64,000 bases of DNA from a phage: the NCBI GenBank assembly GCA_017686895.1, contig GCA_017686895.1_4521.1. One strand, 5' to 3'. The notes beneath the pieces are model-generated. The model ran no database searches. It was not told the origin of the DNA and was given only the letters and a program-made list of their open reading frames with translations. A program made the translations under genes and the position numbers. Positions within the stretch are counted from its first letter, which is position 1; each line of letters begins with the position of its first letter. Shown piece by piece: positions 1-64,000 of this stretch.

Positions 1-432
1 GAAATCTGTAAGAACGAAAATATCGAAATCGCTGATATGAAAGTTGTTGCAGCTCTGGTTAAAAAGAACTTCCCGGACTTTCGTCGCACAATCGGCCAAT
101 TAGACCAGTACTCGTCTAAAGGTGTTCTTGATGCAGGTATTCTGTCTATCGTAACTAATGATCGTGGCACAGTCTCTGATGTTATTGAAGCAATGAAGAA
201 CAAAGATATCAAACAACTTCGTGCATTAGCTCCAAAATATGCTGCAGATTATTCATGGTTCATCGATAAATTAGTTTCAGAATGTTACGACCAAGTTGCA
301 CCTGGTAAAAGTATTATTTCGCTTTACGAAATTGCAGGCGAAAATAATAAGTTTCATGGACTAGCAAGTAATATTGAATTACATGTTATGTATATGCTTC
401 TTCAACTGACCTGTGAACTGACTTGGAAATAA
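1..432 (+). CDS. 44: Clamp loader large subunit gp44, C-terminal part (5' end upstream of window)
   Basis: Open in frame from position 1; C-terminal sequence ([11 protein letters not shown]...[11 protein letters not shown]...) matches recalled T4 gp44; followed by 62/regA/43 as in T4. Confidence 0.85.
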
Positions 433-433
433 T

Positions 434-997
434 ATGAACTTATTCGATGATGACGTCCAGCTTAACGAGCACCAAATTGCATGGAAGTCTAATGACGCTG
501 ATGCGATTCAAAAATGTGCTGATATGTTTAAAGAAAAACCTGAGAATGAATTCTTTAAAATCATTAATGCTATTAATGAAAAGAAATCTATGTCAATTGC
601 TCAGGTCGACTACTCAAAATTTATGGTTGAGAACTCATTATCCCAGTTTCCAGAATGTATGCCAGCTGTTTACATGATGAACTTAGTCGGTTCTGAATTA
701 AGCGATGAAGCGCACTTCAACTATATGATGGCGGCAATTCCGCGTGGTCGTCGATTCTCTAAATGGGCTAAACTAGTCGAAGACACTTCAGAGTTACTAG
801 TTATCAAACTGTTGATGAAACATTACACAATCAACATGAATGACGCCACTGAGTATAAGCGGCTCCTTGAAAAAAATAACAAGTTGCCAATAGTCCTTAA
901 AGAACTGAAGGCCATGGTCACTGATGAATTTCTCAAAGAAGTTACCAAAAACGTGAAAGAACAAAAACAATTTAAAAAATTAGCATTGGAATGGTAA
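434..997 (+). CDS. 62: Clamp loader small subunit gp62
   Basis: 187 aa, same length as T4 gp62; near-identical recalled motifs (DDx[32 protein letters not shown]). Confidence 0.9.
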
Positions 998-999
998 AA

Positions 1000-1368
1000 A
1001 TGATTGAAATTAAATTGAAGAACCCCGAAGATTTTCTGAAAGTCAAAGAGACTTTGACCCGTATGGGCATCGCTAATAACAAGGATAAAGTCCTTTACCA
1101 GTCTTGTCATATCCTCCAAAAGCAAGGTAAATATTACATCGTCCACTTTAAAGAAATGCTGCGTATGGACGGACGTCAGGTTGATATTGATGGTGAAGAC
1201 TATCAGCGACGTGATTCGATTGCTCAGTTGCTTGAAGACTGGGGCTTGATTGTTATTGAAGACTCTGCTCGTGAAGATCTATTTAGCCTGACTAATAACT
1301 TCCGAGTTATCTCTTTTAAACAGAAAGATGACTGGACTTTGAAAGCAAAATATACAATTGGTAATTAA
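1000..1368 (+). CDS. regA: Translational repressor RegA
   Basis: Starts MIEIKLK like T4 RegA (MIEITLK); strong identity through YQSCHILQK...FKEMLRMDGRQV; ATG at 1000 preferred over the track start at 991. Confidence 0.85.
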   Translation: MIEIKLKNPEDFLKVKETLTRMGIANNKDKVLYQSCHILQKQGKYYIVHFKEMLRMDGRQVDIDGEDYQRRDSIAQLLEDWGLIVIEDSAREDLFSLTNNFRVISFKQKDDWTLKAKYTIGN

Positions 1369-1373
1369 AGCAA

Positions 1374-1389
1374 TGGGACTTCGGTCCCA
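1374..1389 (+). other. UUCG-tetraloop hairpin (TGGGAC-TTCG-GTCCCA) after regA
   Basis: Perfect 6-bp stem with TTCG loop directly after regA stop; weak U-tract (ATTTGG). Confidence 0.5.
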
Positions 1390-1421
1390 TTTGGAGTATA
1401 ATGAGTTCATCAACAAACAAA

Positions 1422-1449
1422 AGACAATAACTCGTCTAAAGGAAATTAA
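1422..1449 (+). promoter_or_regulatory. Putative gp43 autogenous translational operator (hairpin plus Shine-Dalgarno)
   Basis: Short stem AGAC/GTCT enclosing 8-nt loop AATAACTC, then SD AAGGAA and ATG 1450; the loop matches what I recall of the T4 gene 43 operator. Confidence 0.45.
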
Positions 1450-4161
1450 ATGAAAGAATTTTACTTAACGGTTGAACAGATTGGTGATTCAATTTTTGAA
1501 CGTTACATCGATTCTAATGGCCGTGAACGTACTCGTGAAGTAGAATATAAACCATCACTGTTTGCTCATTGTCCAGAAAGTCAGGCTACGAAATATTTCG
1601 ATATCTACGGTAAGCCGTGTACTCGTAAGTTGTTCGCTAATATGCGTGATGCCTCCCAATGGATTAAACGCATGGAAGATATCGGACTTGAAGCACTTGG
1701 CATGGACGATTTCAAATTGGCGTATTTGTCTGACACTTATAACTATGAAATCAAATACGACCATACAAAAATTCGTGTGGCTAACTTCGACATCGAAGTA
1801 ACATCTCCGGATGGGTTCCCTGAGCCGTCACAAGCAAAACATCCAATTGATGCTATCACCCATTATGACTCAATTGATGACAGGTTCTACGTATTTGATC
1901 TATTGAATTCTCCATATGGTAATGTAGAAGAATGGTCTATTGAAATCGCTGCTAAGCTTCAAGAACAAGGTGGTGATGAAGTTCCATCTGAAATTATCGA
2001 TAAAATCATTTATATGCCATTCGATAATGAAAAAGAATTGTTGATGGAATATCTCAACTTCTGGCAACAGAAAACTCCTGTCATTTTGACTGGATGGAAC
2101 GTTGAGTCATTTGATATTCCATATGTGTATAACCGAATCAAGAATATTTTTGGCGAATCTACTGCGAAACGTTTATCACCACATCGTAAAACTCGTGTTA
2201 AAGTTATCGAAAACATGTATGGTTCTCGTGAAATCATTACATTGTTCGGTATCTCTGTTCTTGATTATATCGACCTTTACAAAAAATTCTCTTTCACAAA
2301 CCAACCGTCGTATTCTCTGGATTACATTTCAGAATTTGAATTGAATGTCGGTAAACTGAAATATGACGGTCCTATTTCTAAACTTCGTGAAAGTAATCAC
2401 CAACGATATATTTCTTATAACATTATCGACGTGTATCGTGTATTGCAAATTGATGCTAAACGCCAGTTCATCAACTTGAGTTTGGACATGGGTTATTATG
2501 CTAAGATACAGATTCAATCTGTGTTTAGCCCAATTAAAACATGGGATGCTATTATTTTTAATAGCCTTAAAGAGCAGAACAAGGTGATTCCACAAGGTCG
2601 TTCTCACCCGGTTCAACCTTATCCTGGCGCTTTTGTTAAGGAACCTATTCCAAATCGATACAAATATGTAATGAGTTTCGACCTTACATCTCTGTATCCA
2701 AGTATTATTCGCCAAGTGAATATTAGCCCAGAAACAATAGCAGGAACGTTTAAAGTAGCTCCATTGCATGATTATATTAACGCAATCGCTGAACGTCCTT
2801 CAGATGTGTACAGTTGCTCTCCTAACGGCATGATGTATTATAAAGACCGTGACGGTGTAGTTCCAACCGAAATCACCAAGGTCTTTAATCAACGTAAAGA
2901 ACATAAAGGTTATATGCTTGCTGCTCAACGTAACGGTGAAATAATTAAAGAGGCATTGCATAATCCTAATCTTTCTGTTGATGAACCATTAGATGTTGAT
3001 TATCGTTTCGACTTCACTGACGAGATTAAAGAAAAGATTAAAAAGTTGTCTGCTAAATCTCTTAATGAAATGTTGTTTAGAGCTCAACGTACTGAAGTTG
3101 CAGGTATGACTGCCCAAATTAACCGTAAATTGCTCATCAACTCGCTTTATGGTGCACTTGGCAACGTTTGGTTCCGTTATTACGATTTGCGTAATGCTAC
3201 TGCAATCACAACATTTGGTCAAATGGCTTTACAATGGATTGAACGTAAAGTTAATGAATATCTGAATGAAGTTTGTGGTACAGAAGGTGAAGCTTTCGTT
3301 CTTTATGGTGATACAGACTCTATTTACGTATCTGCTGATAAAATTATCGATAAGGTTGGTGAATCTAAATTCCGTGATACCAACCATTGGGTAGACTTCT
3401 TAGATAAGTTCGCACGTGAACGTATGGAACCAGCTATTGATAAAGGTTTCCGTGAAATGTGTGAATACATGAACAATAAACAACACTTAATGTTCATGGA
3501 CCGAGAAGCTATCGCTGGTCCTCCGCTTGGTTCTAAAGGTATTGGTGGATTCTGGACTGGTAAGAAACGTTATGCATTAAACGTGTGGGATATGGAAGGA
3601 ACTAGATACGCTGAGCCTAAACTCAAAATCATGGGTCTAGAGACTCAGAAATCTTCGACCCCTAAAGCAGTACAGAAAGCTCTTAAAGAATGTATTCGTC
3701 GTATGCTTCAAGAAGGTGAAGAATCATTACAAGAATATTTTAAAGAGTTTGAAAAAGAATTCCGTCAATTGAATTATATTAGCATCGCGTCGGTATCTTC
3801 TGCGAATAACATTGCTAAATATGATGTAGGTGGATTCCCTGGTCCTAAATGTCCGTTCCATATTCGTGGAATTCTGACATATAACCGAGCTATCAAAGGT
3901 AATATTGATGCTCCACAAGTTGTAGAAGGTGAAAAAGTATATGTTCTGCCTTTACGTGAAGGAAACCCATTCGGTGATAAATGTATCGCATGGCCTTCTG
4001 GTACTGAAATCACAGATTTAATTAAAGACGACGTACTTCATTGGATGGACTACACTGTTCTCCTTGAGAAGACATTTATTAAACCACTTGAAGGATTCAC
4101 ATCAGCAGCGAAACTCGATTACGAGAAGAAAGCATCTCTGTTCGATATGTTCGATTTTTGA
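1450..4161 (+). CDS. 43: DNA polymerase gp43 (family B)
   Basis: 903 aa; sequence matches recalled RB69 gp43 (MKEFYLTVEQIGDSIFERYIDSNGRERTREVEYKPSLFAHCPES..., exo motifs FDIEV and YNIIDV, YGDTDS, KKRY). Confidence 0.97.
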   Translation: MKEFYLTVEQIGDSIFERYIDSNGRERTREVEYKPSLFAHCPESQATKYFDIYGKPCTRKLFANMRDASQWIKRMEDIGLEALGMDDFKLAYLSDTYNYEIKYDHTKIRVANFDIEVTSPDGFPEPSQAKHPIDAITHYDSIDDRFYVFDLLNSPYGNVEEWSIEIAAKLQEQGGDEVPSEIIDKIIYMPFDNEKELLMEYLNFWQQKTPVILTGWNVESFDIPYVYNRIKNIFGESTAKRLSPHRKTRVKVIENMYGSREIITLFGISVLDYIDLYKKFSFTNQPSYSLDYISEFELNVGKLKYDGPISKLRESNHQRYISYNIIDVYRVLQIDAKRQFINLSLDMGYYAKIQIQSVFSPIKTWDAIIFNSLKEQNKVIPQGRSHPVQPYPGAFVKEPIPNRYKYVMSFDLTSLYPSIIRQVNISPETIAGTFKVAPLHDYINAIAERPSDVYSCSPNGMMYYKDRDGVVPTEITKVFNQRKEHKGYMLAAQRNGEIIKEALHNPNLSVDEPLDVDYRFDFTDEIKEKIKKLSAKSLNEMLFRAQRTEVAGMTAQINRKLLINSLYGALGNVWFRYYDLRNATAITTFGQMALQWIERKVNEYLNEVCGTEGEAFVLYGDTDSIYVSADKIIDKVGESKFRDTNHWVDFLDKFARERMEPAIDKGFREMCEYMNNKQHLMFMDREAIAGPPLGSKGIGGFWTGKKRYALNVWDMEGTRYAEPKLKIMGLETQKSSTPKAVQKALKECIRRMLQEGEESLQEYFKEFEKEFRQLNYISIASVSSANNIAKYDVGGFPGPKCPFHIRGILTYNRAIKGNIDAPQVVEGEKVYVLPLREGNPFGDKCIAWPSGTEITDLIKDDVLHWMDYTVLLEKTFIKPLEGFTSAAKLDYEKKASLFDMFDF

Positions 4162-4167
4162 TATAAT
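4159..4167 (+). promoter_or_regulatory. Candidate extended -10 promoter (TGaTATAAT) for the sugar cassette
   Basis: TGATATAAT overlaps the gene 43 TGA stop, 35 nt before ATG 4202; no good -35 or MotA box seen. Confidence 0.35.
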
Positions 4168-4201
4168 ACCATGGACGGTAAACTAATTAAATGAGAGAAA
4201 T

Positions 4202-4837
4202 ATGAAAACTACACCAATCACTATCGCTATTGACGCAATCGTAAAACAAGCTTCTTCTTTGGCTACTATGGCCAAAGTAATTAGTCAAAACCCTGCTCGT
4301 TATAATGCTATTCTAGAAACTCTTCGACGCCCTGGACTGAGTAATTATGAAAGCCGAGTAATTATTACAGGTGTTGGTAAGAACGCTAATATCGCAACTA
4401 AAGCTTCCGAGACTTTTGCTTCACTAGGTATTCCTAGCATGTATTTGAACACCGGGCATTATTCTCATGGCGACGCAGGGTTTATTGCACCTAATGATGT
4501 ATTAGTTCACATCAGTCGTTCTGGTAAGACTGAAGAAATGATAGGTGTTGCTAAACATCTTCGTATGATTCGTCCTCAGGTTAAACAGATTCTGTTACAT
4601 TGTAACCCTGACATTCCGCAAGAATACGAAGCTCTTTTTGATTATACGTTCTGTACAGGCATCGCGGTAGAGGTTGATGAGAATTCTCTGGCTCCGACCA
4701 TGTCCACTACATTGTTGTTAGCGCTTATCGATACGTTTGCTATCAACCTTTCGTCTGAACGTGGATTTACCTCTAATGACTTCCTTAAGTTCCACCCTGG
4801 TGGTGCACTAGGTGCCATGTTACGAGGCGAACAATGA
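4202..4837 (+). CDS. SIS-domain sugar-phosphate isomerase, arabinose-5-phosphate isomerase (KdsD/GutQ)-like
   Basis: SIS motifs VGKNANIATKASETF, HGDAGF, VLVHISRSGKTEE resemble KdsD-type API rather than GmhA. Confidence 0.7.
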   Translation: MKTTPITIAIDAIVKQASSLATMAKVISQNPARYNAILETLRRPGLSNYESRVIITGVGKNANIATKASETFASLGIPSMYLNTGHYSHGDAGFIAPNDVLVHISRSGKTEEMIGVAKHLRMIRPQVKQILLHCNPDIPQEYEALFDYTFCTGIAVEVDENSLAPTMSTTLLLALIDTFAINLSSERGFTSNDFLKFHPGGALGAMLRGEQ

Positions 4838-4977
4838 AAGCAATAACAATAGGACTTTTACTATTGATGCTTGTCATGACTATCTACTGGAGCTTAACGG
4901 CTCCAGTAATGATTCCGACTCTTATAATCGGATGGATTATGATTGGACTACAAACAAAGTATGAATGCTTTAACTAG
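4834..4977 (+). CDS. Small hydrophobic protein (47 aa), not in ORF track
   Basis: ATG overlaps the upstream TGA (ATGA coupling); translation MKAITIGLLLLMLVMTIYWSLTAPVMIPTLIIGWIMIGLQTKYECFN is almost entirely membrane-like. Confidence 0.35.
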   Translation: MKAITIGLLLLMLVMTIYWSLTAPVMIPTLIIGWIMIGLQTKYECFN

Positions 4978-5018
4978 AATAGTGTACAATACACCTACTT
5001 ACCAATGAGGACCACAAC

Positions 5019-6704
5019 ATGAAAAAAGCTGTTATTCTTGGTGCTGGACTGGCAACTCGTTTGTATCCAATAACGCACCATATTCCTAAGGTGCTTGTTA
5101 ACTATAAACAAGACACTATTCTGAGCAATTTGTATACAATTTATTCTGACCTTGGTGCAGATGAAATTATTGTAGTAGTTCATTCAAAATTTGTTGAAAC
5201 TGTTCGAGCTTATTGTGAGCAAGAAGGGTTCAATGTGACTATTCGTACAGTTGATGAAGCGTATGGTTCTGCTTATGCTCTTGCTAAATTATACAAAGAT
5301 TTAGATGGCCATAACGTAATTGTTAACTGGTGTGATATTATTCCTGATTTTGGTTCATGGTCTTGGAATGTTAACGCAATCTATGTTAAGGGTGATGAAT
5401 GTCGATATAATTTCGATGGTGAAAATATCACTAACGTAGGTTCAACAGGCGGTAATGTTGTAGGAATTTATCAGTTCAAAGACTGGGAATTCTATATGGG
5501 TTCTACTGATGAGGAAATTCATGAATACTGCAAAGGGCGTGATTTCGTAGAATTCCTTTACGGCAGTGCATTCAATAAATCAGAGCTTATGAATCTAATT
5601 GATTTAGGTGATATGCCTAAACTTGAAAAAGCTCATGAAGTTCGTGAACTTAATCGTAGTTTTAATGCAGTTGAAATTGGTGAAGAAACTGTAACTAAAT
5701 TCGCATTAACCGAACAGGGACGAGCTCTTCAGAAAGATGAGATTTCGTGGTATCTTAAAGTGAAATCAGATTCAGTTCCTCAGTTAGTTTCTGTTAATGA
5801 AAATAACTTTGAAATGGAACGCATTAAAGGTAAGCCAGCATTTGAATATATTAAATCCAAATCAAGTCTTGCTCGTCCACAAATTGTTGATGCAATTTTA
5901 GATGCACTGAAATTCAGCACAGACACTTATTTTGTAAGTCCTGAAACTGTTCGTCGTGATTTCACTAAAGAATTCTATACGAAAGTTATTGATCGTTGTG
6001 AAAGCATTCAACCATTGATTGATTCATTTGGTAAAATCACACATGTGAACTACACTAAGATTGGACGTCTGAAGCCAATGCTGAAACAAGCTTTAGAACA
6101 CCTTATTCGTTATCATAACCGTTCTCAGGGACAGTACTCTGTTATTCATGGTGACCCGAACTTCAGTAATACTATGATTACTGATAACGGCGAAGTCAAG
6201 TTTATCGACCCTCGTGGATATTTTGGCGAAACCAAGATTTACGGGCCAAAATTGTACGATGAAGCTAAAGTGCTTTATGCTGTTTCAGGTTATGATGAAT
6301 TCAATGCTAATCCGACCTGGGGACAGTTTACTATTGATGAAACAACTTGTAATGTGACTATTAACATCAATCCATTAATTTACAAATATGGAAAGATGAG
6401 TTCGTTTAACGAGTATCATCATTTGGCGGTGGCAATTATCTGGATTGCATTAGGTGGTTATTTCAAGAATAATCCACTTAAAGCGGTAGCCGCATATTAT
6501 AAAGGTATGGAACTTCTGACTAAGCAATTACGCAACATGGGCCGTGTACTTCAAGACGGCTCTATTAGTTATGACGTAGCAGAACCTGTAACGGCTACTC
6601 TGATTACAAAAAATCCTGGTAAATGGGTACTAACTGATAAAGAAACTGGTGTTTCCTATCGTCCAATCGGTGGCGATATCACTCATCAATGGGAACGAAT
6701 CTAA
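5019..6704 (+). CDS. Bifunctional sugar-1-phosphate nucleotidyltransferase / APH-like sugar kinase
   Basis: N-terminal ILGAGLATRL nucleotidyltransferase motif; C-terminal HGDPNFSN...IDPRG kinase motifs (aminoglycoside/choline kinase fold). Confidence 0.7.
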   Translation: MKKAVILGAGLATRLYPITHHIPKVLVNYKQDTILSNLYTIYSDLGADEIIVVVHSKFVETVRAYCEQEGFNVTIRTVDEAYGSAYALAKLYKDLDGHNVIVNWCDIIPDFGSWSWNVNAIYVKGDECRYNFDGENITNVGSTGGNVVGIYQFKDWEFYMGSTDEEIHEYCKGRDFVEFLYGSAFNKSELMNLIDLGDMPKLEKAHEVRELNRSFNAVEIGEETVTKFALTEQGRALQKDEISWYLKVKSDSVPQLVSVNENNFEMERIKGKPAFEYIKSKSSLARPQIVDAILDALKFSTDTYFVSPETVRRDFTKEFYTKVIDRCESIQPLIDSFGKITHVNYTKIGRLKPMLKQALEHLIRYHNRSQGQYSVIHGDPNFSNTMITDNGEVKFIDPRGYFGETKIYGPKLYDEAKVLYAVSGYDEFNANPTWGQFTIDETTCNVTININPLIYKYGKMSSFNEYHHLAVAIIWIALGGYFKNNPLKAVAAYYKGMELLTKQLRNMGRVLQDGSISYDVAEPVTATLITKNPGKWVLTDKETGVSYRPIGGDITHQWERI

Positions 6705-7090
6705 TGCACCGTGTAGAAAACATGCTTAATCTTTGTTTTGATGTCGATGATTGTATAACAGAGTGGAATAACAATCGTGATTACGTGAACTTCAAACCAG
6801 ACGTCGAAATGGTGTCTGCCATTAATGCCCTGTATGATGCAGGGCATACCATAACGCTTTACACTGCTCGTGGTATGAAGTCAGTAGGTCCTGGTCGTAT
6901 AGCAATTGACATTCTCCCAAGTCTGATTCAGAACTTGGCAAACATTGGCTTGAAGTACCATAATTTGCTAACACATAAACCAGTATATGATTGGATTATC
7001 GACGACAAAGCTATGCGTCCTGACGAATTCAAAGCTCTTATGAATAAAGGCGAATTCGAAACATTTAAATCATATAAACCGAATCTATAA
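6704..7090 (+). CDS. HAD-superfamily phosphatase-like protein
   Basis: FDVDDCIT (DxD motif I), LYTAR, K...DWIIDDK; TAATG overlap with upstream gene; track start 6689 is an alternative. Confidence 0.5.
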   Translation: MHRVENMLNLCFDVDDCITEWNNNRDYVNFKPDVEMVSAINALYDAGHTITLYTARGMKSVGPGRIAIDILPSLIQNLANIGLKYHNLLTHKPVYDWIIDDKAMRPDEFKALMNKGEFETFKSYKPNL

Positions 7091-7136
7091 TAATTTAAGT
7101 AAGACCTGCAAAAACCATCGCATCAATTAACGCGAG

Positions 7137-8306
7137 ATGCAAAAAATGAATACTTTTAAAATCGGAACGAATTTTGATTTAGCTCTTCTTGATAAAATCG
7201 TAGAGCTCAATAAAACCTATCCTAATAGCTTGATAAACGAAGTATATGGCTCTACAAGAGAAATGGCTTTTGTAGCAGCCAGACCTGATTTTAGGCTTCC
7301 TGACGTTGACAAAAAGATGTTAGAAGATTACGTTAAACGTTGTAACGAATTAGGTATTTGCTTTAACTATACACTCAACACGATAAATCCTGGTTCAAAA
7401 AGAGAACTAGTTGAGTGGAAGAAGAAAGCTATTCAGGATTATGTTCAGTATCTTTGGTCAATAGGCGTATGGCGTATTACTATCGCTAACCCTGTTGTTA
7501 TGGAAATTGTTCGTGAAGTCAATAAAGATATTGAGATTGAAGTTTCAACAATTCTACATGTCGATGCGGTAACTCAAATCAAATACTTACATGACCAATA
7601 TAACATCAAAAAGGTCTGTTGCGGAATTCATAAGAACCGTTCAGTTTCTTTCCTGAAGCGTGCAGCAGAGTTTTGCAATAAGAACAATATAATATTTGAA
7701 GTTCTTGTAAATGAGTTCTGTTCTAATGCTGGTAAAGGGTATACAACACATTGTAGTTATCGTGACTCTTGCTATATTTTCCATAGTACTGATGTTACAG
7801 CTGATGATGCTAAATCCTTAAATGGATATCCAATGCAACACTGCATTAAAGCTCGTGATACAGACCCATTTAACTGGTTGAGAACTCGTTTTGTTCGTCC
7901 TCAAGATTTGAAACTTTATAATGATATTGGTATCACTCAATTCAAAGTTTCAGGACGTACAGGTAGCACAGACTACATTTTGAAAGTTCTTGAAGCATAC
8001 GCTTCTGAAAAGTTTGAAGGTAATTTGTTAGAACTGTGGAAGCCTTTAGAGACTATTTTCACTCTTGAAAATGAGACTGAGTTTTCACATACAGTAAATA
8101 TTGAAACCTCTTTGTTAGATGGCTTTTTAGAAAAAAGGTGGTTCAGACATCCAGATTTTGATTGTGCTAATGAAATCTGTGGGTCAACGTGTACATATTG
8201 TGAAAGGTATTATAAACGTCAATTATCTAAAAACGGGTTAGCAGAAAACTCCATATCTATTATTGATATAACTAACTCTGATGACGCTTTGAGGTACCCG
8301 GAATGA
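7137..8306 (+). CDS. Cys-rich protein of unknown function; weak resemblance to peptidase U32-family TIM-barrel proteins
   Basis: 389-aa ORF in the cassette; motifs NEVYGS, FKVSGRTGSTDY and clustered Cys (CxxxxGxGxxxxC, CANEICGSTCTYC); family assignment from memory only. Confidence 0.5.
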   Translation: MQKMNTFKIGTNFDLALLDKIVELNKTYPNSLINEVYGSTREMAFVAARPDFRLPDVDKKMLEDYVKRCNELGICFNYTLNTINPGSKRELVEWKKKAIQDYVQYLWSIGVWRITIANPVVMEIVREVNKDIEIEVSTILHVDAVTQIKYLHDQYNIKKVCCGIHKNRSVSFLKRAAEFCNKNNIIFEVLVNEFCSNAGKGYTTHCSYRDSCYIFHSTDVTADDAKSLNGYPMQHCIKARDTDPFNWLRTRFVRPQDLKLYNDIGITQFKVSGRTGSTDYILKVLEAYASEKFEGNLLELWKPLETIFTLENETEFSHTVNIETSLLDGFLEKRWFRHPDFDCANEICGSTCTYCERYYKRQLSKNGLAENSISIIDITNSDDALRYPE

Positions 8307-8542
8307 TTTCTAGAAAAAGTTTTAATTATAAACTTAACGAAGAGATTTTGACTATGAAACTGAACACTAACGAACAAATTCTTAAAAAGGCCCTTATGGG
8401 CCTGTTTGAAACCAAAGCGGCTAAAGTGATTAAAGAACCTGTTCAATTGGAATACTACACTGATGCATTCCTTCATAGTGTTCTTGGAAGTATAGATTCT
8501 GAAGCTTTACGTTATATCAACATTGTCAAGAAATTCAAATAA
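8303..8542 (+). CDS. Hypothetical protein
   Basis: 79-aa ORF, ATGA overlap with upstream gene. Confidence 0.45.
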   Translation: MISRKSFNYKLNEEILTMKLNTNEQILKKALMGLFETKAAKVIKEPVQLEYYTDAFLHSVLGSIDSEALRYINIVKKFK

Positions 8543-8565
8543 GCTTTATGAATTGAGTATATAAT
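8541..8565 (+). promoter_or_regulatory. Candidate middle promoter (MotA-box-like AAGCTTTAT plus TATAAT)
   Basis: MotA-like box about 12 bp upstream of TATAAT (8560-8565), 20 nt before ATG 8585. Confidence 0.3.
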
Positions 8566-8584
8566 AAATTGTATTGAGGTAAAT

Positions 8585-9301
8585 ATGGGAAAACATAACA
8601 CAATGAAATATATCAAAGCCGCAGATTTTCAAACCGCATTTAAAGCAGTCAATCGTGAAATTTTAGAAAACCCCGAATTCGTAACTGATTCTCGTATTGG
8701 ACGTTGTAATGAAATTGGGTCTATGACAGTAGTTGTTGACACTCCATCATCATTCAAAATGACCGACCCACGTATTAACCGCATCTCTTATGAATATGCC
8801 GAAGACTTCTGGAAGTTTATGATTTCTGGTGGTACCAACGCAGAAGAAGCGTTTAAGGCATATCCTAATGTCGCTAAATTTATTTCTAAACCAAAATCAG
8901 ATGTTTTGCCGGCGAACTTCAACACTTTCTATGGTCCTCGCATTGCGGCCCAATTACCAACTCTTCTAAAAGAACTTAAAGAAAAACCTAACTCTCGAAG
9001 AGTTGTGTTCCAAATTCTAGAAAGTTCTGATCAGGCTTTGCTTGATTCGGACGAAACACTTGAATATCCATGTACTGACTCAGTAACTTATTATATTCGT
9101 GATGGTAAGCTTTATACCCACTGTCATATGCGTTCTCAGAACTGTGCTGTTGTTATGCAGTTGGATTTTTATCTCCAAGGAAAATTACTTCATTATATCG
9201 CTAACGAATGCGGTGTAGAAGTTGGTGATTATACTCATACCATGGTAAGTGCCCATGTGTTTGAACGTGATTTTGATTATGTTAAAGGATTCCTTGACTA
9301 A
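8585..9301 (+). CDS. 42: Thymidylate-synthase-fold deoxycytidylate hydroxymethylase-like enzyme (gene 42 position)
   Basis: TS-fold motifs NSRRVVFQI, YPCTDSVTYYIRDG (catalytic Cys), Asp at the pyrimidine-specificity position (QLDFY) as in dCMP hydroxymethylase; more divergent from recalled T4 gp42 than neighbouring core genes. Confidence 0.6.
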   Translation: MGKHNTMKYIKAADFQTAFKAVNREILENPEFVTDSRIGRCNEIGSMTVVVDTPSSFKMTDPRINRISYEYAEDFWKFMISGGTNAEEAFKAYPNVAKFISKPKSDVLPANFNTFYGPRIAAQLPTLLKELKEKPNSRRVVFQILESSDQALLDSDETLEYPCTDSVTYYIRDGKLYTHCHMRSQNCAVVMQLDFYLQGKLLHYIANECGVEVGDYTHTMVSAHVFERDFDYVKGFLD

Positions 9302-10200
9302 TGGCTATTTTCCGCGTACCAATCTTGAGTATGCGGTCTTATGAAACTGGACAGTATGCTATCCTTAAGGATGGCAACTTCCAACTTCATTTGCACCGTG
9401 CTAATCCAGGTGATGTGATTACATATCCACGTAATGCATCTGATATTAAAGAATGCGAACGTCTTTTCCCAGAATTTAAGTTTGTTCCATTATGGTATAA
9501 AGATAACGCGTATAACACTCGTAAATATTTCTGGTCTGAAAATGAATTTGTGGTTGATTCATTAATTGCTTATTATGATTGTGATTTTCTAATCACAGAT
9601 ATCACCGGATATGACGGCGCTTTTGATGTGGAATTCAATTTCAATATCACTGCAGACCCTAATAAACCACGTTTTTATATTGACGAATTCTTAAAAACTG
9701 ATATGTTGTCGGTTAATCGTTCACTTCAAACTACTGTGTTGAATGAACGTCAAAAAGAAGTGCTGGTTAACGCAGGTGCAGATGGTAATAAGATTATCGT
9801 AACGCAGAAAGTTATACGTCCTTCCATCATGCAGCGTCTTGTAGGTGATTTGGCTCCTATTCATCTAGATGGTATTTTTCATCCATTTCGAATTAGTGAC
9901 CCGTGCTATCGTTTTGAACAAGTGGTTGAATGTGCAATTCAATTAGGCCAACCGCTTTATATAACCGATCCAAATAATAGCTTCGACAGAAATAAGTATC
10001 CTGAAGAAGCATTGATTCGAATTTTTAAACCAACTAAAACTGAGTACTATCAAATTCTTAAAGGACGTCCGAAGATTCAATATTTCGAAAATCCTGAAGA
10101 AGTATTCCATCCAGGTCTTGGTGAGTTCATCTACTTTAATGCTTTAATTTCTTCGCCGTATAATATACCTAAATATGAAGATGTCGTAATCGAGGAATAA
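9301..10200 (+). CDS. Hypothetical protein (occupies the T4 beta-glucosyltransferase position)
   Basis: 299-aa ORF, TAATG coupled to the hydroxymethylase gene; no recognisable motif. Confidence 0.55.
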   Translation: MAIFRVPILSMRSYETGQYAILKDGNFQLHLHRANPGDVITYPRNASDIKECERLFPEFKFVPLWYKDNAYNTRKYFWSENEFVVDSLIAYYDCDFLITDITGYDGAFDVEFNFNITADPNKPRFYIDEFLKTDMLSVNRSLQTTVLNERQKEVLVNAGADGNKIIVTQKVIRPSIMQRLVGDLAPIHLDGIFHPFRISDPCYRFEQVVECAIQLGQPLYITDPNNSFDRNKYPEEALIRIFKPTKTEYYQILKGRPKIQYFENPEEVFHPGLGEFIYFNALISSPYNIPKYEDVVIEE

Positions 10201-10201
10201 A

Positions 10202-10750
10202 ATGGCTAAAATTATTTTAGTAGATGGCCCGGATAATGCTGGTAAAACAACTTTCATTAATGACATAATGGAAATTAGTGAAAGATATGTAAAGATTGAT
10301 TTCCCTAAACGAACAGTTGATGGACGTTTCGATGTTAAGTCTCGAAATGAAGTTGGCTGTTTCGAAACTATGTTGAATTATTTAGACCCTACTAAGATTT
10401 ATCTATTAGACCGTGGATATATTAGTAACTGGGTTTATGGACGTATTCGACAAGATGCGGACTCGGTTCTTGACGTTTATGAACAGGATTATGTTCGTCT
10501 TTGCCAAAACCATGATGTGTTCACAATTATTTTAACACGTAACGAAATGACTGAAAGTTTTGAAGACGACCTTATTACTTTGTCTTCATTCGGTTTTAAT
10601 ACAGTAATTTCACATTTTGAAGAGTTTGCAATTCATAACGAAATCCAAACGTATCAATTACTTAATCATGATGGTGCTAACAAAGTTATAGGATTTAATG
10701 CAAGCGAACGTAATAATTTGATTACAGAAATCATCAAATGGGCTCGTTAA
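10202..10750 (+). CDS. P-loop NTPase, nucleotide/nucleoside kinase-like
   Basis: Walker A GPDNAGKTT near N-terminus; 182 aa. Confidence 0.55.
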   Translation: MAKIILVDGPDNAGKTTFINDIMEISERYVKIDFPKRTVDGRFDVKSRNEVGCFETMLNYLDPTKIYLLDRGYISNWVYGRIRQDADSVLDVYEQDYVRLCQNHDVFTIILTRNEMTESFEDDLITLSSFGFNTVISHFEEFAIHNEIQTYQLLNHDGANKVIGFNASERNNLITEIIKWAR

Positions 10751-10767
10751 GAGCCATTTAAAGTTTT

Positions 10768-10795
10768 AAATGCTGTATAACCCTTAGTATATAAT
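10768..10795 (+). promoter_or_regulatory. Candidate middle promoter for uvsX (MotA-box-like AAATGCTGTA plus TATAAT)
   Basis: Box 12 bp upstream of TATAAT 10790-10795. Confidence 0.4.
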
Positions 10796-10848
10796 CATCT
10801 TATCTTTTAAACATGAGTAAAATATAATGATGCCTATGGAAAAATACA

Positions 10849-12021
10849 ATGTCTGATTTAAAATCTCGTCTGATTAAAGCTTCTACTTCTAAAATGACTG
10901 CAGACTTGACTAAGTCTAAGCTGTTTAATAATCGTGATGAAGTCCCTACTCGTATTCCAATGTTGAATATTGCACTAGGTGGTGCACTGAATGCAGGGTT
11001 GCAATCAGGCTTAACTATTTTTGCTGCTCCTTCTAAACATTTTAAAACGTTGTTTGGGCTGACCATGGTTGCAGCATATATGAAGAAATATAAAGATGCA
11101 ATCTGTTTGTTTTATGACTCAGAATTCGGTGCTTCAGAATCTTACTTCCGTTCGATGGGTGTTGATTTAGACCGTGTAGTTCATACTCCGATTCAATCCG
11201 TCGAACAACTTAAAGTTGATATGACTAATCAGCTTGACGCGATTGAACGCGGCGATAAAGTTATTATCTTTATCGATTCAATCGGTAATACTGCATCTAA
11301 GAAAGAAACCGAAGATGCGTTGAACGAGAAAGTTGTAGGTGATATGTCTCGTGCTAAGGCACTTAAATCTCTTTTCCGTATTGTGACTCCTTATCTGACT
11401 ATTAAAGATATTCCGTGTGTTGCAATTAACCATACTGCAATGGAAATTGGCGGATTGTATCCTAAAGAGATTATGGGCGGTGGTACAGGTATTCTTTATT
11501 CCGCCAACACGGTATTTTTTATCTCTAAACGTCAGGTTAAAGAAGGTACAGAATTGACCGGTTATGACTTCACGTTGAAAGCAGAAAAATCTCGTACAGT
11601 TAAAGAGAAATCTACTTTCCCGATCACGGTTAATTTCGACGGTGGTATCGACCCATTCAGTGGCTTGTTAGAAATGGCAACTGAAATCGGTTTTGTGGTT
11701 AAGCCTAAAGCTGGTTGGTATGCTCGCGAATTCCTTGACGAAGAAACAGGTGAAATGATTCGTGAAGAAAAATCATGGCGTGCTAAAGCTACTGATTGTG
11801 TAGAATTCTGGGGACCTTTGTTTAAACATAAGCCTTTCCGTGACGCAATTGAAACTAAATATAAACTAGGTGCTATCTCTTCTATTAAAGAAGTTGATGA
11901 CGCTGTTAACGACCTTATTAATTGCAAAGCAACAACTAAAGTTCCGGTTAAAACTTCTAATGCTCCGTCTGCAGCAGATATAGAAAACGACCTTGACGAA
12001 ATGGAAGATTTCGATGAATAA
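10849..12021 (+). CDS. uvsX: Recombinase UvsX (RecA-like)
   Basis: 390 aa; syntenic with T4 uvsX; RecA-type Walker motifs. Confidence 0.92.
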   Translation: MSDLKSRLIKASTSKMTADLTKSKLFNNRDEVPTRIPMLNIALGGALNAGLQSGLTIFAAPSKHFKTLFGLTMVAAYMKKYKDAICLFYDSEFGASESYFRSMGVDLDRVVHTPIQSVEQLKVDMTNQLDAIERGDKVIIFIDSIGNTASKKETEDALNEKVVGDMSRAKALKSLFRIVTPYLTIKDIPCVAINHTAMEIGGLYPKEIMGGGTGILYSANTVFFISKRQVKEGTELTGYDFTLKAEKSRTVKEKSTFPITVNFDGGIDPFSGLLEMATEIGFVVKPKAGWYAREFLDEETGEMIREEKSWRAKATDCVEFWGPLFKHKPFRDAIETKYKLGAISSIKEVDDAVNDLINCKATTKVPVKTSNAPSAADIENDLDEMEDFDE

Positions 12022-12355
12022 TCTCGATGATTTAAATCTAGAAATCGTTGATGAATCCCCTTCTTCGGAAGGGGAGGACATTCGCAAAGAACGAGTGTTT
12101 AATGAATCTCTTAAAATTATCCGTTCAGCAATGGAAAATGTCATTCAAGAGATTCTGATTACACTTGAAGACGGTTCCCATCATATAGTCTATATTACAA
12201 AACTAGACTGGGTTGATGGTAAAATCGTAATGGACTTTGCAGTTCTTGACCAGGACAGAAAAGCAGAACTTGCACCACACGTTGAAAAATGTGTTACAAT
12301 GCAAGTACAACAAGCTTTTAATGAACGAACCAAGAAAAAATTTAAATTCTTTTAA
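11993..12355 (+). CDS. 40: gp40-like protein
   Basis: 120-aa ORF between uvsX and 41 as in T4. Confidence 0.5.
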   Translation: MTKWKISMNNLDDLNLEIVDESPSSEGEDIRKERVFNESLKIIRSAMENVIQEILITLEDGSHHIVYITKLDWVDGKIVMDFAVLDQDRKAELAPHVEKCVTMQVQQAFNERTKKKFKFF

Positions 12356-12364
12356 GGAGTTATC

Positions 12365-13807
12365 GTGGTAGAAATTATTTTGTCTCATCTAGTATACGAC
12401 CAGGCTTATTTTTCTAAGGTCTGGCCTTATATGGATTCTGACTATTTTGAGCGTGGACCGGCAAAAAATGTCTTTAAAATTATAAAGAGCCACGTTAACG
12501 AATATAATGCAATGCCATCTATCAATGCGTTAAAGGTGGCTTTAGATAACAGTTCTTTAACTGAAGCCGAATATAAAGGAACTTCAGACCTAATTGAAAA
12601 ATTGGCTGATACTCCTGAAGACCATGAATGGTTGGTTAAAGAAACTGAGAAATATATCCAGCAAAAAGCGATGTATAATGCTACATCCAAAATCATTGAG
12701 ATTCAGTCTAATGCTGAACTACCTCCGGAACAACGTAACAAGAAAATGCCTGACGTAGGAGCTATTCCTGATATTATGCGTCAAGCACTTTCAATTTCGT
12801 TCGATAGTTATGTTGGGCATGACTGGATGGAAGACTATGAAGCACGTTGGCTTTCTTATCTAAATAAAGCACGTAAGGTCCCGTTCAAATTAAACATTTT
12901 GAATAAAATCACCAAAGGCGGCGCAGAAACAGGTACACTAAACGTTTTAATGGCTGGTGTTAACGTCGGTAAATCTTTAGGCCTTTGTTCACTTGCTGCA
13001 GATTATCTTCAAACAGGTCATAATGTTCTTTATATTTCCATGGAAATGGCTGAAGAAGTTTGTGCTAAGCGTATAGATGCAAACATGCTTGACGTATCAC
13101 TCGATGATATCGATGATGGTAACATATCTTATGCTGAATATAAAGCCAAGATGGAAAAATGGCGTTCAAAAACAACATTAGGACGTTTAGTAGTTAAACA
13201 GTATCCTACTGGCGGAGCTAATGCTAATACATTCCGTGCATTGCTTAATGAGTTAAAACTTAAGAAGAACTTTGTGCCATCTGTAATCATGGTTGATTAC
13301 TTAGGTATTTGTGGGTCTTGTCGTATCAGAGTTTACACTGAAAATAGCTACACATTAGTTAAAGCTATCGCAGAAGAACTTCGTGCATTAGCAGTAGAAT
13401 CTGAAACAGTTCTATGGACTGCAGCTCAAGTAGGACGTGCAGCATGGGATGCTTCAGACATGAACATGAGTGATATCGCAGAATCAGCAGGTTTACCAGC
13501 AACGGCAGATTTCATGTTGGCTGTAATTGAAACCGAAGAACTTGCACAAGCTGAACAACAACTTATCAAACAAATCAAATCACGATACGGCGATAAGAAT
13601 AAGTGGAATAAATTCCTGATGGGTGTACGTAAAGGCAATCAGAAATGGGTTGAGATTGAGCAAGAAGGCATGAACACACCTAACACAGTAAATGAAAACG
13701 CAGGTGCTCAGATGCGTCAGGCAGAGGTGAATCGTACGGAACGCGTAGGTAAAGCCAAAGCAACACGTGCTGACCTAGATAGCTTAGCCAATGAGTTAAA
13801 ATTTTAA
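12365..13807 (+). CDS. 41: Replicative DNA helicase gp41 (DnaB-like)
   Basis: 480 aa; starts MVEIILSHL like T4 gp41; GTG start codon 7 nt after AAGGAG. Confidence 0.93.
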   Translation: MVEIILSHLVYDQAYFSKVWPYMDSDYFERGPAKNVFKIIKSHVNEYNAMPSINALKVALDNSSLTEAEYKGTSDLIEKLADTPEDHEWLVKETEKYIQQKAMYNATSKIIEIQSNAELPPEQRNKKMPDVGAIPDIMRQALSISFDSYVGHDWMEDYEARWLSYLNKARKVPFKLNILNKITKGGAETGTLNVLMAGVNVGKSLGLCSLAADYLQTGHNVLYISMEMAEEVCAKRIDANMLDVSLDDIDDGNISYAEYKAKMEKWRSKTTLGRLVVKQYPTGGANANTFRALLNELKLKKNFVPSVIMVDYLGICGSCRIRVYTENSYTLVKAIAEELRALAVESETVLWTAAQVGRAAWDASDMNMSDIAESAGLPATADFMLAVIETEELAQAEQQLIKQIKSRYGDKNKWNKFLMGVRKGNQKWVEIEQEGMNTPNTVNENAGAQMRQAEVNRTERVGKAKATRADLDSLANELKF

Positions 13808-13813
13808 TAAAAA

Positions 13814-13829
13814 GGAGACTTCGGTCTCC
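13814..13829 (+). terminator. UUCG-tetraloop hairpin (GGAGAC-TTCG-GTCTCC) after gene 41
   Basis: Perfect 6-bp stem, TTCG loop, followed by TTT. Confidence 0.5.
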
Positions 13830-13836
13830 TTTCGGG

Positions 13837-13866
13837 GTTTACATCTTCCTCTAGGCATGATATGAT
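13837..13866 (+). promoter_or_regulatory. Early-type promoter GTTTAC-N18-TATGAT
   Basis: Spacer contains TTCCTCT, complementary to the downstream SD AGAGGAA (13883-13889). Confidence 0.5.
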
Positions 13867-13895
13867 GTACTTACACAAACCAAGAGGAAAACATT

Positions 13896-14270
13896 ATGAA
13901 TATGTCTCAAGCAATTTTTACTGCAATCACCGAAAACACAACTGTTGAAGTAGTTTCTCCGCTGGCAACCTACGTTATTCTTGCTCCTAAAACTATTGTA
14001 TCTCGTATGGAAAACACAGGCAAACGTATCGTACAAATAGTTGGAGCTGGAAATCAAAAACTTGATTATCTACGAACCATCAAAGCTTACGAACATTTCC
14101 AACTCGAAAAAGGTTCTCCTATCCAGGTAGAACTCGTAAATGGTGATATCGTTCGAGCAATGTTCCATCATTTCTATGCATTGAATGACCCATCTAAAGC
14201 GGTTCGTTTAATTGCATATGACGCAAACCAAAACGAAATCAACGCAGATATATCTAAATTACATTTTTAA
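13896..14270 (+). CDS. Hypothetical protein
   Basis: 124-aa ORF with SD AGAGGAA. Confidence 0.5.
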   Translation: MNMSQAIFTAITENTTVEVVSPLATYVILAPKTIVSRMENTGKRIVQIVGAGNQKLDYLRTIKAYEHFQLEKGSPIQVELVNGDIVRAMFHHFYALNDPSKAVRLIAYDANQNEINADISKLHF

Positions 14271-14299
14271 GTTTACTTCTCCAGTAGTTGTGTTATTAT
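14271..14299 (+). promoter_or_regulatory. Early-type promoter GTTTAC-N17-TATTAT embedded in a 12-bp inverted repeat
   Basis: Arms CTCCAGTAGTTG (14279-14290) and CAACTACTGGAG (14308-14319) flank the -10; the downstream arm contains the SD. Confidence 0.55.
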
Positions 14300-14325
14300 A
14301 GACCTATCAACTACTGGAGAACAAA

Positions 14326-14643
14326 ATGAAAACCATCGATTGTAAAGCAGAATTTAAGATTTTTTATCACGGTTCAAGTAGTTCAGCTAACATCGAAAAC
14401 ATGCTTTGTCCTCCTGAAGAAACAGGAGTTCTGTCTGAAACTGGACGTAAGAAAAACTTGGATCGTGTATTCTTTACTGAAGATATCGGTTTAGCAAAGA
14501 TTTATGCAGGACGAGCAGCACGCTCTTATGGAGGTGAACCACGTCTCTATCGAGTAATTTCTCCGGTAGATGTAGTTCAAATGAATGATACTAAAGGCGC
14601 TACAGTTTATCACGCTGAATGGGCATTTTGCGAGGAAATATGA
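14326..14643 (+). CDS. Hypothetical protein
   Basis: 105-aa ORF. Confidence 0.5.
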   Translation: MKTIDCKAEFKIFYHGSSSSANIENMLCPPEETGVLSETGRKKNLDRVFFTEDIGLAKIYAGRAARSYGGEPRLYRVISPVDVVQMNDTKGATVYHAEWAFCEEI

Positions 14644-14831
14644 GCAAATTAACTAAAGTTACTTTTATCGGTTGGTTTAAAAGCGGTGAGATGTTCACTA
14701 AAGATATCATGTTATCAGGTGATCGCGAAGAAATCGAGTGGGTTACGGTACAACTTGCTGAAGTGAACAATGCATTAGTTAAAGCATTTATTAATGACGA
14801 GAAAGTTTTTGAAGCTGATTTCAGAGGATAA
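14640..14831 (+). CDS. Small protein, possibly Dmd (61.5)-like antitoxin
   Basis: 63 aa from ATG 14640 (SD GAGGAAA, ATGA overlap); position next to gene 41 and motifs KVTFIGWF, NALVKAFI resemble my uncertain recollection of T4 Dmd. Confidence 0.35.
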   Translation: MSKLTKVTFIGWFKSGEMFTKDIMLSGDREEIEWVTVQLAEVNNALVKAFINDEKVFEADFRG

Positions 14832-14832
14832 T

Positions 14833-15045
14833 ATGTATTCAACTGTGTTTAAACCATCAACATACGAATTTGCATCAACTACACAATGGAAAGCTCTTAT
14901 TCTGGAAGGATGGGAACTAATGATGGACTGCGAAGCATCTGAAAAGTTTCCACACGGCAAAGTGGACTTCGTTAAATTTGCTGTACGTCCGACTAAACGA
15001 CAGATTCGTCAAGAAAAACGCAAATTTCGAAAAAGTTTAAAATAG
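14833..15045 (+). CDS. Hypothetical protein
   Basis: 70 aa from ATG 14833 (SD GAGGA); basic C-terminus. Confidence 0.4.
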   Translation: MYSTVFKPSTYEFASTTQWKALILEGWELMMDCEASEKFPHGKVDFVKFAVRPTKRQIRQEKRKFRKSLK

Positions 15046-15047
15046 CT

Positions 15048-15077
15048 GTTTACAAGCACCACATACTGTGTTACTAT
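15048..15077 (+). promoter_or_regulatory. Early-type promoter GTTTAC-N18-TACTAT
   Basis: Followed by the CTATCAACTAC element shared with the 14300 promoter. Confidence 0.4.
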
Positions 15078-15105
15078 CTTTCTATCAACTACAGAGGAAA
15101 TTGAA

Positions 15106-15474
15106 ATGAAAAAATTAATCGCTTTAGCAATGGTATTTGGATTAACCGGATGTGGTGCCCATGGCTTTATCCCTAATAACGTCGGCCAATTGATTTACAA
15201 TCCGAATGTTAAACAGTACGACCAACCTAAAGTTGAAGTGGAAGACCCGGTTACTGTAGGTAATCGAATGATTCAAGCTGATGCCCATGCTCAACGTTAT
15301 CGTGACTCTGATACCGTAGCATTGTCAAAAGAACAACGCGTTAAAGAACATTGTCTACAGGCTACTGAAATCGCATTCATTCGCTATGTTGAAACAACTG
15401 GTAAAGAGCCTACCCAGAAACAAATCGCGAATAACTACGTCCAGTGTATTGAACGTTTAAACAAATTTAATTAA
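15106..15474 (+). CDS. Putative lipoprotein
   Basis: Signal peptide with lipobox LTGC (MKKLIALAMVFGLTGCG). Confidence 0.6.
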   Translation: MKKLIALAMVFGLTGCGAHGFIPNNVGQLIYNPNVKQYDQPKVEVEDPVTVGNRMIQADAHAQRYRDSDTVALSKEQRVKEHCLQATEIAFIRYVETTGKEPTQKQIANNYVQCIERLNKFN

Positions 15475-15535
15475 TTGGTTTACACCAAAGTTAAAATAAG
15501 ATACTATAAACATAACAAATCAAGAGGAAATTAAC

Positions 15536-15784
15536 ATGGAATTATTCGTAGCTAGTTCAGTAGCAGTTTTAATCGCAGGTATTGGTTCAATCATCATTTA
15601 CATGTTGCCTTGGGTAATCGCACTTATTCGTGGCACAAAAAGCACAACAGCAATCTTCTTTGTATCTTTACTCTTTAACTGGACGATGGTTGGTTGGATT
15701 GGAACTTTAATTTGGTCTATCGTTGCCGAAAAGAAATCTGCTCAGCAGCCTCAACAAGTAATTATTATTCGCGAAAAAGAATAA
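15536..15784 (+). CDS. Superinfection-immunity (Imm)-family small membrane protein
   Basis: YMLPWVIALIRG...NWTMVGWIGTLIWSI matches the Imm-family signature as I recall it. Confidence 0.55.
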   Translation: MELFVASSVAVLIAGIGSIIIYMLPWVIALIRGTKSTTAIFFVSLLFNWTMVGWIGTLIWSIVAEKKSAQQPQQVIIIREKE

Positions 15785-15788
15785 ACTT

Positions 15789-15818
15789 GTTTACATTATA
15801 GATGGACTATAGTATAGT
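15789..15818 (+). promoter_or_regulatory. Early-type promoter GTTTAC-N18-TATAGT
   Basis: Followed by AGTCCTATCAA box; imperfect inverted repeat GGACTA/TAGTCC around the -10. Confidence 0.45.
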
Positions 15819-15847
15819 AGTCCTATCAAATTAACTAAGGAGTTAAA

Positions 15848-16141
15848 ATGAAAAAGTTATCATTGGCAGCAATCTTACTTGCAGTATCATGTGCACCGGC
15901 TCCAGTTACGGCAGGTTATGATAAAGACCTCTGTGAGTGGTCAATGACTGCAAATCAAGAAGATGTTGAACAACAAATCTTCTCTGATATCATGAACATC
16001 ACTAAACGAGACCGTCCTAATATGGTTAATAAAGTTGTTGAACAACTTAAGTCTGGCGGTATCATGCAGTACAATTATGTTTTGTATTGTGACCCTAATT
16101 TCGATAACAAAGATATCGTAACCGAAATCACAGGTGAATAA
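15848..16141 (+). CDS. Secreted small protein, Spackle (sp/61.3)-like by size and position
   Basis: 97 aa with N-terminal signal peptide (MKKLSLAAILLAVSCAPA); T4 sp is about this size in this interval. Confidence 0.4.
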   Translation: MKKLSLAAILLAVSCAPAPVTAGYDKDLCEWSMTANQEDVEQQIFSDIMNITKRDRPNMVNKVVEQLKSGGIMQYNYVLYCDPNFDNKDIVTEITGE

Positions 16142-16793
16142 TATGATTTATTACATGCACAAAAACGCACCATTTAAATATGGTAAATTTCCTAATGCAC
16201 AATGTTATAATATAACGCCGAACGAAAATAATAACGGATATCATATTGGTGTAATTTTTGTAATTGTTAAAGATAACGAAATCGTTGCCTGGGCCGATTT
16301 TAAAGGTACAACATATGATGTTAATCCTGTGCCTTTCACATATTACAATATAATGGATTTGGCATATGATTATAATTGGTTTAATCATGACGCGTTGGCT
16401 CATATTGAAGGTGTAGGATTTGACATCTCTTATTCTAGCTATTCATTATGTCCTATGAGCAGGGCTCATGGTAAAGATGCATCATATCTTTCATTTCGGA
16501 AACGTGTAAACTTCAAACGTAGTACAGAGTATGTTGGCGGACTCTTTGTTAAAGATAATAAAATAACCCGTATTAGTTATCCTTTAAGTGTAGGTCAAAA
16601 AGATGTTGATGTTGATTTAGACTTAACTGAAAATAACATTAATCGTATTGCTTCTGTATATTTTGATATCGATGAAAAAATTGTAGTGTGTGGATACGAA
16701 TTACCACCTGAAGAAAAGGCTGAAGCAGTTGAAGTCGAATTAGAAATTTCTGTTGATGACCAAATATTTAATGCATTTATGAATCGAGGTTAA
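16134..16793 (+). CDS. Hypothetical protein (61.2 position)
   Basis: 219-aa ORF. Confidence 0.5.
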   Translation: MNNMIYYMHKNAPFKYGKFPNAQCYNITPNENNNGYHIGVIFVIVKDNEIVAWADFKGTTYDVNPVPFTYYNIMDLAYDYNWFNHDALAHIEGVGFDISYSSYSLCPMSRAHGKDASYLSFRKRVNFKRSTEYVGGLFVKDNKITRISYPLSVGQKDVDVDLDLTENNINRIASVYFDIDEKIVVCGYELPPEEKAEAVEVELEISVDDQIFNAFMNRG

Positions 16794-16794
16794 A

Positions 16795-16992
16795 ATGACT
16801 ACTGCAATTTGCACTGGTTCTAAAATTAGTGTTTTTACAAGTTTTGAAGATTATGAAGTTGTTTCAAAACACCAACGCCATATTAGCGTAAAAGCTAATG
16901 ACGGTGTAATTTGGAATATTCCACAGTATGAAGGCACTACATATGAAGTCACAGATATAAATGGTGACAAAGCAATCTTTGTAATTGATTAA
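16795..16992 (+). CDS. Hypothetical protein
   Basis: 65-aa ORF. Confidence 0.4.
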   Translation: MTTAICTGSKISVFTSFEDYEVVSKHQRHISVKANDGVIWNIPQYEGTTYEVTDINGDKAIFVID

Positions 16993-17011
16993 ATATACTC
17001 AGGAGGTACCT

Positions 17012-17479
17012 ATGGGTATTATTAACACTGCAATAGATTCTGTTTACGCATATAAGTTTATTCGACTAATGCAAAAACCTTTTACTGAATGGAAAGCGTA
17101 TGAAGCCAAAATCATCGATGAACGTGGGAGTGTTCTTAAACGCCCTTCCACTCCTGAAGAGAAAGCGGCTTATACACCTTTTCATGCTTCAGTTCGTTCA
17201 ATGAAGCGAATGATGAGCACTGTTCCAGGTCTTAATGGAATGGCCTCAATGATGTCTGCCTGGAGTGCTGTAGCTTCACGCTATAACATTACGGAAGAAC
17301 AACAGAAAGAAATATTTAAAGAACTCCCTTTATTTGAGGATATGGTTGCTGGTGATTCAGGTGGCAGCCCTCAAGCTATTGCATCAGGAACAACTACAGG
17401 TGCAGTAGTAAATAAAGGTCCAGAACAAATTCCTTCCAAGAAAAGAAAGCGAATTAAAGTAAATATTAATAAGTTGTGA
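17012..17479 (+). CDS. Hypothetical protein
   Basis: 155 aa from ATG 17012 (SD AGGAGG). Confidence 0.5.
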   Translation: MGIINTAIDSVYAYKFIRLMQKPFTEWKAYEAKIIDERGSVLKRPSTPEEKAAYTPFHASVRSMKRMMSTVPGLNGMASMMSAWSAVASRYNITEEQQKEIFKELPLFEDMVAGDSGGSPQAIASGTTTGAVVNKGPEQIPSKKRKRIKVNINKL

Positions 17480-17518
17480 TATGATGGCCTTATTAATTTA
17501 AGGCCTCTGGAGAATACT

Positions 17519-18541
17519 ATGGCTGAATGGATAGATAATGAATTTGCTTATCGTGCGTTTTCTCACCTACCTCGTTTTAGACAAATCAATAATTCAAGCA
17601 CATTTAAATTAACATTTCGATGTCCAGTTTGTGGCGACTCCCAGACAGATGCAATGAAAGCTCGCGGATGGTATTATGGTGGAACTCCAGGTAATGTGCA
17701 TTGCTATAACTGTCAATATCATAATACAATTTCCGGATACTTAAAAGAGTATGATGAAGAGCTTTATCGCGAATATCTAATGGAAGTTCGTAAAGAAAAA
17801 GCTAGAATGGAACCAAAGATTGAAAAGGTTCCTGAAGCTAAGCCGGAACCAGAGAAAAAGACTATAAATTCTTTGCCGTCTTGTTCTCGTCTGGACAAGC
17901 TGCCCGAAGAGCATCCTATTGTGAAATATGTTAAGTCTCGGTGTATTCCTAAAGAATCATGGAACAGATTATGGTTCACATTAGAATGGCCTAAATTGGT
18001 CAACAAGATTCAACCTGGTACGTATAAGAAAGAGATTCCCGAACCACGTTTAGTGATTCCTATTTTTAATAAAGATGGGAAGGCCGAGTCATTCCAAGGA
18101 CGTGCACTTCGTAAAGATGCTCCTCAGAAATATATCACTATTAAAGCGTTTGAGTCTGCAACAAAAATTTATGGTGTTGAACGTGTTAAGGAAGGGGACG
18201 TCTGGGTAATGGAAGGCCCTATTGATAGTTTATTCATACCCAATGCAATCGCTATTACAGGCGGCTCGATAGATTTAGATGTGGTACCATTTAAAGAACG
18301 TCGGGTATGGGTAATGGATAATGAACCTAGGCATCCGGATACTATAGCTCGTATGAAGCGATTAGTTGATGCAGGCGAACGTGTCATGTTCTGGGACCGA
18401 GCTCCATGGAGATCAAAGGATGTGAATGATATGGTAATGAAAGAAAATGCAACACCACAAGAAATTTTAGAATATATGAAACAGAATATTTCAAGTGGGT
18501 TGCATGCTAAAATGAGATTATCTCGTTATTCGAAGATTTAA
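17519..18541 (+). CDS. 61: DNA primase gp61
   Basis: 340 aa; zinc-ribbon CPVCGDSQTD...CYNCQYHN; syntenic with T4 61. Confidence 0.9.
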   Translation: MAEWIDNEFAYRAFSHLPRFRQINNSSTFKLTFRCPVCGDSQTDAMKARGWYYGGTPGNVHCYNCQYHNTISGYLKEYDEELYREYLMEVRKEKARMEPKIEKVPEAKPEPEKKTINSLPSCSRLDKLPEEHPIVKYVKSRCIPKESWNRLWFTLEWPKLVNKIQPGTYKKEIPEPRLVIPIFNKDGKAESFQGRALRKDAPQKYITIKAFESATKIYGVERVKEGDVWVMEGPIDSLFIPNAIAITGGSIDLDVVPFKERRVWVMDNEPRHPDTIARMKRLVDAGERVMFWDRAPWRSKDVNDMVMKENATPQEILEYMKQNISSGLHAKMRLSRYSKI

Positions 18542-18735
18542 ACAAGCCCTATAATAGCAAAGGCCAAATCAACTACAGTATCCAATGGAACAGAAGGAAC
18601 TATAATACCATGGGCAACTAACAATGGTGCAATCCCGAAGTTCCATGAAATAATGCCACCTACAACTATTGCAGCGATGGCAGTTTTCTTTTTATTGCCT
18701 TTAATAGCGTTGATTAACGACGGAAGTTTAAACAT
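18538..18735 (-). CDS. Small hydrophobic protein on the minus strand
   Basis: 65-aa ORF with strong SD (AAGGAG 7 nt upstream), two predicted membrane segments; convergent with gene 61. Confidence 0.4.
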   Translation of the reverse strand: MFKLPSLINAIKGNKKKTAIAAIVVGGIISWNFGIAPLLVAHGIIVPSVPLDTVVDLAFAIIGLV

Positions 18736-18823
18736 AATATCTCCTTAGTTACCTATTATTTATTACGCTTTATAAAATTAATGTTAGAATTAACTCTCTT
18801 ATACTGAATTGAAAGGAAAAATA

Positions 18824-19345
18824 ATGGCGCACTTTAATGAATGTTCACAACTTATTTCTGGTGTTGATAAAGCAGAAGAAGTTTATTTTAATGCTCTGAT
18901 TCACGAAGATAAAGACCCACTTCAGGTAATGCTTGATATGCAGAAATCTTTACAGGTTCGTCTGGCAAATGACAAGCCTGAACATAACAAACATCCTGAT
19001 GAATTGGCTACTGCTGGTGATGTTGTTGATTGGCTGCGTAATCAGAAAGATTATATTGATGATGAATTCCGTGAACTGTTGACTTCACTTGGTGGTATGA
19101 GCAATGGTGAAAAAGCCGCCAGCAGTGTATGGAAGCCTTGGAAAGCACAACATGCTGAATATCGAAATCGTCGTATCGATGAACTGTCTCCTGAAGACCA
19201 GCTTGAAATTAAATTTGAGATGATTGATATTCTTCATTTCGTTCTGAATATGTTCCAAGGTCTGGGTCTTTCTGCTGAAGAAATCTTTAAACTTTACTAC
19301 TTGAAAAACCAACACAACTTTGAACGTCAGGATAATGGTTACTAA
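18824..19345 (+). CDS. 56: dCTPase/dUTPase gp56 (MazG-like)
   Basis: Starts MAHFNEC like T4 gp56; DKDPLQVMLDMQ, FRELLTSLG, EEIFKLYYLKN conserved. Confidence 0.85.
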   Translation: MAHFNECSQLISGVDKAEEVYFNALIHEDKDPLQVMLDMQKSLQVRLANDKPEHNKHPDELATAGDVVDWLRNQKDYIDDEFRELLTSLGGMSNGEKAASSVWKPWKAQHAEYRNRRIDELSPEDQLEIKFEMIDILHFVLNMFQGLGLSAEEIFKLYYLKNQHNFERQDNGY

Positions 19346-19351
19346 TTAAGT

Positions 19352-19359
19352 TATAAATA
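19352..19359 (+). promoter_or_regulatory. Late promoter TATAAATA upstream of soc
   Basis: Exact T4 late consensus about 30 nt before soc ATG. Confidence 0.55.
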
Positions 19360-19390
19360 CACCTGTAATTAAACAACAAAGGAGTTAATT

Positions 19391-19627
19391 ATGGGTGGTT
19401 ATGTAAACATCAAAACCTTTACGCATCCTGCTGGTGAAGGCAAAGAAGTTAAAGGTATGGAAGTTTCTGTTCCGTTTGAGATTTATTCAAACGAACATCG
19501 GATTGCAGATTCTCATTACCAAATCTTTCCATCAGAAAAGGCAGCTTATTCTACTGTAGTTTCTAATGCAGCTGACTGGAAAACTAAGAACGCTGAAATG
19601 TTTACCCCTACACCAGTAAGTGGTTAA
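19391..19627 (+). CDS. soc: Small outer capsid protein Soc
   Basis: 78 aa; GYVNIKTF, HYQ.FPSEKAAYSTV match recalled T4 Soc. Confidence 0.8.
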   Translation: MGGYVNIKTFTHPAGEGKEVKGMEVSVPFEIYSNEHRIADSHYQIFPSEKAAYSTVVSNAADWKTKNAEMFTPTPVSG

Positions 19628-19635
19628 ATAATTTA

Positions 19636-19660
19636 AGGAATCCTTCGGGATTCCTTTTTT
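19636..19660 (+). terminator. Rho-independent terminator (AGGAATCC-TTCG-GGATTCCT plus T-run) after soc
   Basis: 8-bp stem, UUCG loop, TTTTT tail. Confidence 0.7.
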
Positions 19661-19728
19661 CGTTTCTAGAGTTTACATCCACTAAAAACTATGTTAAGAT
19701 ATTCTTACTTACTCAAGAGGAGAACATT

Positions 19729-19956
19729 ATGTTAAATCGTTGGATTAAACCTAATAACACATTAGGTGCTTTGATTGCTCAAGAAGTTTCGTTGAAATAC
19801 GGCCTTGGATATTATGATGACGTAGTCGTACACTCATTCATGATGGATGGTGAAGACGTCAAATTTAATGCCGAAATCCGTTGGGATGATGGTGGTGTTC
19901 GTTTTGTTCGAGGAACAATTAATGCTTACGATGCTGAAGAAGTTATTTGTTGTTAA
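19729..19956 (+). CDS. Hypothetical protein
   Basis: 75-aa ORF with SD GAGGAGAA. Confidence 0.45.
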   Translation: MLNRWIKPNNTLGALIAQEVSLKYGLGYYDDVVVHSFMMDGEDVKFNAEIRWDDGGVRFVRGTINAYDAEEVICC

Positions 19957-19969
19957 ACCAGGCGAAGGT

Positions 19970-20158
19970 ATGATGCCTATTCCTGATACACATGAAAAAA
20001 GTTGGGAATATATTGGTGACGGCATGATGGAAGAAGTTATTCGTCCTAAGTCTGCTTCAAGCTCTTCAAGTTATAATCATTCTTACGTATCATCCTGGTC
20101 TGGAGATTCTGGTTCAAGTTATTCTGATTGTAGTTCGGACTCAGGGAGCTGCGAATGA
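19970..20158 (+). CDS. Hypothetical protein with Ser-rich C-terminal tail
   Basis: 62 aa from ATG 19970 (SD GAAGG). Confidence 0.35.
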   Translation: MMPIPDTHEKSWEYIGDGMMEEVIRPKSASSSSSYNHSYVSSWSGDSGSSYSDCSSDSGSCE

Positions 20159-20333
20159 ACAGAATAGTAAAATGGTTTAAAAGCTGGAATGATGGAGTCG
20201 GACCAGAAGATTGGTTAGATGCTCTTGAAGAGAATATGGCTAAAGAATTCCAGAAACATGAAGAAAAACTCGTCGAAGATGAAGGCGAACGTATTGTAAA
20301 ACTTTATATGGGTGAACCATCGAGGAAATTATA

Positions 20334-20798
20334 ATGGATGCTATGTTATTTAAAATGTATTTGCTTGAAGCCAAGTCATTTAAACATATACCAGTAGAAG
20401 ATAAGACTCCACTAGAAATAGCTATTCTCATTAACAAAAGTCTAAATAATCCGCAATATATCGTAGAAGAATTCTGCAAATTGCAGATTCCTAAAGGTTA
20501 CAAAATTCGTGTAGAGCGAGTTGGAGCTATTACTCATTCTAAAAATTCTCCGTTTAGTCTTGAAGAAGGCATAAAGGACTTAGGGTATGAATCTACAGAA
20601 AATGCTGTTTATGTGAATCCTGAAAAGCGTTTAGACCTGTTTGAAAAGCGAGACCATACGTATTTTGCCAAAAAATACTTTATTACATCATTAGCAGATT
20701 TAATCCATTTGCAACGAGCTATTTGGAAATTTTTTAAGACAAAAGGTGTAGCACTAGAAACATTCTCTGAACCTGCTAGTTTTTATTTAGGTGAATAA
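20334..20798 (+). CDS. Hypothetical protein
   Basis: 154-aa ORF. Confidence 0.5.
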   Translation: MDAMLFKMYLLEAKSFKHIPVEDKTPLEIAILINKSLNNPQYIVEEFCKLQIPKGYKIRVERVGAITHSKNSPFSLEEGIKDLGYESTENAVYVNPEKRLDLFEKRDHTYFAKKYFITSLADLIHLQRAIWKFFKTKGVALETFSEPASFYLGE

Positions 20799-20979
20799 TA
20801 TGGACCTTATGAGTATGTTTGACGAGCCTGAAGTTGAGGCTCCTAAAGTGCATCGTAGTGAACTTGTTGATGAACTAGATAGTATTATACAACGACACGG
20901 CTTTAGTTTACCATTAGATGTCCTGAAAGACCTCGCCTCTTATTATGATGACCCTCCACCATGGAGTCCTTGGAAATGA
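20791..20979 (+). CDS. Hypothetical protein
   Basis: 62-aa ORF, acidic. Confidence 0.4.
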   Translation: MNNMDLMSMFDEPEVEAPKVHRSELVDELDSIIQRHGFSLPLDVLKDLASYYDDPPPWSPWK

Positions 20980-21139
20980 AAGAGAAATTGAAAGAGAAAT
21001 TCTTACTAGAAATCAAGGAAAAAGACTTTGAGACATGGTATCGAATGGTGAAAGGGTTGACATTGCTTTTTAAAGCATCGTTATTCGTGTTAGAACAACC
21101 TGGCCCTGATGGACCTTTAGTAGGAAAGCTTAAAAAGTA

Positions 21140-21168
21140 GTTTACATTCCCTCCTCTCGTGTTATGAT
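21140..21168 (+). promoter_or_regulatory. Early-type promoter GTTTAC-N17-TATGAT
   Basis: The G of GTTTAC is the last base of the upstream TAG stop; spacer CCTCC is complementary to downstream SD GGAGG. Confidence 0.5.
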
Positions 21169-21195
21169 AGGCTTATCTTTAAATGGAGGTCTATC

Positions 21196-21777
21196 ATGAC
21201 ATGTCAATCTGAACTTCAAGAACGCGAATATCTCGCAGCACTAATTGATGATAAATTCACTAAACAAGAACAAAACATTCTCTGGGCTTGCACTGATTAT
21301 AAGGAAGACCCGGATTTCCACTATGAATTAGACCATCTTGTTCGTAAGCATATGACTTCTACAGTACCAGTAGAACTCTACCGTGGTGTAACTCCAGAAG
21401 AAGTAGAACGTCTTTCCCTTCTTTCTGTTGGATGTCATTGGTCTCCCGGACGAGTAACATCGTTTACAACAGACTTTGGTACGGCCAGACAGTTCTCTGG
21501 GAGTTGGGAATATCAAACGTACACTATTCTTAGTCTCAGGAATGCTCCGTTCATTTTCGATTACTACCAAAACATGGTTAACATTGTACTCGCCGGAAAG
21601 AACCCTAAGCATGTTATGGAAGAAAAACGTGTTGACGTCCTAGATATGATTGAATCTGAACAAGAATACATGGTCTCAGGTATCTCTAGATTTGAGATTG
21701 TAGAAATTGAAGACTTAGAATATGACCCTTTATCTCGGTTATACAAAATCATTCATTTGAAAATGTTGAATTTTTAG
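21196..21777 (+). CDS. modB: ADP-ribosyltransferase, ModB-like
   Basis: R-S-E ART motifs: LYRG, SFTTDF, ESEQEYMV; T4 order modB-modA in this direction. Confidence 0.6.
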   Translation: MTCQSELQEREYLAALIDDKFTKQEQNILWACTDYKEDPDFHYELDHLVRKHMTSTVPVELYRGVTPEEVERLSLLSVGCHWSPGRVTSFTTDFGTARQFSGSWEYQTYTILSLRNAPFIFDYYQNMVNIVLAGKNPKHVMEEKRVDVLDMIESEQEYMVSGISRFEIVEIEDLEYDPLSRLYKIIHLKMLNF

Positions 21778-21834
21778 TGTACAAACTCTTCCGATGATGA
21801 TACTATACCTTTATCAACCACAGGAGAAACCTAA

Positions 21835-22443
21835 ATGTTTATGCCGTATAACGAGTGTGAAATTGAAGAAATGGTTCGTCGTGCTCAAAACCCCGAATAT
21901 CAAGATGTATTGCAGTACGAAATTGATAGTCAATTCAGCGACATTGAACAAAGTGTACTGTGGCAGTGTATGGAAAACAAGCCAGTCTGTATTCAACAGG
22001 AGTTAAGTTCAATCGTTCGTAGAAATTGGACGTCTTCTGTTCCTGAGACAATGTATCGTGGAATCTCTAAGAAAACTATGGCCGCACTCGATGATAAAGG
22101 CATTGGTAGTATTATTAAATTTGACAGAGTAATGAGCTTCAGCCCAGTGTTCGGTGTAGCACGTAACTTTGCTTCGTATAATTTTTACGGAACATTTAAT
22201 ATGTTCTGCATCAAAGATGCACCGTTTGCTTTCAACTTCCGTGAACATATGCTTAACATGATTCTGGCTGCGCCATCTTGTGAGTTCAATGGAGCTTTCC
22301 CTGAAGCGACAAGACGGTCTAATGCTAGACTTATATCTGACGAATGTGAATTTATGCTCCCTATAGGGACTACACTGCGTGTAGATTCTATTATTCAAGA
22401 TGGACGTTATACAATCTGGAATCTGTCTATTGTCAGTTACTGA
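21835..22443 (+). CDS. modA: ADP-ribosyltransferase, ModA-like
   Basis: MYRG, MSFSPVFG, SDECEFML; paralog of the preceding gene. Confidence 0.6.
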   Translation: MFMPYNECEIEEMVRRAQNPEYQDVLQYEIDSQFSDIEQSVLWQCMENKPVCIQQELSSIVRRNWTSSVPETMYRGISKKTMAALDDKGIGSIIKFDRVMSFSPVFGVARNFASYNFYGTFNMFCIKDAPFAFNFREHMLNMILAAPSCEFNGAFPEATRRSNARLISDECEFMLPIGTTLRVDSIIQDGRYTIWNLSIVSY

Positions 22444-22595
22444 CTGAATTGGAATAACCGGATGGAACTCAGAACCATTATAACACATAAAAAATTAAAG
22501 CATTTTATGAAAAAAGAGTGTACACTACCTGAGGGCATGATATTATAAGCTTATCAGCTAAATGACCTAACGTCCGTAAGACAGAGGAAAATATT

Positions 22596-23342
22596 ATGTT
22601 ATCAAATAATAAAATTAACAAAATCAATCGTCGTCTTGACCACACCAGAGCTTCTGCGAAGAGACACTCTAAGGATTTTAACTTGGACTTTAATTACCTT
22701 AAAAACATTCTTGATCAAAAGGTCTGCGCTTACTCAGGTGAATCTTTTAATAACTCTGTTGAAGGTGAGAAATTATCCTTAGAACGTTTTAATAATGATA
22801 TAGGCTACATTAAAGGTAATGTTATCCCGGTTAAGAAAAAATATAACACGGCTCGTTCTGATTTAACATTAGAAGAACTTATTGAGAAACGTGATGCCAT
22901 TGCAAGACGTATCGCTAATCCTTCTGCCCGTAAAGTAGAGAAACTTAATCTCGACGAGAAGAAATGGGCCCAAATTAAAAAGGTTTATGGTGCTATTTTA
23001 AAAATCCGAGCAAAACGTGAAAATCGTGTTAAGCATATGGCGAACATGATGAAAAATCAACCTTTATCTAACGAATCTAAACTTAGAATTGTTGCTTTAA
23101 AAGCACGCATTAATGGCTCACATCAAGCAGAAGGCCATGAACTTACTAAACTCAACGTTCTTCTTAAAGGCTCTGACTGGAAAACTAAAACTAAATTAAC
23201 TGACGCTGAATCGCTTTTCGATACATATGATAAAGTTATCCAAGGTCTGCAACGTTTTGAAAAGATTGGTTTCATTGGTAAATTAAAATTGAAACGTGGC
23301 TTACCACTTAACGCATCATTATTCCAACTGATTAAAGGTTAA
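22596..23342 (+). CDS. Hypothetical basic protein (srd position)
   Basis: 248-aa ORF; N-terminal region resembles a degenerate HNH motif. Confidence 0.5.
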   Translation: MLSNNKINKINRRLDHTRASAKRHSKDFNLDFNYLKNILDQKVCAYSGESFNNSVEGEKLSLERFNNDIGYIKGNVIPVKKKYNTARSDLTLEELIEKRDAIARRIANPSARKVEKLNLDEKKWAQIKKVYGAILKIRAKRENRVKHMANMMKNQPLSNESKLRIVALKARINGSHQAEGHELTKLNVLLKGSDWKTKTKLTDAESLFDTYDKVIQGLQRFEKIGFIGKLKLKRGLPLNASLFQLIKG

Positions 23343-23344
23343 TT

Positions 23345-23656
23345 ATGGTTTATGTATATGCAATAGTTTATCGAGATATGGAAGGATTTACTGTCCCGGT
23401 CCCACTTGATGAGCATCGTCCTGCAGTATTTTTTAGAAAGGATATTGCAGATAAAGTTTTCGATACTTTGAAAACACAGTATAAAACAGATTTAAAAACG
23501 GGAGTTCTAAGAATGGTCGAAACTCCGCGTAAGTTCTGGTTTAATAAGCTTGAAATGAAACACGTTAAACTAGATGCGGAGACGCAAAGATTGTATCAAC
23601 GAATCCTGGACACAGGCCGTATTGTTAGTATTCCAATTGCAGGGACTTTACGATGA
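23345..23656 (+). CDS. Hypothetical protein (dda.1 position)
   Basis: 103-aa ORF, ATGA overlap with dda. Confidence 0.5.
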   Translation: MVYVYAIVYRDMEGFTVPVPLDEHRPAVFFRKDIADKVFDTLKTQYKTDLKTGVLRMVETPRKFWFNKLEMKHVKLDAETQRLYQRILDTGRIVSIPIAGTLR

Positions 23657-24966
23657 CATTTGATGATTTGACTGAAGGCCAGAAAAACGCCTTCAACGTT
23701 GTTATGAAAGCTATTAAAGAAAAGAAACATCACGTAACTATTAATGGGCCTGCCGGTACAGGTAAAACAACCCTTACTAGATTCATCGTTGAAGCCCTTA
23801 TTTCTTCTGGAGAATCAGGTATTATTTTAGCAGCCCCTACACACGCTGCTAAAAAGGTTCTAAGCAAACTTGCAGGTCAAGAAGCATCGACTATTCATAG
23901 CATTCTTAAAATCAACCCAACTACATACGAAGAAAACGTATTGTTTGAGCAGAAAAAGGTTCCCGACTTAGCCTTGTGTCGTGTACTGTTATTTGATGAA
24001 GCGTCAATGTGCGACCGTCCTCTGTTTAAAATAATGTTAGCTAGTATCCCTAAATGGTGTACAGTAATTGGAATTGGTGACAGATGCCAGATTCGACCGG
24101 TAGACCCAGGCGAATCCACTGCGTATCTAAGTCCTTTCTTCACTCACAAAGACTTCGTGCAATGCAACCTTACAGAAGTTAAACGTAGCAATGCGCCAAT
24201 TATTGATGTTGCGACTGATATTCGTAATGGCAAATGGATTTACGATAAAGTAGTTGATGGGCATGGTGTTCATGGATATACAGACCTTAAATCGTATATG
24301 ATGAACTATTTTAACGTCGTTAAAACTCCTGAAGACCTTTTCGAAAATCGAATGATGGCATTCACAAATAAGTCGGTGGACAAGTTAAATTCAATTATTC
24401 GCCGAAAACTTCTTGAAACAGAAAAACCATTTATTAAAGACGAAGTCATTGTTCTACAAGAGCCATTTACTAAGACATATAAGCTAGACGGTAAAAATAT
24501 GACCGAAATGCTTTTCAATAATGGGCAATTCGTTCGTATTCGAGATGCTGTAGAAACGTCTACATTCGTTAAAGCACGTGGTGTTTCAGGCGAATATATG
24601 ATACGATACTGGAATCTTACAGTAGAAACATATGGTGATGATGAAGAATACATCCGCGAAGATATAAAGGTTATTTCTTCTGAAGAAGAGCTTTATAAAT
24701 TCAATTTGTTTTTGGCTAAGACCGCAGAAACATACAAATTTTGGAATAAAGGTGGTAAAGCTCCATGGAGCGAATTCTGGGATGCTAAACGTATGTTCAC
24801 TAAGGTGAAGGCGCTACCAGTATCAACCTTCCATAAGGCCCAGGGTATGTCTGTTGACACAGCCTTTGTTTATACACCGTGTATCCATTATGCTGATTCA
24901 GAATTAGCTAAACAGTTGTTGTATGTCGGCACAACTCGTGGTCGTTTTGACGTCCATTTTATTTGA
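23653..24966 (+). CDS. dda: DNA helicase Dda (SF1B)
   Basis: 437 aa; Walker A GPAGTGKTT, DEASM; syntenic. Confidence 0.9.
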   Translation: MTFDDLTEGQKNAFNVVMKAIKEKKHHVTINGPAGTGKTTLTRFIVEALISSGESGIILAAPTHAAKKVLSKLAGQEASTIHSILKINPTTYEENVLFEQKKVPDLALCRVLLFDEASMCDRPLFKIMLASIPKWCTVIGIGDRCQIRPVDPGESTAYLSPFFTHKDFVQCNLTEVKRSNAPIIDVATDIRNGKWIYDKVVDGHGVHGYTDLKSYMMNYFNVVKTPEDLFENRMMAFTNKSVDKLNSIIRRKLLETEKPFIKDEVIVLQEPFTKTYKLDGKNMTEMLFNNGQFVRIRDAVETSTFVKARGVSGEYMIRYWNLTVETYGDDEEYIREDIKVISSEEELYKFNLFLAKTAETYKFWNKGGKAPWSEFWDAKRMFTKVKALPVSTFHKAQGMSVDTAFVYTPCIHYADSELAKQLLYVGTTRGRFDVHFI

Positions 24967-24975
24967 GAGAAAATT

Positions 24976-25653
24976 ATGAGCACTGATGTTATTATAGATT
25001 TTGAAACATTCGGCAATACATCAAAAGCGGCTGTTATTGACCTTGCGGTTATTGCATATAATTCAGACCCTGAAGTTGTTGAATCATTTGAAGAACTTGT
25101 TCAACGAGGTAAGCGAATTAAATTTAATTTAGCTTCTCAAAAAGGGAAGCGAGTTTTCGCTAAATCCACTATGAAATGGTGGAAAGAACAATCAGCAGAA
25201 GCACGTAAAAACCTGGCCCCATCTGAAGACGATGTCACTACGCTTGAAGGCATTAAAATCTTTTTAGATTATTGTCGAGCTAATAAAGTTGACCAATGGA
25301 AATCACAGATGTGGTGCCGTGGTATGAGCTTTGACTTCCCGATATTGGTCGATTTGATTCGTGACCTCTATCGTGATGAAGGTGTTCTTGAACCAGATAT
25401 TGATACCGATAAATTAGAACCTGTTAAATTCTGGGCTCAACGCGATATTCGTACGGCAATCGAAGCTTACTCGTTGACACGAGGATTAAGTATGTGTCCA
25501 TTACCGATGGGTACTCTAAAAGGATTCGTTGCCCATGATAGTATTCATGATTGTGCTAAAGATATTTTGATGTTAAAATATGCTCAGCGTTATGCGCTTG
25601 GTCTTGAAGATGTACCTGAGAATCCTGACCCGTTAAGTGTAAAACAGCGATAA
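24976..25653 (+). CDS. dexA: Exonuclease A DexA
   Basis: 225 aa; IIDFE, RGMSFDFPILVDLIRD, AHDSIHDCAKDI match recalled T4 DexA. Confidence 0.9.
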   Translation: MSTDVIIDFETFGNTSKAAVIDLAVIAYNSDPEVVESFEELVQRGKRIKFNLASQKGKRVFAKSTMKWWKEQSAEARKNLAPSEDDVTTLEGIKIFLDYCRANKVDQWKSQMWCRGMSFDFPILVDLIRDLYRDEGVLEPDIDTDKLEPVKFWAQRDIRTAIEAYSLTRGLSMCPLPMGTLKGFVAHDSIHDCAKDILMLKYAQRYALGLEDVPENPDPLSVKQR

Positions 25654-25658
25654 AACCA

Positions 25659-25688
25659 GTTTACAACCAAGGATGGTTGGAGTATAAT
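25659..25688 (+). promoter_or_regulatory. Early-type promoter GTTTAC-N18-TATAAT
   Basis: Spacer ...CAAGGATGGTTGGAGTATAAT is near-duplicated at 26215-26245. Confidence 0.5.
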
Positions 25689-25718
25689 CTTTCTATCTTA
25701 ACCAAACAGGAAAACATT

Positions 25719-26213
25719 ATGAATATCAATACTACGGCTACTTACATCCTGAAAGATGAAAAACAAATCAACTGGTACGGTGCTTCAGTGCGAGCTTATG
25801 AAAAGTTTTGTGAAATTTTAGGTGCCACTCAAGGTAATAGTTTCACTATTGTTAACTTCATCAAACAAGTTGAAGGCCCTTGGTTATTCTTAGAAATTAA
25901 AAATTCATATGGTACAATTTCTACCACCGCCCTTCCAAGCACCGACTTTGAACTGTTGATTGAAGAAGTAGAACCCGTTAAAGATATCTGTATTGATATG
26001 GATATCGCTTGTATGTACGGTACTCTGATTAAGCCTATTGAGCCTACTGATTTGTTGTGTAAATATGTTTCAATTCGACGCCCATTCGCTGGTCCAGTAA
26101 ATGGATGGGTGACTGATCAGTGGATTGAAGACGGTGTTGAACTTCTGAACGTTGTTCATGCAGGTGATTTTAGTGTAGTTCCACGTAGTGCTGTGGTTAA
26201 TATCCTTAATTAA
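25719..26213 (+). CDS. Hypothetical protein, paralog family member 1
   Basis: Shares C-terminal motif W(I/V)EDG..L.N(I/V)V..GDF.VV with the next two genes. Confidence 0.5.
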   Translation: MNINTTATYILKDEKQINWYGASVRAYEKFCEILGATQGNSFTIVNFIKQVEGPWLFLEIKNSYGTISTTALPSTDFELLIEEVEPVKDICIDMDIACMYGTLIKPIEPTDLLCKYVSIRRPFAGPVNGWVTDQWIEDGVELLNVVHAGDFSVVPRSAVVNILN

Positions 26214-26214
26214 T

Positions 26215-26245
26215 GTTGTACATCCAAGGACGGGTGGAGTATAAT
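26215..26245 (+). promoter_or_regulatory. Promoter-like element GTTGTA...TATAAT (duplicate of the 25659 element)
   Basis: CAAGGACGGGTGGAGTATAAT nearly identical to the upstream copy. Confidence 0.4.
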
Positions 26246-26274
26246 GAATTCAACTTAAACAAAGAGAGAAAATT

Positions 26275-26760
26275 ATGAATCTTGGTATTATTGGTGAAAT
26301 CGTTCGCGTATCTAACAAATCTCGTTCTAAAGCAGCAGGAAAATTGGTCGAAGTTGTAAGTATTCAACTTAAAGAAGGCGTTAAAGATGAAGATTCTGAG
26401 GTAAAAGTTCGTATTATTCCTAGTCTTGGGTCGAGGGAAACTCAGTTCGCTTATGTTCGTGCAAAGTTCTTGGAAACTCCTGCGAGTAGTGCTTTTGCTT
26501 CAAGAGAAAAAGTTGAATCCACAGAGCCTAATGTACAGTTCAAATGGGCCTTGTGTAAAGGTGTTGAATTCCAGACTGATAAAGAATTTGACTTCATCGA
26601 TGAATATGGTTATCCAAGCACAACTGATACCATGTGTGGCTTCATTAGTGACCAATGGGTAGAAGATGGTGAAAAGTTATACAATATCGTATTCTTAGGT
26701 GACTTCCGAGTTGTTAAAGAATCCGAAATCACTCGCTATGTGTCTCCTCGTAAAGCTTAA
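26275..26760 (+). CDS. Hypothetical protein, paralog family member 2
   Basis: N-terminal SRSKAAGKLVEV and C-terminal ISDQWVEDGEKLYNIVFLGDFRVV shared with 26770-27189. Confidence 0.55.
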   Translation: MNLGIIGEIVRVSNKSRSKAAGKLVEVVSIQLKEGVKDEDSEVKVRIIPSLGSRETQFAYVRAKFLETPASSAFASREKVESTEPNVQFKWALCKGVEFQTDKEFDFIDEYGYPSTTDTMCGFISDQWVEDGEKLYNIVFLGDFRVVKESEITRYVSPRKA

Positions 26761-26769
26761 GGAATTATT

Positions 26770-27189
26770 ATGAATATTGTAAATCTCTCTACAGGTGATT
26801 ACGTATATGTATCTGTTGCTTCTCGCTCTAAAGTTGCCGGGAAGTTGGTTGAAGTTCTTTCTGTGAGTGATCCGGTTTTTGGTCGTAACCAAGTTAAAGT
26901 TCGTGATGCTAATGGTAATATTGGCTACGTCTCAAGCCAGTTCATTGAGCCAGAAGAAAAAGCGTTCAAATGGGGACTATGCAGATCAGTTTCTGTTGAA
27001 AAAGACCATGAATTCACTATTGCTGCGGCAACTGATGGAACGCCATGGAAAACTAAGCAAATCGCCGGATTTATTAGCGACCGTTGGGTAGAAGATGGTG
27101 TTAAGCTTTATAACATCGTTTTCGCTGGTCAGTTCATGGTAGTTCCTGAATTCCAAATTAAAAAATATAGCCCAGCTGCTTTCGCATAA
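26770..27189 (+). CDS. Hypothetical protein, paralog family member 3
   Basis: SRSKVAGKLVEV...ISDRWVEDGVKLYNIVFAGQFMVV. Confidence 0.55.
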   Translation: MNIVNLSTGDYVYVSVASRSKVAGKLVEVLSVSDPVFGRNQVKVRDANGNIGYVSSQFIEPEEKAFKWGLCRSVSVEKDHEFTIAAATDGTPWKTKQIAGFISDRWVEDGVKLYNIVFAGQFMVVPEFQIKKYSPAAFA

Positions 27190-27193
27190 AGTT

Positions 27194-27222
27194 GTTTACT
27201 TCTCCTCTGGTTTTGATATTAT
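27194..27222 (+). promoter_or_regulatory. Early-type promoter GTTTAC-N17-TATTAT embedded in an 11-bp inverted repeat
   Basis: Arms CTCCTCTGGTT (27202-27212) and AACCAGAGGAG (27232-27242); downstream arm is the SD of the 27249 gene. Confidence 0.55.
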
Positions 27223-27248
27223 AACCATATCAACCAGAGGAGAATAAT

Positions 27249-27773
27249 ATGTTAGTTTACCGCGTAGAACGTAGTTTTTGCACTCAACGTGAATCATTAC
27301 CAGGAATTGCTATCGAAGACGGTAAAGCCGTCAGAATTTGGGAAACCTCTTGGAATAAAGAACCTCGTTCGCCATACGGTTGGTCGGGCACCGACAACTC
27401 TGAAGAAACATGGGAGTTCCTTGATAAGCATGGAATACTCTCAGGTAACTTCTACCATCACGGCGACAACTATAATGTCCCTAATCGTCCTACAGTAAAT
27501 GAAGACAAACTTCTTGAACAAAATATCTTAAGATACCATAGAATTGAGTACACATTTGAATTGAGTGAAGATTGGGCTCAAGGGTTCTATTTTGGATTTG
27601 AAAGCGTTGACGCGGTTTATGCATGGTTTGATGACCAGGTGGATGTTGAACTCTTGAAAGCTAAAGGATACTACATCGCGGTCTATGAAGCACCTGATTT
27701 CATCCTCGGAAGTTGTCAATTAATGTTTAGACGTTCATTGGCAGAACAAGTTGATTTTATTTTGCTAAAATGA
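27249..27773 (+). CDS. Hypothetical protein
   Basis: 174-aa ORF. Confidence 0.5.
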   Translation: MLVYRVERSFCTQRESLPGIAIEDGKAVRIWETSWNKEPRSPYGWSGTDNSEETWEFLDKHGILSGNFYHHGDNYNVPNRPTVNEDKLLEQNILRYHRIEYTFELSEDWAQGFYFGFESVDAVYAWFDDQVDVELLKAKGYYIAVYEAPDFILGSCQLMFRRSLAEQVDFILLK

Positions 27774-27830
27774 TGTACAACAACTATGGTCTATGATACT
27801 ATAGACCTATCAAAACAAGAGGAGAATATT

Positions 27831-28058
27831 ATGAAACGTCAAATCATTAAAAACGTAACTACTGATTCAAACATCGATGAGTTTGAAGATGTTCTGTTTA
27901 ATCCTGATTTAGTTGTTGTACAGAAAAACTGGACCAGATTTTTATGCTACACCGAAGTGGTTTACGTTTACGAAAAACTCGGCGATGAAATGCCTATCTA
28001 CGGTATCTTCCGTGAAATCACTGAAAACGGTACAACTTATTGGAAGGAAACTTACTAA
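27831..28058 (+). CDS. Hypothetical protein
   Basis: 75 aa from ATG 27831 (SD GAGGAGA). Confidence 0.45.
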
Positions 28059-28468
28059 TGGCTAATAAATTCCGCGTTAACTCGTGGTACCAATTTAAAG
28101 ATAAACGTGCCCAAGAAGAGTTTATTAAAAACCACACTGATAATGGGATTTATGCACGACGTCTTGGCATGGAACCATTTAAAGTATTAGATGTTGACCA
28201 TCTTGGTCGTCCTACTAAAATTGTGACATCTACTGGCACGGTTGGATACGCAACAGGCGGTGATATCCTTGATGAAAACTTTATCTGGCTCTCCACGAAT
28301 GAAGCAGAATTCTTTGACGAAGTTGGAAATCCGTATCAAGCGTCCGAAGAGCAAGATTCTGGTGAACTTGACGAATTGTCTGAATTTCCGGTGATGACAA
28401 TTACTATCGAAAATAACGACCAGGCATGGTCTTTGTATCAAATGTTGAAAGCACATTTTAAGGAATAA
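28058..28468 (+). CDS. Hypothetical protein
   Basis: 136 aa from ATG 28058 (TAATG coupling). Confidence 0.5.
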
Positions 28469-28470
28469 TA

Positions 28471-28650
28471 ATGCCGTTATACGACTATAAATGCCAATCT
28501 GAAGATTGCGGACATGAATATGAAAAAATTAAAAGGATTTCTGAACGAGAAAACGATGTTTGCCCTGAATGTCATCGTCTGTCTACTCGTCGGGTTTCTG
28601 CTCCTAAACATGTGAACGGTGGTTTTTACGACTTACTTAAGAAGGGTTAA
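28471..28650 (+). CDS. FmdB-type zinc-ribbon small protein (59 aa), not in ORF track
   Basis: MPLYDYKCQSEDCGHEYE...CPECH: CxxC...CxxC with the FmdB-like N-terminus; SD AAGGAA. Confidence 0.5.
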   Translation: MPLYDYKCQSEDCGHEYEKIKRISERENDVCPECHRLSTRRVSAPKHVNGGFYDLLKKG

Positions 28651-28652
28651 TT

Positions 28653-29078
28653 ATGGCTTTTAAAGGTTTTGAAGTTGGTAAGAAATATCGTATTATCAAA
28701 GGTCAAGAAGATAATTTCTTGAGAATTCTTAATACGACCGGTAAACGTCTTAATACTAATCTGCATACTACTTTATTGTCCAAAGATTTTATTGTGGAAG
28801 AGATGATTGGTTACGGTGTTTCGGTTATTGCTGTAGAAGCCGTAGGCGATTATGGTCGAACTATTCATAGTATGCAAGGTGATATTCTGCTTTATGGTGC
28901 AGAATTTAAATTCTTTGAAGAAGTTCCGGAACCAGATACATCTGTCGATTTCAAAAAAGGCTCTATAGAATTTGTTGATGGATCGGTGATCGTATCAGGC
29001 GATGTGGTCATTACAGTTAAAAGTGAACAAGGGCGTTTGGCTGTAATTGATGCACTTCAGAAAATTAAATTTAAATAA
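28653..29078 (+). CDS. Hypothetical protein
   Basis: 141-aa ORF. Confidence 0.5.
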   Translation: MAFKGFEVGKKYRIIKGQEDNFLRILNTTGKRLNTNLHTTLLSKDFIVEEMIGYGVSVIAVEAVGDYGRTIHSMQGDILLYGAEFKFFEEVPEPDTSVDFKKGSIEFVDGSVIVSGDVVITVKSEQGRLAVIDALQKIKFK

Positions 29079-29095
29079 GGGCTTCGGCCCTTTTT
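29078..29095 (+). terminator. Rho-independent terminator (AGGGC-TTCG-GCCCT plus TTTTT)
   Basis: Overlaps the stop codon of the upstream gene. Confidence 0.6.
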
Positions 29096-29119
29096 GCTTT
29101 AGATTTCGGATGATAGAAT
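29093..29119 (+). promoter_or_regulatory. Candidate middle promoter for gene 39 (MotA box TTTGCTTTA plus TAGAAT)
   Basis: Box matches the MotA consensus; 12 bp to the -10. Confidence 0.45.
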
Positions 29120-29141
29120 ACCTTCATAACGAGGAGACAAC

Positions 29142-30959
29142 ATGATTAAAAACGAAATTAAGGTATTGTCAGATGTAGAACATATTAAGAAACGTAGTGG
29201 TATGTATATTGGTTCTTCGGCTAAAGAAGCACATGAGCGTTTTTTGTTTGGTAAATATCAACAAGTTGAATATGTTCCTGGTCTGGTTAAATTAATCGAT
29301 GAGATTATTGACAACTCGGTTGATGAAGCTATTCGTACATCATTTAAGTTTGCAAATAAAATTGATGTGCAAATTAAAAATAATCAAGTTTCGGTGGAAG
29401 ATAACGGACGTGGTATTCCTCAAGGTTTAGTTACTGACCAAACAGGTGAACAAATTCCTGGGCCTGTAGCAGCCTGGACTATTCCAAAGGCCGGTGGTAA
29501 CTTTGGTGATGATTCTGAACGCAAGACTGGTGGTATGAACGGCGTCGGGAGTAGTTTAACTAATATCTTCTCTACGTTGTTTACAGGCATCACGTCAGAT
29601 GGCGAAAATGAAATCACTGTTAACTGTTCAAACGGAATGGAAAACAAATCATGGTCTTCTAAGAAATCTAAAGGTAAAGGCACTAAAGTAATCTTCACTC
29701 CTGATTTCACTTCATTTGAAGAGAATAATTTATCTCAAATTTATTTAGATATTACTTTAGACCGACTTCAAACATTGGCAGTTGTTTATCCTGATATCAA
29801 GTTCACATTTAATGGTAAAAAGGTTGATGGTAATTTTAAACGATTTGCTAAACAATTTGGTGAAGATAACATCATTCAAGAAAATGATAAAGTCTCTATA
29901 GCATTCACAACATCACCAGATGGCTTCCGTCATTTAACTTATGTGAATAACATCCATACTAAAAATGGTGGTCATCATGTTGAATGTGTAATGGATGATA
30001 TTTGCGAACATCTTTTACCGGGTATTAAAAAGAAATATAAGGGTATTGAAGTCACTAAAGCTCGTGTTAAAGAATGCCTCACAATGTTGATGTTTATTAG
30101 AGACATGAGCAATATGCGTTTTGATTCTCAGACTAAAGAACGTTTAACGTCAACGTATGGTGATATTCGTAATCATATCCAATTAGATGCTAAGAAAATT
30201 GCTCAGGCACTTCTTAAAAACGAAGCCTTGATTATGCCTATTGTTGAAGCAGCATTAGCTCGTAAATTGGCAGCAGAAAAGGCTGCAGAAACTAAAGCAG
30301 CTAAAAAGGCAACTAAAGCTAAGGTTCATAAGCATATTAAAGCTAACCGATGTGGTAAAGATGCAGATACGACATTGTTTTTAACAGAAGGTGATTCGGC
30401 AATTGGTTATCTCATTGATGTTCGTGACCGTGAACTACACGGTGGATTCCCATTACGTGGTAAGGTGATGAATAGCTGGGGTATGTCATATGCTGATATG
30501 ATGAAGAACAAAGAGCTCTTTGATATCTGTGCTATCACAGGTCTTATTCTTGGTGAAAAGGCAGAGAATACGAACTATCGTAATATTGCAATTATGACTG
30601 ATGCAGATCACGACGGTCTTGGAAGTATCTATCCGGCTTTGCTTGCTTTCTTTAGTAATTGGCCTGAATTGTTTGAACAAGGACGTATTCGCTTTGTTAA
30701 AACGCCTGTAATTATTGCACAAATTGGCAAAACTCAAAAATGGTTTTATACTGTAGCTGAGTATGAAGAAGTTAAAGATACACTGCCTAAGCATAGTATT
30801 CGATACATCAAGGGATTAGGCTCCCTTGAAAAGTCAGAATATCGTGAAATGATTCAGAACCCTGTGTACGACGTAGTTAAACTTCCTGAAAATTGGAAAG
30901 AACTCTTTGAAATGTTGATGGGTGATGATTCAGAACTTCGTAAAGAATGGATGTCCTAA
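29142..30959 (+). CDS. 39: DNA topoisomerase II large subunit gp39 (GyrB-like, single unsplit ORF)
   Basis: 605 aa with GHKL ATPase (VEDNGRGIP) and Toprim (LTEGDSA, DADHDG) in one frame; T4 splits this into 39 and 60. Confidence 0.92.
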   Translation: MIKNEIKVLSDVEHIKKRSGMYIGSSAKEAHERFLFGKYQQVEYVPGLVKLIDEIIDNSVDEAIRTSFKFANKIDVQIKNNQVSVEDNGRGIPQGLVTDQTGEQIPGPVAAWTIPKAGGNFGDDSERKTGGMNGVGSSLTNIFSTLFTGITSDGENEITVNCSNGMENKSWSSKKSKGKGTKVIFTPDFTSFEENNLSQIYLDITLDRLQTLAVVYPDIKFTFNGKKVDGNFKRFAKQFGEDNIIQENDKVSIAFTTSPDGFRHLTYVNNIHTKNGGHHVECVMDDICEHLLPGIKKKYKGIEVTKARVKECLTMLMFIRDMSNMRFDSQTKERLTSTYGDIRNHIQLDAKKIAQALLKNEALIMPIVEAALARKLAAEKAAETKAAKKATKAKVHKHIKANRCGKDADTTLFLTEGDSAIGYLIDVRDRELHGGFPLRGKVMNSWGMSYADMMKNKELFDICAITGLILGEKAENTNYRNIAIMTDADHDGLGSIYPALLAFFSNWPELFEQGRIRFVKTPVIIAQIGKTQKWFYTVAEYEEVKDTLPKHSIRYIKGLGSLEKSEYREMIQNPVYDVVKLPENWKELFEMLMGDDSELRKEWMS

Positions 30960-30975
30960 GCTCCTTCGGGAGCTT
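30958..30975 (+). other. UUCG-tetraloop hairpin (AAGCTCC-TTCG-GGAGCTT) overlapping the gene 39 stop
   Basis: 7-bp perfect stem; weak U-tract. Confidence 0.5.
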
Positions 30976-31001
30976 CATTTTAATTTTAATAAGGCTTAAT
31001 T

Positions 31002-32102
31002 ATGAAAGTTATGTTTATCCCATCTCGTGCAGTCCCATTTAATCCTGACCGTGTACAAGGTGGTCTTGAAGCAGTACATTTAAATGTGTTGAAATATCTT
31101 GTGTCCATCGGTGCTGATATTGATTATATCGGCTTTGATAATGACGTGTTTGGTGATTGGAAAGTTACACACCATCCTGTCGGCCATCTGACTAAATTCA
31201 GTCTAGGTATGAGTTATACTATGGCTCGTAAGATTGTTGAACTAGCCGGCATCCATGAATACGATTTTGTTGTTACTATGGAACCGACTAAACTAACCGT
31301 TCAGGCAATTAAAGACGCAGGTCTCTCTAAAGTTCATAAGAATTTTATGGCAACACCATTTGAACCGGTATCTCGTGGCATTGTTCAAATTTGGGACCAG
31401 ACTATTCAAATTCATAAGAATGGTGGTAAGAGTTATGCTCCTACTAAAGCCTTCCGTGAATTTGAACGCAAATATTGTTATATGACTTCAGGTCTGACTG
31501 ACAAAATTGATTATGATTATTGGCGAGCAAATCCGTTGTTTGAAGCCGAAGATTATCCGGTTATTTGTTTGAATGAGAAACCTGAAGTTCTTCCGGCGAC
31601 TGATCTGATTATTAGTGCACAACGTTATGACACTAAAATGCGTCGTACTGATGTTGCTCTTGAAGCGATTAAAGCACTAGGCGAAAATGGTGTAGGATAC
31701 TGTCCTAGTAAATGGGCGCCACCGGCTAAGTATCCTGTTATTATTGATGCTCCACATAGTGAAATCATGGAACGTCTTAAAACAGCTAAAGCACTTATCA
31801 ATACGTGTCCTGACACAGGTACGGTAGAGAATAGTTCTATTGAAGCCATCTCTAAAGGTGTCCCTGTAATCCAGTTAGTTTTTAAGGATTATCCTCATGC
31901 GACATTTGAATACGACCCAGATACTGTGCGTGTAGAAATTGATTCCTCTACTCCTAAGAAAGAAGTAGTTGCGCTTTACACAAAAGCTGTATTAGAATTC
32001 ACTGACACATACGAAGCTCGAGTTAAACGTGCTGAAGCCGTATGGAAGAAGTATAACCGAGATGCAGTTGTTGCGATGTGGGATAAAATCTTCACAGCGT
32101 AA
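31002..32102 (+). CDS. GT-B-type glycosyltransferase, candidate hmC-DNA arabinosyltransferase
   Basis: 366 aa; N-terminal DRVQGGLEAVHL and C-terminal TGTVENSSIEAISKGVPVI (E-x7-E-like); lies between 39 and rIIA. Confidence 0.7.
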   Translation: MKVMFIPSRAVPFNPDRVQGGLEAVHLNVLKYLVSIGADIDYIGFDNDVFGDWKVTHHPVGHLTKFSLGMSYTMARKIVELAGIHEYDFVVTMEPTKLTVQAIKDAGLSKVHKNFMATPFEPVSRGIVQIWDQTIQIHKNGGKSYAPTKAFREFERKYCYMTSGLTDKIDYDYWRANPLFEAEDYPVICLNEKPEVLPATDLIISAQRYDTKMRRTDVALEAIKALGENGVGYCPSKWAPPAKYPVIIDAPHSEIMERLKTAKALINTCPDTGTVENSSIEAISKGVPVIQLVFKDYPHATFEYDPDTVRVEIDSSTPKKEVVALYTKAVLEFTDTYEARVKRAEAVWKKYNRDAVVAMWDKIFTA

Positions 32103-32194
32103 ATCCTGAATAGCCTGAGGCACTATTACACATAAGATGATAGATTATATGGTCTTTAGTAATAGTGCCCTAGGAATCTACTGAAGAGAATATT

Positions 32195-32395
32195 ATGAGA
32201 ACATATAACGTGGACTTGGAACTTTTTGATAAAGCAGTGCTCCGGGAATTCCGGCTTATCCAAAGATTTTTTGATATTGAGTCAGCAGAGTCCTTTAAAG
32301 AACGCTTTAAAGAAATTCGATATAAAATACAAACCGATACAGCTACTAAAGAAGAACTTCTTGAAGTAGCAGAAATTTTTAAACGTAACTTGTGA
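32195..32395 (+). CDS. Hypothetical protein (rIIA.1 position)
   Basis: 66-aa ORF. Confidence 0.45.
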   Translation: MRTYNVDLELFDKAVLREFRLIQRFFDIESAESFKERFKEIRYKIQTDTATKEELLEVAEIFKRNL

Positions 32396-32407
32396 TGAGA
32401 GAAAAAT

Positions 32408-34621
32408 ATGATTATTGAAACGGCTAAAGAAACGATTATTGGTTCAGGCGGTAAGAGCACAGCATTTACTATTCAAGGCAATAGCAAAGTTTATAAGATT
32501 TTGTCTAATGACCTTTATACAAACAAAGAATTGGCTTGTGTACGTGAATTAATTACAAACTGTATCGATGGACAAATTCTTAACGGTTGCACTGATAAGT
32601 TTATTATTCAGGCTCCAGGTCGGTTAGACCCGCGCTTTGTAGTTCGAGACTTTGGTCCTGGTATGAGCGATTTCACCATTAGAGGTAATGACGAAGAGCC
32701 AGGAATTTATAACTCATATTTTGCTTCAACTAAAACATCGAGTAACGATTTCATCGGTGGATTCGGACTCGGCTCTAAAGCTCCGCTAGCATATACCGAT
32801 ACGTTTAACCTTACGTCTTATCACAACGGCGAAGTTCGTGGTTACGTAATCTACCAAGATGACACGGGTCCACAAATTAAGCCGACCTTTGTAGATAAGA
32901 TGGGTCCTGATGACCGTACTGGTGTAGAAGTAGTTGTACCGGTTAACCCGGAAGATTTTGAAAAGTTCGCATCCGAAATTGCATATGTTATGCGTCCTCT
33001 AGGTGATATTGCAGAAGTTCGTGGTGTTAAAGATATTAAATACTTCCCTGAATTTGACGATGTATATTTGGCCAAGGAAGCTCCATGGGGTGAACGCGGT
33101 AATATCATGGCTGTTTATGGCGGTATTGTATATCCAATCGGAAGTGTTATTAAAGAACAAACATGGATGATGACTCGATGCACTACAGCTTATATTAAAT
33201 TCCCTATGGGTGAACTAGACGTAGCTCCGTCTCGTGAAGCATTGTCATTTGATAAACGTACAGTAGCAAATATCCATAAACGCGTTGCAGAAATCGATGC
33301 TAAATTGTTCGCTGAAGATTCTAAGAAATGGATTGATTGTAAATACCCGCGTCATGTGTTCCGTGAAATTGATTCTCTTGGCTATACCGCTCGTAAATAC
33401 ATGGAAAAGGCCGGGTCTAATATTGAATCGCTGAAATACTCCAAAGAACAACTAACTTATTCTGAGTTGTACAAACGTTTTAAAATGGGGCCTGAGTGGT
33501 GTAATCTTGGCGTAGTATACGATATCGTTGAATCCCCTCGTCTTCGTCGTATTCGTGAAAGTGGTAGCTCAACGGCAACCATTTCAATTAACAGTCTGAT
33601 TGGCATTAACATTAAAAATGTTGAAATTGTTATTGACGACGTTAAGGGACGCGTTCCATTAATGCGAGCTCTTAATTCAATTGAAATGTCTAAAGACGAG
33701 GTTAAATTAACTGGTAAAGTTCCACGCGGTTTTGGTAAAAGTGTACTATTCGTTGACCCTACAGACGAAGATGCAATGAAACTTCTGGAACGCCTTAAAG
33801 TTATCTTTGATGGCGACAATATTAACATGTACAAGACTTCAGAGCTTTTACAAATCGTTAAGCCATGGATTGAAGTCAGGAAACGGACTAATGAGCCTCG
33901 TCCTAAATCGCCAAGTGCTCATCGATTCTTTAAGAATGAAAATGATGTTTGGGTATCAGAAGACCTCTTTATTCCGGCAAGTGAAGCAGATGAAATCCAA
34001 GGTTATGCTATAGTTCGTAATCGTTCTAATGCTGAATGTCTTGACGCAGATAAAGGTTGGTTGAACTATGACTCCAATTTCTTGACCCGTATTGCTGATT
34101 TGTCAGGTATTAAAGAGTTCACTGTAGTTCGTCCGCAGATTGCTAAGAAAGTTCGTAAACTTGGTGAAGTAGAATGCTTGTTCGAAAAATCAATTAATGA
34201 CTATATTACGCTAATCGATAAAGTGGATTATGATGAGTATGTATCACCAAGTCGTAGAGCACAGCCTTATTTGAATCATATTACTCGTAATGAAGAGCTT
34301 AACTTCCTTAGTAAGTATTTTAGCTCTAAGAACAAAGAAATCAGTAAAGACTTTGCAAAACTCTCAACAGTAAATAATCGTTGGGGATGGAATCGATTCG
34401 CAGGTGCTACTAATACAGACCTGAATAAGAAGTTAGAATTGTGTGCTAAAATTTTCGATAAGCTTAAAGATAATGCTTACGATAATGATGATAAAATGGT
34501 TATTGAATTCGAAACCAATTATCATATTGTGTCAGACTACATGGGACGACGTGGTACTCTTTCTAAAGAACAAGTCGCTCAAATCGTTAAATTCATGAAG
34601 GCTGTGGAAGCAGCCAAATAA
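32408..34621 (+). CDS. rIIA: rIIA protein
   Basis: 737 aa; extensive identity to recalled T4 rIIA (ELITN.ID, GRLDPRFV.RDFGPGMSDF, NDFIGGFGLGSK). Confidence 0.95.
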   Translation: MIIETAKETIIGSGGKSTAFTIQGNSKVYKILSNDLYTNKELACVRELITNCIDGQILNGCTDKFIIQAPGRLDPRFVVRDFGPGMSDFTIRGNDEEPGIYNSYFASTKTSSNDFIGGFGLGSKAPLAYTDTFNLTSYHNGEVRGYVIYQDDTGPQIKPTFVDKMGPDDRTGVEVVVPVNPEDFEKFASEIAYVMRPLGDIAEVRGVKDIKYFPEFDDVYLAKEAPWGERGNIMAVYGGIVYPIGSVIKEQTWMMTRCTTAYIKFPMGELDVAPSREALSFDKRTVANIHKRVAEIDAKLFAEDSKKWIDCKYPRHVFREIDSLGYTARKYMEKAGSNIESLKYSKEQLTYSELYKRFKMGPEWCNLGVVYDIVESPRLRRIRESGSSTATISINSLIGINIKNVEIVIDDVKGRVPLMRALNSIEMSKDEVKLTGKVPRGFGKSVLFVDPTDEDAMKLLERLKVIFDGDNINMYKTSELLQIVKPWIEVRKRTNEPRPKSPSAHRFFKNENDVWVSEDLFIPASEADEIQGYAIVRNRSNAECLDADKGWLNYDSNFLTRIADLSGIKEFTVVRPQIAKKVRKLGEVECLFEKSINDYITLIDKVDYDEYVSPSRRAQPYLNHITRNEELNFLSKYFSSKNKEISKDFAKLSTVNNRWGWNRFAGATNTDLNKKLELCAKIFDKLKDNAYDNDDKMVIEFETNYHIVSDYMGRRGTLSKEQVAQIVKFMKAVEAAK

Positions 34622-34630
34622 GGAAACATT

Positions 34631-35578
34631 ATGTACAATATTAAATGCTTGTCTCAAGAAGAACAGTTAGAAGCTTACGGCCTGGTTGAATCAGGCAAAT
34701 GGACTCGTAAAGAAATTGCCGATTACTTCGACATTTCAACAGATACTCTTCGTAAGATTGTTAAGAATTTTAAAGCAGAAGGCGTTGTCCCTGAAGCAAA
34801 CGATGCCTCTTATGTAATCGAAGAAGTTCCAGAAAATGATGAACCTATTATCGGCGGACATCGTCCAGAAATCGTATGGAACGCATCATCTAAATTTATT
34901 TCAATCATTGAAGGACGCGTAGCATACAATGCGACCCCATCAAGTCATGCAAATTTTGAAGAAATTAAAGCTAATCTGGTCGCAGGAAACCTTAGTAAAG
35001 CTGTCGAACTTATTAACATCAAGAAAGCTATTACTAAGTTTGTTGATGGTAATGTTACTATTGAAGGTGGTAGTTTATTTTATCAAGGTATAGAGATTCG
35101 TTCAGGGCTGGTTAACCGTATTATTGATTCCATGGAAAAAGGTGAAGACTTTAAATTCTATCTGCCATTCCTTGAAAACCTGTTAGAAAACCCAAGCGAA
35201 AAAGCTGTACAACGTTTATTCGACTTCTTGGTTGCAAATGATATTGAAATCACTGAAGATGGGTATTTCTATGCGTGGAAAGTAGTTCGTAAAGACTATT
35301 TAGATTGTTATAGCGGTACATTTGATAACTCACCAGGTAAAGTTGTTTCAATGCCTCGTACTCGTGTTAACGATGATGATACACAAACCTGCTCCCGCGG
35401 TCTACATGTTTGCGCTAAATCATATATTCGTTACTTTGGTTCAAGCTCAGATAAAGTTGTTAAGGTTAAAGTTCATCCACGTGATGTTGTATCCATCCCA
35501 GTTGACTATGGTGATGCTAAGATGCGTACTTGTCGTTATGAAGTAATTTCAGACGTTACTGAATTATTTGCAGAATAA
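34631..35578 (+). CDS. rIIB: rIIB protein
   Basis: 315 aa; starts MYNIKCL; C-terminal half near-identical to recalled T4 rIIB. Confidence 0.95.
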   Translation: MYNIKCLSQEEQLEAYGLVESGKWTRKEIADYFDISTDTLRKIVKNFKAEGVVPEANDASYVIEEVPENDEPIIGGHRPEIVWNASSKFISIIEGRVAYNATPSSHANFEEIKANLVAGNLSKAVELINIKKAITKFVDGNVTIEGGSLFYQGIEIRSGLVNRIIDSMEKGEDFKFYLPFLENLLENPSEKAVQRLFDFLVANDIEITEDGYFYAWKVVRKDYLDCYSGTFDNSPGKVVSMPRTRVNDDDTQTCSRGLHVCAKSYIRYFGSSSDKVVKVKVHPRDVVSIPVDYGDAKMRTCRYEVISDVTELFAE

Positions 35579-35583
35579 TAATT

Positions 35584-35604
35584 GGGGACTTCGGTCCCCT
35601 TTTT
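35584..35604 (+). terminator. Rho-independent terminator (GGGGAC-TTCG-GTCCCC plus TTTTT) after rIIB
   Basis: Perfect 6-bp GC-rich stem, UUCG loop, T-run. Confidence 0.75.
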
Positions 35605-35618
35605 CTTTAGGGGTAATT

Positions 35619-35906
35619 ATGATTCATCCATTTGACGTATCAGAATCCAAAATTGCTAATCTTCGTGGTCATCATAAGTGTAAATCAGTTTATTGTGCTA
35701 AATTGGTAAAACATCCTGGTGATGCACACTACGGCTGGTTAGAATGCGACGAAGTTGTTATTGAAATCCCACCGGTAGATGCTAACTATCTTGAAGAAGG
35801 AGACCGCATTTATTTTGGCGAACTACACATCAGAGGTATCTATGGTAAAGACGAACTTGGGACTGTTGAGACTGAAGAATCTTCCGACATTTATCCTGTC
35901 GAATGA
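35619..35906 (+). CDS. Hypothetical protein
   Basis: 95 aa from the ATG after the terminator; track ORF 35568 begins inside the terminator. Confidence 0.4.
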   Translation: MIHPFDVSESKIANLRGHHKCKSVYCAKLVKHPGDAHYGWLECDEVVIEIPPVDANYLEEGDRIYFGELHIRGIYGKDELGTVETEESSDIYPVE

Positions 35907-35922
35907 GTTTTTGACTAGTGAA

Positions 35923-36399
35923 ATGAAAGTGAAGATTGCTGACACTGCTCGGTATTCACTAAGCCAAAATCCAGACCAAAACAAAGAAGATGTAGTTCGA
36001 CGTTGTAAGGTTGCAGTCTTTGCAGAGTATGTAGTAGCAAATTGGCTAGACGGATATGTTAATAAAGGTATTGAAGATGTAGAAGACCCGTACACGTATG
36101 CATGGGACGTGTTAGCCCATCCCAAATATTGTGGAATTCGTGTAGAAGTCAAGACACATCAGATGGATTCTAAATGGATTTCTGTTACCACAGGATACAG
36201 TGGTGATTATCCGGGTGGCAACGGAATCAACATAGGGCCCTTCCTTAATCATCGAGTCGCTGACTGTATTATTATATTGAATGTCAAAGAAACCTCACCT
36301 GACGTCTTCTCTTATTCTATAAAGTTCGTTGGAGACCATGAAGACCTAAAGAAAATCGTCCGCAAGAGCAACTACAACGGGTGGTATCTTCATCTTTAA
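35923..36399 (+). CDS. Hypothetical protein (denB position)
   Basis: 158 aa from ATG 35923; the upstream extension to 35779 would overlap the previous ORF by over 120 nt. Confidence 0.35.
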   Translation: MKVKIADTARYSLSQNPDQNKEDVVRRCKVAVFAEYVVANWLDGYVNKGIEDVEDPYTYAWDVLAHPKYCGIRVEVKTHQMDSKWISVTTGYSGDYPGGNGINIGPFLNHRVADCIIILNVKETSPDVFSYSIKFVGDHEDLKKIVRKSNYNGWYLHL

Positions 36400-36411
36400 T
36401 TTCATAAAAGT

Positions 36412-36441
36412 GTTTACAACTAAGTAGGACTATGATATAGT
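36412..36441 (+). promoter_or_regulatory. Early-type promoter GTTTAC-N18-TATAGT
   Basis: Followed by AGTCCTATC box. Confidence 0.45.
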
Positions 36442-36467
36442 AGTCCTATCTAAAAGAGGATAACATC

Positions 36468-36731
36468 ATGAAATTTAAATTTTTCTACGCAAAACATAAA
36501 GTGACTGGTGAGTTTGTTTCAATGTACAACACTGCAGATGACGAAGGGATGATTTATACTCATTTAGGTCTATCTCATTGGGACTCAGACGTGCCTTATA
36601 TGTCATCCGAAGCCGAAATAACTCGTTTAGTTAATGGACATATGAATGACCATTTTGGTGTTATTCTTTCTAAAGACCTTAAAGAGGTTATCAACAAAGG
36701 ATATATGGAACTCGCGGAAGTTGAGATATGA
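36468..36731 (+). CDS. Hypothetical protein
   Basis: 87-aa ORF. Confidence 0.5.
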   Translation: MKFKFFYAKHKVTGEFVSMYNTADDEGMIYTHLGLSHWDSDVPYMSSEAEITRLVNGHMNDHFGVILSKDLKEVINKGYMELAEVEI

Positions 36732-36923
36732 GCTCTAAAATGTGGATTGGAATATGGTTGCTTAGTATCCCAATGATTTGTATAATATTTTCAATTGTGT
36801 TGAGGTACTTATGAAAAATGCACTTCTTATTGTACTAAAAACAATTTGTGATACTGGTTTTTACATTGCATGTTCGTTCACTGGAACATGGCTGGCTTTA
36901 ACATATTTTAATGTAATTTAATT

Positions 36924-36953
36924 GTTTACATCATGGTAGGATTATGGTATAGT
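36924..36953 (+). promoter_or_regulatory. Early-type promoter GTTTAC-N18-TATAGT
   Basis: Followed by AGTCCTATCAA box. Confidence 0.45.
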
Positions 36954-36981
36954 AGTCCTATCAAAACACGAGGAATACAAA

Positions 36982-37182
36982 ATGGCTAAGCTTTTTAAAG
37001 ATGTTGAAATTGGTGAAAAATTTGTCCTGAATAATGGTCAGCAGCTTATTCGTGTAGCTTCTATAGCCGGACAAACTCATAACTGCATCGCCCCAACGTG
37101 TTGGACCCGATTCTTTATTGAGGATGACACCGAATGTTTAACCGTTGAAGAGCTTTTTGAACGTTCTGATATGACCGAATAA
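36982..37182 (+). CDS. Hypothetical protein
   Basis: 66-aa ORF. Confidence 0.45.
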   Translation: MAKLFKDVEIGEKFVLNNGQQLIRVASIAGQTHNCIAPTCWTRFFIEDDTECLTVEELFERSDMTE

Positions 37183-37184
37183 AA

Positions 37185-37221
37185 TTGTACAAACTCTTGA
37201 GAGCAGAGTATAATGCTCTCA
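37185..37221 (+). promoter_or_regulatory. Promoter-like element TTGTAC-N18-TATAAT with flanking inverted repeat
   Basis: TGAGAGC (37198-37204) and GCTCTCA (37215-37221) bracket the -10. Confidence 0.4.
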
Positions 37222-37258
37222 TGGATTACAAAAACATTAATCAATTGAGGAAATTAGC

Positions 37259-37705
37259 ATGTCCAAATATTTAACTCGTAAAGACCTTCTGGCCGTTGGC
37301 GGTGAAGTTGTTGCAGTAGTTCGTAATGGTGAATACGGTTCCGAAGTTTCTAAAGAGTTTCGTTCTCGTGAAGGTTTTTACTTCTTTGTTAAAGGTTCAT
37401 CTGACTGGCGACAAGTAGCAGCACGATTCTTTGTAGGACGTCAACGTTCTAAACAAGGGTTAGATGCAATTCTTTCTCACATTCGTCAAGGCCGTTCACA
37501 ACTAGCTCGTACCATGGGTACTAATAATATTGAATATGACGTAATTTTTGTTTCAGCCAAGAACATGAAACCTCTGACCACTGGTTATGGTAAAGGTCAA
37601 TTGGCTCTGGCATTCACTCGCAATCATTCATCAGAATATCAAACACTCACTGAAATGAACCGTCTCCTGGCTGATAATTTCAAATTCATTCTGCAGAGTT
37701 ACTAA
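37259..37705 (+). CDS. ndd: Nucleoid disruption protein Ndd
   Basis: 148 aa; FYVGNQRSKQG...LSHIRQ.RSQLART...[19 protein letters not shown] matches recalled T4 Ndd. Confidence 0.8.
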
Positions 37706-38048
37706 TTTATATAGGCCTATTAAGTTAGGCCTTTAATTTATTTTTGAGGTAATTAAAATGGTAGCATGGATTATTGCATTGCTGTGTTGGTCGTTTTTAT
37801 TCGTTAGCACTTTAGTTACAGGCGAAACAACAGTATTTCAACAGGCCGTATCACAAGGTACCTTAGCGGTCTTAGCTCTTATTAACGTGTTAAAAGGCGA
37901 GTAATGATTAAGAAAATCTTAGCAGGAGCCTTCGGGCTCTTGTTGTTGCTTACGGTTCTGTATTATGGTGTGATGTTTGGACTAATCCAAGTGGTGCTTT
38001 TCATTTCAGATGTTATAATGGTTATTCGTTCATTAATATGGTGAAAAT

Positions 38049-39374
38049 ATGCAATTGAATTCTCGTAATCTAAAAAGTATTATTGATAACGAAGCCTTAG
38101 CATATGCGATGTACACCGTTGAAAACCGTGCAATCCCAAACATGATTGATGGATTTAAGCCGGTTCAACGTTTTGTTGTTCATCGGGCATTAGATTTGGC
38201 TCGTGGTAATAAAGAAAAATTTCATAAACTTGCGTCAATTGCAGGAGGTGTTGCAGATTTAGGTTATCATCATGGCGAATCTTCTGCACAAGATGCAGGT
38301 GCATTGATGGCTAATACGTGGAATAACAACTATCCACTGTTAGACGGCCAGGGCAACTTTGGTTCTAGAACAGTCCAAAAAGCTGCAGCATCTCGTTATA
38401 TTTTTGCTCGTGTAAGTAAAAATTTCTATAATGTCTATAAAGATACTGAATATGCTCCAGCACATGAAGATAAAGAACACGTTCCACCAAAATTCTATCT
38501 TCCTATTATTCCGACAGTTCTTTTGAATGGCGTCTCTGGTATTGCAACCGGTTACGCAACAAATATTCTGCCTCATAGTTTTAAATCAGTTAAAAAGGCT
38601 GTATTACAAGCTCTTCAAGGTAAAAATGTCACTAAGCCAAAAGTTGAATTCCCAGAATTCCGTGGTGAAGTACATGAAGTTGATGGGCGTTATGAGATTC
38701 ACGGAACATATAAGTTCACATCTCGCACTCAAATGCAGATAACTGAAATCCCATATAAATTCGACCGTGAAACGTATGTGAGTAAGGTTCTTGACCCGTT
38801 GGAAGACAAAGGTCTAATCTCATGGGAAGATGATTGTGGTGAACACGGCTTTGGGTTTAAGGTGAAGTTCCGTAAAGAGTACTCGCTTCCAGATGACGAA
38901 GAGCTACGTCATGAAAAAATCATGAAAGATTTTAGTCTCATCGAACGTCGTTCACAAAACATCACAGTGATTAATGAAAAGGGTAAATTGGCGGTCTACG
39001 ATAACGTAGTGGACTTAATCAAAGATTTTGTTGAAGTCCGTAAGACTTACGTTCAGAAACGTATTGATAACAAAATCCTTGAATCTGAAAAAGCATTTAA
39101 ACTTGCTTTTGCTAAGGCACACTTCATCAAAAAAGTTATCAGTGGCGAAATTGTGATTCAGGGCAAGACTCGTAAAGCTTTGACTGAAGAGCTAGCACAA
39201 ATCGAAATGTATAAAGAACATGTCGATAAACTGGTAGGTCTTAACATCTTCCATATCACTTCCGACGAAGCACGGAAACTAGCAGAAGAAGCTAAAGCTA
39301 AGAAAGAAGAAAATGAGTATTGGAAGTCTACTGATGTTGTGACAGAGTACACTAAAGACTTGGAGGCACTTTGA
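38049..39374 (+). CDS. 52: DNA topoisomerase II medium subunit gp52 (GyrA-like)
   Basis: 441 aa; starts MQLN.R.LKSIIDNEALAYAMYTVENRAIPNMIDGFKPVQRF as in T4 gp52. Confidence 0.93.
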   Translation: MQLNSRNLKSIIDNEALAYAMYTVENRAIPNMIDGFKPVQRFVVHRALDLARGNKEKFHKLASIAGGVADLGYHHGESSAQDAGALMANTWNNNYPLLDGQGNFGSRTVQKAAASRYIFARVSKNFYNVYKDTEYAPAHEDKEHVPPKFYLPIIPTVLLNGVSGIATGYATNILPHSFKSVKKAVLQALQGKNVTKPKVEFPEFRGEVHEVDGRYEIHGTYKFTSRTQMQITEIPYKFDRETYVSKVLDPLEDKGLISWEDDCGEHGFGFKVKFRKEYSLPDDEELRHEKIMKDFSLIERRSQNITVINEKGKLAVYDNVVDLIKDFVEVRKTYVQKRIDNKILESEKAFKLAFAKAHFIKKVISGEIVIQGKTRKALTEELAQIEMYKEHVDKLVGLNIFHITSDEARKLAEEAKAKKEENEYWKSTDVVTEYTKDLEAL

Positions 39375-39450
39375 GTGCCCTAGCCTTAGGATTTCTCAGT
39401 GCAATAGCTGCACTAGTGATTTGGCTGTATTGGTTGGACAATCATGATTA

Positions 39451-39470
39451 GGGAGCTTCGGCTCCCTTTT
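39451..39470 (+). terminator. Rho-independent terminator (GGGAGC-TTCG-GCTCCC plus TTTT)
   Basis: Perfect stem, UUCG loop, T-run. Confidence 0.7.
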
Positions 39471-39492
39471 GTGCATTTTTTCTCACAAAACA

Positions 39493-39521
39493 GTTTACAT
39501 GTGCTTCAAACGTGATATTAT
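39493..39521 (+). promoter_or_regulatory. Early-type promoter GTTTAC-N17-TATTAT with TGCTTCA in the spacer
   Basis: Followed by AGACCTATCAAAAC; near-duplicate of the promoter at 39814. Confidence 0.55.
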
Positions 39522-39560
39522 AGACCTATCAAAACAAAACAACCAAATTGGAGAAATAAA

Positions 39561-39776
39561 ATGTCTAAAATGAAATTAACCCAAAACACAACTACTCGTT
39601 TCGGTAAAGTCAAACCCGGTATGAATGCTCTCCGTAAAGCACTTGTTGAAGAATTAAATTTCTTAGAAGTTGAAATCAATTCTTTAGTGGTTCGCGGTTC
39701 AAATGGACATCATTTAGAAAAGCTTCGTTCTAAAAAGGCAAAACTTATTAGCCTTATTAAAGAAATGAGTTTGTAA
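39561..39776 (+). CDS. Hypothetical protein
   Basis: 71-aa ORF; N-terminus similar to the motA N-terminus (MSK..., shared leader TTGGAGAAATAAAATGTCTAAA). Confidence 0.45.
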   Translation: MSKMKLTQNTTTRFGKVKPGMNALRKALVEELNFLEVEINSLVVRGSNGHHLEKLRSKKAKLISLIKEMSL

Positions 39777-39813
39777 ATTTTACCAGGGCTTTTGAAAAAG
39801 AGCCCAAAATAAA

Positions 39814-39842
39814 GTTTACTTTTGCTTCAAACATGATATTAT
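39814..39842 (+). promoter_or_regulatory. Early-type promoter GTTTAC-N17-TATTAT for motA
   Basis: Spacer contains TTTGCTTCA; followed by AGACCTATCAAAC. Confidence 0.55.
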
Positions 39843-39878
39843 AGACCTATCAAACAAATACTAATTTGGAGAAATAAA

Positions 39879-40511
39879 ATGTCTAAAGTTACTTACATCA
39901 TCAAAGCTTCTGAAAACGCTCTGAATGAAAAAACTGCTGCAATAATGGTTTATATCATTAAGAACAACTTCACCACTGCTGCCAATGTCCGTGAAGCTCT
40001 GAAAGCGGAATACAATGCATCGGTTGTTAACTCTAACATTGGTGTATTGATTAAAAAAGGTTTAGTCGAAAAATCCGGTGATGGACTTGTGGCAACCGGC
40101 GAAGCAATGGATATTATCCAAAAAGCTGCAGACCTATTTGCTCAAGAAAATGCTCCAGAACTTCTCCAGAAACGTAACACCAGAAAAGCACGTGGAGTTA
40201 CTCCTGAAATGCATGAACTAGCGAACTTTGTTTTTGAAAATATTAAAGATAAAGTTGAAGTTAAAGAAATTGGTGAAAACCGTAGTAACTTAGAAGTTCG
40301 ATTCGCTAAACGAGTTCTAGGCATTCGCCAAATTGAAATTCGACGAGATGGCGCTCTTAGAATCTTTGCATACAACATGTCAGAAACTGAATCAAAGCTG
40401 TTTACTTCTCTTGAAAATGATGTTAAGATTAAAATCGGTGGTAAATATACTTACATTGACTTCCCTAATGTGTCCAAAGAAATCATTACCCTTGTAACTA
40501 ACGTACTGTGA
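39879..40511 (+). CDS. motA: Middle-transcription activator MotA
   Basis: 210 aa; MSKVTYIIKAS...NSNIGVLIKKGLVEKSGDGL matches recalled T4 MotA. Confidence 0.85.
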   Translation: MSKVTYIIKASENALNEKTAAIMVYIIKNNFTTAANVREALKAEYNASVVNSNIGVLIKKGLVEKSGDGLVATGEAMDIIQKAADLFAQENAPELLQKRNTRKARGVTPEMHELANFVFENIKDKVEVKEIGENRSNLEVRFAKRVLGIRQIEIRRDGALRIFAYNMSETESKLFTSLENDVKIKIGGKYTYIDFPNVSKEIITLVTNVL

Positions 40512-40521
40512 GGAATACATA

Positions 40522-40851
40522 ATGAATAAGCTGAATATTATTAACGAACTTCGTAAATGTGCAGAACCTACTCAGGAAGGATGGGATATTTGGTACCACG
40601 GGGCTTATTTAGGGACAATTGTAAAGATTAAAGCAGGCCAATATACGGTTATTCGTGAAAATAATGACGCGCCATTTGGCCTTCGTAAAAACTACATGGC
40701 AGCGATCAGTTCATTTGTTGATGCAGCTTACGAAATCTATAAAGAAGATTATAAAGAATATCAGCAGTCACAACCGGTTATTCGTTCGATTGGTGTAAAT
40801 AAACAAGCACAAAAATCTATTTGGCAACGTATTAAGGAATGGTTTAAATGA
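40522..40851 (+). CDS. Hypothetical protein
   Basis: 109-aa ORF. Confidence 0.5.
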
Positions 40852-41309
40852 AATCATTTAAAGAACGTTTAGAGCTATTAGATTTAGCCTTGTCTCGTGA
40901 GACTCCTGAAAGTCTAGCAGAAAAATTCCAGTCCTACGGTTATAATTATTCTGCTGATGATATAATGAATGAAGTTCCTGAAATCTGTTGGCAAACGTGC
41001 TATTGGAATAATGACCAAAAAGTTCAACGTGTTATAGTATGTGCAGCTAATAGGTTTAAATTGAAGAGTGGTGGAACTCTGGTTATTCCTGGAGTTCGTC
41101 ATTACTCTAAAGATATGGCTGAAGTACTTGACATAGTTGGTCCTCAATTAGTCTCGCAACAAGTTTGTGGTGACGACCAAGGCTTTATTGACCAATACTC
41201 TAATTACTGGACACGTGAAGAAGCAATGATTATTGCAACGTATGCTGGACAGGTACGTATTGAACGTGGCGGAAGTGAGAAAGAACTTTATTCAGAGGAC
41301 CTTTATTAA
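40848..41309 (+). CDS. Hypothetical protein
   Basis: 153-aa ORF, ATGA overlap. Confidence 0.5.
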
Positions 41310-41590
41310 TGAATATTAAACAACTCCAGAAAGATGCTATTGAATCACGTATCCAAGATATCAAACGTCTTAATCATATGATGGAAGAAAACTATGGTAT
41401 GTATGCTAATCAGCCTGGTTGGGACGCTTTAGATCATCCTTATTTGGTTAATTTATGTAAAGGTGATACGTTAGCAATTATTCGTGATGGGTTAAAACCT
41501 TTCTTGCGTGACATGTATATTAAAATGAACGAAGAAATTATTAGCTCGTTGCAATATCAATTAAGGAAATTAGATGATGAGAATAATTGA
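41309..41590 (+). CDS. Hypothetical protein
   Basis: 93-aa ORF, TAATG overlap. Confidence 0.45.
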   Translation: MNIKQLQKDAIESRIQDIKRLNHMMEENYGMYANQPGWDALDHPYLVNLCKGDTLAIIRDGLKPFLRDMYIKMNEEIISSLQYQLRKLDDENN

Positions 41591-41792
41591 TTCTAAAGCA
41601 GATTATTTTAATTCTGTTAATGATAAGAATAAAGCTTTAATTCGCCACTTTATTACTGAGATGGGTTATACTGACTCTAAAGATTTGAAAGAGCACATTA
41701 TCGAATGTTCTGTGGCTAAAAAGTTTTCTTTCACAGACAAATGTTTAAACGAGGTTATAAATCATTATGAACAATCTTGTAGCAAAACATGA
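41574..41792 (+). CDS. Hypothetical protein
   Basis: 72-aa ORF. Confidence 0.4.
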   Translation: MMRIIDSKADYFNSVNDKNKALIRHFITEMGYTDSKDLKEHIIECSVAKKFSFTDKCLNEVINHYEQSCSKT

Positions 41793-41875
41793 TTTCAATA
41801 AGGCTTCTGTCCATAAGGACAAGAAGAAATCAGAACTTCAATCTAAGCGTAAACAAAAACATAAGGGTAAAGACT

Positions 41876-42163
41876 ATGTTTACTAAAATCAAAGAAAATC
41901 CTGCCACTGAACTTGTTATTCGTTGTGAAGAACTTGCAGAGCTTTATCAGGTTAACCGAGAAGTGTGTCGTAGTGTTATCGTAGATATGGCAGACGAAGT
42001 ATGTTCTCGTATTCCTTTTAGCGTTGATTTCAATCATATGAAGCCTGGTGAAATCACTATCGTCTTTGGTTCTGACTATACTGAAGAACGGGCTCTTAAT
42101 GTCCTAGAATATGAAATGTCGTTCTTTGACATACAGGACTACATTGATAGTTATAAGGAATGA
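41876..42163 (+). CDS. Hypothetical protein
   Basis: 95 aa from internal ATG 41876. Confidence 0.4.
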   Translation: MFTKIKENPATELVIRCEELAELYQVNREVCRSVIVDMADEVCSRIPFSVDFNHMKPGEITIVFGSDYTEERALNVLEYEMSFFDIQDYIDSYKE

Positions 42164-42372
42164 TATGAGCCATAATCTTCAGAACGTAGTAGAGGCAGAA
42201 CGTGAGCGTGAGGCTTTAGTCTATAATGAACTATTAGTCACGTTCTTGGCCTTACACTCGTACGAACAGGAAGACTACACTGATTACGTTAAAAGTGTAG
42301 AAAAAGCCGTTTACAATCAACACTGATAATGGTACTATACTCATATCAACCAAATGGAATGAATAAAACGTT

Positions 42373-42645
42373 ATGAATAAAGACATTGAAATCGTACGTG
42401 AAATTATTACTATTGCTTCTATTTTGATTAAATTCTCTAGGGAAGATATTGTTGAAGACCGAGCAAATTTCATCGGATTCTTGAATGAGATTGGAATTAA
42501 AAAAGATGGTCGGCAGCTAAATCAGAATTCGTTCAGAAAACTAATTACAAATTTAACTGCCGAAGAAAAGAAAACACTGATTAGTGAATTCAATGAAGGT
42601 TTTGAAAATATTTATCGCCATTTGACGATGTATTCTAACAACTAA
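42373..42645 (+). CDS. asiA: Anti-sigma-70 factor AsiA
   Basis: 90 aa; MNK.I..VREIIT.ASILIKFSREDIVE.RANFI.FLNEIG matches recalled T4 AsiA. Confidence 0.85.
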   Translation: MNKDIEIVREIITIASILIKFSREDIVEDRANFIGFLNEIGIKKDGRQLNQNSFRKLITNLTAEEKKTLISEFNEGFENIYRHLTMYSNN

Positions 42646-43305
42646 TTATTTAGCCCGCCCTAATATCCTTGCTGCTTGGTTGCATATTGCAGCCAAGCGT
42701 TCTTCATTTAGCACATCCGATCCCTTATACCAATACATAGAAACAGTTCCCGCATATATGTTATCCAAATTGAAGTAAGGACAACTATACATATACGCCA
42801 GTTCCGGAGTTTTTGATTTGGTAGGTAAGAAAGCAAAATCTGTTTTAGAAGTAAAGTGAAGTCCACTTAAATGGACCGAATATTCTGCTGTCGTTTTATC
42901 AACAGGAAATCCTCCCATAGATTTTTCAGTTACTGTGCTAGGTAACTTACCTTCATACGCAATAAGGTCGACGAAATAATTTAGATTTTTAGGTCTGAAA
43001 GAATACACCGAACTAAAATCCGCCCTTGATGTGACGTGGACTATTTGTAGTTGTTCTAAAGCCGCAGATTCAAATCGTGTATTTCTTTCTTTTTGAATTA
43101 CTTCTGTGTAAGTATCATATTTCGACCTCACGTAATAATCCATAAAAATATTCCCTTTGTACCATATTAGTGCCATTAGGAACAAAAGAACTACAACAGC
43201 AACTCTTGAAATAAGAATATTTCCAGAGGCGTTATCTTTGAAAATGCGGTCTAGCAACCCAAATAAAATATCACTAGGCGAAAATGATACTTTTGGTGCT
43301 GCCAT
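42646..43305 (-). CDS. t: Holin T
   Basis: Starts MAAPKVSFSPSDILFG (T4 T: MAAPRISFSPSDILFG); start placed at the second ATG after the GGAGG SD. Confidence 0.9.
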   Translation of the reverse strand: MAAPKVSFSPSDILFGLLDRIFKDNASGNILISRVAVVVLLFLMALIWYKGNIFMDYYVRSKYDTYTEVIQKERNTRFESAALEQLQIVHVTSRADFSSVYSFRPKNLNYFVDLIAYEGKLPSTVTEKSMGGFPVDKTTAEYSVHLSGLHFTSKTDFAFLPTKSKTPELAYMYSCPYFNLDNIYAGTVSMYWYKGSDVLNEERLAAICNQAARILGRAK

Positions 43306-43324
43306 ATTACCTCCCATTTATCAA

Positions 43325-43332
43325 TATTTATA
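43325..43332 (-). promoter_or_regulatory. Late promoter TATAAATA for t
   Basis: Exact consensus on the minus strand between gene 38 stop and t start. Confidence 0.55.
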
Positions 43333-43350
43333 ATTGAGAGGTATTATCGT

Positions 43351-44130
43351 TTAAATCCAGGAGCCGTAGATTGTGCCTGTAGCACCCCATGACGGTGAAC
43401 TTCCGAATACTGCTCTGCCAGGAGCACCACCGCCAGATCTAGATAAGTGATTACCCCATCCATCTCCGCCACGACCTCCAGCATCACCGCCATTGCCTCC
43501 GCCGAATTGGGAAGTGTAACCGGCCCCGCCCGGGGCGTCATAACTAGCATTACCACCCGGCCAATTAACGCCACCTCCGCCGATGCCAAATGGTCTACCA
43601 CCACCGCCACCTGCTGTAGCATTTGGCGCCCAGCTATTCTGTAATGACACTGCACCACCTCCGCCACCGCCTGATGCAATAACACCATAGTTCCAAATAC
43701 GAAGTCTTCCGCCGATATCATTTTGGATTACATCGCCACCATTAGTGCCTGGGTTTCCGTTTACAGTACCGTTACCACCTCGTCCCCACATATGAACTCC
43801 ACCATGAATATTCAAAGTAACATATTCATTTGGCGTATCGCCATACATAAAGAATAATGGAACATCTTTACTATATGATACTAAATTTCCAGTGATATTA
43901 AACACTATAGGTGCACTACCTGCCTCAAAACATCTATCTCGGAACCATTGACCATTGAAGTTATGGTCTGCTCCAAGTGTGTGAATAATCTCACGAGACC
44001 GACCAGCAAATTGCGACATTGATACCGGTAGTCCCAATCTTAACTGTCCAGCCGCTGCAGACATCAATCGCTGGCCTGTTTCAGCCACTGCTGATGTTCC
44101 AATCCAACCAGGAATTCCTACTACTGCCAT
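43351..44130 (-). CDS. 38: Tail fiber adhesin gp38 (T2-type, glycine-rich motifs)
   Basis: 259 aa with repeated poly-Gly blocks ([39 protein letters not shown]); immediately downstream of gene 37. Confidence 0.75.
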
Positions 44131-44140
44131 AAAAACCTCC

Positions 44141-44156
44141 AGGGCCCGAAGGCCCT
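44141..44156 (-). other. UUCG-tetraloop hairpin between genes 37 and 38
   Basis: On the minus strand AGGGCC-TTCG-GGCCCT, followed by SD GGAGG of gene 38; no U-tract. Confidence 0.5.
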
Positions 44157-44159
44157 TTA

Positions 44160-47100
44160 TTATAATAATGATTTAATTAATGCTTTCAATTCAGCAATTT
44201 CAGATTTCAATTCCTTGATTTCGTCAGTATGCTCGTTGATAGTAGCAGTATTTAAACCGATAATACCGTTATAGTTTAAACGAAGTAAGCCGGTCTCTTT
44301 ATCTTCAGAAACAAGTTCAGGTAATACTTCTTGAACTTCCTGAGCAATTAAACCTGCGGACGGTTTAACTTCGTCTGTAACAGAGTTTTTAAGCAGATAA
44401 GTATAACCGCCCAATAGTTTAGATTTCTCTTGGGCATTCTCTATAAGCTTAATTTCTGACTTACAACGAATATCAGAACGAATATAAACGTCGTTAACAT
44501 CGATGTTATCACGAACATACATACCTGCATTACAGTGGAAGTTAACATCACCGAATGTCTGAGCTAAACCAGGTCTAAAACTAAACACACCTTGGCCGTT
44601 TGCATATGCGTTGAAAATACCATCGTTTTCCCAAAGCAAACCGGTATCGTTATCTCCCAGTACAATACACGGCCCGGCCCATGCAGGGTCACCGCCGCCT
44701 GCTGATACTCTGCCGCTCTTAAGTAAGCTAGGGGCATAAAAAACACCATTATGATGGAATTCATAGATGGCTTGGGGGTCAGAACCGTTTTCCTGGTTAC
44801 CTACACGAATAATACCTTGTGCCCAGGTATTAGTAATGCGTTGCATACCAAAATCTACGCCGGATACGTATCCTTCGTTAGTAATACCGGATTTTCCTTT
44901 AATAATAGGATAATAACTATCATTACCGACATTACCAAAATCTACAAATATAGGAGCTTCTTGGCGCCATTGGTTAGCCCAGTCACCGCCCTGGTGTGCG
45001 GTCCATTGTGTACCGTTTATATGGAGGCGGTCTCTATTAAAATTAAATGTTCCTTGGCCTTGAGGAGAAAGCGATATTTCACCGTTAGTTGTTATGTATA
45101 CACCGCCTTGTGTAATGTAACTGTAAAAACCTAGACCATTGTCGGCACCGCCTTTACCAATATACCAATTATTGGCCCCGGCCGTATCAGAACGAATAAA
45201 TGATGAATCACTGGCCAAAGGAGGATTAAGAACTATTCCAGCAGCATCTTTATTAATCCAAAGAGTGCCGGTCATCGTATCACCTTCTTTGGCAACACGA
45301 GTAGCTATTGCGTCGCGAATATTAGTTACGTCGCCTGCAGAAGTAAACGTTTTCCAAATATCCGAGAAAATATTACCATTACGAGCAATAGCAGCTTCAC
45401 CACCACCGACCAGAACGTTATCTGGGAAGTTAACAGTACCGTCTTGATTAAAACGAGATGTATGTCCTTGAGTTCCGTCTTCTTTTAAATGATGAATAAC
45501 AAATGTGCCTGAATTAATTTCAGTGCCTAAAGACCAAACGGCTTTACCATTTAAAAACTTCTGTTTAACAATAGGATAATATTTGCTTACAGCATCGTCA
45601 TCGATTTCCTGGAAAATAGGAGCCGCTTGAGCATATTGAATATCATAACCGCCGGCACCCGCTCCATGGCCAACAAATTTAATATAGCCGTTCGCAGTGA
45701 TCGTATTGTATTTTGATTGTAAATCTGGAATAGTAACTTTACCAGTATCTAAAGCCATACTAAACGGGCGAAGTGGACCGATATCGCCGTGTTTACCTTC
45801 ACCGTAAGCAGTTGGAATAATATGAAGACTATCTTCTGAACGTCTAAAAATAGCTCCATAATCTGCGTTCCAAATACGAAGAGCATTCACTTCTCCAGAT
45901 GAAATTTCACCTGTTGTGTGAACTCCTCTATCTCCAGCAGTAACACCAGATGATTCAAATGAGCCATTAACGTTCATTTCTACTTCGCCAGTAGTAAGTC
46001 TTTGAATATAGCTCATCCAGCTAGTTGCATCAGAAATTTCCATAATGTTTTTACGGATACCTCCGCTTGGATCAACAAACGTATTACCCCAAACTTTAAT
46101 ATCCATATTATCAACCGAGCTGTATCCTGTTGTGTTGCCTCTAAACATTAGTGTAGAAGAATTATTTCTACCATCTATATTAACAGAACCGCCAATAACA
46201 TCAATATTACCAGGAGTAACCAACAAACCGCCATGAGTATTAATGTTTGTGGTACCCTTACCACGGAAATAGTGATGATAGTTACCGCCTTGATAATATC
46301 CCAAAAGAGTCTGACCATCTCCAAACGCGTTATTATCGTGATATGTCACAACAGTAGCAAGAGCATAGTTTTCAGTTGGAGGAGTAGTTAAATCGGCTCC
46401 ATTAGTAGAATATCCAGCTACAAATTTTCTTAGGCTAGTTGTTTCGCTAGGATTAAATAAAAACGTTTTTGTTCCATTATTAACGCTGAAATAATATCCG
46501 TCTTGATGCCATTTAAATCCAGTATCATTATCCCCAAGAACAATAGAACCTTTACCTAAGGTTGAATATGTCATAGGCCCTGATTCCATACCTACTGCAA
46601 TCGAATGGCCTGCTTGAAAACCGCCGGAATAAGCAAAAGATAACATATAATCAGTAGGGGTTGAACCAGAATACCAACTGATGCCGTTGTTTTCACAAAT
46701 TTCATGGAGCATTGCGGCCGCTGGGTCGGTACGTACAACACGTAAATTATTTTTATCTGTATTAGAATTATTATTTGCTAATGAATAGATGTCATAATCA
46801 CCTGCCTTCTTCCCGTCTGTAATGACTTTGTCAGTCAAAATCTGAGGAGTTGACATAGATTTCCATGCCGATACTTCAGGTGAAATAAATTGTCCACTGC
46901 CTGAAAATGCATAGGTGCTTTCGCTACCAGCTGCGTAGTCTTGAACTCTAATATTAATTACTTGTGTAGTTAATCCATCATTAGCAGGAGAAAAAATGAT
47001 TCCACGTTCACGGTCAGCTGAATCATGAAAACGAACATGTGATGTACCTGAACTTTTTGTAATAAGTTCTCCGCCTTCAGTCATAATCTGCCCAGCGGCA

Positions 47101-47396
47101 ATAATATCGCGAGTTACTCGAGCAATACCAGTTAAATTAAAATTACCAGTCTGAGTGAAGACGCCATTTAAAGTATAATCACCAGTTTGATTATAGTTTC
47201 CTATATGAATAACATTCCCGTCAATACTACCACCCTTAGCAAAACCAAGATCAATGATATTTCCTTGGTCGTCTTTAGTAAAAAGTACGCGGTCTTTTAA
47301 GTTTATAGCCAATTCACCTTCGGCTAATACTGAAGCGGCAGGACGTGCTCCTGCAGTTTTGCTTCTTTTAAATTGTATTTGTTTTAAAGTAGCCAT
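44160..47396 (-). CDS. 37: Long tail fiber distal subunit gp37
   Basis: 1078 aa; conserved N-terminus and C-terminal intramolecular-chaperone region; position between 36 and 38. Confidence 0.9.
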
Positions 47397-47404
47397 AAGT
47401 CCTC

Positions 47405-48061
47405 TTAATAATAGCCGAAATCTTGAACAGAATCCTTAATAACAATTTGATCAAATCGTGGAACATGTGAGGGTTGAGATGCAGGATTCTGTGAGAAAAA
47501 GTTTGGGGCGGTTAGCGCGCCGGTCATCGTATCTCCTGAACGGAGTACACGACTGTTTGCATTAGCATTAACTGTATTTATTTGACTATCAACATAATCT
47601 TTGCGAGTAAGGTCGTAATTATTTAAAGGTGCTAACGTTGTGGCTCTGAATTGAGATGCTTCAATAACGCCTTTAGAACTTATATTACCGGTGCGAGTAT
47701 CAATTACAGCAGTTCTTTCACCTGTACCTTGAGATGATTTAAACCCAATACCATACCACGAAACAATATCCATGTTTGTTTGGTCGAATGTCGCAGCGTC
47801 ACCACCACCAGAAAAAATACCATTCGTTTGGTCATCTGCTGTTTTGACTGCAATACCTTCGTTAAAGATTACCTTTTTGAGATATGTCCCACCATTTGCT
47901 TTAGATACGAAATCGTTATCAGCCGCTTTTGGCTTGTTATATTCGGTGTATAATTTAAATGTTTTATATAGGATGTCATCGCCAGCTGGCATTAAAGGAA
48001 AATTGCCTTGATGCCATATGACGGAACCACCAACTGTACTTCCGGCTTTTAAATCGGCCAT
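47405..48061 (-). CDS. 36: Long tail fiber distal connector gp36
   Basis: 218 aa (T4 gp36 about 221); position. Confidence 0.85.
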   Translation of the reverse strand: MADLKAGSTVGGSVIWHQGNFPLMPAGDDILYKTFKLYTEYNKPKAADNDFVSKANGGTYLKKVIFNEGIAVKTADDQTNGIFSGGGDAATFDQTNMDIVSWYGIGFKSSQGTGERTAVIDTRTGNISSKGVIEASQFRATTLAPLNNYDLTRKDYVDSQINTVNANANSRVLRSGDTMTGALTAPNFFSQNPASQPSHVPRFDQIVIKDSVQDFGYY

Positions 48062-48087
48062 TTCGTGTCTCCTTATTAATATTAAAG

Positions 48088-48095
48088 TATTTATA
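48088..48095 (-). promoter_or_regulatory. Late promoter TATAAATA for gene 36
   Basis: Exact consensus on the minus strand about 27 nt upstream of gene 36 ATG. Confidence 0.55.
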
Positions 48096-48099
48096 CGCG

Positions 48100-48119
48100 A
48101 AAAGGAGACCGAAGTCTCC
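48100..48119 (-). terminator. Rho-independent terminator after gene 35 (GGAGAC-TTCG-GTCTCC plus TTTT)
   Basis: Perfect hairpin on the minus strand directly after the gene 35 stop. Confidence 0.6.
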
Positions 48120-48120
48120 T

Positions 48121-49245
48121 TTATTCTGTGTACTCTTTAAATTCCTGCCCAAATACCTTACCTGTGTCGTTAGATAACTGAGTAGGCAAGTCCATTATAT
48201 CATTACCGGTTAATGATTCATCGATGTAATTAGCACGAATACCATTTAGGCCAAACTCGGCAGGTTTTGCTATACTTCCGTTACATGATACTTCAGTGAA
48301 AATAACATTTCTTAGTCCACCTTGACCGACTGGGACCGTACGGTAACAATATACTGTAAAGCCATCGGCTTCAGCTGGTATTTCAACGTATTCTTCATAT
48401 AGCTTCCACACTCCAGCAGTTCCGTCAAAGTTTATATCTTTAGATGATATAGGAGAGCTAGATGGAGACTTAAAGAAACGAATTGAAAGTCTTGTGGTTC
48501 CTTCCTCTAATAATTCTTCATCAGCCATTAATTGAAATTTCAAATAAAGAAAATCTGTAGGCTTTAATCCATAGTTTGCGATAGGAGTAACAAGGGATGA
48601 TGTAGGCATCCTTTTTATTTCATTGTTAGTTCCTCCAACAGGAGATAAAAACGTTTCTAGAGCTTCATATGTACGTCTAGGATAGCCGGTAGCACCTATA
48701 TCAGCAATAGAGTCATATACAATATCTAATGGAGTTGAGTAATCAGAAATTGTTTTCTTATTACTGTATTTTATGTGTTCTAATGCAATAGTATTTTTAC
48801 CTGAAACATAAAACGCCGAATATGAAATATCAACAAGACTAGCAACTTCAATTGACGGTATAACTGAACTCCCAGCAGCTTTAAACCATTCAATTATTTC
48901 TGGCGGCAAATTAAATTTGTTATTAGAAATAAATGCGAAAATGAAATTATCTGCGTATGTATTAACAAACGAAATAAATGCAGCTGAAGTTGCATTATTT
49001 GTAGGCGCAAAATTGTATAATTTACTATCAACTATAGTTCCATTTTCCGGATTTATTACCCTAACATTTAGTCCAATACCAAAAGACTGCAACCCTAAAG
49101 GCTCATTTTGGAACAAAATATACGGATTAGTTGTTGAAAGCGGGCATGAACCCGCTATACTTAGTTTAAATCTAACTGAATTGCTTTCCGATAAAAACGG
49201 CGTTTGGACGTATCCCTGTCCAAACCTTGCCATAAATTTTTCCAT
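48121..49245 (-). CDS. 35: Long tail fiber proximal connector (hinge) gp35
   Basis: 374 aa (T4 gp35 about 372); position between 34 and 36. Confidence 0.85.
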   Translation of the reverse strand: MEKFMARFGQGYVQTPFLSESNSVRFKLSIAGSCPLSTTNPYILFQNEPLGLQSFGIGLNVRVINPENGTIVDSKLYNFAPTNNATSAAFISFVNTYADNFIFAFISNNKFNLPPEIIEWFKAAGSSVIPSIEVASLVDISYSAFYVSGKNTIALEHIKYSNKKTISDYSTPLDIVYDSIADIGATGYPRRTYEALETFLSPVGGTNNEIKRMPTSSLVTPIANYGLKPTDFLYLKFQLMADEELLEEGTTRLSIRFFKSPSSSPISSKDINFDGTAGVWKLYEEYVEIPAEADGFTVYCYRTVPVGQGGLRNVIFTEVSCNGSIAKPAEFGLNGIRANYIDESLTGNDIMDLPTQLSNDTGKVFGQEFKEYTE

Positions 49246-49253
49246 ATAACCTC

Positions 49254-52200
49254 TTATTCAACCCATATAAATTTAACTGTTTTGTTAACCGGGTCTGGAA
49301 CAATTCTCACATTTCCTAATTGTAAGAAGTCTCGAACAGTAAGGTTTCCAATAACAGCATTATCAGATGGGATAGCACCGACATCGCTAGGTGAAGGTGG
49401 GTTGCCACTATCAAATACCATTGCAAATGAAGTCCAAGCATCTTTATTTTTCTGCCAGGTACGAGTATATCGAATACTACCACCATTTGCACCTGTAGGA
49501 TAACAAATCCAATCCTGATAAAGCGAATCTAAGCTATTGCCGAATTGAGTCAAAGTACCAGGATATTTAATTTCTTGGTCACGGTTACCTTTGTTATCAC
49601 GCGTCCAGTATCCAGGGAATTGGCTATATACGGCAGAATCGTTAATGTCAATAGACCAAAAACCTACAGTAGAAGCTGTTGGTTTATCGGTATAAACCGT
49701 GGCAGTTTTAACGCCGTTAGAAATAATCCTGTTATTTACAGTTAACCCACCGGTAGTTATTGTTGCACCACTTGTGATTTGAACACCGTTGTCAAGACGA
49801 ACTAGGCCTGTGGCATTGTTAATCGTGATCGGGCGTAAGTTATTAAACGTCCCGGTCTGGTCACCTGAGTTAGTTAATGCAATATAAGAACTGTCACCAG
49901 CATTATAAAGCATAACACCATAGTTACCGTTAATAGCTCTGAATGCAATAGGAGAACTAGAAACAATTTCGCCTGTAGCACTAATAGGCCCGGTAAATGT
50001 AGAAACACCTGTAACATTTAATCCATTTGTAGAAACAATACCTGTTGAATAAAGTGTTCCATTAATATTAAATGATACTTTATTATCAGAAGCGCGCTGA
50101 GAATAGAAATGGTATCCGGTTTCGTCACCCGCTTCAAATACTGTATCACGGGCACCATCTGTAGCGCTATTACCCCATGCTCTAACAACGAAATTCTCTT
50201 TATTACTAAGAGATTGGGTTCCTTTAGTGAAAACTATTTCGGAACCGCTAGAGTCATTAAGAGTTAATCTACGAGTAACAGATGCTTCGGAACCAAAAGA
50301 AGCAGTGCTTGTAGATACTAAAGGAGCACTCAGGTTGGTCTGTTTAGTAAGACTTAAAGAACCATTAACCGTCTGGTCGATGTCTCTACGGATGAACTGA
50401 AGAGAATCTAGACCATCTAACAGATTACTATCTACGGCTTTAGCTTTCAATGGTAAGTAGTTAGCAAGTACACGGTTTAATTCATATGGAGAAATAGCAT
50501 AACTATTTTTCTCATAAAGATTCAGGTCCTGGGTACTACCTTGAGTATCGTCACCAACGAATGTAATAGAACCGGATGAAGTTTTAACGAATCCGCGAAT
50601 TGCTGTAGTAGCAGCCCATGTTGGTTCATCCTGGACAATCCATTTTAAATTCTTAGGCGATACAGCAGTATTAGCAGAAGTTCCTGTTACAGTTTCAGCC
50701 TGAGTAGCAACCTTAATTACACCTTCAGATGTTTCAGTGGACTTAGTCCCTAAAAGCTTTTTAGGAGTAATAAGAACATCATCTAAAGTTCCTGCATTAG
50801 ATTCTGCCTGGGTCGCTACACGAAGTGTACCACGTTGTGTTTCATTTGCTTTAGAAATATCAAGAGTATAATGGTTCCACAAGGTTCCTTCTTCAATAAG
50901 TCCGGAATCAGAATTAACACTGGTACGGTCAGAAGAATCAAAATGAGTTTTAATTTTCAGTGGAGACGAGATACGAGTATCGTCAGTTCCAGTATCAAAT
51001 TCAACTTGCGTAGCAATTTCGGCTATGCCGGATAATCCTTCCGTAGCTTTCCTATCATTTAACGTCTTAGGCGTTACTGCTCTAGTATAATCAGTTCCAG
51101 TGTTAGTTTCTGCTTGCGTAGCAATTTCAATTAAACCAATACGTCCATCAGTAGAAGTTTTCTTATGCAGAGTTTCAGGAGTCACTACAGCATTAGCCCA
51201 ACCGGTTTGTGATTCACCAGCGATAACTTCACTTTCAATAGCAAGAATTACTGCGCCCTGTTGAGTAGGGGTAGCTTTATACTGGTCAAGAGCCTTTGGA
51301 GAAATAGTTAAATTATCTACGGCTTTGTTATAAACGTTAGTCCCAGCATTACCACGAACAGTAGCCGCTGTAGTACCAGTCGTAGATGTGTATTTTACAA
51401 TACCAGATAAAACTTCAGAACCTTGACGGGCATCCAATTTCTTAGGAGTAATAATAGTGGTATCATCTATGCCAGCATTAGTTTCATCCTGAGTTGCAAC
51501 TTCAGCAACACCTCTACGGGTTTCAGTTGCTGTACGTTCGTTCAATTTCTTAGGAGAAATAATCAAGTCGTCTTGGAATGCAAAATCGGTATTCTGGTTA
51601 ACTTGTGCAGTTGTTGCAATTCGAGCAATACCACGACGAGTTTCAGTTGCTGTACGATTTGCTAATGTTTCCGGAGTAATAGCCAGTTCTTTACCAGGAG
51701 CATTTTCTAAATCAACATTTGCTTGCGCTTGAGAAGCAAGAGCAATAACACCTAAACGAGCTCGAGTGGTATTGCTCGATGCATCGACTCGTTCGACGGT
51801 TACGGTGTTTTGTTGAACTACCCAATATTTTGTTTCAGATGAATAATCTTCTATATAAGCTAACTCAAGTACAGGTACATACGAAGTATCACCATTAAAT
51901 TCCAGCTCACTAACAGAAACCCATTGTGCATCAGGTGGATACTCTGAACGTTTTGGGAACTGTAATAAAGAAATACTGCTAGCAATTGTATCGCCTTCAG
52001 CAGCTTTAATTTTTACAGTTTGCCCTTTACGCATATAATTCAACGATATTTTAACAGTATCACCAGACAAAATATCTGTAGGCAAAGTAAGATTTACCGT
52101 CGAGATTGTATCATTATTAGTTCCAAAAACAAGAACTTCTTCATTAGGGCGTAAATCAGTATCATTACGAACTATACGTAAACGAGATTTCTGGTCACCT

Positions 52201-53087
52201 TCCCAAACACGCCATAAGCTATTAGCAGAATCATAAACAAAGAATGCTTCTGCAGTATTACGTCCTTCTGCTACATGAACACCGGCTTCTCGTATAGAAG
52301 TTGTATCATCGTAAGTTTTGACAATTGTGTGATATAACGGGTTTAATTTGTCTAAATCAACTAAATTAATAATATCGCCATTATTAGCATTGCGAGGCAA
52401 TGTAATATTAATAGGAGCGGCTGATGTAAAACGTCGAATGATAAAATCGTTAGGTTGCGCCTGATATGGCTTAGCAGGAGTTACTGTGACTGCATTACGT
52501 TCGTAATCAGAAACATACATTTGCCATAGGCGGTTGCTAAAAATGAAGACCATTTTAGATTTTGGGTGCGTCATTAAAACTGAACGAACCTGTTGTCCTC
52601 TAAAGTTTACAATACTTTGAGCCTCTGCAGTAATTTGAACTTTTACATAGCCTACTCTACCGCCAATATCAGACAAAATAACTGTATCGCCATTTAAAGG
52701 ATTTTTAGGCAAAGTGAAATTAATATCAGTGCCAGCTGAAGTATCAACCGCAATAGAGTTACCTACTGATAATTGGAAATCTCCGCCTTGAACTGTAATC
52801 CATTCTGCATCTGTACGAGTTGCCTTCCATTTAGCCAAAGAGAAAGGGCCCGCCGGAGCTGGAATATCACTTAAAGCTTGATAAAAACGATTATCATAAA
52901 GAACAATAAAATCTTTTGTATACGCGCGCGTATCGTCATAATTCTGTACGGTGTTTTCTTGCACCAAAAAGTCAACGTTCACGCCATCGGTGCCAACTGT
53001 GCGGTCAGCAAGCGCAACGTTAACTATCTTATCACCGCCTGCGTCAAGACCATCTTCGGCCCTGAACTTACGTTTGATGTCAACCAT
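49254..53087 (-). CDS. 34: Long tail fiber proximal subunit gp34
   Basis: 1277 aa (T4 gp34 about 1289); repetitive beta-rich sequence; position next to rnh. Confidence 0.9.
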   Translation of the reverse strand: MVDIKRKFRAEDGLDAGGDKIVNVALADRTVGTDGVNVDFLVQENTVQNYDDTRAYTKDFIVLYDNRFYQALSDIPAPAGPFSLAKWKATRTDAEWITVQGGDFQLSVGNSIAVDTSAGTDINFTLPKNPLNGDTVILSDIGGRVGYVKVQITAEAQSIVNFRGQQVRSVLMTHPKSKMVFIFSNRLWQMYVSDYERNAVTVTPAKPYQAQPNDFIIRRFTSAAPINITLPRNANNGDIINLVDLDKLNPLYHTIVKTYDDTTSIREAGVHVAEGRNTAEAFFVYDSANSLWRVWEGDQKSRLRIVRNDTDLRPNEEVLVFGTNNDTISTVNLTLPTDILSGDTVKISLNYMRKGQTVKIKAAEGDTIASSISLLQFPKRSEYPPDAQWVSVSELEFNGDTSYVPVLELAYIEDYSSETKYWVVQQNTVTVERVDASSNTTRARLGVIALASQAQANVDLENAPGKELAITPETLANRTATETRRGIARIATTAQVNQNTDFAFQDDLIISPKKLNERTATETRRGVAEVATQDETNAGIDDTTIITPKKLDARQGSEVLSGIVKYTSTTGTTAATVRGNAGTNVYNKAVDNLTISPKALDQYKATPTQQGAVILAIESEVIAGESQTGWANAVVTPETLHKKTSTDGRIGLIEIATQAETNTGTDYTRAVTPKTLNDRKATEGLSGIAEIATQVEFDTGTDDTRISSPLKIKTHFDSSDRTSVNSDSGLIEEGTLWNHYTLDISKANETQRGTLRVATQAESNAGTLDDVLITPKKLLGTKSTETSEGVIKVATQAETVTGTSANTAVSPKNLKWIVQDEPTWAATTAIRGFVKTSSGSITFVGDDTQGSTQDLNLYEKNSYAISPYELNRVLANYLPLKAKAVDSNLLDGLDSLQFIRRDIDQTVNGSLSLTKQTNLSAPLVSTSTASFGSEASVTRRLTLNDSSGSEIVFTKGTQSLSNKENFVVRAWGNSATDGARDTVFEAGDETGYHFYSQRASDNKVSFNINGTLYSTGIVSTNGLNVTGVSTFTGPISATGEIVSSSPIAFRAINGNYGVMLYNAGDSSYIALTNSGDQTGTFNNLRPITINNATGLVRLDNGVQITSGATITTGGLTVNNRIISNGVKTATVYTDKPTASTVGFWSIDINDSAVYSQFPGYWTRDNKGNRDQEIKYPGTLTQFGNSLDSLYQDWICYPTGANGGSIRYTRTWQKNKDAWTSFAMVFDSGNPPSPSDVGAIPSDNAVIGNLTVRDFLQLGNVRIVPDPVNKTVKFIWVE

Positions 53088-53121
53088 GGTAGTCCTCTTA
53101 TCATTATGTGTTCTATTTTAC

Positions 53122-53129
53122 TATTTATA
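53122..53129 (-). promoter_or_regulatory. Late promoter TATAAATA for gene 34
   Basis: Exact consensus on the minus strand about 35 nt upstream of gene 34 ATG. Confidence 0.55.
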
Positions 53130-53207
53130 AATGAGTAAAAGACTATTTACGCTTTCGAACTAGTATGTTACTATAGTCCAAGTTGACTAACTGAACAAGA
53201 GGTTCAT

Positions 53208-54125
53208 ATGGATTTAGAAATGATGTTGAATGAAGATTACAAAGAAGGTATTGCACTTGCCGACTTTAGTAACATTGCATTGGCAGCTGCATTAAACAAC
53301 TTTGAAGACGGTGATAAAATTACTGTTCCGATGGTTCGCCATGTAGTCTTGAATTCAATTCGTAAAAACGTAGTGATGTTCCGTAAGCAAGGTTATACAA
53401 AATTTGTATTGTGCATGGATAACGCTACTTCTGGATATTGGCGTCGTGACTTTGCTTACTATTATAAGAAAAATCGTAAAACCGATCGTGAAGCTTCAAA
53501 GTGGGATTGGGAAGGATATTTTACTGCACTTCATCAAGTTGTTGATGAGATTAAGAAATATATGCCATACGTTGTAATGGATATTGACAAATACGAAGCG
53601 GATGACCATATCGGTGTATTAACTAAATATTTGTCATTAGCTGGTCATAAGGTGTGTATTGTTGCATCAGATGGTGACTTTACACAATTACACAAGTACC
53701 CTAACGTTAAACAGTGGTCGCCACCGCAGAAAAAATGGGTTAAAATTAAGAATGGTTCTGCTGAAATTGATTGCATGACTAAAATTCTTAAAGGCGACCG
53801 TAAAGATGGTGTTGCGTCTGTTCGAGTTCGTGGTGACTTCTGGTTTACTCGAGTTGAAGGCGAACGAACTCCAAGCATGAAAACAACGATTATTGAAGCA
53901 ATTGCCAATGACCGTTCTCAAGCTGAAGTATTATTAAGTGCAGAAGAATATAAACGGTACCAAGAAAATTTGGTTCTCATTGATTTTGATTATATCCCTG
54001 ATAATATTGCTTCAACCATTATAGAGTATTATAACTCGTATAAACAACAACCTAAAGGCAAGATTTATTCATACTTTGTAAAATCTGGTCTTTCTAAATT
54101 AACAAGTGTAATTAATGAATTCTGA
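53208..54125 (+). CDS. rnh: RNase H (5'-3' exonuclease)
   Basis: 305 aa, same length as T4 RNase H; starts MDLEMML.EDYKEGI; SGYWRRDFAYYYKKNR and DKYEADDHI conserved. Confidence 0.92.
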   Translation: MDLEMMLNEDYKEGIALADFSNIALAAALNNFEDGDKITVPMVRHVVLNSIRKNVVMFRKQGYTKFVLCMDNATSGYWRRDFAYYYKKNRKTDREASKWDWEGYFTALHQVVDEIKKYMPYVVMDIDKYEADDHIGVLTKYLSLAGHKVCIVASDGDFTQLHKYPNVKQWSPPQKKWVKIKNGSAEIDCMTKILKGDRKDGVASVRVRGDFWFTRVEGERTPSMKTTIIEAIANDRSQAEVLLSAEEYKRYQENLVLIDFDYIPDNIASTIIEYYNSYKQQPKGKIYSYFVKSGLSKLTSVINEF

Positions 54126-54132
54126 GGTAAAC

Positions 54133-54402
54133 ATGGCTAAGAAAGAAGCAGTTGAATTTAATCAAGATGTGCATGGTGAAGAACTGGCTAAACTAGTCAA
54201 GGAAGCTTCCGATAACAAACTTAAAATTTCTGGTTATAATGAACTGATTAAAGACATTCGTACTCGTGCTAAAGAAGAGCTTGGCGTCGATGGAAAAATG
54301 TTTAATCGTTTGTTAGCTCTTTATCATAAAGACGCTCGTGACCAATTTGAAGCTGAAAATGAAGAGGTAGTCGAGCTTTATGACACAGTTTTCACTAAGT
54401 GA
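54133..54402 (+). CDS. dsbA: dsDNA-binding protein DsbA
   Basis: Starts MAKKEAVEF (T4: MAKKEMVEF); KISGYNELIKDIR, GKMFNRLLALYHKD. Confidence 0.8.
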   Translation: MAKKEAVEFNQDVHGEELAKLVKEASDNKLKISGYNELIKDIRTRAKEELGVDGKMFNRLLALYHKDARDQFEAENEEVVELYDTVFTK

Positions 54403-54718
54403 TATTAAACCGGTTGATGAGGCCGGTTTATCTGAACAAGAATTAGCAGTAAAACACGATAAAGATGATATCGCTAAATTGCTTGACCGACAAGAAAACG
54501 GATTCATTATCGAATCCATGGTTGAACAATTTGGTATGTCTTATTTAGAAGCAACAACTGCTTTCTTGGAAGAAAATTCTATTCCAGAAACACAATTTGC
54601 TAAATTTATTCCTACAGGAATTGTTGAAAAAATTACAAGCGAAGCAATTGACGAAAACATGCTTCGCCCATCAGTTGCTCGTGGTGAAAAAACTAATACG
54701 TTAGATTTCTTATTATGA
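54380..54718 (+). CDS. 33: Late transcription accessory factor gp33
   Basis: 112 aa, same length as T4 gp33; starts MTQFSL.DI.PVDE.GLSE. Confidence 0.85.
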   Translation: MTQFSLSDIKPVDEAGLSEQELAVKHDKDDIAKLLDRQENGFIIESMVEQFGMSYLEATTAFLEENSIPETQFAKFIPTGIVEKITSEAIDENMLRPSVARGEKTNTLDFLL

Positions 54719-55368
54719 TTAAAATACGCATGCCTCCTGATGGAGAACGTTATATTAACGGTAAATCAGTATATAAACTATACTTGATGTGCAAACAACA
54801 TTTTGGTGGTCGGTATGACGTAATCAAATATAACTGGTGCATGCGTGTTTCGGATAATGCATATCAAAAACGCCGAGATAAATATTTCTTTGAGAAACTA
54901 GCAGAGAAATATAAGTTAAAGGAACTCACTTTGATATTCATCAGTAACTTAGTTGCTAACCAAGATGCATGGATTGGTGAGATATCAGACGCTGATGCAT
55001 TAGTTTTCTATAGGGAATATATTGGACGTCTCAAACAAGCCAAGGAGACGTTTGCTGAAGATGTACGTAACATCTACTATTTCAGTAAGAAAGTGGAAGT
55101 TAGTGCGCTTCAAGAGATATTTGATTATAATAATAAAGTTCAGTCGAGCTACATATTTAAATTGCTACAAAGCAATATAATTTCGTTTGAAACCTTCTTG
55201 TTGTTGGATTCATTCTTGAATATTATAGATAAGCATGATGAACTTACTGACAATTTAGTCTGGCAAAATTATTCTACCAAATTAAAGGCATATCGAAAAA
55301 TACTCCAAATCGATGGAAATGCTGCCAAGAAATTGTTCATAGAAACAATAAAATCATGCAAGTATTAA
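54715..55368 (+). CDS. 59: Helicase loader gp59
   Basis: 217 aa; starts MIKIRMP; KYNWCMRVSD.AYQKRRDKYFF conserved. Confidence 0.92.
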   Translation: MIKIRMPPDGERYINGKSVYKLYLMCKQHFGGRYDVIKYNWCMRVSDNAYQKRRDKYFFEKLAEKYKLKELTLIFISNLVANQDAWIGEISDADALVFYREYIGRLKQAKETFAEDVRNIYYFSKKVEVSALQEIFDYNNKVQSSYIFKLLQSNIISFETFLLLDSFLNIIDKHDELTDNLVWQNYSTKLKAYRKILQIDGNAAKKLFIETIKSCKY

Positions 55369-55397
55369 GCTTTATTTCTTGTGTGTTAAAATTACTT

Positions 55398-55405
55398 TAT
55401 AAATA
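55398..55405 (+). promoter_or_regulatory. Late-type promoter TATAAATA upstream of gene 32
   Basis: Exact consensus about 80 nt before the gene 32 ATG. Confidence 0.4.
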
Positions 55406-55415
55406 AATCATACCA

Positions 55416-55484
55416 GCTACGAGGTATAAGTGTCGTAGCAACCAACTGTAAATAAATTAAATAATCTAAATAAAGGTAAATATA
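55416..55484 (+). promoter_or_regulatory. Gene 32 5' leader: hairpin (GCTACGA...TCGTAGC) plus AU-rich repeats, candidate autoregulatory operator
   Basis: 7-bp inverted repeat 55416-55439 followed by TAAATAAATTAAATAATCTAAATAAA; resembles the T4 gene 32 operator layout. Confidence 0.45.
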
Positions 55485-56384
55485 ATGTTTAAACGTAAAT
55501 CTACTGCTGACCTCGCTGCTCAAATGGCTAAACTGAACGGTAACAAAGGTTTCTCTTCAGAAGATAAAGGCGAATGGAAGCTGAAGCTAGATGCATCAGG
55601 TAATGGTCAAGCGGTAATTCGTTTCCTGCCAGCAAAAACTGATGATGCACTACCATTTGCAATTCTTGTTAACCACGGTTTCAAGAAAAATGGTAAATGG
55701 TATATTGAAAATTGCTCTTCTACACATGGTGATTACGACTCTTGTCCTGTATGTCAGTACATTAGTAAAAATGACCTGTACAATACCAACAAAACTGAAT
55801 ATTCTCAACTGAAACGTAAAACTTCTTATTGGGCTAATATTCTGGTTGTTAAAGACCCTCAAGCCCCAGATAACGAAGGTAAAGTATTTAAATATCGTTT
55901 CGGTAAAAAGATTTGGGACAAAATCAATGCAATGATTGCAGTTGATACCGAAATGGGTGAAACTCCAGTTGATGTTACTTGTCCGTTTGAAGGTGCTAAC
56001 TTCGTTCTGAAAGCTAAGCAGGTTTCTGGTTTTAGCAACTATGACGAATCTAAATTCTTAGGTCAATCTGAAATTCCTCGTATTAATGACGAAGCATTCC
56101 AGAAAGAACTATATGACCAGATGGTAGACCTTACTACTTTGACGGCTAAAGACCAGTTCAAATCCTTTGAAAAATTAAATGAATCTTTCGCTAAGGTTCT
56201 TGGTACTGCCGCTCTTGGTGGTGCAGCAGCCGCAGCAGCTTCTGTTGCAGATAAAGTTGCTTCTGACCTTGACGATTTTGATAAAGACATGGAAGCCTTT
56301 AGTTCTGCAAAAACTGAAGATGACTTCATGAGTTCCTCGTCTTCTGATGATGGCGACCTTGATGACCTGTTAGCTGGTCTATAA
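55485..56384 (+). CDS. 32: ssDNA-binding protein gp32
   Basis: 299 aa; starts [36 protein letters not shown]; acidic C-terminal tail. Confidence 0.95.
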
Positions 56385-56390
56385 TAAATT

Positions 56391-56412
56391 GGGAGACTTC
56401 GGTCTCCCTTTT
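56391..56412 (+). terminator. Rho-independent terminator after gene 32 (GGGAGAC-TTCG-GTCTCCC plus TTTT)
   Basis: 7-bp perfect stem, UUCG loop, T-run. Confidence 0.75.
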
Positions 56413-56439
56413 GAGTATCTGTAAATTGCCGAAAAAGTT

Positions 56440-56468
56440 GTTTACTTCTTCCCTGGATGTGTTAGTAT
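56440..56468 (+). promoter_or_regulatory. Early-type promoter GTTTAC-N17-TAGTAT
   Basis: Followed by AGACTTATCAACAAC. Confidence 0.45.
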
Positions 56469-56497
56469 AGACTTATCAACAACATGAGGAAATCAAA

Positions 56498-56890
56498 ATG
56501 GAAATCGGAAAATCTTATATCATTAACCCTTTATTTAAAGACGACTTTGTTCAAGAAGCACCACACAATAACGCTAAGATGTTAAAATTAATTGAACTCC
56601 ACGGGCCTAGTTTTGTTGTAAACGGAATGGAACCTGATTATGATAGCGATACGTCAAACGTAGTAAGTGTAACTATGGAAGATGGTACTGTATGTTCTGC
56701 CGGTGGTGAAATTGAAACTTATTTTGAGATTTATCCTGACGAGTTCAAATACTTTATTGAGGTAGATTTAGTAAAGCCTCAACCTACTAACGAAGGTATA
56801 ACTTTAGGTGTAACAAAAATCCATTGTATCGTAGATGAAACCAACGTCGACGAAATCATCAAACTTTTGCAAAAAACTTTTAAAAAGTAG
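56498..56890 (+). CDS. Hypothetical protein (frd.3 position)
   Basis: 130-aa ORF. Confidence 0.5.
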   Translation: MEIGKSYIINPLFKDDFVQEAPHNNAKMLKLIELHGPSFVVNGMEPDYDSDTSNVVSVTMEDGTVCSAGGEIETYFEIYPDEFKYFIEVDLVKPQPTNEGITLGVTKIHCIVDETNVDEIIKLLQKTFKK

Positions 56891-56927
56891 TTTATAACAA
56901 GATAGGGTTATGTTATAGTAGCCCTAT
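56890..56927 (+). promoter_or_regulatory. Early-type promoter GTTTAT-N18-TATAGT with flanking inverted repeat
   Basis: G of the -35 is the last base of the TAG stop; ATAGGGTTA / TAGCCCTAT arms bracket the -10. Confidence 0.45.
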
Positions 56928-56953
56928 CAAATAAAAGTGAAGAGGAGAATAAA

Positions 56954-57196
56954 ATGAGATTGCAACGCCAGAGCATCAAAGATTCTGAAGTTAGAGGTAA
57001 ATGGTACTTCAACATCGTCGGTAAAGACGCTGAACTTGTTGAAAAAGCTGAACATCTTTTACGCGATATGGGTTGGGAAGATGAATGCGATGGATGTCCA
57101 CTCTATGAAGATGGTGAAAGTGCAGGATTCTGGATTTACCACTCTGATGTTGAATCGTTTAAAGCTGATTGGAAAATTGTGAAAAAGTCTGTTTGA
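56954..57196 (+). CDS. Hypothetical protein
   Basis: 80-aa ORF. Confidence 0.45.
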   Translation: MRLQRQSIKDSEVRGKWYFNIVGKDAELVEKAEHLLRDMGWEDECDGCPLYEDGESAGFWIYHSDVESFKADWKIVKKSV

Positions 57197-57207
57197 GGAA
57201 AAATAAT

Positions 57208-57450
57208 ATGATTTTTGTATTTGAATTTATGAATGACGAATTCGATTATGCAATTTTTAACGCATTGCATAATCCCGATTTAAGTGAATTTAATGAAATG
57301 TTTTCTGACGCTTTGAGTATGTCAGAAGAATACTGTGGAGAATGTCAACGTGTTTGTGTGACAGTTTTTGAAAACAAAGAAAAGACATATGAAGAGTTAT
57401 TCTTTGACGCTAATAAAGCCACTGAATGGTTTATTGAAAAGGGGTTTTGA
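57208..57450 (+). CDS. Hypothetical protein
   Basis: 80 aa from ATG 57208 (SD GAGGAA). Confidence 0.4.
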   Translation: MIFVFEFMNDEFDYAIFNALHNPDLSEFNEMFSDALSMSEEYCGECQRVCVTVFENKEKTYEELFFDANKATEWFIEKGF

Positions 57451-58408
<958 letters not shown>

Positions 58409-58421
58409 TTATAGGTGCTAA

Positions 58422-59282
58422 ATGAAACAATACCAAGATTTAATTAAAAATATCCTTGAAAACGGTTACGAAACAGACGACCGTACAGGCACAGGAACAA
58501 TTGCTCTGTTCGGAACTAAATTACGTTGGGACCTGACTAAAGGATTCCCTGCAGTAACAACTAAGAAATTAGCATGGAAAGCTTGTATTGCCGAGTTATT
58601 GTGGTTCATGTCCGGTTCTACTAATGTTAATGAATTACGTCTTCGTACTCATGGTAGTCTAATTGAAGGTAAAACTATTTGGGACGACAACTATGAAAAT
58701 CAGGCAAAAGACCTTGGATATCATAGCGGCGAACTTGGTCCTATTTATGGTAAGCAATGGCGTGATTTTGGCGGTGTAGACCAATTGGTCAAAACTATCG
58801 ACCGCATTAAAGCTCTTCCTAATGATCGTCGTCAAATAGTTTCTGCATGGAATCCGGCCGAAATAAATCAAATGGCTCTTCCTCCTTGCCATATGTTCTA
58901 TCAGTTCAATGTGCGTAATGGTCATCTTGATTTACAATGGTACCAGAGAAGTGTTGATGTTTTCTTGGGTTTGCCATTCAACATTGCCTCGTACGCTGCC
59001 TTGACTCATATTGTAGCTAAGATGTGTAATCTTATCCCGGGTGATTTAGTGTTCTCAGGCGGCAACACGCATATCTACATCAATCATGTAGAACAATGCA
59101 AAGAAGTTCTTCGTCGTGAGCCTAAAGAACTGTGTGAACTTAAAATTGATTGGCCTGAAGGATTCTCTGATTGGAGCACGACATTACAGCTTCATTGGGT
59201 AACAGAGCATATGAATCCGAGTGATTTCATTCTTAAAAATTACGAATCACATCCAGCTATCAAAGCTAAAATGGCGGTATAA
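58422..59282 (+). CDS. td: Thymidylate synthase (uninterrupted)
   Basis: 286 aa; PPCH catalytic Cys, DRRQIVSAWNP, classic TS motifs; single continuous ORF. Confidence 0.93.
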   Translation: MKQYQDLIKNILENGYETDDRTGTGTIALFGTKLRWDLTKGFPAVTTKKLAWKACIAELLWFMSGSTNVNELRLRTHGSLIEGKTIWDDNYENQAKDLGYHSGELGPIYGKQWRDFGGVDQLVKTIDRIKALPNDRRQIVSAWNPAEINQMALPPCHMFYQFNVRNGHLDLQWYQRSVDVFLGLPFNIASYAALTHIVAKMCNLIPGDLVFSGGNTHIYINHVEQCKEVLRREPKELCELKIDWPEGFSDWSTTLQLHWVTEHMNPSDFILKNYESHPAIKAKMAV

Positions 59283-59283
59283 A

Positions 59284-59532
59284 ATGATTTTACGTTTTAT
59301 TAATTCATATGGCACCACAATTTTTGAAATGAAAAATCCAAGTGAACTGGATATCCCTTCACCAAATAGTGAAATCACAGTTAAAGGTGAACGATTCATT
59401 TGCCATTCACACGAACGAATTTATGAATATCGTGAATTTTGTGGTGGTTACGGTATGGAAAAAGAACCATTGGTTTATTTCGATATCACGGTCTTGACAC
59501 CTAAAGAATATGAAGAATTGGAACGTAACTAA
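59284..59532 (+). CDS. Hypothetical protein
   Basis: 82 aa from ATG 59284, directly after the td stop. Confidence 0.4.
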   Translation: MILRFINSYGTTIFEMKNPSELDIPSPNSEITVKGERFICHSHERIYEYREFCGGYGMEKEPLVYFDITVLTPKEYEELERN

Positions 59533-59750
59533 TGGGTATCAATATTCGTATTGTTCGTAAAGGACATGGTAGTAAAAAGGTGTTAGCTGAACTTTATAAT
59601 GCTAATCCTCTTGAGCTCCCTATTAAAACTGAGACAATTAATGTTGACGGCTTTGAAGAGAGAGAGTTCTCTCTGTTACAAAGGTGTATGAATATAATAA
59701 GCATAATCTTTTGGATAATGTTTATGACTGTTGGTTTGAGGTTGACGTAA
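59532..59750 (+). CDS. Hypothetical protein
   Basis: 72-aa ORF, TAATG coupling. Confidence 0.4.
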   Translation: MGINIRIVRKGHGSKKVLAELYNANPLELPIKTETINVDGFEEREFSLLQRCMNIISIIFWIMFMTVGLRLT

Positions 59751-59751
59751 C

Positions 59752-60057
59752 ATGAAAATATGCCGCGTAGTGAATAAATACAAATCAGATTTTGATGTTA
59801 ATATTCACCGTGGCACATTCTGGGGAAATTATGTAGGCAAGGATGCCTCTTCTCGAGAAGAAGCTATTGAGCTTTTCAAAAAGGATTTTATTAAAAGAAT
59901 TAGAAGTGGAGAAATCACAAAAGCTCATCTTGAACCTTTACGTGGGATGCGATTAGGATGCACATGTAAACCAAAAGCCTGTCATGGTGATATAATAGCT
60001 CTAGTGGTTAATAAACTTTTTAAAGATGAATTTAATATAGAGGACATATGCAAGTAA
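59752..60057 (+). CDS. Hypothetical protein with CxC...CHGD motif
   Basis: 101-aa ORF; LGCTCKPKACHGD. Confidence 0.45.
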   Translation: MKICRVVNKYKSDFDVNIHRGTFWGNYVGKDASSREEAIELFKKDFIKRIRSGEITKAHLEPLRGMRLGCTCKPKACHGDIIALVVNKLFKDEFNIEDICK

Positions 60058-62303
60058 CTAAGAGCAGTGGTGTATCCCAAAATTTTGATGCACAGAAAAT
60101 TATTCAAGTCTTAACTTGGCAGTGTGAAGGAACACAAATCGACCCATACGAATTGTATGAAGAAATTAAGACTCATCTGGTTGATGGGATGAGCACCAAA
60201 GATATCCAGAAGATTTGTATTAAAGTTGCAGCTAACTTGATTTCTGTCGAAGAACCTGACTATCAATATGTTGCCGCTAAAGGATTAATGTTTGCACTTC
60301 GTAAAGATGTGTATGGGCAGTTTGAACCGCCTGCTTTTATCGACCATATTTCTTACTGTGTTAATGAAGGCAAATATGACCCTGAGCTGTTGTCTCAGTA
60401 TTCAGCAGAAGAAATCATTTATCTCGATTCACAGATTAAACATGAACGAGACTTTGACTTGACTTATGCTGGTGCTATGCAGCTTAAAGAAAAATACCTG
60501 GTTAAAGATAAAACAACCGGTAAGATTTATGAAACTCCGCAGTTTGCTATCATGGCTATTGGCATGGCCTTACACCAAGACGAAACTCATGACCGTTTGA
60601 AACATATTATTCGTTTTTATGATGCTGTTTCTACTCATCAAGTTTCATTGCCTACTCCAATTATGGCAGGTGCTCGTACTCCAACTCGCCAGTTCTCTAG
60701 TTGTGTAGTTATTGAAGCCGGTGATTCGTTAAAATCTATTAACAAAACTTCAGCATCAATTATTGAATATATTTCTAAACGAGCTGGTATTGGTATCAAC
60801 GTTGGTATGCTTCGTGCAGAAGGTTCTAAGATTGGTATGGGTGAAGTTCGACATACAGGTGTTATTCCATTCTGGAAACATTTCCAAACTGCAGTAAAAT
60901 CTTGTTCTCAAGGTGGTATTCGTGGTGGTGCTGCTACAGCGTATTATCCGATGTGGCACTTAGAAGTAGAGAACCTATTAGTTCTGAAAAATAACAAAGG
61001 TGTGGATGAAAACCGTATTCGACATATGGACTATGGAATTCAGATTAATGACCTCATGATGGAACGCCTTGGCAAAAATGATTATATTACTTTATTTAGC
61101 CCTCACGAAATGTCAGGCGAACTATATTACTCGTTCTTTGAAGATCAAGATAAATTCCGTGAGCTTTATGAGAAAGCTGAAAAAGACCCAACAATCAGAA
61201 AGAAAAGAATCAAAGCACTAGAACTCTTTGAATTGTTCATGACTGAACGTTCTGGTACTGCTCGAATTTATCCACAGTTTGTTGATAACACGAATAACTA
61301 CACTCCATTTATTCGTGAAAAAGCTCCAATTCGTCAGAGTAACTTATGTTGTGAAATCGCTATTCCAACTAATGATGTGAATGGCCCTGATGCTGAAATT
61401 GGTTTATGCACGTTATCTGCTTTTGTATTAGATAAATTTGATTGGCAAGACCAAGATAAAATTAATGAACTTGCTGAAGTACAAGTACGTGCACTTGATA
61501 ACCTGTTAGACTATCAAGACTATCCGGTTCCAGAAGCTTTAAAAGCCAAAAAGCGTCGAAATCTCGGTGTTGGTGTGACGAACTATGCTGCATGGTTAGC
61601 TTCTAACTTTGCTTCATACGAAGATGCTAACGATTTGACTCATGAATTGTTTGAGAGATTACAATATGGCCTTATCAAAGCGTCAATCAAACTTGCCAAA
61701 GAAAAAGGACGTTGCGAGTATTATTCAGACACTAAATGGTCTCGAGGCGAATTACCTATCGACTGGTACAATAAAAAGATTGACCAAATCGCAGCCCCAA
61801 ACTATGTATGTGATTGGGAAGAACTACGAGCCGAACTTAAAGAACACGGGATTCGTAACAGTACACTCAGTGCTCTCATGCCATGCGAATCAAGCAGCCA
61901 GGTCTCAAATAGCACAAATGGTATTGAACCACCTCGTGGCCCAGTAAGTATTAAAGAATCTAAAGAAGGTAATTTCCGTCAAGTAGTTCCTAATATTGAA
62001 CACAACATGGGTCTTTATGACTATGCGTGGAAACTCGCTAAGAAAGGTAATAAGCCTTATCTGACACAAGTTGTTATCATGTTAAAATGGGTGTGCCAAT
62101 CTGCTTCTGCTAATACATACTACGACCCTTCAGTCTTTGAGAAAGGCAAAGTGCCAATGTCTGTAATGCTTGATGACTTGCTTTACTTCTGGTACTTTGG
62201 TGGTAAGAACCTTTACTATCATAACACTCGAGATGGTTCTGGTACAGATGACTATGAGTTAGAAACGCCTAAAGCTGAAGATTGCTCCGCTTGTAAGCTT
62301 TAA
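60048..62303 (+). CDS. nrdA: Ribonucleotide reductase class Ia large subunit
   Basis: 751 aa; catalytic NLCCEI motif and C-terminal Cys pair (CSACKL). Confidence 0.95.
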   Translation: MQVTKSSGVSQNFDAQKIIQVLTWQCEGTQIDPYELYEEIKTHLVDGMSTKDIQKICIKVAANLISVEEPDYQYVAAKGLMFALRKDVYGQFEPPAFIDHISYCVNEGKYDPELLSQYSAEEIIYLDSQIKHERDFDLTYAGAMQLKEKYLVKDKTTGKIYETPQFAIMAIGMALHQDETHDRLKHIIRFYDAVSTHQVSLPTPIMAGARTPTRQFSSCVVIEAGDSLKSINKTSASIIEYISKRAGIGINVGMLRAEGSKIGMGEVRHTGVIPFWKHFQTAVKSCSQGGIRGGAATAYYPMWHLEVENLLVLKNNKGVDENRIRHMDYGIQINDLMMERLGKNDYITLFSPHEMSGELYYSFFEDQDKFRELYEKAEKDPTIRKKRIKALELFELFMTERSGTARIYPQFVDNTNNYTPFIREKAPIRQSNLCCEIAIPTNDVNGPDAEIGLCTLSAFVLDKFDWQDQDKINELAEVQVRALDNLLDYQDYPVPEALKAKKRRNLGVGVTNYAAWLASNFASYEDANDLTHELFERLQYGLIKASIKLAKEKGRCEYYSDTKWSRGELPIDWYNKKIDQIAAPNYVCDWEELRAELKEHGIRNSTLSALMPCESSSQVSNSTNGIEPPRGPVSIKESKEGNFRQVVPNIEHNMGLYDYAWKLAKKGNKPYLTQVVIMLKWVCQSASANTYYDPSVFEKGKVPMSVMLDDLLYFWYFGGKNLYYHNTRDGSGTDDYELETPKAEDCSACKL

Positions 62304-62353
62304 GAATTTTGTTTATAATTGACTCATGGATGAGTCACTATTGAGAGAATATA

Positions 62354-63532
62354 ATGAGTACAGTTTTTAATACCCAAAAAGTTGATGTTTTGAATGAACC
62401 AATGTTCTTTGGTTCTGGTCTTGGCCTTGCGCGTTACGATATTCAACGCCATAAAGTTTTTGAAGAGCTTATTGAAAAGCAATTGTCGTTTTTTTGGCGC
62501 CCTGAAGAGGTAAACTTGATGTTGGACTCTGCGCAGTTCAATAAGCTTCCACAGTTCCAACAGAACATCTTTACGAACAACCTTAAGTATCAATCATTAT
62601 TGGATTCTATCCAAGGCAGGGCACCATCTGCGGTACTTATGGCATTACTTTCCGACCCTTCATTAGATACATGGGTTGCTACATGGACATTCAGTGAAAC
62701 CATTCACTCTCGTTCATATACTCATATCATGCGAAATCTTTATACTGATCCATCGAAGGTATTTGATGAGATTGTATTAGATGAAGCAATTATGAAACGT
62801 GCGGAATCCATTGGACGTTATTATGATGACGTTCTGATTAAAACCCGTGAATGGGAAAATGCTAAAGAAATTTTTAAACGTTTTTCCGAAAATGAATATG
62901 ATTTAGATGCATATTCAAATAGTCTTATGCACATGGAAGAATGTAAACATGACCTAATGAAGTCTCTTTATCTCTGTTTGCATGTTATCAACGCCTTAGA
63001 AGCTATTCGTTTTTATGTATCATTTGCATGTACTTTCAACTTCCATAAAAATATGGAAATTATGGAAGGCAATGCAAAGATTATGAAGTTCATTGCTCGT
63101 GACGAACAACTCCATCTCAAGGGTACTCAGTACATTATCCGTCAACTTCAATCTGGTACTGACGGTGATGAGTGGGTTCAAATTGCTAAAGAATGTGAAC
63201 AAGAAGCAGTTGACATTTTTATGGAAGTAAATAGTCAAGAGAAGGAATGGGCTGCACACCTTTTTAAAGATGGTACATGTCCGGGTATCAATACTCAGAG
63301 TATGTGTGCTTTTGTTGATTACTTGACTGTGTCTCGTATGAAACAGTGCGGTTTGCCATGCCCAATCACTGACGCTCCGACCAAGCATCCGTATCCTTGG
63401 ATTCGTGAATATCTGAACTCTGATTTAGTTCAAGCAGCTCCTCAGGAAGTTGAAATCAGTTCTTATCTTGTTGCACAAATTGATAATGATGTAGACCAAA
63501 ATGTAATCAATTCATACAAAAAATATTTCTAA
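62354..63532 (+). CDS. nrdB: Ribonucleotide reductase class Ia small subunit (uninterrupted)
   Basis: 392 aa; di-iron/tyrosyl radical motifs; single continuous ORF. Confidence 0.95.
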   Translation: MSTVFNTQKVDVLNEPMFFGSGLGLARYDIQRHKVFEELIEKQLSFFWRPEEVNLMLDSAQFNKLPQFQQNIFTNNLKYQSLLDSIQGRAPSAVLMALLSDPSLDTWVATWTFSETIHSRSYTHIMRNLYTDPSKVFDEIVLDEAIMKRAESIGRYYDDVLIKTREWENAKEIFKRFSENEYDLDAYSNSLMHMEECKHDLMKSLYLCLHVINALEAIRFYVSFACTFNFHKNMEIMEGNAKIMKFIARDEQLHLKGTQYIIRQLQSGTDGDEWVQIAKECEQEAVDIFMEVNSQEKEWAAHLFKDGTCPGINTQSMCAFVDYLTVSRMKQCGLPCPITDAPTKHPYPWIREYLNSDLVQAAPQEVEISSYLVAQIDNDVDQNVINSYKKYF

Positions 63533-63535
63533 GGA

Positions 63536-63551
63536 CGGGACTTCGGTCCCA
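63536..63551 (+). other. UUCG-tetraloop hairpin after nrdB (CGGGAC-TTCG-GTCCCA)
   Basis: Perfect stem; weak U-tract. Confidence 0.5.
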
Positions 63552-63558
63552 CTTTATT

Positions 63559-63969
63559 ATGAAAGATATTGCCGCCGAATATTCCTTTATTAAATATACA
63601 GAATTGGAGCTATTAGAAGATGCAACAATTAAAACAGTCGACGTCCCTAATAAGAAAAATGTCATATACGCTATTGCTATAGATGACGAACTTTTGTATA
63701 TTGGTAAAACCAAGAATTTAAAGAAACGCATTAACTATTATCGAACAGCCATAAATCGAAAAGACCAGACTTCAGATTCAAGAAAATCACTTATGATTTT
63801 GGATGCCTTAATGCAAGGCAAAAAGGTTGAATTCTGGGCCCGCCAATGTTTTGACCTTTCAGTCACTAACGAACTTGGTTCAATGACCATTGCAACAATG
63901 GACCTTGAAGAACCACTTTTTATCAAAAAGTTCAACCCGCCTTGGAATATCCAACATAAGAAAAAGTAG
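63559..63969 (+). CDS. denA: Endonuclease II DenA (GIY-YIG nuclease)
   Basis: 136 aa, same length as T4 EndoII; VIYAIAID...LLYIGKTKNLKKRI GIY-YIG motif; position after nrdB. Confidence 0.75.
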   Translation: MKDIAAEYSFIKYTELELLEDATIKTVDVPNKKNVIYAIAIDDELLYIGKTKNLKKRINYYRTAINRKDQTSDSRKSLMILDALMQGKKVEFWARQCFDLSVTNELGSMTIATMDLEEPLFIKKFNPPWNIQHKKK

Positions 63970-64000
63970 TTTACATACCACAAGGATTGTGGTACAATTT

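Follow-up and report, generated by a model that had tools for sequence, protein, structure and literature searches.

The Gene 32 Leader of a Mosigvirus Phage: A Probable RB69-Type Translational Operator with Predicted Proximal Promoters

Locus and Gene Context

The window, i.e., the whole 64-kb stretch of DNA that was analysed, shows the highest similarity to the genome of Escherichia phage AlbertHofmann (genus Mosigvirus, RB69 group), with an identity of 98.9%. On sequence grounds, it is DNA of an RB69-like T-even phage of the genus Mosigvirus. The leader described here is located inside a gap of 116 nt between the genes of the gp59 helicase loader and gp32, both of which are encoded by the plus strand (Table 1). 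The order of the neighbouring genes, rnh-dsbA-33-59-32-frd.2 (RNase H, DsbA, gp33, gp59, gp32, and Frd.2), is the T4-type gene order, and the gene of the gp33 late-transcription coactivator is situated 0.8 kb upstream of the leader.

Cooperative single-strand binding by gp32 needs the N-terminal cooperativity segment and the zinc-binding core, the ligands of which are His and Cys residues. The gp32 encoded in the window aligns end to end with the full-length T4 gp32 (PDB 8GME), and in this alignment the two proteins share the N-terminal MFKRKST and have the same residues at H64/C77/C87/C90. The level of identity with RB69 gp32 is 93% over 278 aligned residues, and the approximately 20 differing positions are mostly found among residues 180–240. 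With such a degree of identity, the protein of the window phage would be expected to behave like RB69 gp32.

Table 1. Features of the gene 32 leader and the flanking genes (window coordinates; positions in parentheses are relative to the gene 32 AUG, except for the late promoter core, which is numbered from the transcription start).
Feature	Coordinates	Strand	Remarks
gp59 helicase loader ORF	54715–55368	+	upstream neighbour of the gap
MotA-box-like element aGCTTTA	55368–55374	+	one mismatch to the T4 consensus TGCTTtA; inside the mapped Pm:147081
−10 element TAAAAT (TAnnnT type)	55387–55392	+	12 bp after the MotA-box-like element
T4-type late promoter core TATAAATA (−13 to −6)	55398–55405	+	exact octamer match
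Stem 1, 5′ arm AUACC	55410–55414	+	pairs with 55423–55427
Loop 1, single A	55415	+	invariant in 9/9 homologous leaders
Stem 2, 5′ arm GCUACGA	55416–55422	+	left arm of the inverted repeat in the earlier note
Stem 1, 3′ arm GGUAU	55423–55427	+	G(−61) is 55424, to which the strong gp32 footprint of PMC535899 extends in the 5′ direction
Loop 2 AAGUG	55428–55432	+	same five bases as in T4
Stem 2, 3′ arm UCGUAGC	55433–55439	+	right arm of the inverted repeat in the earlier note
A+U-rich operator segment, A(−45) to A(−1)	55440–55484	+	45 nt, 84% A+U, contains the ribosome-binding site
AACUGU element	55444–55449	+	directly 3′ of the pseudoknot
Weak hairpin AUCU/AGGU, A(−21) to U(−8)	55464–55477	+	includes the Shine-Dalgarno sequence; in the predicted centroid structure
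Shine-Dalgarno AAGGU	55473–55477	+	ATG at 55485
gp32 ORF	55485–56384	+	299 aa; Pfam PF08804, E = 1e-60

The flanking genes of the leader are the same in RB69 (NC_004928), and the gene 59–32 gap has a length of 116 nt in both genomes. Positions 55382–55496, which reach 12 nt into gene 32, are 100% identical to the RB69 sequence, so that TATAAATA, the whole pseudoknot and the A+U-rich spacer with its Shine-Dalgarno sequence are shared without a change. The leaders differ only by substitutions at positions 55378, 55379 and 55381; in addition, there is one synonymous-region change in gene 59.

A terminator-like hairpin, GGGAGAC-TTCG-GTCTCCC, can be noted at 56391–56408, 7 nt past the gene 32 stop codon. 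It is GC-rich, has a perfect 7-bp stem and is flanked by a T-rich run on each side, and the terminator scan scored it as a terminator on both strands. It is predicted to end the gene 32 transcription unit, which fits the terminators downstream of gene 32 that are conserved in five of six T4-like genomes (PMC1524935). On the minus strand of the leader, an ORF of 43 aa (55392–55523) and a sigma-70-like match at 55436–55407 (9/12) were considered and rejected, both being at chance level.

Predicted Promoters Upstream of Gene 32

A late-type promoter had been proposed at 55398 in the earlier note on this DNA, and the octamer TATAAATA, the core of T4 late promoters at −13 to −6 (PMC1524935), is indeed present there as an exact match on the plus strand. 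Late promoters of the T4 type depend on gp55, gp33 and gp45. The octamer is not over-represented in the window, where it occurs five times compared with 7.7 ± 2.7 in shuffled sequences. Its placement is far from random. All five copies are non-coding, lie in the sense orientation and precede an ORF by 8–80 nt, two of the gaps concerned being those in front of genes 34 and 36; octamers of the same composition are non-coding just 11% of the time, which gives P ~2e-5 for such a placement of 5/5 copies. One of these copies (43325–43332, minus strand) lies 8 nt upstream of the ATG of a 223-aa ORF (42646–43317). A late start 6 nt downstream of it would leave almost no leader, so that either the start codon or the promoter assignment is doubtful in that case.

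For RB69, a late promoter was predicted at 147025–147067 with a weak score of 7.5 (Pl:147067, PMC1524935 supplement), and this segment maps to 55374–55416 of the window, covering TATAAATA. Given the −13 to −6 rule (PMC1524935), late transcription from this octamer would start near 55411, which is base 2 of stem 1 in the pseudoknot described below. Such a start would remove the first stem 1 base from the late RNA and place a 4-bp stem 1, as in T4, at its 5′ end.

A middle promoter is predicted in the same gap. Middle promoters of the T4 type, which depend on MotA and AsiA, combine a MotA box around −30 with a sigma-70-type −10 element placed 11–13 bp further downstream. The MotA box of T4 has the consensus TGCTTtA, and the MotA-box-like element of the window is followed by a −10 element of the TAnnnT type (Table 1). 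The corresponding RB69 prediction, Pm:147081 (147041–147081), has an HMM score of 18.1 (PMC1524935 supplement) and maps to 55360–55400, the two leaders being collinear and of equal length. The putative MotA-type promoter would start transcription near 55399–55400 and overlaps the late-type promoter; the two promoters had both been predicted for RB69. A generic sigma-70 scan found nothing at this position on the plus strand, which is expected for a promoter without a −35 hexamer. The stop codon of gene 59 (TAA, 55366–55368) overlaps the first base of the MotA-box-like element, and all three leader substitutions relative to RB69 are located between this element and the −10 element.

In each lineage examined, a promoter element can be noted a short and nearly constant distance upstream of the knot. 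TATAAATA is located 4–5 nt upstream of the knot in Mosigvirus (4 nt in the window), Serratia phage CHI14 and Erwinia phage Cronus, whereas the distance is 17 nt in T2; in T2, Marfa and Jiaodavirus, a TATAAT −10 element is found 7–9 nt upstream of the knot. In T4, TATAAATA is as far as 84 nt upstream of the knot, since the homing-endonuclease gene segG lies immediately upstream of the leader; the proximal middle and late promoters of T4 gene 32 are displaced into segG (PMC2988022). The mature 5′ end of the T4 gene 32 mRNA is made by RNase E at −71 (PMC3014915), and this cut gives a similar 5′ end near the knot. Transcripts are thus expected to begin within ~0–3 nt of the first knot base in every lineage examined.

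Pseudoknot of the Leader

The earlier note had described a hairpin following the promoter. The 7-bp inverted repeat on which this description was based, GCTACGA/TCGTAGC, does exist, with 100% complementarity and arms 10 nt apart; however, it is not a plain hairpin but stem 2 of an H-type pseudoknot, the stem 1 of which (AUACC/GGUAU) had been missed. The pseudoknot occupies positions 55410–55439, i.e., −75 to −46 relative to the gene 32 AUG.

Taken alone, the repeat means nothing, because such repeats are common in the window: there are 176 perfect 7-bp inverted repeats with a loop of 3–20 nt, compared with ~108 in shuffled sequences. Nor is the pseudoknot architecture evidence by itself, since a scan with a loose pseudoknot pattern matches ~70 places on both strands of the window. 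The minimum-free-energy fold of 55406–55500 contains stem 2 only (−8.6 to −9.4 kcal/mol) and is not significantly better than those of shuffled sequences, but this z-score of −1.27 is uninformative, because the folding algorithm cannot represent pseudoknots. An Rfam search of positions 54500–57000 (cmscan, E-value mode) found no family at 55398–55484 and gave only chance-level matches elsewhere, so that no independent curated model is available for the leader.

Sixteen annotated phage records supplied gene 32 leaders for comparison, and further leaders came from viral contigs of IMG/VR, where the 29 closest of 80 loci were scanned. Nine distinct leaders of six phage lineages made up the covariation set, in which T4, T2, Mosigvirus, Klebsiella Jiaodavirus, Klebsiella phage Marfa, Serratia CHI14 and Erwinia Cronus are represented. 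Pseudoknots of identical layout were found in Tequatrovirus, Mosigvirus, Jiaodavirus, Marfa, CHI14 and Cronus. Written in the order of the elements in Table 1, the knot is UGCC-A-GCUAUGA-GGUA-AAGUG-UCAUAGC in T4, UGACC-A-GCUAUGA-GGUCA-UACAUCG-UCAUAGC in T2, GUCC-A-GUUGCAA-GGAC-CCAUG-UUGCAAC in Klebsiella Jiaodavirus, AUGCC-A-GGUGUGA-GGCAU-UAUG-UCACAUC in Serratia phage CHI14 and UACC-A-GAUGCAA-GGUA-AUG-UUGCAUC in Erwinia phage Cronus. The junction bases CC-A-G...A-GG are invariant across the lineages.

A fixed-frame alignment was used, in which loop 2 was padded with N. An initial MAFFT alignment was set aside, because the length of loop 2 varies from 2 to 7 nt and the 3′ arm of stem 1 was consequently misaligned. 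Standard base pairs were found in 95.4% of the pair cells of the nine-leader alignment, a fraction that is inflated, as eight of the nine leaders first surfaced in a pairing-based scan (the Jiaodavirus leader was spotted by eye). Stem 2 is 100% paired in the nine leaders. The outermost pair of stem 1 is unpaired in five of them, because real flanking bases were used for the fifth pair. Compensatory two-sided changes were revealed in 7 of the 12 pairs (27 cells), of which three belong to the five pairs of stem 1 and four to the seven pairs of stem 2. When the 3′ partners were slid by 1–3 columns as a control, pairing fell to 26–47%.

The selection bias of the pairing-based scan is partly answered by selecting the homologues again with the junction motif CCAG-N5-AGG alone. 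All nine distinct leader contexts obtained in this way have complete pairing, with seven of seven pairs formed in stem 2 and four of four in stem 1. Three further matches of the motif are located inside coding regions of distant phages, and their pairing is incomplete.

Not all T4-like phages possess the knot. Among the leaders compared, it is absent in those of Gelderlandvirus, Karamvirus, Dhakavirus, Gaprivervirus, Krischvirus, Slopekvirus and Bragavirus, in agreement with the published absence of a gene 32 leader pseudoknot in RB49 (PMC535899, PMC3014915). A different arrangement can be noted in the Yersinia phages fHe-Yen9-01 and TG1, ~40–90 nt upstream of gene 32. The equivalent of stem 2 (GGUGUAG/CUACAUC) is kept there, the canonical stem 1 (xxxCC/GGxxx) is gone, and a different helix, AAUGAA/UUCAUU, surrounds the stem 2 5′ arm. 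Read by eye, this variant would be an H-type knot with much longer loops.

A+U-Rich Spacer and the AACUGU Element

The segment between the knot and the start codon was described in the earlier note as a run of (T)AAAT repeats up to the Shine-Dalgarno sequence, which agrees with its composition: it contains six UAAA units, of which five are UAAAU, together with the AAGGU sequence. This cluster is unusual, being the sole 45-nt stretch with at least six UAAA units on either strand of the window; when the spacer was shuffled with its composition preserved, six UAAA units were reached in only 16 of 20,000 shuffles. The weak hairpin that includes the Shine-Dalgarno sequence (Table 1) is worth just −0.6 kcal/mol by itself, and no other stable structure is predicted in the spacer. 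An identical hairpin was proposed for RB69 on the basis of the protection of U(−20) and G(−10) (PMC535899).

The AACUGU element just downstream of the knot also occurs in genera that have no knot. Of 21 genus-level representatives, 16 carry ACUGU within the final 60 nt of the gene 32 leader, which makes it as frequent as the UAAA units and the Shine-Dalgarno sequence. These 16 include knot-less genera, in which AACUGU is repeated two to three times and reaches into the coding end of gene 59. Across the leaders, the usual form of the element is AACUGU[U/A]AA. In Karamvirus and Gelderlandvirus, neither of which has the knot, AACUGU occurs three times inside the last codons of gene 59 (...KTVKNCKY). 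In the literature examined, AACUGU was not found as an operator unit; the units mentioned there are UUAAA/UAAA alone.

Comparison with Known gp32 Operators

The RB69 leader is one of the known gene 32 operators: it was probed, footprinted and functionally tested in 2004 (Borjac-Natour, Petrov and Karam, Virol J 1:4, PMC535899). In that RNA, the pseudoknot segment is sensitive to RNase V1, while the A(−1) to A(−45) segment is unstructured, hypersensitive to DMS/DEPC and insensitive to RNase V1. RB69 gp32 gives a strong footprint between U(−14) and G(−61) and a weak one between U(−2) and G(−9), and the protection of the same leader by T4 gp32 falls mainly between C(−42) and G(−61). Deletion of the leader or mutation of gp32 leads to ~4-fold higher expression, purified gp32 represses the in vitro translation of RB69 mRNA, and the gp32 proteins of T4 and RB69 each repress either mRNA (all in PMC535899). 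The bases named in that work, namely G(−61), A(−45), C(−42), A(−21), U(−20), G(−10) and U(−8), are the same bases in the window.

A likeness to the operator through which T4 gp32 represses its own translation had been suggested, together with a comparison with the T4 leader, and the shared layout bears it out. The T4 operator consists of a pseudoknot at −67 to −40 and UUAAA/UAAA repeats (review PMC3014915). It shares with the window a stem 1 of 4–5 bp, the 1-nt loop A, the 7-bp stem 2 and the AAGUG loop 2; the same CCAACUGU follows the knot and is succeeded by UAAA-type repeats and the ribosome-binding site. Stem 1 is AUACC/GGUAU in the window and UGCC/GGUA in T4, and a C-G pair of stem 2 corresponds to a U-A pair in T4. 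The repeat unit is UAAAU, that of T4 being UUAAA, and the spacer is 45 nt long as opposed to 39 nt in T4; the RB69 leader was described as having an additional 6-nt sequence (PMC535899). The weak hairpin at the ribosome-binding site is possible in the RB69 type only and not in T4 (PMC535899).

The T2 leader resembles that of the window in its H-type knot with a single-A loop 1, in the absence of segG and in having gene 59 directly upstream. It differs in loop 2, which is 7 nt long (UACAUCG) compared with 5 nt in the window, and in stem 1 (UGACC/GGUCA). The NMR structure of the T2 pseudoknot (2TPK; Holland et al. 1999, as described in the review PMC3014915) has two coaxially stacked stems. The hairpin operator of T4 gp43 and the rpsO/S15 pseudoknot of E. 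coli are more remote parallels: in both, a nucleic-acid-binding protein represses its own mRNA through a structured part of the leader close to the ribosome-binding site (PMC3014915), whereas their sequences and proteins are unrelated to those considered here and there is no cooperative polymerisation along an A+U-rich track.

Discussion

By its sequence, the leader belongs to the family of T4-type gene 32 translational operators and is the RB69 version, unchanged. We consider that the gene 59–32 gap contains the translational operator of gene 32 of an RB69-type T-even phage together with the proximal promoters of the gene, and estimate the probability of this reading at about 0.93. The downstream ORF encodes gp32, the layout of the knot is shared with T4, and the leader is identical to the RB69 operator. 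Binding of gp32 was reported on an identical RNA (PMC535899), and conservation of the structure is indicated by the covariation described above; both results go against the outcomes, no gp32 binding or no structure conservation, that the earlier note had named as refuting its reading.

Several other explanations of these elements were weighed. The repeat might be a plain stem-loop, consisting of stem 2 only, that stabilises the 5′ end of the gene 32 mRNA against RNase E or exonucleases, with no pseudoknot recognised by gp32. Stem 2 alone is what the minimum-free-energy prediction gives, and the gene 32 mRNA has an unusually high stability, with RNase E processing immediately 5′ of this structure in T4 (PMC3014915). 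This explanation is nevertheless very improbable, as stem 1 covaries as well, with two-sided changes in three of its five pairs, and the junction bases, which a simple hairpin leaves unexplained, are invariant. Moreover, a pseudoknot structure has been solved for the homologous RNA of T2 (2TPK, via PMC3014915), and the RB69 gp32 footprints cover the knot segment (PMC535899). A stabilising role is also compatible with the operator role and is no true alternative to it. No more probable is the view that the A+U-rich repeats act only as a translational enhancer or as the site of another regulator such as RegA, with no gp32 track; A+U-rich leaders generally favour initiation, and RegA sites are A+U-rich and located near start codons (PMC3014915). 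Against this stand the strong and the weak gp32 footprint on the identical RB69 RNA, the repression of translation by the same protein (PMC535899), and the fact that no other such UAAA cluster exists in the 64 kb.

Least probable of all is that the hairpin is the intrinsic terminator of gene 59, or that the elements arose by chance in A+T-rich intergenic DNA. The repeat is located 48 nt past the gene 59 stop codon, and both the 7-bp repeats and the TATAAATA octamer occur in the window at chance-like frequencies. However, the stem is followed by AACCAAC and not by a U run, and the terminator scan found nothing at the hairpin; a gene 59 terminator was excluded on these grounds. Chance, which accounts neither for the identity with RB69 nor for the compensatory changes that have kept the structure in six lineages, was excluded as well.

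The accepted model of gene 32 autoregulation rests on the preference of gp32 for ssDNA over operator RNA and for operator RNA over other RNA (PMC535899, PMC3014915). Applied to the window, transcripts that enter the gene 59–32 gap or start in it would carry the knot and the A+U-rich track, with the ribosome-binding site within the track. As long as ssDNA is available, gp32 would prefer it, and the gene 32 mRNA would be translated. Once free gp32 exceeds the available ssDNA, the protein would nucleate at the pseudoknot or next to it and then polymerise cooperatively in the 3′ direction along the 55440–55484 track. The Shine-Dalgarno sequence and the AUG would thereby be covered, and initiation would be blocked.

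Two features of the compared leaders, the placement of promoters so that transcripts begin at the knot and the conservation of AACUGU(U/A)AA, were not found stated in the literature examined. Possibly, they are design rules of gene 32 leaders; we put this forward tentatively and regard it as rather doubtful. The first would mean that a 5′-terminal knot is required, perhaps for the stability of the mRNA as well as for gp32 nucleation, and AACUGU(U/A)AA could be the ancestral or primary recognition unit of gp32.

The control exerted through the gene 32 operator is a textbook example of how a protein gauges its own free concentration. The presence of the operator here confirms that this Mosigvirus keeps the RB69 version, which is useful for annotation and is not a discovery. 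The comparative gain is modest: the knot covaries in at least six T4-like lineages, the hosts of which are Escherichia, Klebsiella, Serratia and Erwinia. What gp32 recognises was listed as an open question in a 2010 review. The several genera that lack the knot and retain AACUGU and UAAA units provide, together with the knot-bearing lineages, a panel for addressing it.
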